Shown: piece by piece, positions 1-32,000 of the stretch | Position numbering within the stretch: the stretch's first letter is position 1 | Layout: each line of letters opens with the position of its first letter | DNA from: Promethearchaeota archaeon | Lineage (GTDB): Archaea > Asgardarchaeota > Lokiarchaeia > Sigyniarchaeales > SOKP01 | Direction of reading: 5' to 3' | Assembly (NCBI GenBank): GCA_030606485.1 | Contig: JAUWGH010000004.1 | Span: forward strand, 390,001-422,000 | Length of the DNA: 32,000 bases | The notes under the pieces: generated by a model | Database searches by the model: none | What the model saw: only the letters and a program-made list of their open reading frames with translations | What the model was told of the DNA's origin: nothing | Program-made: the position numbers and the translations under genes

Positions 1-265
1 AAAAAAGGAACCAAAAATGATTTAGATGCATTTTTGAAGAAAATTTAAAATCATCTCTACCGATAATTTTATTGATCTTAAAACCCAACTTAAAATAAAT
101 GAATTAATTTTAGGAATAAGTAGAGATCCTTCTTTTGGACCGATGATCATGGTGGGCAGAGGTGGAATTTATGTAAATTTTATTAAAGATGTTGCATTTT
201 CATTAACTTATAAGTTTTCAAGAGAAGATGTGAGAAAAAATGGTAAAAACAATATACTAAGCTAA
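1..265 (+). pseudogene. Fragment of ADP-forming acetate-CoA ligase beta (ATP-grasp) domain, frame-broken and truncated
   Basis: Frame 2 (38-265) reads ...[36 protein letters not shown]..., matching the ELI(I)GxxRDPxFGPxxMxGxGGIYVE motif. It has an upstream stop at 35-37, no start codon before the motif, and ends early at TAA 263-265. Frame 1 is open from the window edge and stops at 46-48. Confidence 0.6.
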
Positions 266-299
266 ATTAATAAACAAGCATCCAAAAAAAATTATTGTT

Positions 300-2345
300 A
301 TGAAAACACAACTTTCTAATATAGACGTTTATGCCCTAGCAAAGGAATTAAATGATAAGTTAAGTGATGGTTTTATTGACAATATATACGAGGTAAAAGA
401 TTTATTAATAATAAAAATTAGAACTAGAGAAGTAAATAGAAATCTAGTTATTGAACGAGATTCAAGAGTAAATCTTACCAATTATAATTATCCAGTACCA
501 AAATATCCAAGTCAATATTGTAGTTCTTTGAGAAAATTTTTAAAAAATCGTCGAATTTTAAGCGTCTATCAGCATAATTTGGATAGAATATTGATAATAG
601 AGTTGAGTAATCAAAACACAGCTTCATGGAAATTTATTATTGAACTTTTTGCTAAAGGCAACTATATTCTCATAAATGAAGAAAATTTAGTTATGGTGGC
701 AAAGAAATATAAAAAATATAAAGATCGAGATTTATTAGCTAAAAGAGAATATAAATTTCCTCCATCCAGAGGTTTAGATTTATTTTCATTGGATAAAGAT
801 TCCTTCTCTAAAATTATTTATACCTCCAATGATGAATTAGTGAGAATAATCGCAAGAAACGTTAATATCGCAGGATTATATAGTGAAGAAATTTGTAAAA
901 TGTCCCAATTTGATAAGAAAGTTAAATCAAATACATTAAACGAAGAACAAATTAGCACATTATTTAATGTATTAAAGGATTTTGCTCAAAAATTAAAAAC
1001 TGAAAAATTAAAACCTCAATTTATTTTAGATGATAAGAATAAAGCGATTGATGTAGTACCATTTGATCTATCTATATATGAAGGTTATCAGAAACAATAT
1101 ATTGAATCTTTTAATGAGGGTCTTGATCTTTATTTTTCAAAATTAGATTCTGCGAAAATTATACCTCAACCAGTTGAAAAATATAATCGAGAGATGGAGA
1201 AATTAGAGAAAAGATTACAAACACAAATAGAATATATAACAGAACAAGAAAATAAAAAAGAAAAATATTACAATATTGGAGAGAATATATATAAACATTT
1301 CAAAGAATTAGAAAAACTATTAAAAACAATTTTGGACGCTAAAAAAAAAGGATATCAATGGAATGAAATTGAAGATAAATTAAATTCTGGAAAAGAACAA
1401 GGAATAAAAGAGACAATTCCATTCAGAAAAATCATACCTTCTAAAAAGCAAATTATTATTCAATTAGATGGGAAAGAATTTATCATAGATTTAAATAAAA
1501 GTATTGGAGAAAATGCAAATTTAATTTTTTCTAAAGGTAAAAAAGCTCAAAAAAAAATTGAAGGAACTTATTTTGCCATTGAGGAAACAAAAAAAAAGAT
1601 TGAAAAACTTATAATTGAGAAAGATAGTGAACAAGTTATTGTTGATCATTTGGTACGAAAACCAAAGAAAAAATGGTATGAAAAATATAGATGGTTCATT
1701 TCCAGTAATGAATTTTTAGTAATTGGAGGAAGAGATATTAGTTCGAATGAAGCAATCTATAGAAAATATATTGAGCCCAATGATTTAGTTTTACATTCAG
1801 AAATTAGAGGATCACCATTAACAGTTATAAAAAATCCAGAAAATAAGGAAATCCCTCTAGATACTATTAATGAAGCTAGTATTTTTGTTGGTTGTTATTC
1901 TCGAGCATGGAAAGAAGGTTATAAATTAACTGACATTTTTTATGTTCTACCTAAACAAGTGAGTAAAACGCCCCCCTCGGGAGAATTTTTACCAAAAGGT
2001 TCATTTATAATCTCGGGAAAAAAGAATTTTATTCAAAAAGTAAAATTAATTTTAACAATTGGAATTATATTTGAAAAAATTAAGGATGATTTGAATCCCG
2101 AATTAATACATTTTTACCCAAAGGTAATTTCAGGACCGGAATCATCTATTAAAAAACAAACGGAGATTTATGAACTATTGACTCCTGAGAAGTTTGGAAA
2201 ATCTTCAGGGAATATTGCTAAAAAATTAAAAAATCTTTTTTTAAAAAAAGTTGATGATGATTTGAAAAAGTGGGTGAATATTTTGTCCTTAGATGATATT
2301 ATACTACTGATCCCAGCTGGAAATTCGGAAATATTAGCTATTTAA
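300..2345 (+). CDS. rqcH: Ribosome quality-control protein RqcH (NFACT/NEMF/FbpA family)
   Basis: N-terminal LSNIDVYALAKEL, ...IIELFAKGNYIL, coiled coil, and NFACT-R domain KWYEKYRWFISSNEFLVIGGRD...LHSEIRGSP...VSKTPPSGEFLPKGSFIISGKKNF. Confidence 0.93.
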   Translation: MKTQLSNIDVYALAKELNDKLSDGFIDNIYEVKDLLIIKIRTREVNRNLVIERDSRVNLTNYNYPVPKYPSQYCSSLRKFLKNRRILSVYQHNLDRILIIELSNQNTASWKFIIELFAKGNYILINEENLVMVAKKYKKYKDRDLLAKREYKFPPSRGLDLFSLDKDSFSKIIYTSNDELVRIIARNVNIAGLYSEEICKMSQFDKKVKSNTLNEEQISTLFNVLKDFAQKLKTEKLKPQFILDDKNKAIDVVPFDLSIYEGYQKQYIESFNEGLDLYFSKLDSAKIIPQPVEKYNREMEKLEKRLQTQIEYITEQENKKEKYYNIGENIYKHFKELEKLLKTILDAKKKGYQWNEIEDKLNSGKEQGIKETIPFRKIIPSKKQIIIQLDGKEFIIDLNKSIGENANLIFSKGKKAQKKIEGTYFAIEETKKKIEKLIIEKDSEQVIVDHLVRKPKKKWYEKYRWFISSNEFLVIGGRDISSNEAIYRKYIEPNDLVLHSEIRGSPLTVIKNPENKEIPLDTINEASIFVGCYSRAWKEGYKLTDIFYVLPKQVSKTPPSGEFLPKGSFIISGKKNFIQKVKLILTIGIIFEKIKDDLNPELIHFYPKVISGPESSIKKQTEIYELLTPEKFGKSSGNIAKKLKNLFLKKVDDDLKKWVNILSLDDIILLIPAGNSEILAI

Positions 2346-2352
2346 TTTATGT

Positions 2353-3093
2353 TTATTTTATTAATTCATTTCTGATAATTTTTAAATTAGTTAATGAATC
2401 AAAGAGAATTCCATCAATATCTAATTTTAATAATTCTCTGATCTTTAAAATGGAATTCTTGAGATTAATAAAATCCCAAGCCAAAGCGATAATATTATTA
2501 GAGTGACAAACGCTAACAAAATGTTTTGAAACCAATATAGAACGGAGGGAAATCATATCAAATTTCATGGATTGAATCTTTAAAGAATTGTTTTTTAAGA
2601 ATTCATTTAACGTAAATTCTTTTCCTTTCGTTATATTATAGCAAATTCTACAATTTGGTAAAAAAGATTTGATCCTTTTTAATTTCCAAAGATTTTTTGA
2701 ACTAATCACACAATTTGAAATAATATTATATTTTTCAATTATTTTTGCGGCATGTTCTACTACATCATCTCCCTTTAATTCTATTATAAATTTAGTTTTA
2801 TTTTTAAATGCAGAAATTACTTCGGTAAACAGTGGCATTTTCTGACCATCCTTTCTAGTTCTAAACTTACAAATTTCTGCATAAGTCATATTGGAAATGA
2901 TACCATTTCCATTATAAGTTCTTTGTAAAGTATTATCATGATTAATGACTAATTTGTGATCTTTTGTTCTATGAAGATCAAATTCAATAAAATCTACTCC
3001 GTTTTCTATTGCTTTAGAAAATGAAATTATAGTATTTTCATCATACTCTAATTTAGTTCCGCGATGAGCAATTAAGATAATCTTTTTTGTCAT
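2353..3093 (-). CDS. Glycerophosphodiester phosphodiesterase (GlpQ/UgpQ family)
   Basis: IAHRG, ENTIISF, IEFDLHRTKD, VINHD, IIELK motifs intact. Confidence 0.9.
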   Translation of the reverse strand: MTKKIILIAHRGTKLEYDENTIISFSKAIENGVDFIEFDLHRTKDHKLVINHDNTLQRTYNGNGIISNMTYAEICKFRTRKDGQKMPLFTEVISAFKNKTKFIIELKGDDVVEHAAKIIEKYNIISNCVISSKNLWKLKRIKSFLPNCRICYNITKGKEFTLNEFLKNNSLKIQSMKFDMISLRSILVSKHFVSVCHSNNIIALAWDFINLKNSILKIRELLKLDIDGILFDSLTNLKIIRNELIK

Positions 3094-3180
3094 ATGATTT
3101 AAAAAAAGCTTTTTTTATTTCAATTTTATAATACAGAAATAATATACGCAAATATATTTTTGATTTCTTATTTAAATTTC

Positions 3181-3327
3181 ATGAAATTAATTACAATTCA
3201 TCTACCTGAAAAATATATAGATAAATTGGAAGAATTAGTAACGCGAGATCTATATCCAAATAGAAGTGAAGCAATTCGCATGGCTGTAAGGGACCTCTTA
3301 AAAGAAGAACTAGGCAGGCTAACTTAA
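3181..3327 (+). CDS. 48-aa ribbon-helix-helix (CopG/CdrS-like) transcription regulator, not in the ORF track
   Basis: Manual translation MKLITIHLPEKYIDKLEELVTRDLYPNRSEAIRMAVRDLLKEELGRLT*. Alternating beta-strand followed by the (Y/F)PNRSEAIRxAVRDLL signature of archaeal RHH regulators. Confidence 0.9.
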   Translation: MKLITIHLPEKYIDKLEELVTRDLYPNRSEAIRMAVRDLLKEELGRLT

Positions 3328-3350
3328 TTTATAAACTTATTCTTTCTTTT

Positions 3351-3779
3351 TTATCTACTTTCTTGGAGTAACCATAGATAAAGGATTAGTATAATAATTC
3401 CTAGACTTGAAAAAAGAAATACCCAACCATTTCTTATGGACTGAATTAATGATATAATAATAAGGATAGTGAGTTTTTTCCAACCAAATATTTTTCCGTT
3501 TATTTCTTCTACATTACCTACTGCAACACTTAAAAATAAGAAAAATAGTATAATTGAAATTGTTTTAATTAAAATATCAACAATATCTAGGTAAAGATTT
3601 TGATTCATAAAAATGGTAACAATACCCGAATTGAATAATATGGAAATAACAAAGAATATACCAGCTAAATAAAACGAAATAATTCCCGATTTTATTATCA
3701 ATTCATCCGTTGATAATATTTTCTTAGGTTTTTGTTTTTCTACAGTTTCCTTTTCGGGAATTTTTTTATATTTAGACAT
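3351..3779 (-). CDS. Hypothetical membrane protein (about 4 TM helices)
   Basis: Charged N-terminus followed by four hydrophobic segments; 3 bp downstream of the 3783-4616 gene. Confidence 0.7.
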   Translation of the reverse strand: MSKYKKIPEKETVEKQKPKKILSTDELIIKSGIISFYLAGIFFVISILFNSGIVTIFMNQNLYLDIVDILIKTISIILFFLFLSVAVGNVEEINGKIFGWKKLTILIIISLIQSIRNGWVFLFSSLGIIILILYLWLLQESR

Positions 3780-3782
3780 TTA

Positions 3783-4616
3783 TTATCTCTTCCTTTTATG
3801 TTTGTTTTTAGTTTTAAAGATGTAAAAACCAAAATAACTATAGAGAATACCTGCACTGATAAAAAATATTATTGTTAAAACATTTATAACTAATTCTAAT
3901 ATATCTGGAGGTAATTCTTCAGATTCTTCAATCCAACCAATTTTTATTTTCAGAGATGTAGATTCTTTTAAAATAGAGCTTGAGCTATTATAATTGGGAT
4001 TATCTCCATATATGAATTTTATTGCATAAGTTTGTGAGATATTTAAGAAAACATCCTGCTTATCTGTATTATTTTCATTGAATTTTATTTCAAATTCATA
4101 TTTAGTCTTCTTCTCATCAAGCATACAGGAGCCATTTCCATTTATATTAATATCTTGAATATAATTGGTCCTATTAACTAGATGAAAATCAAAATATGTT
4201 GTATTATGAAGTGATGAATTATCCAAATTATAATTTTGAACAATTTTTGCATCTAAAAATTCTGTATCATTTTCATTTGAAGAATTGCAAAGAATTATTC
4301 CTAAAAATTCATTGGATGGATGGATTTCTAACTCAATACTAATTGCTATATATAGTGATGAATTAGATTTATTATAACAAACCCAAATTTCAATAGGGAG
4401 ATCATCAATAAATCCTTCTGTACTATTTGCGTTTGTCCATTCATCTTCTATAGAACTAAAATTTCCATCAATAATTATTGGCATTGTTTCAACTGAGGTT
4501 AAAATATCATCATTAAAACTGGCTCCAACAAATTTTGGAAAAAAATTTAGAGAACAAATTATTGAGACAAGAATAAAAAATGCAAGAAATTTTTTTACAT
4601 TATTAATTTTCTTCAC
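3783..4616 (-). CDS. Membrane-anchored surface glycoprotein, possible DOMON/CBM9-like sugar-binding domain
   Basis: GTG start, N-terminal signal/TM, IIIDGNFSSIEDEW motif, many N-x-S/T sequons, C-terminal TM and basic tail. Confidence 0.65.
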   Translation of the reverse strand: MKKINNVKKFLAFFILVSIICSLNFFPKFVGASFNDDILTSVETMPIIIDGNFSSIEDEWTNANSTEGFIDDLPIEIWVCYNKSNSSLYIAISIELEIHPSNEFLGIILCNSSNENDTEFLDAKIVQNYNLDNSSLHNTTYFDFHLVNRTNYIQDININGNGSCMLDEKKTKYEFEIKFNENNTDKQDVFLNISQTYAIKFIYGDNPNYNSSSSILKESTSLKIKIGWIEESEELPPDILELVINVLTIIFFISAGILYSYFGFYIFKTKNKHKRKR

Positions 4617-4701
4617 AAGAGTCGAACCAATTTATTTCAACATTATTAAATATGATATTAGATTATAGTGAAAAATACATTTTAAATGGATACTAAAAAT
4701 T

Positions 4702-5145
4702 TTAAAGAAAATTTGGAAGCAGAACTAGATTTATCCATTTGCTAGGGTATGCTATAAAGTAATTTAATAATTTCTTAATAGTTTTTTCTGATTCCTTACT
4801 AGAATTGAAATAATTTGCAAATTTTTTTGGACCTATTGCAACAAGTAATCCGTCTAGATTTCTTTCTCTTTTAAATAAGAGCCAAATTGGTTTTTGATTT
4901 TCCACGTCTTTTATTAATAAAAGAAGCCATGGATTATTTGTCCAATCAGATCTATCTGGTGCTAAAATTTTATTAATTGCTTTTCCCGTAATATATTTTG
5001 GGTTCTCTTTTATTTGTTTGATTAATTCATCAAAAAAACTTCGTTTGATAGTTAAATATCCCTTGAATATTGATGCGTTATCATATAATTCTAACTGATC
5101 GCTTATTCCATCAGAAAATTTGATACCAATTTTCCATATCTTCAT
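4702..5145 (-). CDS. Hypothetical protein (147 aa)
   Basis: Clean ORF co-oriented with rnp2; no motif recognised. Confidence 0.65.
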   Translation of the reverse strand: MKIWKIGIKFSDGISDQLELYDNASIFKGYLTIKRSFFDELIKQIKENPKYITGKAINKILAPDRSDWTNNPWLLLLIKDVENQKPIWLLFKRERNLDGLLVAIGPKKFANYFNSSKESEKTIKKLLNYFIAYPSKWINLVLLPNFL

Positions 5146-5234
5146 TAAAATTCATTTATTTTGATTAAAATTTTTTTTAAATTGATTTTTAATAATTTAT
5201 AAATTCCTTCTAAATCTTTAATTTTTTTTATCAT

Positions 5235-5591
5235 TTATATTTTAAAGAGAAGTTTATTTTCTAATTGAAGAGTTTTTAATATTTTTCTTATTTTTTTTAT
5301 AGTTCCACTTGTTTTTATGGGATAAATAGATAATCGAGAATTCTGTAAATATCGTATCATTCCCAATGAAGTAATTACAATTTCTTTTGATGTATGAGCA
5401 AATCTTAAGATGCCCCATCGTTCTTCTAAATTTAACTCAATTAACCATAATCCGATTTTACTTGTTTCTTTTATGCCAAAATATCTAAATAAATTTTTCC
5501 AAATAAGATTAATAATAGATTTTCCATCAATTATTATATCTTTTTCAACAATATAATAAAATAAAATATATCGTTGTCTTTCAAATTTCAA
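5235..5591 (-). CDS. rnp2: RNase P protein component 2 (Pop5/Rpp14)
   Basis: RQRYILF...GILRFAH...IKTSGTIKKIR motifs; TTG start; directly follows Rpp30. Confidence 0.9.
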   Translation of the reverse strand: MKFERQRYILFYYIVEKDIIIDGKSIINLIWKNLFRYFGIKETSKIGLWLIELNLEERWGILRFAHTSKEIVITSLGMIRYLQNSRLSIYPIKTSGTIKKIRKILKTLQLENKLLFKI

Positions 5592-5613
5592 TGTTTATTT
5601 AACTCCAATTTTC

Positions 5614-6327
5614 CTATTTTATTATTTTAACTCCATCTTCAATTATATTTGGATCAATTTTTTTATTTAATTTTTCTATTAATTTAGAGGGATTATCTTT
5701 TAAAGCTAATTTAGCATTAGTAAGGCTCATATCTAAAAGTGTTTGACAAATACTTATTAAAACCCTTGGGGATCTGTAATCAGATAAACTTGGAAAATTT
5801 CCACTAATGAAATAATTGGCGTTTTTAACTAAGGTCATTCGCAATGCTGAGTATATGATACGAATATTTTTAGATTGAATGTATTTGTTTTCATTAAAGA
5901 TCGGAGCAAATGAAAATTCAATAAAAGAATTATATTGTTTGGAGAGTGATAATACCCCAGGAGTTAATGTTTTTGTAATTTTTGGATAAGAAAAGGATAC
6001 AACATCAATTCTAGTATCTCTTGCGCAATAAATTTGTATTTCTTTATTTTCAGATTCCACTGATAAAATATGTGAAAAATCATTATATTTTTTTATCATT
6101 TGTTTTAATTCTGCAATATTTTTAGGTTTTAGATTTATTCTGAAATATACATTAAGATCAATTGATTTTCTTATTTTTTCTATTAATTTTTTTGGCAATT
6201 TTTCAATACTATTTATTGGTTCTAAGATAACATTTTTAAAATCCAATTTTTGAAGAAATTTGAGTCTATCTATGATATTATCATATTTTTCGATGTCAAC
6301 TGGGACTCTTGATTCAAAATACCCCAA
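5614..6327 (-). CDS. rnp3: RNase P protein component 3 (Rpp30)
   Basis: RIDVVSF, FIEFSFAPI, YFISGN, DYRSPR motifs; conserved rpl15e-rnp3-rnp2 order. Confidence 0.9.
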   Translation of the reverse strand: MGYFESRVPVDIEKYDNIIDRLKFLQKLDFKNVILEPINSIEKLPKKLIEKIRKSIDLNVYFRINLKPKNIAELKQMIKKYNDFSHILSVESENKEIQIYCARDTRIDVVSFSYPKITKTLTPGVLSLSKQYNSFIEFSFAPIFNENKYIQSKNIRIIYSALRMTLVKNANYFISGNFPSLSDYRSPRVLISICQTLLDMSLTNAKLALKDNPSKLIEKLNKKIDPNIIEDGVKIIK

Positions 6328-6550
6328 TTATTATTAAACCCCTTTATTGCGAGATAGTTTCTAAAAAATTAATATTGTTTTTAAAATTTTTATTTTATGT
6401 GATAAATTTTGTTATTGAGCTTGATTAATATATAATTCGTAAAAAGATAGGTCGATATTTAAATTCACATTAAATTATGCATCAATAATTTTAGGTAATA
6501 AAAATAGGGCATAAACAGATTAAAACTAAATGAATGATACTTAACGCTAT

Positions 6551-7135
6551 TTATTTTCCACGTCCTTTATTTGCTCTGATACTTGGGCGATTTTTTTCAG
6601 AGCCCCATCCTTTCTTATGCAAACCTCTACCCCTTTTTCCTGCAGAAGTCAATCCTCTAAAGACTCTTTTCTTATGTTGTTTATATCCAATCCAATTTAT
6701 ATTTGGATCTGAAATAATCCTTGGATGATGCGGATCAACGAATATCACTTCATAATACCACGATTTTCCGTCATCATACACTTTATATGAATTTAAGACT
6801 TCAAGATTTGGATATTTTTTCTGGGCTCTTTCTTCGGCAATTCTTTGTAAGTTTTTCCCAGGAGTAATTTTTGATACTCCCATAGCTCTTGGTTTTCGAC
6901 CCATTTTTGGTCTAGATTTACGTCGACTACCTTTTCGGATTCTCGAGCGAACGATACTATATCCTTGTTTTGCTTTATAACCTAATTCCCTCGCCCTATA
7001 TAATTTAGTTGGTTTTTCTATGCGTTCAACAGATTTACCCTTTCTATATTTTATTCCTCTATGATAATAGTCCGTATCATATCCAGTTTCGATATTCTGA
7101 AAAGTCTCCTTAATGAATCTATATCCTGACTTCAA
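6551..7135 (-). CDS. rpl15e: 50S ribosomal protein L15e
   Basis: [56 protein letters not shown]. Confidence 0.98.
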
Positions 7136-7365
7136 AAATGTTTCACTTAATTCTAATTTAATTGTTAAAAAATTACATAAGTTAAAAATTTTGTTTCTCT
7201 AAAAATTAAGGTTAATAACCAAGTTTAACATTAAAGTATTTTTATAAAAAAAAAATCTTATAGTTTTTTGCAATGATTTATACTCTTTTAATTTGATTAT
7301 CTAGAAAATTTTTTAATTTTATCAAAAATTATTTTATTAAAATAAATTTGTGGATTTTTTCAAAA

Positions 7366-7758
7366 ATGGGGAAGAAAAATAAAGAAAAGAGTTTAAAGAA
7401 AGTAATCATTGACAGTAAGAAAGGGATTTCAATTTCTTATAATAGAGAAGATATCAAGAAAAAACTTCCTCATCTTTTTAATGAATTAAAAAATGGTAAT
7501 CAAAAAATTAGAATAAATGGAATTAAAGATTCTAATGAAATTAATGATCTCTTTTATCCGAGGGTGGAAGATTTTATAAGACGTTGTAGTACACAAGAAG
7601 AAGCTTACGAAATTTTAGATTTTCTCCTTAAAAGAGCAGAAATATCTGAAAAGGAATATAATTACTTAAAGAAACGTGTAAAAAATGAGGGTATAGAAAA
7701 TTTTGGAGAAAAAAAGACATGGGGCTATTATGAGAGAAAATATGGAGATAAAAGGTAA
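7366..7758 (+). CDS. DUF2095 family protein
   Basis: YPRVEDFIRRCSTQEEAYEILDFLLKRAEIS...FGEKKTWGYY pattern. ATG 7366 preferred over TTG 7348. Confidence 0.75.
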   Translation: MGKKNKEKSLKKVIIDSKKGISISYNREDIKKKLPHLFNELKNGNQKIRINGIKDSNEINDLFYPRVEDFIRRCSTQEEAYEILDFLLKRAEISEKEYNYLKKRVKNEGIENFGEKKTWGYYERKYGDKR

Positions 7759-7842
7759 ATATTTTGATTTTAAAATTTAAATAAATTGATAAATTATTTT
7801 TAGATATTTTATCAAAAAAGAGATTTTGAAGGGGATATTTTT

Positions 7843-8952
7843 ATCAGAAAAATAAAATTTGCAATTGCTGGAATAGGAAATGTTGGATCTGCATTAATTC
7901 AAGGAATAAAATATTATGAAAAAATTGAAGAAAATAATTTATTTACTCATGGTTTAATGAACCCCAAGATTGGTAATTATACTCCGTATGATTTAGAATG
8001 CGTTTGTGCATTTGATATTAATAAAAAGAAAATTGGCAAGGATATTCATGAAGCTATATTCACACCTCCAAATTGTTGCCAAATTTTTGTAGATCCAGAG
8101 AGTCTCAATAAATCTGGAGTTCTTGTTAAAGCTGGACCAATTTCCGATGGATGTGCAAAGCATATGAGAGATTCATTTTATTGTTATGATGAATCAGAAA
8201 TAAAACCGGTTGATATTGTTCAAGAATTGAGAAATTCTAAAGCTGAGATTTTATTAAATTTATTACCAGTGGGAAGCTTTAAAGCATCAAGGATTTACGC
8301 CCAGGCTTCAATAGAGGCAGGTTGTGGATTCATAAACTGCATACCTGAATTCATTGTGAGCGAACGAGTTCTTGGAGATGTAGATTGGGTGAAAAAATTT
8401 GAGGATAAAAATCTTCCATGTGCAGGGGATGATATCAAGTCTCAAGTTGGGGCAACTATACTACATCGAGTTGCAACAAAATTATTTTTAGATCGAGGTG
8501 TTATAGTCAATGATACTTTTCAGCTTAATATTGGTGGAAATACAGATTTTGAAAATATGAAAAAAGAGTCGAGATTAATAACTAAAAGAAAATCGAAGAC
8601 TTCTGCGATAACAAGTGTTTTGCCTTATCCAATAAAATGTAGAATAGGACCCAGCGATTATGTTCCCTTTTTAAAAGACAAAAAAATTTGTTATATTCAA
8701 GTTAATGGAATAACATTTGGGGGATTACCTCTAACTCTTGATACAAAATTAAAAGTTGAGGACTCTCCAAATTCTGCTGGGGTGATATTTGATTTACTAA
8801 GAGTGATGAAGATTGCTTTAGATCGAGGTATTTCAGGACGATTAAACAGTATCAGTTCATTTTGTTTTAAGCATCCTCCAATTCAAGCCCCTTCTGATAT
8901 AATAGCCAAACAATGGGTTCAAGAATTTATTGAAGGAAAAAGAGAGAGATAA
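7843..8952 (+). CDS. ino1: myo-inositol-1-phosphate synthase, probably with a non-canonical start
   Basis: LNLLPVGS, GCGFINCIP, AGDDIKSQVGAT, QLNIGGNTDF, KVEDSPNSAG motifs. The Rossmann motif AIAGIGNVGSALIQG (from 7861) lies in frame upstream of the first ATG (7957). In-frame stop at 7801; GAAGGGGA SD-like motif 7 nt before ATC 7843. Confidence 0.92.
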   Translation: MRKIKFAIAGIGNVGSALIQGIKYYEKIEENNLFTHGLMNPKIGNYTPYDLECVCAFDINKKKIGKDIHEAIFTPPNCCQIFVDPESLNKSGVLVKAGPISDGCAKHMRDSFYCYDESEIKPVDIVQELRNSKAEILLNLLPVGSFKASRIYAQASIEAGCGFINCIPEFIVSERVLGDVDWVKKFEDKNLPCAGDDIKSQVGATILHRVATKLFLDRGVIVNDTFQLNIGGNTDFENMKKESRLITKRKSKTSAITSVLPYPIKCRIGPSDYVPFLKDKKICYIQVNGITFGGLPLTLDTKLKVEDSPNSAGVIFDLLRVMKIALDRGISGRLNSISSFCFKHPPIQAPSDIIAKQWVQEFIEGKRER

Positions 8953-8960
8953 ATTGATAG

Positions 8961-9036
8961 GTGCATTCAGTTTGGGGCGACAAAATCATTGCCAAGAGCA
9001 TTAGCTCAGATTGTCACTGAGTACATCATCATGCAT
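8961..9036 (-). ncRNA. Box C/D methylation-guide sRNA; D guide predicts Gm2251 (E. coli numbering) in the 23S rRNA P-loop
   Basis: Minus strand: AUGCAU-GAUGAUGU(box C)-ACUCAGUGACAAU-CUGA(D')-GCUAA UGCUC UUGGC-AAUGAUUU(C')-UGUCGCCCCAAA-CUGA(D)-AUGCAC. 5-bp terminal stem, correct box order, 12-13 nt guides, GC-rich island in AT-rich intergenic DNA. Confidence 0.85.
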
Positions 9037-9059
9037 ATTTACTTAATTTAAAATCTCTA

Positions 9060-9332
9060 TTAAATTTTATTTTTAAATTTTACTCGTTTTTTAAATTCGA
9101 TTCCTCTTTCAGTTATGTAAAATTCTTCATTATTTTTGCTTATTAAATTAAGATCAATTAAAACTGGTAGTCTTCCATTAATGCATTCCATCGGGACTCC
9201 AGAAAGTAATTTAATCGTTTCTTTTTTCCTTGCCCCTTTTTCGATAGCAAGGAGAATCTCAAACCCCATATCTCCTATTAAATATTTCAAGTTTATACTG
9301 TCATTTGGGGGTTTTTTTTTGTTAGCAGACAT
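9060..9332 (-). CDS. Small winged-helix DNA-binding protein
   Basis: EILLAIEKG...TIKLLSGVPMECINGRLPVLIDLNLISKNNEEFYITERG fits a wHTH with wing; last coding gene of the kinase/SCP2/fusion run. Confidence 0.7.
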   Translation of the reverse strand: MSANKKKPPNDSINLKYLIGDMGFEILLAIEKGARKKETIKLLSGVPMECINGRLPVLIDLNLISKNNEEFYITERGIEFKKRVKFKNKI

Positions 9333-9374
9333 TGTAATATCTAAAACTAAAAAAATTTTAAAGGGTTTTATTTA

Positions 9375-11069
9375 TTAAATTTTCTTGCTTTCTTTGAAAA
9401 TCTCGAATATATCAAGTTCATAATCCACAGTCTCTTCTGGTAAAGATTTTGGGGTTCCAAGTAATTTCGCAAAAATATATATTTTTGCAGTTCTTTCTAG
9501 CATCTTTAAAACGTCTAATGCTCCTTCTATGTGGCTCCCGCAACATATATTTCCATGATTTGATAGAATAACAGCGTTTAAATCACCTAAAGCTTTAATT
9601 GCATTTTCGGCAATTTCTTCAGAGCCAGCTTCACCATAATCTGCTACTTTTACTTCGCCCCCAATATATGGAACAAATTCTTCAACGACAGGTGGAAGAT
9701 TAAGATCCAAAAGACTTAATATAGTAGAATAAACACCATGAGAATGGATGATTGCTCCAACATCAGGTCGATTTTTATAAATAGTTAAATGCATTATTTT
9801 TTCAACCGATGGATTTCTATCACCAATTAAAACATTTCCATCAAAATTTAGAACCAAAATATCATTAGGGTTGATCATTTCATATTTAACATTACTAGGG
9901 GTTATTACAATTTTTTCTTCATTTGGAATTCTAATAGAAAGATTTCCAGAGGAGCCAGAGATAAAACCTTCCTTTAATAATTGTAATCCAACATCTGCTA
10001 ATTTTTTTCGTAATATATGATATGGTATATAAGAATCTTCTTGTTTCTCTTTATAAGTGATTCCAATTCTTTCTAAAACTTCAGGATTTGCTATATTTTT
10101 AGGGGGTTTTTTATCTAATATTGATAGAACATCATCAACAATCATTCTCGAATGTCTTTTTATAACATTTACTGTATTACCGCCATAATGGGGTAATATA
10201 ATTACATTTTCAAATTTTAGAAATTCATTATCTTCATCAATTGGTTCGAGTGGAAAAACATCGAGAGCTACTCCAGCAATTTTTTTATCTTCTAATGCTT
10301 TTTTCAAAGCTCTATAATTCAAAACACTACCTTTTGCTGTATTTATCAAGTAAGAACTAGGCTTCATTAAAGAAATCATTTTTTCATTGATTAAGTTATT
10401 AGTTTCTTCTATTGGTGGAAGATGCAGGGTTATAAAATCTGATTTACTCATCAATTCTTCCAATTCTACAAGAGTTCCAAATTCTTTTACTTTATCTTTA
10501 TAAACAAAAGGATCAGTAATTAGTAAATTAACCCCAAAAGGAATTAATCTTTGTGCTACTAATTTTCCTATATTACCAAATCCAATAACTCCAACGGTCT
10601 TACCTTTAAGTTCAATTCCTTCAAACTTTTTATAATCTCTAACCCAATCTTCTAGATCAATTAGTTCAAAATCCTCTGAATGTAAATATTTATCTACTCT
10701 AGTTAAATTTCTTGCAAGAGTTAAAATTAAACAAAGAGTTAGATCTGCTACTGAGTCAGAATTTCTTTTTGGAGTATAAATAACAGGTATTTTTTTTTCA
10801 GATGCCGTTTTTAAATCAACATTATTCGGGTCATTTCTACATGAAGCGATTATCTTAAGAGAAGATTCTTCAATTACTCTTTTTTTTACATTATCACCCT
10901 CACAAATGAAAATATCAATTTGCTTTAACTTTTCGATTAATTCTTCTTCATCAAAATACAATTGTCCAGATTCTTTCCATGTTTCATATATAACTTCCAT
11001 TTTTTCTTTTAATCGATTAATTTCCGATTCGATAAGTTCTGCAGTAATTAATGCTTTCAGGAGAGACAC
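9375..11069 (-). CDS. Fusion: D-2-hydroxyacid dehydrogenase (SerA-like) + class II aldolase (FucA-like)
   Basis: N-part: GKTVGVIGFGNIG, ITDP, DFITLHLP, INTAKG, DVFPLEP, ILPHYGG. C-part: SSGNLSIR, ITPS, NPSVEKIMH, HSHGVY, LSNHGNICCG (Zn ligands and catalytic Glu present). GTG start. Confidence 0.9.
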   Translation of the reverse strand: MSLLKALITAELIESEINRLKEKMEVIYETWKESGQLYFDEEELIEKLKQIDIFICEGDNVKKRVIEESSLKIIASCRNDPNNVDLKTASEKKIPVIYTPKRNSDSVADLTLCLILTLARNLTRVDKYLHSEDFELIDLEDWVRDYKKFEGIELKGKTVGVIGFGNIGKLVAQRLIPFGVNLLITDPFVYKDKVKEFGTLVELEELMSKSDFITLHLPPIEETNNLINEKMISLMKPSSYLINTAKGSVLNYRALKKALEDKKIAGVALDVFPLEPIDEDNEFLKFENVIILPHYGGNTVNVIKRHSRMIVDDVLSILDKKPPKNIANPEVLERIGITYKEKQEDSYIPYHILRKKLADVGLQLLKEGFISGSSGNLSIRIPNEEKIVITPSNVKYEMINPNDILVLNFDGNVLIGDRNPSVEKIMHLTIYKNRPDVGAIIHSHGVYSTILSLLDLNLPPVVEEFVPYIGGEVKVADYGEAGSEEIAENAIKALGDLNAVILSNHGNICCGSHIEGALDVLKMLERTAKIYIFAKLLGTPKSLPEETVDYELDIFEIFKESKKI

Positions 11070-11075
11070 CTTTTT

Positions 11076-11426
11076 TTAAAATAATAATTTTCGTAATTTT
11101 ATCAAATTTCTAATTTTCCCAGAAACAACTTTTATTTTTCCAGAGGAATATGCCCCAACAGCCCCGATTTCTCCATTTAGAAGATTAATCAAAACTTGTT
11201 CTGATCCAAAATGAATTTTTACAGGAGCATTATCATCACCTACTCCAAATTTTATTTCAATACCTTGATCTCTATGAACTAAAATTAAAGATTTAGTTGA
11301 AGTATCTAAGAAAGTAAGTTCTATCGGATCTTCATAATTAGCAAGTTTTTTTCTAATTTTTTCTTCGGAATTATAGCGATCTATTATCACTTTAAAACCT
11401 TCTTGGATTGTACTAATTTCTGGCAT
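11076..11426 (-). CDS. SCP2 sterol/lipid-binding domain protein
   Basis: APVKIHFGSEQVLINLLNGEIGAVGAYSSGKIKVVSGKIRNLIKL matches the SCP2 C-terminal pattern; AGGAGA SD upstream. Confidence 0.8.
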   Translation of the reverse strand: MPEISTIQEGFKVIIDRYNSEEKIRKKLANYEDPIELTFLDTSTKSLILVHRDQGIEIKFGVGDDNAPVKIHFGSEQVLINLLNGEIGAVGAYSSGKIKVVSGKIRNLIKLRKLLF

Positions 11427-11549
11427 TATTTTTTCTCCTATTTTAATATTGAAAAATCATTTTCAACTATCTTATAAAATTGTATTAATATTATTAATTT
11501 ATTTAAAATATGTCATAAAAACTGTTTTTTAAGTTTCAAACTATAAAAA

Positions 11550-13058
11550 TTATACATATTCTAGTTGTTTTTTAATACGGCCCCAACGACGATAAATATT
11601 TTCATATATTTCAACGATTTCCTTGTTAGGAGTGACCCTTGTTAATTTAATTAATTTTTCTACTGCTTTTTTATAATCTTTATAATAACCTAATCCAATT
11701 AAAACATTAATTGCTTCACCTATAAATGCAGATTCTTTAATCTTCGGTAAGTATAGGTCCTTATTTAAAATATTTGATAGAATTTGATTAAAGCATTTTG
11801 AATTCGTCATACCTCCACTGCAAAGTATTTTATTATGCTTACTTACAAAGTTTAATATTTGGTTTAGGTTTTCCAAAATCCCAAAACCTATATTTTCGAA
11901 TATGGCTCTTAAGAAATTTTTTCTATCTGATAAAATTTCCGAAATTGAACCTGGAGTTGGAAAGACAAAAATTCCGGGTTTAATATTGATTTGATTCTGA
12001 ATATCCATTCTCTCTGGACCAAGAAATGCAAGTGTAGAATTTGCACCTGGTTTTGTTTCCAGTAAATATTTTTCGGTTACAGAATCTATATCATTCGATA
12101 ACCCCTTTAGAAATGAATCTTTATACCAATCATAAATTTTGCCAGTCATACCTGTATTACTTTCTATTAACCATTTATCTTTAACTGCATGTCGTGTTGT
12201 CCACATCTTAAATGTTGGGTCGAATCGAGGTGAATTTAGCACAAAATATAAAGGCGTCGTTGTTCCTAATGTAATTCCAATTTGATTATCATCAATACAA
12301 CCAGTTCCTATTAGATTTGCTTGAGTATCAGCTCCAGTTTTTATTATAGGGGTAGTTTTGGGTATTTCAAATTTTTTCGCTAAATCTGGTTTTAAATCTC
12401 CAGCAATATCTGTAACTTGAATAATTTCAGGAAAAATATCTCTATTAAAGTTGAAAGCATCAATTATTTTATCAGACCACTTATTCTTAACTATATCAAA
12501 TAAAAGAGATTCAGATGCGGAAGTAGGATCTGTACAATAATTCCCTGTTAATTTAAAAATAATCCAATCATCAAATAATAAAACTTTATAAATCTTTTCA
12601 AACAAATCTTCTTTTTCTTCTTGGAACCATAGAAGTCGAGCAAGAGGAAATATCATTGGAGGACTATGACCCGTAATATTAAATAGTGCCTCGTCATCAA
12701 ACATATCCTCTATTAGATATTGTGAATCTATGCCACGTAGATCACAATTTGGGCCAGCATATATTACTTCCTCTTCTTTAGAAAGGAAGATACATGCTTG
12801 TCTTTGAGTACAGGAAGTTATCCCAATAATATTTTTTGAATTGATTTTAGATTTTTTAAGTGTATTTATGATGCAATTTGTCAATTTTCTCCAAATTTCA
12901 TCTGTATTATAACTTTTTGCGAATCCTTCTATATCATCATTTATAAAGAAAAAAAAATCTTCATTGGATACCATAATTTCACAATTCTCCTTCACAACTG
13001 CAGTCTTAATTTTTTGAGAGGAAATATCAATACACAGGATTCCTTTCTCATTGGACAT
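11550..13058 (-). CDS. FGGY-family carbohydrate kinase (LsrK/xylulokinase-like)
   Basis: LARLLWFQE, DDWIIFKLTG..TDPTSASESLLFD, TGADTQANLIG, ITLGTT, RAIFENIGF, CSGGMTNSKCFNQILSNIL. Confidence 0.88.
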   Translation of the reverse strand: MSNEKGILCIDISSQKIKTAVVKENCEIMVSNEDFFFFINDDIEGFAKSYNTDEIWRKLTNCIINTLKKSKINSKNIIGITSCTQRQACIFLSKEEEVIYAGPNCDLRGIDSQYLIEDMFDDEALFNITGHSPPMIFPLARLLWFQEEKEDLFEKIYKVLLFDDWIIFKLTGNYCTDPTSASESLLFDIVKNKWSDKIIDAFNFNRDIFPEIIQVTDIAGDLKPDLAKKFEIPKTTPIIKTGADTQANLIGTGCIDDNQIGITLGTTTPLYFVLNSPRFDPTFKMWTTRHAVKDKWLIESNTGMTGKIYDWYKDSFLKGLSNDIDSVTEKYLLETKPGANSTLAFLGPERMDIQNQINIKPGIFVFPTPGSISEILSDRKNFLRAIFENIGFGILENLNQILNFVSKHNKILCSGGMTNSKCFNQILSNILNKDLYLPKIKESAFIGEAINVLIGLGYYKDYKKAVEKLIKLTRVTPNKEIVEIYENIYRRWGRIKKQLEYV

Positions 13059-13241
13059 AAAATTACCTAATGAAATTTATCTAGATTAATATTATATTTA
13101 TATTTAAAAAGATAGTAATAACTAATAATTTATTCACATAATTTTTTGAAAAATCTTAATGTTAAAGGAGAAAAATGTAAGAATTTATTTGAAAAAATCA
13201 TAAAGATTGATTTTTATTTAATAGACTGAGGGAGTTTATTA

Positions 13242-14474
13242 TTATTTTTTCTTTTTTTTCTTAGACACTTTTCTTTTCTTATCCACTTCATTTCTATAAG
13301 TAGGTTTTGATGATAAATCATCTAGAAAATTTTTTATATCAAATTCTTTTTTTGCAGGTGGTTCATATTTATCAGCTATAACCGCTTTAGTTTCTCTTGA
13401 TAATAATTTTCTAAGATATTTAGGAAACGAAGTAGTTATTTGAATATCAGTTTTTAAGATAACATAAATTGCCCCTTCATGTTTGAATTCATCAATAATT
13501 TCATGTTTTTTTAAAGTGTCGATAATTTCGATATAAGATGCTAAAGCTTTTTCTGATATGAGTTTGGGAAGAACACTTTTTAAAATTGGACCAGTTCTAA
13601 GTTTTAAAAGTACATTGTATATTTTAGAGTCAGAAATCAATTCAAATAATTGAAATGAATCTTCTTTAGTTTGTTTATATACATCAAAAAATTGTGTTAC
13701 TTTTTGAATAACAAGATCAATTAACATTGGATCTTCATCAAAATGTTCAATAACACTTTTTGGTGGCATTCGTATTGATTCAACTTCTTTTACGAGAAGA
13801 ATATATCTTTCATAACCAATTTCATTTATGTGAATAAAATCTTGATCTAATAATGTTTTTATTAAATCTTCAAATAATGATTTTTTGAACGTTTCATTGA
13901 ACCATTTTTGTAAATCTTCATATGTAATTGGTCCATTAGAAAGCTTCTCGAGTGTAAAAAAAATTCCTTTATCTTTTAATAGAATTGATATTTGTTCTTC
14001 TTCAGTTTTTTCACGAATTTCCTCTAATGAGGCCCAATATAATTCCTTTAGCCATAATTTAATTAATTCTTCATTTTCTTCTATTTTTTTTTGTTCAGCT
14101 TCATTATAGCTATTTTTTTCATTTATATAAAAAGCTTTATGTGCTTCTTCATTAGATTGAAGTTTTTCTGCAAATTCAATACACGATGAAAGAATATTAT
14201 GTTCTATTTCTAGAGTCGTTGATTGATCAATTATCACAGATAGCATTAACATTTCCCTACCTCCTCGAGCTATTTCCGAATAAATTTCGAAATAATAATT
14301 CATTGAATTAAGATCTTCAATACTATGGGTAAAAAAGCCTTCTTCAATAGCTTGGTCCATAATATTTGCAATTCTAACATATAGTCTAGCATCCAATACA
14401 TTTTCTGGAAACGAATAATATACTAATGGGCCAATCTTACGATGGAAATAGCTGAGAGAAACGATAGGCTTCAT
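13242..14474 (-). CDS. Longin/uDENN-like N-terminal domain + two winged-helix-like domains (NPRL2-like architecture)
   Basis: N-terminus SLSYFHRKIGPLVYYSFPE fits the FHxxxGP longin/uDENN motif; ARGGRE loop; two wH-like segments (LEKLSNGPITYEDL...LLDQDFI; LLKLRTGPILKSVL...LKKHEII). Confidence 0.6.
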   Translation of the reverse strand: MKPIVSLSYFHRKIGPLVYYSFPENVLDARLYVRIANIMDQAIEEGFFTHSIEDLNSMNYYFEIYSEIARGGREMLMLSVIIDQSTTLEIEHNILSSCIEFAEKLQSNEEAHKAFYINEKNSYNEAEQKKIEENEELIKLWLKELYWASLEEIREKTEEEQISILLKDKGIFFTLEKLSNGPITYEDLQKWFNETFKKSLFEDLIKTLLDQDFIHINEIGYERYILLVKEVESIRMPPKSVIEHFDEDPMLIDLVIQKVTQFFDVYKQTKEDSFQLFELISDSKIYNVLLKLRTGPILKSVLPKLISEKALASYIEIIDTLKKHEIIDEFKHEGAIYVILKTDIQITTSFPKYLRKLLSRETKAVIADKYEPPAKKEFDIKNFLDDLSSKPTYRNEVDKKRKVSKKKKKK

Positions 14475-14762
14475 ACCTTACCCCCTAAAAAAATTTTTTT
14501 TAATGAAATCCAATATTGTGACTTTTTTTTATTAATTTTTTAATTGATTTTTTTATGTATTTTTAAGATTAAAAAATATTCAAATGTGACTCTCTCTAAA
14601 CCATTAAAATACTAAATAGGATTTTATTAAATATATCGATATTAAATAATATCTGTCGATTAAATATATTAAGATTTATTTTAATTAATTTTTATATATT
14701 TTCTTAAGTTTAAAAAATATTTTTATTCATTTTTTTTAATCGGTTCAAATAAGTGAAAAAAA

Positions 14763-15503
14763 GTGGTAATTAAGGTAATAGCATTTGATTTAGATGATAC
14801 ACTTTATAATGCGACAGAATTAGCAAGAGAATCTAGAATTAGCGGTTTAAAAGCTATGATTAAAAAAGGGTTAAAAATGGATTTAAACAGTGCAATTTCA
14901 ACTTTGGATGAGATTGTTAAAGAATATGGCACGAATAATTCTCGTCATTATGATATATTTATTCTACGTATTAATAGATTTGAGCCCCAAATTGATTTTA
15001 TCAGAACAAATCAAAAAAACAAATACGTATCTGCTGCTGTTATGGCATATCATGGGCAAAAAATTATATCGATTAAACCATTTGATGATGTTATTCCTTG
15101 TTTGAAGCAAATTAGGGATTTAGGTATAGAAACTGCAATAATTTCTGATGGAATACCAATTAAACAATATGAAAAAATATTAAGATTGGGAATTGATGAA
15201 TTAATTGATTTAATTGTAATATCGGATGAGATTGGCATCAGAAAACCAAATCCCAAATTATTTGACTATTGCCTTAAAAAATTCGGAGTTAAGGGATATG
15301 AATCTATATATGTAGGAGATAATCTAGAGAAAGATCTCGTTCCGGCTCGTATGAATGGGATGAATAGCGTATATATTCATAGAGGTGGGAAGTATAATAA
15401 TATAACTACGGGAGAGAAAATTCTTAATGGAACAAAACCTGAGTTTGAAATAAATTCTCTTCTAGAATTAAAAGAAATTATAAATAAAATTAATTCTAAA
15501 TAA
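14763..15503 (+). CDS. HAD-superfamily hydrolase (archaeal TIGR02253-like)
   Basis: FDLDDTLY, IISDG, RKPNPKLF, YVGDNLEKDLVPA motifs I-IV; GTG start. Confidence 0.9.
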   Translation: MVIKVIAFDLDDTLYNATELARESRISGLKAMIKKGLKMDLNSAISTLDEIVKEYGTNNSRHYDIFILRINRFEPQIDFIRTNQKNKYVSAAVMAYHGQKIISIKPFDDVIPCLKQIRDLGIETAIISDGIPIKQYEKILRLGIDELIDLIVISDEIGIRKPNPKLFDYCLKKFGVKGYESIYVGDNLEKDLVPARMNGMNSVYIHRGGKYNNITTGEKILNGTKPEFEINSLLELKEIINKINSK

Positions 15504-15520
15504 GCAGATTAGGTGTTAAT

Positions 15521-16330
15521 TTGAGACTAATCTTAATTCAACCGGAAATGTTTGAAAACGACGAAAAATGTTTTTTTGAAATTCAAAATCTCATAAATAG
15601 CATTCCATCTATAGAAGAGAACTACGATTTAGTTTGTTTACCAGAAAGATGGATTAAGATGAATCCAAAACTTGAAAAAAATATTCAAGAAGAGAGGGGG
15701 TCTCATTATCAATTCATTAAAAAAATGGCAAAAAAATATCATATCAATATACTTTCTGGAGGGATCTGGGAAAATAGGGAAAATTCTGATAAAAATTATG
15801 TAACATGTTATTATTTCAATAAAGATGGTCAAGAAATTGGGCGCCAAGATAAAATTCACTTATATCGTTATGAAAAACTTTTTTTTGAACCTGGAAATAC
15901 TCTAAATTTATTTAATCTAAATGGAAACTTATTTTCTATTTTGATTTGTTTTGATATGGTGTTTAAAACCCCCCACCTTGCAGTTAAAAATGGTGCTGAA
16001 TTTTTAATATCTCCAACATTAATTAGAGAAGAAGGGTTGGAGAATTGGGGGGTTTATTTAAGAGCGAAATCTTTAGAAAACAGAGTTCCAATTGCAGCGT
16101 GCAACCCCTATGGGATTTTAAAAGATAGAACTTTTCCAGGTAATAGTAAAATAATTTCTTTTGTAAAAGGTTTTTATTCACCATCTAAATTAAAAGTTCT
16201 TGAAGCTCCATTAAATAAACACGCTATTTTATTTGATAATATTGATTTAAAATTTCCAAATAAACTTAGAAAAAAAAGATTTAAAGAAGCCATAAGTTTG
16301 GAGAAAATTAAATTAAAAAAGTATAATTAA
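15521..16330 (+). CDS. Carbon-nitrogen hydrolase (nitrilase family)
   Basis: Glu-Lys-Cys triad intact: CLPERW, QDKIHLY, LICFDM; RAKSLENRV; GGTG SD before TTG. Confidence 0.88.
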   Translation: MRLILIQPEMFENDEKCFFEIQNLINSIPSIEENYDLVCLPERWIKMNPKLEKNIQEERGSHYQFIKKMAKKYHINILSGGIWENRENSDKNYVTCYYFNKDGQEIGRQDKIHLYRYEKLFFEPGNTLNLFNLNGNLFSILICFDMVFKTPHLAVKNGAEFLISPTLIREEGLENWGVYLRAKSLENRVPIAACNPYGILKDRTFPGNSKIISFVKGFYSPSKLKVLEAPLNKHAILFDNIDLKFPNKLRKKRFKEAISLEKIKLKKYN

Positions 16331-16374
16331 AATTTATTAGCCGAAAATGATGGAAATATTATAAGAAACTTTCG

Positions 16375-17130
16375 ATGAAATGTAAAAAGCATAATTTATC
16401 CTATAAATATGTATGCCCGGAATGTTTCCAACCATATTTAAAGGAGACCGCCTTTTCGAGTTTAGAAGAAATCAGAGAATATCAAAGATTAAGTTCTAAA
16501 AGAATTAAGACAACAAATCTAAAAAATAAAATTAATTTAATTGCTTGTCTGAAAATTAAATATTATAATAATGTTGCTTACGCCGGAACAATATTTTATG
16601 ATATTAAAAACCAGAAAGCTAAAAATTTTGAGATAAGGAAATATAAACAGACCATTCCTTATTTTCCTACTCTTTTATTTTTAAGAGATCTGGAAATTTA
16701 TTTAAATTTAGCTGAACAAATTAAGTTTAATCCGGATTGTTATTTATTAAATGCAAGTGGTCAATTGCATCCTTTTCTATTTGGAGTTGCGTGTGATTTT
16801 GGCTTAAAGTTAAAAGAAGATATCCCAGTCATAGGGGTAACTAAGAAGAATCTTTATAAAAGTGGACAGTTAATTAACTTAAAAGAATTAAATGAATTTA
16901 AGATTGTAGGAGATATCGTATTTAAAAACCATTTAGTAGGAAAATATTTATCAATTATAAATTTAGAAAAAGGCATTTATATTTCTGTTGGTAATAATAT
17001 AAGTTTAAATTTAGCCATAAAAATTATATCAAATTTATTAAAATATAGAATCCCTGAGCCTATAAGACTATTAAACATTGAATTAAATAAAACTATTAAA
17101 AATGAAAATACTAATTCAAATGGAGTTTAG
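16375..17130 (+). CDS. Endonuclease V-like protein with N-terminal Zn finger; metal ligands lost
   Basis: IPYFPTLLFLRD, LNASGQLHP..FGVACDFG, VIGVTKK, IYISVGNNISL, YRIPEPIRL; N-terminal CKKH-x7-CPEC. Confidence 0.85.
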   Translation: MKCKKHNLSYKYVCPECFQPYLKETAFSSLEEIREYQRLSSKRIKTTNLKNKINLIACLKIKYYNNVAYAGTIFYDIKNQKAKNFEIRKYKQTIPYFPTLLFLRDLEIYLNLAEQIKFNPDCYLLNASGQLHPFLFGVACDFGLKLKEDIPVIGVTKKNLYKSGQLINLKELNEFKIVGDIVFKNHLVGKYLSIINLEKGIYISVGNNISLNLAIKIISNLLKYRIPEPIRLLNIELNKTIKNENTNSNGV

Positions 17131-17163
17131 TTTTGTTTTTAAAAAAAATTGTGGACTTTATAA

Positions 17164-17225
17164 AGAGAGAGAGTAAATTAAAAGTAAAAAATACAGAGAG
17201 AGAGTAAATAAAAAATAAAAAATAA
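17164..17225 (+). repeat. 31-bp tandem duplication upstream of the cdc6-like gene
   Basis: AGAGAGAGAGTAAATTAAAAGTAAAAAATAC (17164-17194) and AGAGAGAGAGTAAATAAAAAATAAAAAATAA (17195-17225); 28/31 identical. Confidence 0.8.
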
Positions 17226-17239
17226 AAAAGTGAAAAAAA

Positions 17240-18406
17240 ATGGCATCCCAAATAAAACCTACTTATTTTGGCCCTAAAGCTATATTTGATCCATATTTTA
17301 TTCCTCCTAAGTTATTGCATAGAAAATCTGAGGAAGAAATACTTAGTACAATTTTAAAGGACTCATTTATAGATGATTTTGGGGCAAATATTTTAATTAA
17401 AGGAATAAAAGGGGTTGGGAAAACTGTTTTAATAAATAAAACGATTTCAGATTTAAAAATAAACAGTAAAGATAATGGAAAAGATATTTTGAAATTATTT
17501 GTTAATTGTGAGGGGAAAAATTTAGAAGAAATAATAATTTCATTGATTTTAAACTTAGAAAAGACAGAAGAGATTAAATTAGATATTAATTTCCTGTTAA
17601 ATTTGACTATTCCAAGGCTTTGGAACATTTTAAAACTTGCTTGTAAAAAATTTAATACTTTTAAATTTCTTGTATTTCATAATATTGAAGAAATAGAGCC
17701 CAAGATTTTTAAAAAATTTTTAAGATTTGGTAAAGAGATGAAAATTTCAATAATATCAACAATTAACAGGATTTCCATCAATCCAGAATTAAATTTTCTT
17801 TCAGAATTTGATGTTAAAAAAAGGATTGACTTATATAACCCATCACAATTGTCTGATATAATTAAACAAAGATTTACTTTAACTTATCCCTTTAATATCG
17901 ATAATTCTCTTTCAGATTTCATGGTTGATTTAGTTGCAGAATATGATTATCTGAGACCAGGCAAATGCATAGAATTGATGAGAGAAATTTATCCAATCAT
18001 TAAAAAAAATAGAAATATTACGTCTGATCACTTGCGAGAACAATGTTTACTTCAATTTGATACTTTTTCTTTGGATGAATTTGAAATAATATCATATTTA
18101 ACGGAAGCAGATATTTTAATAGACATCTTTCTGGATAATTTAGCAAACTACTTTTCTAATGAATATAATTATTACATTGATTTAGTTAAATTAAGAGAAT
18201 TATATGAGGTATCTTGTGAGACATTAGAATTTGAAAAAAATTCTAGTGAATTTAATCGAATACTTGCAAAGCTATTAGATTTGGAAATTTTAAAAGAATC
18301 AAAATTTGATAGAAAATACACCAATAATACAAGATTTTTTTATTCAATAATGCAGACATCTCAATTAAAAACTATGATTGATGTTATATTTGGAAAAATA
18401 AAATAA
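17240..18406 (+). CDS. Divergent Cdc6/Orc1-family AAA+ protein with C-terminal winged helix
   Basis: FDPYFIPPKLLHRKSEE, Walker A GIKGVGKT, sensor-1 ISTIN, LYNPSQLSDIIKQR, LYEVSCE...FNRILAKLLDLEIL. Walker B degenerate (FLVFHNIE). Confidence 0.85.
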   Translation: MASQIKPTYFGPKAIFDPYFIPPKLLHRKSEEEILSTILKDSFIDDFGANILIKGIKGVGKTVLINKTISDLKINSKDNGKDILKLFVNCEGKNLEEIIISLILNLEKTEEIKLDINFLLNLTIPRLWNILKLACKKFNTFKFLVFHNIEEIEPKIFKKFLRFGKEMKISIISTINRISINPELNFLSEFDVKKRIDLYNPSQLSDIIKQRFTLTYPFNIDNSLSDFMVDLVAEYDYLRPGKCIELMREIYPIIKKNRNITSDHLREQCLLQFDTFSLDEFEIISYLTEADILIDIFLDNLANYFSNEYNYYIDLVKLRELYEVSCETLEFEKNSSEFNRILAKLLDLEILKESKFDRKYTNNTRFFYSIMQTSQLKTMIDVIFGKIK

Positions 18407-18701
18407 TTTTAATGGACCTAAAATTTTTCTATTTAATTCCCAAAAAATTCCTAAATAAATTTGATAGCGAAACATTTAAATAGTTAAAGATTATATATTT
18501 AAATTTGCAATAGAGTAGTGGTTACATATAGGATACTATTAAGCATTTTACACGTTTTAATTTAATTACGCTTATAAGAGTTTCACTGACAAAATTATCA
18601 TAGTATTATCTTACAATATCTTAAAGATTTGGGTTAAGAAATCGGTTCTGTTGTATTTATAGTTAAATTTATAAATTTTTAAAAGAAGAAGAATAAAAAA
18701 A

Positions 18702-19607
18702 ATGGATGATATTAAAAATATAATCAGTAATAAAGAAATTAAGTATTCAAATCAATGTCCCGAATGCGGAAGTGAAATTATTTCACAACCGGAAAGAGGA
18801 GAATTAGTTTGTGAAGGATGTGGTTTAGTTATAAGTGAGCATATAATTGATACTGCTCATAATGGGAAGAGAGCCTTTACTCAACAAGAGAAAGAAAAAC
18901 GAGAGAGTACAGGGTCTCCAATTACTTTATTATTACCAGATATGGGATTAAGCACTGTGATTGATAAAAAGAATTTAAATGATCCTAATCTTAAAAGGGC
19001 TGCAAAATGGAATACTCGGATGACTTGGGACAAACGGAATATGTTGTTAGCCACAACCGAATTAAAAAGAATTGGTAGTAATTTAAATTTACCTAATCAT
19101 GTTAAAGAATTAGCCATAAAAATATATAAAAACGCTTTTAATAAAAAGTTATTACGAGGTAGATCCATCAATGGGATGGTATCTGCAAGTTTATATTATT
19201 CCTGTAGAAAGGGAAAAATTCCAAGGACCCTTCAAGAAATCATAGATCAAACCAATGTAAAGCCAAGAGATGTAAGAAGATGTTATAGAACTCTTGTTAG
19301 AGAATTAAATCTTAAAGTTCCTTCGACAAATCCAATTTTACTAATTCCAAGATACATAACAGATCTTGGACTTTCCCAACAAGTCGAGAAAGAAACAATC
19401 GAATTATTAAAAAAATTTATTAAAAATTTCTCAACAAGTGGAAAAGACCCTAAGGGATTATGTGCTGGGGCAATATATTTAATATGTAAATTAAAAAATA
19501 AAAAGATCTCACAAAAGAAAATTGCAACAGTTATTGGTGTTACAGAGGTTACGCTACGTTCAAGATATAAAGAACTTTCAAATAAACTTAATTACCATAA
19601 ACAATAA
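18702..19607 (+). CDS. tfb: Transcription initiation factor IIB (TFB)
   Basis: Zn ribbon CPECG...CEGCGLV, LLRGRSI, PRTLQEI, GKDPKGLCAGAIY, GVTEVTLRSRYKEL. Confidence 0.96.
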   Translation: MDDIKNIISNKEIKYSNQCPECGSEIISQPERGELVCEGCGLVISEHIIDTAHNGKRAFTQQEKEKRESTGSPITLLLPDMGLSTVIDKKNLNDPNLKRAAKWNTRMTWDKRNMLLATTELKRIGSNLNLPNHVKELAIKIYKNAFNKKLLRGRSINGMVSASLYYSCRKGKIPRTLQEIIDQTNVKPRDVRRCYRTLVRELNLKVPSTNPILLIPRYITDLGLSQQVEKETIELLKKFIKNFSTSGKDPKGLCAGAIYLICKLKNKKISQKKIATVIGVTEVTLRSRYKELSNKLNYHKQ

Positions 19608-19690
19608 TAATAGAAAAATAAAAATATTAATAAACCCACAAAAAATGGGAATTGATTGAATAGGGCATTATTTTAATAAGATTAAGAAGC

Positions 19691-19728
19691 TTCCAAAAAC
19701 ATTGGTTTTTGGAAAAGCGTTTTTTTTT
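19691..19728 (+). terminator. Hairpin + T-tract between convergent tfb and gamma-CA-like genes
   Basis: TTCCAAAAAC-ATTG-GTTTTTGGAA (perfect 10-bp stem), then AAGCG and 9 T (19720-19728). Confidence 0.6.
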
Positions 19729-19740
19729 ATGATTTAACTA

Positions 19741-20322
19741 TTATTTAATTTTATCGATTAATAATTTCATTAAATCAGATAATGTTAATACATAACTTTG
19801 AATATTTGGTAATTGATTTTTTATTTTTATAAACATTTGTGAATAGTGTTCTGCACGTTCTTTTACCTTTAATAAATCATTTCTACTTTGTTCTCTTATT
19901 TTTTCTACAGGTATTCCTTTCATTATTGCTCTCTCTTGAATCGTTAAACCAGAAGGAACTTGACTTTTCTCAAGTATAATGACGCCTTCACCTATAGAAG
20001 CCCCTTCATAAATTATACTACCTTCTAAGACTTGTATATAGTCTTGGAAAATGCAACCAAAAATCAAAACACCGGTTTCGATAATACAATAACGCCCAAT
20101 AATTATTGGACTTTGATGAGATCTAGTTACCATCATTACACCATTAAAAATCGTGGAGTATTCTCCAATAGTTATTTGAGCATTTTCTGCCCTTATGATT
20201 GATCCGGGCCAAATAACAACATCATCATTGACAACAATATCGCCTATTAAGGTTGCATTTGGTGAAACATAAGCTTTCTCGCTTATTTGGGGTTTTTTGC
20301 CATTATATTCAATTATTGGCAT
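19741..20322 (-). CDS. Gamma-carbonic-anhydrase-like hexapeptide-repeat protein lacking the Zn-binding His residues
   Basis: MPIIEYNGKKPQISEKAYVSPNATLIGDIVV..IWPGSIIR (YrdA/CamH-like start), hexapeptide repeats, C-terminal helix. ATG 20322 preferred over TTG 20331. Confidence 0.82.
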   Translation of the reverse strand: MPIIEYNGKKPQISEKAYVSPNATLIGDIVVNDDVVIWPGSIIRAENAQITIGEYSTIFNGVMMVTRSHQSPIIIGRYCIIETGVLIFGCIFQDYIQVLEGSIIYEGASIGEGVIILEKSQVPSGLTIQERAIMKGIPVEKIREQSRNDLLKVKERAEHYSQMFIKIKNQLPNIQSYVLTLSDLMKLLIDKIK

Positions 20323-20440
20323 AAGCATCAATTAAATTTCTTAAAAATAATTATTAGAATTCTTATATTATATTCTTCTTTTGTATCTTTTTAATATTTA
20401 TTCTTAAAATTCGGTCTTTAAAATCAAAAAAATGAAGCCT

Positions 20441-21250
20441 TTATAGTGCATAAGAAAATGGATCATTTGAATCAAAAAAAATGAAAAAGTCTCGGGGAAA
20501 TTCAATTGAGAGAATTTTATATAGCTCTTTCATTCCAATAATCTCACTATTAAAATGAGGAGTTATTATCATGTCTAAATTTAAATCTCTAGCAATTAAT
20601 GCTGTTTCATATCGGATATCTCTAGTTAGCATACAATCACAATTGAGTTTTAATGCATTTAATAGTGATTTTTCTGAAATATTTTCAATTATACAAATTT
20701 TATTTATCTCATGATTTAATTTACCGATGTATCTTATATATCTTAGATTTAGATTTTTCTTAATTCGATTTATCAAATCTTCCAACAAAAAAGGTTTTGT
20801 ATTATTTAAAAACTTTTCAGGTGTACATATTCGACCTAAAGGGATTTCTTTGCCAGATATAACTTTTAATTCAAATAAATTTTCGATTTTTAATGATAAT
20901 CTATTTGCAATAATTTCTGAAATTCCGTTTTGAGCCACTTCAAATGCTGTATTTATAACATAAAGAATAATACGGGCGCTTGATAATAAGTGAAATTTGT
21001 TAATAAGATTTTCATGAAAATGTTTTGTGGGAGTATGAATTAAACCACGATGGGAAATAATCAATGAAACCTTTTGTTTTACACCTTCTATTATTGCTTC
21101 TAAAGAAGGATCTAAAGTAATCATAATTTTTTTTATATTTTTATCTTCTAATTTTGGTCCAAATTGAATTCCATAAATATCATTTGTAAAAGCATAAGAT
21201 TTTGGTGCAATTCTTTTCTCTAAAAAATCAGTTATTTGACTTAATAGCAC
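20441..21250 (-). CDS. NIF3-like (GTP cyclohydrolase 1 type 2 family) protein with partly degenerate metal site
   Basis: DIYGIQFG, IMITLDPSLEAI, LIISHRGL, PLGRIC, TRDIRYE, ITPHFNSE; GTG start. Confidence 0.82.
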   Translation of the reverse strand: MLLSQITDFLEKRIAPKSYAFTNDIYGIQFGPKLEDKNIKKIMITLDPSLEAIIEGVKQKVSLIISHRGLIHTPTKHFHENLINKFHLLSSARIILYVINTAFEVAQNGISEIIANRLSLKIENLFELKVISGKEIPLGRICTPEKFLNNTKPFLLEDLINRIKKNLNLRYIRYIGKLNHEINKICIIENISEKSLLNALKLNCDCMLTRDIRYETALIARDLNLDMIITPHFNSEIIGMKELYKILSIEFPRDFFIFFDSNDPFSYAL

Positions 21251-21517
21251 AACTATAAGAGAATTTCCTATTTTTTTTAAATTTTAATAGGCTTATAATT
21301 TATAGAAATATTAAAAGGACATAGTATTAAAAAAGAGTGTGTTTGTAATTATTTCTTTTTATCTTAATACTTAATTATTTTATTTTTAATTAAAGCAGAA
21401 ATTTTTAGTTGAAAAAATCATTAATACTTAAGAAAAGTAAAAACTCATTAAAATTTATAATTACTATTTTCTGATGTTTTACTTGATAATTAAAAAATAA
21501 AAATGTGATAAAGATAA

Positions 21518-21934
21518 ATGGCATCGAATGAAAACTGTATTTTCTGTAAAATTATTAGGGGGGATATACCTTCTAAAAAAGTATTTGAAAATGATAAAAT
21601 TTTAGCTTTTCTTGATATTTTTCCAATGTCTCCAGGCCATACAATAGTGGCCCCTAAATCACACGTAAATTTTTTTGAAGATGTTGAAAAAACTGAAGTT
21701 TGTGAAATTTTCAATATAGTCCAAGATTTAGCTAGTGATTATTTAAAAAAATTAAATATAGATGGATATAACATTCTGGTTAATAGCCATTCAGCAGCAG
21801 GTCAAGAAATACAACATTTTCACGTACATATTATTCCGAGAAAAATGGCTGATGGAATAATTAGACATAAAATTCCGAAAAATCAAGCAACATCGGAAGA
21901 ACTTGAACAAATTTTGAAGGAAATATCTTCTTAA
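21518..21934 (+). CDS. HIT family nucleotide hydrolase
   Basis: CIFCKII, AFLDIFPMSPGHTIVAPKSH, AGQEIQHFHVHIIPR. Confidence 0.95.
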   Translation: MASNENCIFCKIIRGDIPSKKVFENDKILAFLDIFPMSPGHTIVAPKSHVNFFEDVEKTEVCEIFNIVQDLASDYLKKLNIDGYNILVNSHSAAGQEIQHFHVHIIPRKMADGIIRHKIPKNQATSEELEQILKEISS

Positions 21935-22059
21935 AAAAATCTTATTTTCTTTATTTTTAAATTTTAAACATTAATTAATTTTAATTTTAGAAAAATTAGA
22001 GAATTTTATATAGTTTTATTAAAACAAAATATCGTTTTTAACAAGATTAAACATTAATC

Positions 22060-22665
22060 ATGGTTAGAAGGGATATAAATTTGAAATTTGATAATAAAAA
22101 AAAAATAATAGATGTAAAAATTGTTTTTTATGGCCCTGCACTAAGTGGAAAGACTACAACTTTAAAATATCTATTCCAAAAATTTGGGAAATTAGATAAA
22201 ATTAAATCCATTAATACTACCACCGGAAGAACTTTATTTTTTGATTTTGGAATAATAAAGTTAAAAGGTATTGAGTGGGATGTTAAATTTTTAATTTATT
22301 CAACTACTGGCCAAGATTACTATGCAATAACTCGTCCAACGACATTGCAAGGAGCAGATGGAATAATTTTTGTTGCTGATTCTTTTGTAGAAAGTTTTAA
22401 TAGAAACTTGGTTTCATGGAGAGAATTAGCCAGTCTTTATGGGGAAAAATTGCTGAAAATGCCCATTGTATGCAATTTCAACAAGCAAGATTTATTAAGG
22501 AAATTTAATTTTTATGAGTTTTTAGAGAAAATTTTTTTTGAAAAATATAAATCATTTGCCTTTTTTAAAACAATAGCACTTTTAGGAGATGGAGTTGTTA
22601 ATTCTTTTAAAAAAATTATTGAACTCATATTTCCAGGATTAATAATTAACCAAATATCAATTTAA
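22060..22665 (+). CDS. MglA-type small GTPase
   Basis: KIVFYGPALSGKTT, GRTLFFDFG (intrinsic Arg), YSTTGQ (TxxGQ in place of DxxG), GIIFVADS, NKQD. Confidence 0.88.
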   Translation: MVRRDINLKFDNKKKIIDVKIVFYGPALSGKTTTLKYLFQKFGKLDKIKSINTTTGRTLFFDFGIIKLKGIEWDVKFLIYSTTGQDYYAITRPTTLQGADGIIFVADSFVESFNRNLVSWRELASLYGEKLLKMPIVCNFNKQDLLRKFNFYEFLEKIFFEKYKSFAFFKTIALLGDGVVNSFKKIIELIFPGLIINQISI

Positions 22666-22728
22666 GTCAAAATGACTTAAAAAAAAGAAACTGGTATTTG
22701 ATTAAATAAGAGAGATTTTTAACTTAAA

Positions 22729-25700
22729 TTATATAATTTCTGGTATATTTCTTCCGCAAAATATGCAAAATTTATCATTAATTTTTACTTTTTGCCCACA
22801 GTAGGGACAAAATTTAAATTCTTTTAATCTAATTTCATCCAGAAATTTATAATTATTAGTCATCGTGTAATCTTCTTCATAATAGCTTTCATATATTTTA
22901 TCTAAATTACGCGTTTTTCGAGATAATAAAAGAAGTGTTATAATAATCATACTGATTACACCAATAATTATTAGAATTATGATGATTAAAGATGGATCAA
23001 TTCGATTATCACTTATTGTCATTACAATGTAGAAGGCATCAGTTCCCCCTTCGGAATCTTGAATAATTATATAAAATAGTCCATAGTAGCCACTATACGA
23101 TTCTACGGATTTTTTGATTATACCATTATATGAAGTATAATTCATTAATTCAGGAATTAAAAATGTACCGATAAATTTTTTCGAATCAGTATTATAATTT
23201 AATTCTAAGAAGACAAAATCTGAAGGGAATAAAAGGTTAAGAATACCATCAGTTGAGGATGTGACTATAAAAAGATTTATAAAAACTCTCAATTCATCCT
23301 GATTATCCTCATAATCAACTAATTCATTAGCTTTTATTTGGAAATTATAGTGTGTCCCAAGAAAAGTATTTTGAATAATTAGACTTTCATTAACTATAGT
23401 CTCATTGAAATATATATGTGATCCATAATAAGAGTCAGTCAAATTAATAATAGGATCATTATTTTCGATTTTAAAGAATAAACGATTAGAATATGGATTT
23501 GAATAATTTTCAGAAAATTTTGGGATTAAATAAAAAAAAGCATAACCTGTTGTATCTTCAATGCTTGGAATAAAAGTGTATTTGAATTTTTTTGAACTTT
23601 CTTCTTCAAAATTTAGTGTTTTGTTAATTGTATTCCTTGAATTGAAAAAGGAACTAGGGTGAATTCCCATATAAGCAGTTAAATTACAATTAGATTTATC
23701 TAAGTTAATAAATATTATATTTTTTATCCCACTTTCCCGAGTTATGCTAGAATATTCAATTGAATAATCAATAATTCCTGGGATTTTTGATTTATCAGGG
23801 TGCAATAATTTAATCCTCTTTTCAAAAATTAGAGTACTAATTTTTACAGAAACAGTAATCTTGTAATTTTTATAACTATAATTTGGTAATGTTATTGAAT
23901 TTTTATAGTAAACACCATCTCCCAAATCTGATAATATAATTGGAATAACCTGATTTGTTACAGGATTTTCTATAAATGCATTAAGACTATCTCCATTAAT
24001 TAAATTATCAATTCCTACTTCAGTAGTTTGGTTTTTAATAAATACAGATAAAGAGATAGTATTTGAGAATACCCTTTCTGATTTTAATCCGAGATTAATA
24101 GTTAAATCATCTTCAGGAAGAAAAAATTTAATAACATTCTGTAGTAACGTTGAATGAGCTGATGAATAAGAAGCATTGTCATAAAATTCATCTAATAGCC
24201 AATATAAATCTCCAAATGCTAAGAATTTGCCTTTCCCTTCATCAGATTTGTCACAGCTTGCTACAACTGAAGAATTATATAATTGAGCTTGGGATACTCC
24301 ATTTCCATAAACATTAAACGTACAACCGGTTAGCCAATAAAATTTAGAGACTCCTTTAAATATTGAAGAATTTTCTAAAAAATTTGTTACTTCATTAGAA
24401 TCTAATATCGCGCCAATTCCTAAATGAGTTGAATTTTCAATATTTTCTTCTTTTATTTGAATTCCAACATTTAATTGATCAAATAAAAAATTAATACTTT
24501 CTATGCATATTTCTTGATATCTTGTTCCTAGAAATAGAATATTACCTCCCGTTTCAAAGTATTCTTTTAAAGATTTTACTTCTGATTGACTATAAGGTAA
24601 AATTGGGTTTTGCAAAATAATTAAGTCATAAAAACTTAATTTTTCTGAACTTAGAATAGAGTTATTTAAGGAAGAATTATATTTAGGTGTCCATTTGTCC
24701 ATAAAATATATAGGGGAACAATTTAGATTTGAAAGTTCTTTCATAGATCTATAAAAATCAATTTGTTTGAAAGAGTATTCCGGAAACCAATCATTTAAAC
24801 CATGAAATGACTCATATAATATTTTAAATTCGGGTATTTTTTTTTCAATTTCTATTTCTATCTGATCTATTATTTCTCCTGTAATATCATCAGACATGTT
24901 TATCGTGATTTTTTCAACTCCTGGAGTAGCGTTAAAAAGAATTTCAACATAGATTGATAAAAAATCAACTCCGTGAGAGTTAAAATTTATTTTTTCCTTA
25001 TCTAATTCTATCCTAATACCAGGAACTTGATCAGATATTTGAAATGCAATATTTCTTGTGATTCCTGATAAAACCGTTAGATTAAAAATTTGTTTATCGC
25101 CTGGATAATTAAGAAGATCAAATGGTTGTATTGGAAGTTTATTGGGATAAATAGTTGTAATATTGTTTACATCTTTAGTCGAAGAATTTATACCATATAA
25201 TAAATCAATAGATTTTGATATATTGATAATTCCGGCACCGATTTTCAGAGTTTCATGGTTATTAGTTTTATATGCTCCTTTCAATATTGCAATTTTTGCT
25301 GCTTCTGGATTTAAATCAGGAAAGGCTTGTAATAATAAAGCTAAAGCACCCGAGACCATTGGACATGCCATAGAGGTTCCACTGAGTGGATAATAATCAT
25401 AAGAACCGGGATAATTAATATAATCTCCAAGATATTTTTTTTTATTGGAGATTATTGAATCAATGGCTTCTGTAGAGATAATATTTTCTCCTGGAGCGCA
25501 TATACTTGGGAAATATTGATAAGTATTTGTTGGGCCCCTGCTACTAAATGTAGATAAATTTCCATTTTTATCAACCGAACCTACAGCGATGGCATTTACA
25601 CTTGTTGCCGGGATTCCGCCAGAATAATAACTGGGTCCATCATTTCCTGCTGATACAACACATAAAACACCTTGATTAGTCGCATTTGTTATAGCTAATG

Positions 25701-26652
25701 TAATTGGATCATATACTTCTGGATATGGAGCTCCAAAGCTCATACTAATTATTTGAGCACCCTTTTCTACAGACCATTCAATAGCTTTTAGAATATCAGT
25801 ATCTTTTAAACTTCCTGATGAATTACCAGCTTTAGCATTTATTAGATTAACATTTGGAGCCACCCCTCGATATTTTCCTGAAGAAATTTCTCCATCTCCT
25901 CCTATAATTCCTGCAACATGTGTTCCATGTCCATTTCTATCTATAAAATCAGAATTATCTGTTTCTTCTCCCTTAGACGCAAAATTTATTTGCTTTATTA
26001 TTCTTGTTTGAAAATCGGGATGAGGGTAAATTCCAGAATCAATAATAGATACATTAATTCCTGTACCGTCATATGTTAAATTTTCAGCACCAATTGATTG
26101 TAGCCACCAATTATTCCAGTCCACTGGATTTAAACTATTTTGTTGAATTTTCACATTATTTGGAATTGTATAAATATTTTCCTTAAAGATTTTGATGATT
26201 TCATTGGATTCTTCAATTAAAGTTTTTAATTGTATTAATTCTGAGCTCTGACATTCCAAATATATCCCAGGAACAATATTGAATTCATATATTATGTCAA
26301 AATTGCTAAAAAGCTTTATTATTTCTCTTAATCTTTCTTCCTTTGACAATTCTTCATTAAAAATGATTATTATTGGAACTTTTTCATCAAGTAATTTTTC
26401 TTTGTTTTTAAGTAAGGATTTTTGTAGATTTATACTATATTTAGATAACCTTTCCAACTCTAATTGATTATACTCTTTACTTCTGATGTATTTTTTATAA
26501 ATATTATCATTAAATTCATTTGATTGCAAAAAAAAATCATTACCTGCATCTGCAATATTATAATCAAATTCTTTCTGATTTATGTTTAATAGATTATGTG
26601 ATAGTGTTAAAAAAAAGATATTTGTAAATAAAAACAAATAGATAAATGTCAT
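22729..26652 (-). CDS. Large membrane-anchored S8 subtilase: signal, I9-like prodomain, catalytic domain, GIFT/DUF4350-like domain, beta-rich region, TM, cytoplasmic Zn ribbon
   Basis: IIDSG, NGHGTHVAG, SAGNDG, SGTSMACP triad. KILYESFHG...YDLIILQNPILPYSQSEVKSLKEYFETGGNILFLG. C-terminal TM, then CPYCG-x9-CIFCG. ATG 26652 precedes a hydrophobic signal segment. Confidence 0.9.
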   Translation of the reverse strand: MTFIYLFLFTNIFFLTLSHNLLNINQKEFDYNIADAGNDFFLQSNEFNDNIYKKYIRSKEYNQLELERLSKYSINLQKSLLKNKEKLLDEKVPIIIIFNEELSKEERLREIIKLFSNFDIIYEFNIVPGIYLECQSSELIQLKTLIEESNEIIKIFKENIYTIPNNVKIQQNSLNPVDWNNWWLQSIGAENLTYDGTGINVSIIDSGIYPHPDFQTRIIKQINFASKGEETDNSDFIDRNGHGTHVAGIIGGDGEISSGKYRGVAPNVNLINAKAGNSSGSLKDTDILKAIEWSVEKGAQIISMSFGAPYPEVYDPITLAITNATNQGVLCVVSAGNDGPSYYSGGIPATSVNAIAVGSVDKNGNLSTFSSRGPTNTYQYFPSICAPGENIISTEAIDSIISNKKKYLGDYINYPGSYDYYPLSGTSMACPMVSGALALLLQAFPDLNPEAAKIAILKGAYKTNNHETLKIGAGIINISKSIDLLYGINSSTKDVNNITTIYPNKLPIQPFDLLNYPGDKQIFNLTVLSGITRNIAFQISDQVPGIRIELDKEKINFNSHGVDFLSIYVEILFNATPGVEKITINMSDDITGEIIDQIEIEIEKKIPEFKILYESFHGLNDWFPEYSFKQIDFYRSMKELSNLNCSPIYFMDKWTPKYNSSLNNSILSSEKLSFYDLIILQNPILPYSQSEVKSLKEYFETGGNILFLGTRYQEICIESINFLFDQLNVGIQIKEENIENSTHLGIGAILDSNEVTNFLENSSIFKGVSKFYWLTGCTFNVYGNGVSQAQLYNSSVVASCDKSDEGKGKFLAFGDLYWLLDEFYDNASYSSAHSTLLQNVIKFFLPEDDLTINLGLKSERVFSNTISLSVFIKNQTTEVGIDNLINGDSLNAFIENPVTNQVIPIILSDLGDGVYYKNSITLPNYSYKNYKITVSVKISTLIFEKRIKLLHPDKSKIPGIIDYSIEYSSITRESGIKNIIFINLDKSNCNLTAYMGIHPSSFFNSRNTINKTLNFEEESSKKFKYTFIPSIEDTTGYAFFYLIPKFSENYSNPYSNRLFFKIENNDPIINLTDSYYGSHIYFNETIVNESLIIQNTFLGTHYNFQIKANELVDYEDNQDELRVFINLFIVTSSTDGILNLLFPSDFVFLELNYNTDSKKFIGTFLIPELMNYTSYNGIIKKSVESYSGYYGLFYIIIQDSEGGTDAFYIVMTISDNRIDPSLIIIILIIIGVISMIIITLLLLSRKTRNLDKIYESYYEEDYTMTNNYKFLDEIRLKEFKFCPYCGQKVKINDKFCIFCGRNIPEII

Positions 26653-26846
26653 ATAAGCAATATTATAATAATATTTAACCAAAATTGAATTCACGTAATG
26701 GTTATGATATTTTTTATTATAAGATCTCAATAATATATCTTAATATAAATCTAATGTTAAATATTTAAAAATCTAAATAAAACTCACCAATAACTGTGGA
26801 GTTCTAAAAAGTTTAATATTAAAAGAAGAATATTATAATAGCAACT

Positions 26847-27737
26847 ATGTTTAAGAAATATGGATTTAAAACTACAAAAGAATTAGAAGTAGAAGCTACT
26901 AAGGAGAATTATGCAGTTGGAGCCTTTAATTTTAATAATCTTGAACAAATTTTAGGAATAATTAAGGCAGCATCAGAATTGAATAGTCCAGTTATTCTAG
27001 CTGCTAGTCATGGTGCAACGAAATATGCAGGAACTATCTTTTTAGTTCACTTAGCAATTGCTGCAAAAAAGAAGTTCCCTAATGTAGAAATGGCATTACA
27101 CTTAGATCATGGATTGGATTTTAGTAAATGTAAGGAATGTATTGATTTAGGTTTTTCTTCTGTAATGATAGACGCAAGTAAATATCCATTAGAAGAAAAT
27201 ATAAAGAAATGTAAAGAAGTGGTAGAATATGCACACAAATTTGGAGTTTCTGTTGAAGGAGAGCTTGGTCGTTTATATGGAGTAGAAGATGAGATTAATG
27301 TATCTGAAGCTGAATCGGCTATGACAGATCCTAAAGAAGCTGCAATTTTTATTGAAAAATCAGGTATTGATTCTTTGGCCATTTCAATTGGAAATTCTCA
27401 TGGATTATATAAAACTGATAATCCATTCATTGATTTTGAGAGATTAAAGGAAATAAAGGATTGTGTGTCTACACCATTAGTTTTGCATGGTGCATCTGGA
27501 ATTCCTGAAGATTCTATTCGTAAGGCTTGCAAAATAGGTATTTCAAAAGTGAATATTGATACTGAATGCAGATTAGCTTTTCGACGAGAGATTGATAAAT
27601 TTATTCATTCTAATCCATTTGATGACCATAAACCAATAACTTATGATCCAAGAAAAATTCTAACTCCTGCACTTGAATCTATTACTGAAGTAATAAAAAT
27701 GAAAATAAATTGGTTTGGATCAGGAAATAAATTATAG
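26847..27737 (+). CDS. fba: Class II fructose-1,6-bisphosphate aldolase
   Basis: AVGAFNF, ALHLDHG, SVMIDAS, VEGELG, IGNSHG, LVLHGASG, KVNIDTE, DPRK. Confidence 0.93.
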   Translation: MFKKYGFKTTKELEVEATKENYAVGAFNFNNLEQILGIIKAASELNSPVILAASHGATKYAGTIFLVHLAIAAKKKFPNVEMALHLDHGLDFSKCKECIDLGFSSVMIDASKYPLEENIKKCKEVVEYAHKFGVSVEGELGRLYGVEDEINVSEAESAMTDPKEAAIFIEKSGIDSLAISIGNSHGLYKTDNPFIDFERLKEIKDCVSTPLVLHGASGIPEDSIRKACKIGISKVNIDTECRLAFRREIDKFIHSNPFDDHKPITYDPRKILTPALESITEVIKMKINWFGSGNKL

Positions 27738-28098
27738 TTTTTTTAATATTTCTAAATTAATTAAATAAGATATTTACTTATACTCTAGGATTTCCACTGC
27801 AAAATTATGATATTTCTTTTTTGATATTTTATCAATTTATTATTAGATTATTTAGATTTTAATTTTGAATTGTTTTTCTATTATTAAAAAAACTTAATTG
27901 ATAAATAAAAAATTATTTATATTATGAAATTACAAATTTATGGGGGGTATATTTAACTAGTTAATACTATACATTTTATTAAGTATATATTTAAAAAAAT
28001 TTCAATGGAAATATAGGGGTCTTTGTTTATTTTACCATGAATCAATTAAAATAATAATTTATTTAAAAAATATATAAATCAATTTTTCATATTTACTT

Positions 28099-28356
28099 TT
28101 ATTCGATATTTAATTTCCAGAAAATTTGAGGTCTACCACGCTCTCCATTATTTCTTGCAAATTTGGAAACTATATTATTTCTTTGTAGTTTTGATAAATT
28201 ATCAAAAATAGTGGTTCTAGCTTTATTTAATTTTTTCACTAAATCTCGTCTTGTTAATGGGCCATTTTTATATAATTCTATTATTATATTATGTTGAAGA
28301 GGAGATCCATTTTCTCGTAAATTAAATCTGTTTGTTAATAAAGAATTTTTAAACAT
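28099..28356 (-). CDS. Winged-helix transcription regulator (TrmB/ArsR-like)
   Basis: LYKNGPLTRRDLVKKLNKARTTIFDNLSKL...RGRPQIFW; ATG 28356 preferred. Confidence 0.82.
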   Translation of the reverse strand: MFKNSLLTNRFNLRENGSPLQHNIIIELYKNGPLTRRDLVKKLNKARTTIFDNLSKLQRNNIVSKFARNNGERGRPQIFWKLNIE

Positions 28357-28570
28357 TATTTTTATCACTTTTGAAAAATACAATAGAAATTTATTATTCT
28401 AAATATATTAAAAATTGTTTAATATTTAAATGATGCTTATTTACATATAAATAACATACTCTTACCATATTTTCACCATAAGATTTTTAAATGTCGATTT
28501 TTGTCTTATTATTAAAAGTAAAAATGTTAGAAATAAAGATCAAAAGTAATTAAACGGTTTTAATTAATTA

Positions 28571-28936
28571 ATGACAGATACTGAAAGAACTACAATAACA
28601 CTAAGTAATTATCATATGAATATTATCAAAAATTTAATAGGTATTAAAGGTAATACTGCAGCTTCAGTTATAGCTGGAATTATTTCTTCTTGGATAGATC
28701 AAAATTTACAGGAAATTAAAGACCATCTTCAAATGAAAAATATAATGTTACCTCCCTCAGAAGAAGAAATTAATAAAAAATTAGAATCTGTTATGGAAAA
28801 TTTTGAAAAATTGAAATTAGATGATCTCGCAAAGTTATGTAAAATTGATAGACAATTAATTATTGAAAATATATCCTATTGGAGTAAAAAATATAATATT
28901 ATAATTAGTGGAGATTATATAATTAAAAAGAAATAA
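28571..28936 (+). CDS. Hypothetical protein: RHH-like N-terminus + small winged-helix/PCI-like C-terminus
   Basis: RTTITLSNYHMNIIKNLIG..GNTAASVI resembles RHH; LKLDDLAKLCKIDRQLI...IISGDYII resembles a wH. Confidence 0.55.
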   Translation: MTDTERTTITLSNYHMNIIKNLIGIKGNTAASVIAGIISSWIDQNLQEIKDHLQMKNIMLPPSEEEINKKLESVMENFEKLKLDDLAKLCKIDRQLIIENISYWSKKYNIIISGDYIIKKK

Positions 28937-29061
28937 AATGTCCTAAATAATTTTTTTTTGTCTTGACAAATTTCAAAATCTTCCTAACATTCACTAAAAA
29001 TTTTTTTAGAAAAGAAAAAAATTAAACAGTAAGTTTAAATATATAAATATAAAAAATTTTT

Positions 29062-30594
29062 GTGCCTTATCTTAAAAAAATATCACTAATAATTCTTATT
29101 TTGCTTTTTTTAGCACAATTAATAATAATTATTCCAAATATAATTGCAGTACTTCAAATAAATATTTTGAATTTTAACACTGATAAAAATGAATATTTTA
29201 CGGATGAGAATATAATAATAGAAGCTTCTTGGGATTTAAATTACAATCCGATTGAAGAATGGGCATATGTTCAGATACAACTCTATAATAATCTTGATCA
29301 GATATTATGGTGCTCAGAGCAAAATGATAGTATGGGAATAATTAATAAAACTTGGGATATCAATATAATAGATTTGAATTTTAATTTTTCGGAAAATTCT
29401 ATCAACTTTAGTGTTATTTTTTATCTTTTTCATATAGTTGGTGAGGAAATTATTTTTTCTGGTCCTATTGCTATAAAATCTATTCAAATTTCGAAAAAAT
29501 TAATTTCTTGCTCTTTATTCAATTATACAGAAAAAATCAATTACGGTGAATCCATAAGTTTTCAAGCTCTATTCTATAATATCACAAAAAATGAAACTTA
29601 TTATCCTGATAATCTTTCAATCACTTTAGAATTATATAAGGCAAATAAGTCTATTTTTAGTCAAAACTATAATACTGTAAATGGATCGATTAATATTACT
29701 ATCTCAACCTCAACATTTTTAATTGTTGGTCAAATTGAATTAAAATTAATAGCTTCTGAGAATTTCTTTTATTTTGGCAATATTTTCAGTTATGATTTAG
29801 AAGTCGAGAAATTGAATTTATTATGTTCTTTATCGAATTATACAGAAAAGATTAATTACGGTGAATCCATAAGTTTTCAAGCTCTATTCTATAATATCAC
29901 CAAAAATGAAACTTATTATCCTGATAATCTGTTAGTAACCCTAGAAATCTATAAACAAAAGGAATTAGTTTACGATGAACAATATAATACTATAAATGGG
30001 TTAATATATATTACTATCTCAACTTTAACATTCCCAATTATTGGTGAATTTAAATTAAATTTAATAACCCCTAATGATAATATTTATTTTAATCAAATTT
30101 TTACTTACAGTTTAAAAGTTCAAAGGTTGGGAATAAATTATTCTATAAATGAATATAATCATAATGTAAAATATAACGAAGATACAACAATTAACATAAG
30201 ATTTTTTAACCACAGTAATGGTCAAATTCGATATTTAGAAATCATTAACATAAGTGTGAGAATTTTTTCAAATAATACTCTGATTTACAAAAGTTTTTAT
30301 AATAGTAATAAAAATGGGACACTTATTATAGTAATTCCAAGCGAAATATTTGAAGAAAGTGGAGAAAAATTAATTTACATCGACATTTACAATAATTTAT
30401 ATTACAAAGATCTATCAATCAACTTAACATTAGTTTTTAATAATAACCAAAATGAAAATAATTTAATCTTTACTTTTGGTAATGTAATTTTAGTTTTTGT
30501 TATAAGTCTTATTAGTGGTGCAGGAACTTTATTTATTTTCCAAAGAAAGAGAAAATTTAATAAAAATATATTTGAGATAACATTCAAACATTAA
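29062..30594 (+). CDS. Cell-surface glycoprotein with tandem ~105-aa beta-sandwich (Ig-like) repeats and C-terminal TM anchor
   Basis: GTG start, N-terminal signal, abundant N-x-S/T, repeated NYTEKINYGESISFQALFYNITKNETYYPDNL, TM followed by QRKRK. Confidence 0.8.
   Translation: MPYLKKISLIILILLFLAQLIIIIPNIIAVLQINILNFNTDKNEYFTDENIIIEASWDLNYNPIEEWAYVQIQLYNNLDQILWCSEQNDSMGIINKTWDINIIDLNFNFSENSINFSVIFYLFHIVGEEIIFSGPIAIKSIQISKKLISCSLFNYTEKINYGESISFQALFYNITKNETYYPDNLSITLELYKANKSIFSQNYNTVNGSINITISTSTFLIVGQIELKLIASENFFYFGNIFSYDLEVEKLNLLCSLSNYTEKINYGESISFQALFYNITKNETYYPDNLLVTLEIYKQKELVYDEQYNTINGLIYITISTLTFPIIGEFKLNLITPNDNIYFNQIFTYSLKVQRLGINYSINEYNHNVKYNEDTTINIRFFNHSNGQIRYLEIINISVRIFSNNTLIYKSFYNSNKNGTLIIVIPSEIFEESGEKLIYIDIYNNLYYKDLSINLTLVFNNNQNENNLIFTFGNVILVFVISLISGAGTLFIFQRKRKFNKNIFEITFKH
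29521..29930 (+). repeat. Intragenic direct repeat, 315-bp period
   Basis: 29521-29615 vs 29836-29930 share 92/95 nt; the remainder of each 315-bp unit is clearly diverged. Confidence 0.9.
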
Positions 30595-30630
30595 AGCAAT
30601 TATAAATTTTCGAATTAATTAAACCAAAAT

Positions 30631-32000
30631 TTATGAGACATAATAAAATTCATTTATTTTTTTCTGATATTCATCTTTTGTACTTCCTAGTTTATTTACT
30701 CTGGGTCGTTTCGTTAAATTATCTCGTCTAAATGTAATATCCATAACTTTAAGAAATCTGTTAAAACCATCTCTCAACCCCAATGGAACTGAAGCATGTC
30801 CTTTTATTCCTGGGACACCCTCAAAAATCAAAATTGAATCTGCAATGAAATCTTGCGTAACTATATCATGTTCGACAACAAAAGCTGCTTTTTTCAGTTC
30901 TTCAATAACTTTTCTAATTAATTGAGCAACATTTAATCTCATTTCAACATCTAAAAAAGCGCAAGGTTCGTCCAGTAAAAATATATCTGCTTTTTCAGCC
31001 AAGCATTTTGCGATTTCAACACGTTGTAGCTCACCTCCACTTAATTCAGTAATCTTTCTTTGTTCAATATTTCGTAAATTGAGGTTATTGATTAAACGTT
31101 TTATAATAGGTGGAGATAAATGAGGTTTTGATTTAATATTAGATATTATATTGCCAACCGTTAAATCTTGTTCTGGTTTAATATATTGTGGTTTTATTGA
31201 TACGATAAGTTCAGTAGATTCTTTTTGAGAAATAACTTTCTTAAGATTCATCTGATTGGCTATAAGATTAATGAATGTAGTCTTCCCAATAGCATTTGGG
31301 CCTAAGATCCCTATAACTTCACCAGCATGTATCTCACTACCTGATACTTTTAAATGAAACTCTCCTCTGTGTGTTTCTAAATCATTATATGAAAAAATAA
31401 TTTTTCCTTTGTCAAAAGAAGAAATTTGTGGAGGACGGACATGAAAAATTATCGAGTCTTCTCGAATGCGCATATTTTCATCTTTGATGTAACCTTGTAA
31501 GTAAATGTTTATTCCATTACGTACACTTTGAGGGTGTGAAATTATTCCATATACTCCGGGTTTTCCGTAAAAAATTGCTACGTAATCACTTAAATAATCT
31601 AGGATAGCTAGATCATGCTCAACAACTACGATTGTTTTCCCTTTTTCTGCTAAGGATCTAATAATTCTTGCTATTTTAATTCGTTCACTTACGTCTAAAT
31701 ATGATGTTGGCTCGTCTATCAAATATACATCGCCATTTCTTAAAACTGCAACTGCTATTAACATTCTTTGTAATTCTCCTCCAGATAAGACAGAAATCTC
31801 TCTATTCAAAATTTTACTTAAGTTTAATTTTTTAATGATTTCGTCTAAATAATAATTATTACATATTCCTTTCAAGATATCTCCCACTTTTCCTGAAACC
31901 CTTTTAGGAGTATCAGTAATATTTTGGGGTTTATGGATTATCTTAATATTTTTTTCCCTTAAATCAATAAAATATCCTTGTAATTCTGAACCTTTAAATT
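30631..32000 (-). CDS. Ribosome recycling ATPase ABCE1/Rli1 (5' part outside window)
   Basis: Frame stays open to the window edge (FKGSELQGYF...HKPQ); LSGGELQR twice, DEPTSYLD, GPNAIGKTT, VEHD, FRRD...RPRVNKLGS. Confidence 0.95.
   Translation of the reverse strand, partial: FKGSELQGYFIDLREKNIKIIHKPQNITDTPKRVSGKVGDILKGICNNYYLDEIIKKLNLSKILNREISVLSGGELQRMLIAVAVLRNGDVYLIDEPTSYLDVSERIKIARIIRSLAEKGKTIVVVEHDLAILDYLSDYVAIFYGKPGVYGIISHPQSVRNGINIYLQGYIKDENMRIREDSIIFHVRPPQISSFDKGKIIFSYNDLETHRGEFHLKVSGSEIHAGEVIGILGPNAIGKTTFINLIANQMNLKKVISQKESTELIVSIKPQYIKPEQDLTVGNIISNIKSKPHLSPPIIKRLINNLNLRNIEQRKITELSGGELQRVEIAKCLAEKADIFLLDEPCAFLDVEMRLNVAQLIRKVIEELKKAAFVVEHDIVTQDFIADSILIFEGVPGIKGHASVPLGLRDGFNRFLKVMDITFRRDNLTKRPRVNKLGSTKDEYQKKINEFYYVS

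Follow-up and report, generated by a model that had tools for sequence, protein, structure and literature searches.

Methylation of G2251 in the P-loop of 23S rRNA (E. coli numbering) is near-universal, and in bacteria it is carried out by RlmB, a stand-alone Gm2251 methyltransferase of the SPOUT family, which forms the same product as that considered here but is a protein-only enzyme. In yeast, the corresponding Gm2619 is guided by the P-loop snoRNA snR67, and many eukaryotic snoRNAs have a stem between boxes D' and C'. For archaea, E. coli G2251 has been predicted to be sRNA-guided in three organisms, the guides for the equivalent alignment position G2520 being Pca sR36 in Pyrobaculum, Tte sR7 in Thermoproteus and Mka sR13/sR45 in Methanopyrus (PMC4644070). 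These resemble the RNA described below in being archaeal C/D sRNAs aimed at the same P-loop G, whereas their second guides are directed to U2544 and G2490 (alignment numbering) and not to helix 89, and their usual K-loop architecture is unlike the stem-closed C'/D' motif found here. A further C/D sRNA, Sac-sR110 from Sulfolobus acidocaldarius, was identified by RNA-seq and is listed with no predicted targets (Dennis et al. 2015, PMC4644070, Additional file 1). In a manual pairing of its guides against the 23S rows given for Sac in Additional file 3 of that work, the D' guide, CGCCGCUCCAGU, formed 11 contiguous pairs with the P-loop with N+5 on G2251, and the D guide, CAACGCGACGAG, formed eight Watson–Crick pairs with helix 89, UCGUCGCG, with N+5 on U2460. 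Alignment position U2734, which is tabled for the sR17 of another species (PMC4644070), would be the same U2460, judging from the offset given by Mka sR17. No described C/D sRNA from Asgard archaea was found in the literature searched.

The window analysed in this study is a stretch of 32 000 nucleotides from contig JAUWGH010000004.1 of a Promethearchaeota archaeon. Within it, a 107 nt spacer, bounded by a winged-helix gene and by the inositol-1-phosphate synthase gene convergent with it, holds what is likely to be a dual-guide archaeal box C/D sRNA with its own promoter, two kink-turns and guides to G2251 and U2460. Sac-sR110 has the same two target nucleotides, but with the guides swapped, D' being directed to the P-loop and D to helix 89; at about 56 nt, it also differs in having a short D'–C' linker without a hairpin. 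As the similarity between the two RNAs outside the guides and boxes is nil, the likeness is no proof of common descent.

The RNA, of about 74–76 nt, is read on the minus strand at 8961..9036 as AUGCAUGAUGAUGUACUCAGUGACAAUCUGAGCUAAUGCUCUUGGCAAUGAUUUUGUCGCCCCAAACUGAAUGCAC, and all four boxes recognized in the first-pass annotation of the window occur on that strand in the order C, D', C' and D. The 5' strand of the terminal stem, UGCAU (9031..9035), pairs with the 3' strand, AUGCA (8962..8966). Box C is AUGAUGU at 9023..9029, a register supported by the family alignment, in which it is aligned to the invariant AUGAUGA of the homologues; a second AUGAUGA overlaps it three bases upstream (9026–9032). 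Next come the D' guide, ACUCAGUGACAAU, of 13 nt (9010..9022), box D' (CUGA, 9006..9009), which is canonical in the host genus, and the inner hairpin GCUAA-UGCUC-UUGGC of 15 nt (8991..9005), followed by box C' (AUGAUUU, 8983..8989), the D guide, UGUCGCCCCAAA, of 12 nt (8971..8982) and box D (CUGA, 8967..8970), all on the minus strand. The anatomy is that of an archaeal box C/D sRNA, with boxes C (AUGAUGU/AUGAUGA, 9023–9032) and D, an internal D'/C' pair, guide spacers of about 12 nt and guide–rRNA complementarities that contain the fifth nucleotide within the duplex, of 9 bp for the D guide and 8+4 bp for the D' guide. Between C' and D the spacer measures exactly 12 nt, both in the host and in almost every family member; between C and D' it measures 12 nt in most genera, 13 nt in the host and 15–16 nt in the genera that carry an insert.

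In the AUGAUGU register both motifs have the textbook kink-turn layout, with a canonical stem abutting the A of box D or box D', a 3 nt bulge in the C or C' strand and, beyond it, tandem G.A/A.G pairs and a U.U pair. At the C/D motif the 3 nt bulge GAU is followed by G.A/A.G, U.U and G–C, and the stem, bulge and tandem sheared G.A pairs would give a kink-turn at the terminal stem. The second kink-turn would be formed by D' CUGA and C' AUGAUUU, with the bulge AAU (8988–8990), the sheared GA (8986–8987) and the closing hairpin; its C' (UGAUUU) lacks the G partner for the C of D'.

Homologues were sought by BLAST of 60 relatives and by scanning one genome from each prokaryotic species for an exact pattern. 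The scan gave 113 matches, 96 of them Asgard loci with the same anatomy, including a UGACAA in the D' guide that the pattern did not force; the other 17, from GC-rich bacteria and without this anatomy, were discarded as chance matches. About 95 homologues are found in Loki-type Asgard genomes. The pattern required ATGATG, CTGA and UGUCG at the start of the D guide, and the invariance of boxes C and D in the resulting 69-sequence alignment (A1) is therefore not independent evidence. Outside the pattern, the homologues derived from BLAST and from a covariance model agree on the constancy of both boxes, with box D being CUGA in 15/15 and 5/5 sequences, respectively. Conservation of the boxes in relatives, on which the first-pass annotation had made its assignment depend, thus extends to boxes C and D, and boxes D' and C' are degenerate beyond their GA: D' occurs as AAGA, GUGA, UAGA, UUGA and GUUA, with GA mostly kept, and R-U-G-A is conserved in C'.

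The two helices proposed from the sequence of the window, a 5 bp terminal stem UGCAU/AUGCA with a 3 nt bulge and a 5 bp stem–loop GCUAA/UUGGC between D' and C', are both present, the former covarying across the family and the latter within the family of the host. In the 69-sequence alignment, 97.4% of the cells of the two helices are paired, compared with at most 53% when the partners are slid, and double-sided changes are found in 141 cells compared with 37 in shuffles, with none of 500 shuffles reaching the observed value. Terminal-stem column 6/86 is UA in 34 sequences, CG in 16, AU in 15 and GC in three, and column 10/85 is UA in 36, AU in 30 and CG in three. In the inner hairpin, double-sided changes occur at four of the five pairs, and 97.3% of the cells are paired. 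The earlier proposal that both the C/D and the C'/D' kink-turns are closed by stems is therefore supported by covariation in each case.

The covariance model, R1, was built from the 69 homologues without the pairing of the guides. In the host genome it has a sole match (G000:C2:398959-399037, window 8959–9037) with 76.9 bits and an E value of 6.6e-19. It detects a single copy in each of 23 of the 25 genomes sampled from the host's family (f1) and in both genomes of f2, the sister family to which Lokiarchaeum belongs, with two weak matches only elsewhere in the phylum sample, and on this sampling the sRNA is an order-level family and not a phylum-wide one. A spread over the Thor, Odin, Hermod and Hod groups, as the titles of some records imply, was rejected on the same result. 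Several near-identical loci (L087 in DATKTW010000128.1, L040, L043, L045, L054 and others) are titled as Thor-, Odin-, Hermod- or Hodarchaeota, and one as a Nanopelagicaceae bacterium; these labels look unreliable, since the GTDB-based sample finds the family in one order only.

The same data bear on the possibility that there is no RNA gene at this position, but only chance motifs in an AT-rich spacer or a part of a 3' UTR or terminator. In favour of this possibility, RNA-seq gave no support for a transcript: of the two RNA runs listed for a 701 nt stretch, one shares 7% of its words, with contigs that cover 8700–8830 only, inside the inositol-phosphate synthase gene, and the other, with a share of 0.00, yielded nothing, and for a 96 nt stretch no RNA run was listed. 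No Rfam family reaches its gathering threshold in the window, the best weak match of the host sRNA being to snoTBR7 (16.6 bits versus a threshold of 45), with snR67 at 11.6 bits versus 55. However, the element is conserved across the whole order between diverged flanks, has invariant boxes and two helices with compensatory changes, and is present once per genome, which leaves the absence of an RNA gene barely credible. The identification as a box C/D guide sRNA, made earlier from the sequence of the window, is borne out by the agreement of its anatomy, its covariation and the register of its D guide on G2251.

The stem-closed C'/D' motif had been described in the first-pass annotation as more snoRNA-like than the K-loop usual in archaea. 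The hairpin itself is real; its resemblance to eukaryotic snoRNAs calls for a more cautious reading, since Lokiarchaeum-type copies lack the hairpin and have a short linker of 8–10 nt instead, and it may have been elaborated within a lineage and not inherited as a eukaryote-like trait. The hairpin loop GCUC (8996–9000; A1 columns 47–53) is kept in most of the 69 copies and the stem covaries freely; the loop could pair with GAGU/GAGC of helix 89 (2464–2467), in the manner of the 5' end of the D' guide. At loci L070 and L085 (Lokiarchaeum ossiferum CP104013.1) a box-C-like motif, CAAUGAUGAC / CGAUGAUAC, lies about 25–35 nt upstream of the sRNA and could belong to a second, tandem C/D sRNA.

The targets of the two guides were sought in the rRNA of the host, as had been suggested, and the best sites are the P-loop for the D guide and helix 89 for the D' guide. 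The host 23S rRNA is encoded by a single gene (G000:C6:71617-74798). Its 16S gene is split between the end of one contig (G000:C2:450044-451002) and the start of another (G000:C6:1-407), from which it follows that contigs C2 and C6 join; the rRNA genes are unlinked, as about 71 kb separate the 23S gene from the 16S gene. The host P-loop reads GGCUGGGGCGGCUCAC, within the 23S sequence GUUUGGCUGGGGCGGCUCAC. Positions 3–11 of the D guide form nine contiguous pairs with U2249–C2257 (LSU 2467–2475), eight Watson–Crick and one G–U, and positions 1, 2 and 12 are unpaired. Read directly on the host 23S, N+5 falls on the second G of GGGG, that is on G2251 (host LSU G2469), exactly as first predicted. 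The extent of the duplex had been overestimated: ten contiguous pairs were expected, or 11 Watson–Crick pairs given a compensatory U2248–A2256 pair, and since that pair is absent from the host 23S the duplex has nine pairs, the smallest number at which the earlier assignment was allowed to stand.

The P-loop is the best site of the D guide in the host 23S at −19.4 kcal/mol, the next being at −17.2 kcal/mol, and it is the top 23S duplex in five of ten genomes compared with their own 23S and the second or third in three more. Six of 200 shuffled D guides reach the energy of the host guide somewhere in the rRNA, and the complementarities of both guides, taken in the host alone, are only modestly unusual. 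The case for the P-loop as the target rests on the conservation of exactly the paired guide positions, on the variation of the unpaired positions 1 and 2 in the family and on the functional nature of the site. The P-loop is identical in all 23S sequences recovered from the host's family, and a variant guide, UGUUGCCCCAGA, in which one Watson–Crick pair becomes a wobble and a G–C pair is gained at position 2, is still compatible with it. The consensus of the Trypanosoma snoTBR7 (RF00295) is identical to the core of the host D guide, UGUCGCCCCA, in the same register relative to box D, and both have a U opposite G2256, but the other guide differs; the shared universal target would impose such an identity. 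The D guide is degraded in one genus (g9) and in genome G018. The altered D guides of the g9 copies (L196 in G012 and L198 in G022) and of the G018 copy (L197), whose D' guide pairs perfectly with helix 89, are GUCAUGCCCCAAAA, in which box D is preceded by four A's, and ACGCUACCCCAAU; the pairing of these altered guides with the P-loop is weakened or shifted in register.

The D' guide, for which the first-pass annotation had offered no assignment, has a target in the 5' strand of helix 89. In the paired form ACUC[A]GUGACAAU it makes 12 pairs, two of them G–U, with host GUUGUCGC-GAGU (LSU 2677–2688, E. coli 2456–2467), with one bulged guide A, and N+5, at the usual spacing, is U2460 (host LSU U2681). 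Helix 89 is its best site in the 3182 nt host 23S, at −14.1 kcal/mol compared with −10.2 kcal/mol for the next, and the top D' duplex in eight of the ten genomes compared with their own 23S. Since 15 of 200 shuffled D' guides match the energy of the host guide somewhere in the rRNA, the assignment also rests on comparative evidence. In most 23S sequences of the family, E. coli positions 2457–2467 in the 5' strand of helix 89 read UUGUCACGAGU, and in the host genus they read UUGUCGCGAGU; the UGACAA of the guide is complementary to 2457–2462 and the conserved ACU(U/C) to GAGU at 2464–2467, with a variable guide base in between, opposite 2463. Across genera, changes in the guide are matched by changes in the target: three genomes (G015, G027 and G026) have the guide GUGACAA opposite C2463 in the target UUGUCACGAG, and the D' guide of G018, CGUGACAAC, makes ten Watson–Crick pairs with helix 89. 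In genus g1 the target is UUGUCGCG, with G2462, and the guide of G004 is GCGACAA, the target in this case being taken from other genomes of the genus because the 23S of G004 itself was not recovered.

Other partners of the D' guide were considered. No UUGUCA partner for the invariant UGACAA was found in the host rRNAs or in their flanks and spacers. tRNA-Asp was rejected, as its anticodon loop CUGUCAC gives only seven pairs with the host guide and fewer with the family consensus, and a perfect 12-mer match to the guide at C8:340338 is not a tRNA and was treated as chance. No tRNA gene is predicted at any of the other genomic matches to UUGGGGCGAC (C5:235102, C10:442694 and C10:189353). One 23S fragment in the bin G021 (contig C72, L193/L033), reading GGCACCCC and UUGUCUCCCC, resembles other families; the bin also holds a family-type fragment (contig C11, L183) with GGCUCAC and UUGUCGCGAG, so that C72 is probably from another organism in a mixed bin and its UUGUCUCCCC was not counted against helix 89.

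The D' half could alternatively be no guide at all, but a strand that folds on its own molecule as UGACA/UGUCG or CUCAG/CUGAG, leaving a single-guide half-mer whose guide is masked until loading. RNAalifold places the UGACA/UGUCG helix in 69/69 sequences, and in one variant (the G004 copy, L006) its U.G pair becomes C–G. Nevertheless, the helix is otherwise invariant and thus without a covariation signal, its 3' arm UGUCG was a requirement of the search pattern, and it is broken in the G026 copy (GCUUG), in which the pairing to the target is kept. The complementarity of the two arms can be traced to helix 89 itself, as UUGUCGC of that helix equals the last C' base and the first six bases of the D guide (UUGUCGC). 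The 5 bp CUCAG/CUGAG option of the host, which had been raised in the first-pass annotation, is specific to the host genus, and across the family this fold-back lies within the permutation controls (p = 0.19). Pairing with helix 89, in contrast, explains the conserved UGACAA and ACUY as well as the lineage-specific changes, and we regard a folded, non-guiding D' half as highly improbable and retain helix 89 as the target.

In several genera an insert of 3–4 nt lies between UGACAA-N and box D' (A1 columns 32–37; L010–L012, L048, L163 and L169); with the spacer extended in this way to 15–16 nt, N+5 is shifted to the margin of the duplex with helix 89. The insert is variable. As these inserts shift N+5 and the D guide is degraded in g9 and G018, methylation at both G2251 and U2460 is probably not universal across the family. 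Retention of the helix 89 pairing in genera in which N+5 is out of register, together with the degenerate D' boxes of the family, would fit an sRNP that acts mainly as an assembly chaperone, keeping helix 80 and helix 89 of domain V together during folding of the catalytic centre, with methylation confined to the D site or secondary; such roles have been proposed by Dennis et al. for sRNAs with guides to rRNA sites that are distant but spatially close (PMC4644070). However, the spacing from UGACAA-N to D' is canonical in the host and most genera, the D' box of the host is a perfect CUGA and U2460 is also at N+5 in Sac-sR110, so that we consider a predominantly chaperone function distinctly unlikely. 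A broader form of this idea, in which the two guides are a conserved bridge between H80 and the 5' strand of H89, an ancient TACK/Asgard chaperone with methylation as a by-product, draws on the pairing that is kept where D' could not direct methylation and on the same targets being addressed by Sac-sR110 with swapped guides; it is a possible but unlikely reading, under which the lineage-specific hairpin with its GCUC loop could be an extra contact site. Methylation guidance by both halves in the host is the reading that we prefer.

With regard to its expression, the sRNA lies 23 nt downstream of a coding run, as originally noted, the stop codon of the upstream ORF being at 9062–9060. This ORF is the winged-helix (HTH_45) gene of 90 aa (9060..9332, minus strand; Pfam PF14947, E 1.8e-6), which is syntenic with the RNA and outside it. 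On the other side is the myo-inositol-1-phosphate synthase gene (7957..8952, plus strand). A TATA-like UUUAAUAG following an A-run, a candidate BRE/TATA element, is located at 9057..9064 on the minus strand and overlaps the winged-helix stop codon. The A-run and TTTAATAG-like motif of the host starts about 29 nt before the first base of the stem, and a AAAAWTTAAWTAG-like motif is found at the same distance upstream of the sRNA in all lineages, which suggests that it is a promoter. A homologue of the winged-helix gene adjoins the sRNA in 80 of 82 unique loci and is convergent in 74 of them; only in the host genus and the Lokiarchaeum group does it precede the sRNA on the same strand. Homologues of the sRNA downstream of this gene in other Asgard genomes, which the first-pass annotation had proposed to look for, are thus confined to these two groups, whereas proximity to the gene is general. 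Because the BRE/TATA-like motif is conserved and the neighbouring gene is convergent in 74/82 loci, transcription from an own promoter appears most likely, in place of the processing from a polycistronic transcript that had first been suggested; in the arrangement of the host, read-through from the winged-helix gene may also occur. The synteny of the winged-helix gene and the sRNA (loci L002–L198) is tight and flips in orientation, for no obvious reason. Upstream of the winged-helix gene is a 564-aa fusion of D-2-hydroxyacid dehydrogenase and class II aldolase (9375–11069, minus strand), noted earlier as part of a catabolic cluster.

The host encodes the proteins of an archaeal C/D sRNP: fibrillarin (C6:149001-149663, 259 bits), with Nop5 beside it (C6:149803-150477, 215 bits), and L7Ae (C5:40860-41099, 94 bits). 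A search for an RlmB-type enzyme, which had been recommended together with the sRNA prediction, gave a single SpoU-family gene that scores 160 bits as TrmJ/YjtD versus 34 bits as RlmB, and an RlmB-type enzyme is thus lacking. The presence of fibrillarin, Nop5 and L7Ae, and of no SpoU gene other than the TrmJ-like one, makes an RNA-guided origin of Gm2251 plausible. In the mechanism that we propose from these comparisons, the sRNA would be transcribed from its own promoter and would fold into two kink-turns, with that of C/D closed by the terminal stem and that of C'/D' by the covarying hairpin. By analogy with characterized archaeal C/D sRNPs, the kink-turns would be bound by L7Ae, Nop5 and fibrillarin. 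The D guide, paired with the P-loop (E. coli 2249–2257), would then place fibrillarin on G2251, and the D' guide, paired with the 5' strand of helix 89 (2456–2467), would place N+5 on U2460. The two sites lie on either side of the peptidyl-transferase centre.

In conclusion, the host sRNA is a genuine, well conserved and ordinary dual-guide C/D sRNA of a known kind, and it leaves the understanding of C/D guides unchanged. It adds to the Loki-type Asgard archaea an unannotated, order-wide family of box C/D sRNAs with both targets assigned, and its pair of targets, the P-loop and helix 89, recurs in Sulfolobus. These findings will help in annotation and in the design of RiboMeth-seq experiments with cultured Asgard strains, and they suggest that Gm2251 in this archaeon is RNA-guided and not the product of an RlmB-type enzyme.

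What the first reader, a model, noticed from the sequence alone, without database searches (positions are those of the whole stretch)
13242..14474. NPRL2/GATOR1-like protein: longin domain with candidate arginine finger plus tandem winged helices
Seen: N-terminus SLSYFHRKIGPLVYYSFPE, loop YFEIYSEIAR70GGR73EMLMLSVIID, and two wH-like C-terminal segments. As I recall it, human NPRL2 reads [20 protein letters not shown] and CIEHKKYSR78NALLFNLGFVCD; by-eye alignment places R70 within one residue of R78. Established: NPRL2 R78, FLCN R164 and SMCR8 R147 are longin-loop arginine fingers acting as GAPs on Rag/Arf-type GTPases, and NPRL2/3 end in winged-helix domains. Inference: an archaeal single-gene prototype of a GATOR1-like GAP, implying Rag-type nutrient-signalling control in this lineage. 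Asgard longin/DENN families are known in general; the GAP finger and full architecture are the points to test.
Basis: partly seen in the sequence, partly recalled or inferred. Interest (0 to 1): 0.75.

Follow-up and report, generated by a model that had tools for sequence, protein, structure and literature searches.

The report
Lokiarchaeal GAP-type longin, winged-helix protein
This gene encodes a conserved, unannotated protein of Loki-type Asgard archaea whose front end looks like the "longin" module that eukaryotic folliculin, SMCR8 and NPRL2 use to switch off small GTPases, followed by two generic winged-helix domains. It belongs to a class already described in the literature and is not a proven NPRL2 orthologue.

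Summary
The ORF (13242-14474, minus strand, 410 aa) is real and well conserved. The longin fold is confirmed: the AF2 model aligns to folliculin at Z 13.8, and to NPRL2/Npr2 over about 190 residues at Z 11.4-11.8. R70 is the conserved arginine. It is invariant in the family and present in 111 of 119 representatives of the wider domain superfamily. It sits in the beta4-beta5 loop, and the GP motif (G15-P16) is conserved with it. R73 is not conserved. The C-terminal half is two generic winged helices, so the overall architecture is NPRL2/3-like.

The protein does not match Pfam NPR2, and its folliculin match is below threshold. The full-length family was found in only one order (59 of 60 sampled relatives, plus the window's own genome). 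The substrate GTPase is unknown. The same ARG-type longin occurs fused to Arf-like and Rag-like GTPases elsewhere.

A new detail is a paralogue in this genome, family B, which shares the winged-helix half. Its longin carries a C9orf72-like W-D-x3-G motif and no arginine. A predicted A-B heterodimer has only weak support.

The class is published (Liu et al. 2020 preprint; Traffic 2025). This scan already found the same family on other DNA (e1-2221258). Verdict: a new member of a known kind; the GAP function is inferred, not shown.

The parts
13242..14474 (-). CDS, 410 aa (family A): GAP-type longin + helical linker + two winged helices + basic tail
14145..14474 (-). Longin domain, aa 1-110 (b1 4-11, b2 15-22, a1 29-39, b3 46-52, b4 55-65, b5 73-82, a2 88-107)
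   Evidence: AF2 model. VIA: FLCN 8dhb_J Z 13.8, rmsd 2.8, 138 aligned. Pfam Folliculin sub-threshold, E 0.025-0.07.
14427..14432 (-). GP motif (G15-P16) at the start of strand b2, within F10-H11-x3-G-P
   Evidence: Invariant in alignment A3 of 46 diverse domains. G in 106 of 108 and P in 103 of 108 representatives. Motif significance from PMC12290439.
14262..14270 (-). A69-R70-G71: candidate arginine finger in the b4-b5 loop (consensus S-x-W-A-R-G)
   Evidence: R70 invariant in A1 and A3 and present in 111 of 119 representatives. Loop position from the DSSP of the model.
14004..14144 (-). Helical linker, aa 111-157 (two long helices); packs with the longin as in NPRL2
   Evidence: NPRL2 chains align over model residues 1-219.
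13761..14003 (-). Winged helix 1, aa 158-238; acidic (net -6)
   Evidence: MecI Z 8.9, Rpa2-WH Z 8.2, cullin WHB Z 8.6. Charge.
13395..13676 (-). Winged helix 2, aa 267-360 (ArsR/SmtB-like); net +4
   Evidence: SrnR Z 7.6-7.8, PagR Z 7.3-7.8, SqrR Z 8.9. Charge.
13245..13394 (-). Disordered basic tail, aa 361-410, holding the conserved F-L-(E/D)-D-L-S-S motif and a Lys run; absent in the shorter family members
   Evidence: pLDDT below 50; alignment tails
14475..14762 (.). AT-rich divergent intergenic region shared with the HAD-hydrolase gene (14763..15503 +). An SD-like G-run lies at 14481-14486.
   Evidence: The divergent HAD + CN_hydrolase arrangement is conserved in 5 of 5 relatives examined.

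Best explanation
The gene encodes a cytoplasmic regulator of a small GTPase. Its N-terminal longin domain belongs to the GAP-type longin class (FLCN/SMCR8/NPRL2/C9orf72). I propose that it binds the nucleotide-pocket face of an Asgard Arf-like or Rag-like GTPase in its GTP state, and that R70, from the beta4-beta5 loop next to the G15-P16 hairpin, enters the pocket as an arginine finger and speeds GTP hydrolysis. The helical linker and two winged helices would act as a protein-protein scaffold, as in NPRL2/NPRL3. They most likely pair the protein with a second longin/winged-helix subunit: the WD-motif paralogue, family B, encoded at G000:C10:184069-185163.

Shown here: the fold, the motif conservation, the architecture, the paralogy, and the fusions of this longin type to GTPases. 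Inferred: GAP catalysis, the identity of the GTPase, and the heterodimer.
For: Fold: FLCN 8dhb_J Z 13.8 (138 aligned, rmsd 2.8). NPRL2 chains 9o5a_H, 9o5d_D and 9v0j_A give Z 11.6-11.8 with 190-193 residues aligned over model 1-219. Npr2 8adl_S gives Z 11.4. The Foldseek top six hits are GATOR1/SEAC chains, E 2e-6 to 3e-4. The Atlas shape search returns eukaryotic NPR2 clusters spanning 1-360, plus a Heimdall folliculin-type cluster and SMCR8.

Motifs: G15, P16 and R70 are the only invariant columns across 46 diverse domains at 26-56% identity. R70 is present in 111 of 119 representatives. PMC12290439 reports that GP plus the arginine finger mark GAP longins, are absent from non-GAP longins, and occur in Asgard longins.

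Link to GTPases: ARG-type longins are fused to Arf-family GTPases in P0203, P0212, P0229 and P0249. In this genome one is fused to a Rag-like GTPase (L062, 480 aa) and another is encoded next to a Ras-like GTPase (L003). A Rag-like GTPase lies 2 kb from the orthologue in 2 of 5 relatives.

Partner: family B shares the winged-helix half (24% identity, E 1e-11). Its longin aligns in register with that of A (hhalign 79.5%, E 1.5e-5). It carries a near-invariant W10-D11-x3-G15 with the spacing of C9orf72 W33-D34/G38. The complex prediction gave weak support: score 0.47 against a best control of 0.00. That mark was reached by 58 of 80 solved complexes and 2 of 110 mismatched pairs. At 0.60 or under, however, it was reached by only 7 of those 80 and by both of the mismatches. 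The runs agree in at least 70% of contacts, and the partner's pLDDT is at least 82.
Against: There is no biochemical evidence. HMMER profiles find no solved relative by sequence. Pfam NPR2 gives no hit, and Folliculin scores only 13-15 bits against a cut-off of 23.3.

Its placement rests on topology and the literature.

No GTPase gene is adjacent in this genome. The conserved neighbours are a HAD hydrolase and a CN hydrolase.

Family B is far more widespread (163 of 251 genomes) than family A (60 of 251). B therefore works without A in most lineages. The heterodimer score is in the weak band, and A and B are paralogues, so the pass may reflect likeness only. Most longin domains are GEF or platform modules rather than GAPs.
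Confidence: 0.55

Rival explanations
1. It is a non-catalytic GTPase platform, GEF or effector-adaptor. The longin binds a small GTPase, or a receptor tail as proposed for family B, without supplying a catalytic arginine. R70 would serve binding or stability.
For: Most longin and roadblock domains are GEF or platform modules (PMC3747258). VIA also gives Z 8-10 to DENN, TRAPP, Mon1-Ccz1 and adaptin sigma/mu longins. The paralogous family B lacks the arginine, yet it is the more widespread and more conserved family.
Against: The GP + Arg combination is reported as specific to GAP longins. Near-universal conservation of a loop arginine within S-x-W-A-R-G across diverse architectures points to a catalytic or contact role. 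The top structural matches are the GAP longins.
Confidence: 0.22
2. It is a true orthologue or prototype of NPRL2/GATOR1 that controls Rag-type nutrient signalling.
For: Longin plus at least two winged helices is the NPRL2/3 architecture. NPRL2/Npr2 align over the longest stretch, 190-193 residues. NPR2 clusters are the nearest named full-length shapes. The genome has about 14 Rag-like GTPases above 60 bits.
Against: PF06218 gives no match. The C-terminal half alone retrieves no NPRL2 chain. As I recall the eukaryotic sequences, the A-R-G loop is FLCN/SMCR8-like rather than NPRL2-like, and FLCN has the best Z. The family was found in only one order and not in the other 26 families sampled, which fits a lineage-specific domain combination better than an ancestor of GATOR1. 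It has no Rag linkage in this genome. I did not search for a DEPDC5 counterpart.
Confidence: 0.1
3. It is a one-component transcription regulator. The longin would act as a ligand or partner sensor, with winged helix 2 and the Lys-rich tail binding DNA.
For: Winged helix 2 resembles ArsR/SmtB repressors (Z 7.3-8.9) and is mildly basic (+4); the tail is +8. A sensor domain followed by a winged helix is a common prokaryotic design. Foldseek gave weak hits to CodY.
Against: Winged helix 1 is acidic (net -6; family median -4.5). The median charge of winged helix 2 across the family is only +1, and the tail is missing from many orthologues. The most conserved residues are the GAP-longin motifs, not a recognition helix. 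The NPRL2/3 winged helices are protein-binding.
Confidence: 0.06

Closest known systems
Folliculin (FLCN) and SMCR8 longin domains (Pfam PF11704; 'FLCN/SMCR8-type' longin), arginine-finger GAP subunits for RagC/D and Arf
   Same: Best structural match of the longin domain (Z 12.9-13.8). Folliculin is the only Pfam family that scores at all. The GP motif precedes strand b2 and an arginine sits in the b4-b5 loop. As I recall the human sequences, FLCN and SMCR8 also carry the finger in an A-R-G-F context; this is memory, not a tool result.
   Different: The Pfam score is below threshold. The C-terminal half is two winged helices instead of a DENN domain. No FNIP or C9orf72 orthologue is known. 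The substrate is unknown.
NPRL2/Npr2 (GATOR1/SEACIT catalytic subunit, Pfam PF06218) and its paralogue NPRL3
   Same: The architecture is longin plus at least two winged helices. The longest rigid-body alignment is to NPRL2/Npr2, 190-193 residues covering the longin, the linker and the start of winged helix 1. NPR2 clusters are the nearest named full-length shapes. A second, arginine-less paralogue exists, as with NPRL3.
   Different: PF06218 gives no match. The winged helices are generic when searched alone. No DEPDC5-like partner was examined. The family is restricted to one Asgard order.
Published Asgard 'NPRL2-like' and 'FLCN/SMCR8-type' longin proteins (Liu et al., bioRxiv 10.1101/2020.10.19.343400; Traffic 2025, PMC12290439)
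   Same: Same class: Asgard longins with a GP motif and an arginine finger, some with an NPRL2-like C-terminal part, others fused to two-component or GTPase domains.
   Different: I could not check whether this exact family is among the published sequences, because the supplements were not available. The pairing with a WD-motif paralogue is not mentioned in the text I could read.
C9orf72-SMCR8 (CSW) two-longin catalytic pocket
   Same: One subunit carries the arginine (here family A). The other carries W-D five residues before a G(P) at the b1-b2 hairpin (here family B: W10-D11, G15), with the same spacing as C9orf72 W33-D34/G38-P39.
   Different: The A-B complex has only weak computational support. 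There are no DENN domains and no WDR41. Family B usually has T, V or A instead of P after the glycine.

Membership tests
GAP-type longin class (FLCN/SMCR8/NPRL2/C9orf72) | Longin fold (b-b-a-b-b-b-a-a) | tested here: met
   AF2 secondary structure. VIA gives Z 11.4-13.8 to FLCN, NPRL2, NPRL3, Npr2 and Lst4.
GAP-type longin class (FLCN/SMCR8/NPRL2/C9orf72) | GP motif at the loop/start of strand b2 | tested here: met
   G15-P16 are invariant in A1 and A3 and present in 103-106 of 108 representatives. Definition from PMC12290439.
GAP-type longin class (FLCN/SMCR8/NPRL2/C9orf72) | Conserved arginine finger in the longin loop next to the GP motif | tested here: inconclusive
   R70 is conserved (111 of 119) and lies in the b4-b5 loop. 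Its spatial position relative to GP and to a GTPase could not be measured, because no coordinates or residue-level superposition were available.
GAP-type longin class (FLCN/SMCR8/NPRL2/C9orf72) | Arg-dependent GAP activity on a small GTPase | not testable with these tools
   Needs biochemistry.
GAP-type longin class (FLCN/SMCR8/NPRL2/C9orf72) | Works as a dimer with a second longin subunit | tested here: inconclusive
   Paralogue B exists. Complex prediction gave weak support: 0.47 against a best control of 0.00.
NPRL2/Npr2 (Pfam PF06218) | Match to the NPR2 family model | tested here: not met
   No PF06218 hit for the protein at E up to 10, nor anywhere in the genome at E up to 1.
NPRL2/Npr2 (Pfam PF06218) | N-terminal longin followed by two or more winged helices | tested here: met
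   Definition from PMC3747258.
NPRL2/Npr2 (Pfam PF06218) | C-terminal domain specifically similar to that of NPRL2 | tested here: inconclusive
   The full-length alignments extend to residue 219, and to about 360 in the Atlas. The C-terminal model alone retrieves only generic winged helices.
NPRL2/Npr2 (Pfam PF06218) | Part of a DEPDC5/NPRL3 complex acting on RagA/B | not tested
   No search for a DEPDC5/Iml1 homologue was run. No Rag gene is linked to it in this genome.
Folliculin (Pfam PF11704) | Match over the curated cut-off | tested here: not met
   13.4-14.8 bits against a cut-off of 23.3.
Folliculin (Pfam PF11704) | C-terminal DENN domain | tested here: not met
   The C-terminal half is two winged helices.

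The most novel reading that the evidence does not exclude
Family A (arginine finger, F-H-x3-G-P) and family B (W-D-x3-G, no arginine) may form an archaeal two-longin GAP. Its composite pocket would mirror SMCR8-C9orf72 or NPRL2-NPRL3, held together by their shared tandem winged helices. Earlier notes of this scan propose that B is made together with giant surface proteins and docks on their cytoplasmic tails. If so, A would be the catalytic 'off' arm of a receptor-adaptor-GTPase module in Lokiarchaeales.
Probability: 0.22. Interest if true: 0.75.

Novelty: new member of a known kind. Interest (0 to 1): 0.4.

Why it matters
Asgard archaea encode dozens of small GTPases (about 60 in this genome), yet no native GAP or GEF has been shown experimentally. 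A conserved, single-copy-like protein that carries both hallmarks of eukaryotic longin GAPs is a concrete candidate for biochemistry. A positive result would place the longin-GAP mechanism before eukaryogenesis. The idea itself is already published for Asgard longins in general. What this locus adds is a specific, testable protein, and possibly a specific partner.

Tried and rejected
- **Sequence searches against solved structures.** The profile of the family and the profile of 46 diverse longin domains gave no FLCN, NPRL2 or SMCR8 hit, only chance rows.
- **Family libraries.** NCBIfam gave nothing. Pfam NPR2 gave nothing in the genome.
- **C-terminal half alone.** Searched against the PDB by Foldseek and VIA, it returned only generic winged helices (STK19, ESCRT-II, ArsR, MecI, cullin WHB) and no NPRL2 chain.
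- **Protein-atlas feature search.** For both A and B it returned only unnamed Asgard clusters.
- **Published sequences.** The supplements of the two key papers are not held, so I could not check whether this exact family is among the published sequences.
- **Rag-like neighbour.** I looked in this genome for an orthologue of the 318-aa Rag-like GTPase that lies near the gene in two relatives. The best match is only 32-35% identical, so there is no clear orthologue.
- **Operon logic.** The conserved neighbours are a HAD hydrolase and a CN hydrolase, transcribed divergently. I see no functional link.
- **R73 as a second finger.** Rejected, because it is not conserved.
- **ARG-type orthologues in a Thor-like family (f8).** The tandem winged-helix proteins whose N-termini I could read there are all of the WD/LD type, none of the ARG type.

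Full report
**Observation.** The ATG is preceded by an SD-like G-run. Homologues start at the same position. More than 400 proteins from Loki-type Asgard metagenomes match it at E below 1e-3, typically at 50-70% identity over the full length. All are called 'hypothetical'. The gene is real and under strong constraint.

**Fold.** An AF2 model built on a 28-sequence alignment (mean pLDDT 77.8, pTM 0.69) shows the following:
- a longin-type b-b-a-b-b-b-a core, residues 1-110;
- two long helices, residues 111-153;
- two units of helices followed by a three-stranded wing, residues about 158-238 and 267-360;
- a disordered basic tail.

Foldseek against the PDB puts GATOR1/SEAC chains first: 9o5d_D, 9v0j_A, 9o5a_H, 7t3b_B, 8adl_S and 9h4q_T, at E 2e-6 to 3e-4 with 307-410 alignment columns. 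From chain length and memory I take these to be NPRL2/Npr2.

VIA-align puts folliculin first for the longin proper: 8dhb_J at Z 13.8, rmsd 2.8, 138 aligned; 6ulg_L and 6nzd_H at Z 12.9. A Lokiarchaeal roadblock-longin follows (8yqg, Z 12.7), then NPRL3, Lst4 and the NPRL2/Npr2 chains. The NPRL2/Npr2 chains score Z 11.4-11.8 but align 190-193 residues over model 1-219, that is, the longin plus the linker plus the start of winged helix 1. Ordinary longins (Sec22, VAMP7, sedlin, adaptin sigma/mu, DENN) follow at Z 8-10.

A shape search of the ESM Atlas returns three kinds of cluster after the family's own: an Asgard longin-Arf fusion cluster, three eukaryotic PF06218 (NPR2) clusters aligned over residues 1-360, and a Heimdall cluster partly annotated as folliculin together with SMCR8. 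The N-terminal domain is therefore a longin, and its nearest relatives are the GAP longins.

**Motifs.** Within the family, R70 and G71 are invariant and G15-P16 nearly so. R73 varies. I aligned the longin domains of 128 representatives at 50% identity from an exhaustive HMMER search. The counts are G15 106 of 108, P16 103 of 108, S66 117, R70 111 of 119 and G71 106 of 119. Position 73 is K 69, V 14, R 13. In 46 diverse domains (26-56% identity to the query), the only invariant columns are G15, P16 and R70.

R70 lies in the loop between strands b4 (55-65) and b5 (73-82). G15-P16 open strand b2. In the longin sheet order the b1-b2 and b4-b5 hairpins lie on the same edge, so the two motifs should be neighbours. 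This is an inference from topology that I could not measure.

A 2025 paper (PMC12290439) reports that this pair, GP before b2 plus the arginine finger, marks FLCN, NPRL2, SMCR8 and C9orf72. It reports that the pair is absent from FNIP2, NPRL3 and non-GAP longins, and that it occurs in 'FLCN/SMCR8-type' Asgard longins.

**C-terminal half.** A separate model of residues 150-372 (pLDDT 85.9, pTM 0.81) matches only generic winged helices. The best are MecI (Z 8.9), NolR (8.8), cullin WHB (8.6) and Rpa2-WH (8.2) for unit 1, and SrnR, PagR and CzrA (7.3-7.6) for unit 2. The best Foldseek rows (STK19, ESCRT-II, ArsR) are at E about 0.01. No NPRL2 chain appears in either list.

The literature states that NPRL2/NPRL3 have an N-terminal longin and two or more winged helices (PMC3747258). 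The architecture is therefore shared, but there is no domain-specific signal. Winged helix 1 is acidic (net -6), winged helix 2 is mildly basic (+4; family median +1), and the tail is +8 but absent from many orthologues. This argues against a DNA-binding role.

**Membership.**
- Pfam NPR2 (PF06218) does not match the protein or anything else in the genome.
- Folliculin (PF11704) scores 13-15 bits against a cut-off of 23.3.
- HMMER profiles find no solved relative.

I therefore file the protein in the GAP-type longin class by fold and motifs, not as an NPRL2 or FLCN family member.

**Distribution and context.** At E below 1e-40 the full-length family occurs in 54 of 55 and 5 of 5 genomes of two families of one order. 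It was not found in the other 191 genomes sampled from the phylum. The genus of this genome has a second, tail-less copy (L002).

In five relatives and in this window the gene is always divergent from a HAD hydrolase + CN hydrolase pair. I see no functional link. A 318-aa Rag-like GTPase lies 2 kb away in two of the five relatives but has no clear orthologue here. The genome has about 60 small-GTPase hits, about 14 of them strongly Rag-like. None is next to the gene; the nearest is at 22060-22665 in the window.

**Link to GTPases.** The ARG-type longin domain is fused directly to Arf-family GTPase domains, followed by PAS/GAF/histidine-kinase parts, in P0203, P0212, P0229 and P0249. This fits the fusions noted by Liu et al.. 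In this genome it is fused to a Rag-like GTPase in a 480-aa protein (L062). In a 289-aa protein it is encoded just upstream of a 181-aa Ras-like GTPase (L003). These fusions and neighbourhoods tie this domain type to small GTPases, but they do not say which GTPase the window's protein uses.

**A paralogue.** The genome encodes a 366-aa protein, family B (P0271, G000:C10), whose C-terminal 210 residues are homologous to those of A (24% identity, E 1e-11). Its N-terminal domain aligns with the A-type longin in register (hhalign probability 79.5%, E 1.5e-5). B lacks the loop arginine.

Instead, B carries W10-D11-x3-G15. In 25 close members W10 and G15 are invariant and D11 is nearly so. In 15 diverse members D11 and G15 are invariant and W10 is present in 14. 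C9orf72's essential W33-D34 and its G38-P39 have the same spacing.

B is much more widespread (163 of 251 genomes). It is often multi-copy and is sometimes the end of a giant protein of about 2650 aa. In a Thor-like family there are three WD/LD-type paralogues, and none of those I could read is of the ARG type.

A predicted A-B complex got 'weak support'. The score was 0.47 against a best control of 0.00. The mark was reached by 58 of 80 solved complexes and 2 of 110 mismatched pairs, but at 0.60 or under by only 7 of those 80 and by both of the mismatches. The runs agree in at least 70% of contacts, and the partner's pLDDT is at least 82. Because A and B are paralogues, a pass may reflect likeness only.

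Earlier notes of this scan (e1-5453669, e1-2385050, e1-4846219, e1-5444990) describe B as translationally coupled to giant surface proteins and tied to an Arf-like GTPase. I saw the overlapping upstream membrane-protein ORF and the giant fusions, but I did not test the docking.

**Explanation.** The best reading (0.55) is an arginine-finger GAP subunit for an Arf-like or Rag-like Asgard GTPase. The winged helices serve as a scaffold, and the protein probably acts with a second longin subunit. The rivals are:
- a non-catalytic platform or GEF (0.22);
- a true NPRL2/GATOR1 prototype for Rag signalling (0.10);
- a transcription regulator (0.06).

**Novelty.** Liu et al. (bioRxiv 10.1101/2020.10.19.343400) already describe NPRL2-like longin proteins and their fusions in Asgards. 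[quoted passage not shown] This scan has also followed up the same family on other DNA, with the same conclusion (e1-2221258). The locus is a new member of a known kind. The A/B pairing with a C9orf72-like WD motif is the only part I did not find in print, and it rests on motif spacing plus a weak complex score.

Noticed in passing
G000:C10:184069-185163 (L004:1144-2244): This is family B, a 366-aa paralogue with a W-D-x3-G longin and the same tandem winged helices. Its ATG overlaps the stop of an upstream membrane protein that has a Pro/Glu-rich cytoplasmic tail. In other genomes the same module forms the end of proteins of about 2650 aa.
   Followed up: partly
G000:C11:22985-24055 (L002): This is a second, tail-less copy of the window's protein (about 356-360 aa, 66% identical, GP and ARG kept). 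It is present in all four sampled genomes of the genus, so it is a real paralogue rather than contamination.
   Followed up: partly
G000:C1, L062:967-2409: This 480-aa protein has an N-terminal GP/ARG-type longin (loop motif E-A-R-G) fused to a Rag-like GTPase and its C-terminal domain. It is a possible in-cis GAP-GTPase arrangement.
   Followed up: no
G000:C10, L003:1051-1920 and 235-780: A 289-aa protein with an ARG-type longin (F-D-x3-G-P; S-G-W-A-R-G) and an unassigned C-terminal domain is encoded just upstream of a 181-aa Ras/Rab-like GTPase on the same strand.
   Followed up: no
window 22060-22665 (+): This 201-aa small GTPase (Arf-model E 9.5e-8) is the only GTPase gene in the window. 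It lies 7.6 kb from the longin gene with unrelated genes between.
   Followed up: no
window 13245-13394 (aa 361-410) and homologues: The variable basic tail holds a conserved short motif, (I/N)-x-F-L-E-D-L-S-S, followed by Lys-rich residues. It is present in most orthologues of about 420 aa and absent in those of 380-386 aa. It may be a linear binding motif or a membrane-binding segment.
   Followed up: no
L006, L008, L060, L061 downstream of the orthologue; window 9060-13058: In relatives an 81-84-aa winged-helix protein (HTH_45, weak or faint) lies downstream of the gene on the same strand: directly after it in three, and after one intervening ORF in L061. In this window the FGGY-kinase/dehydrogenase-aldolase cluster lies in that position.
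   Followed up: no
window 17240-18406 (+): This 388-aa protein has no Pfam match. Proteins of 396-414 aa, also without Pfam matches, occupy the corresponding syntenic position next to a giant protein of about 1480 aa (SMC-like where Pfam hits are on record) in four relatives.
   Followed up: no
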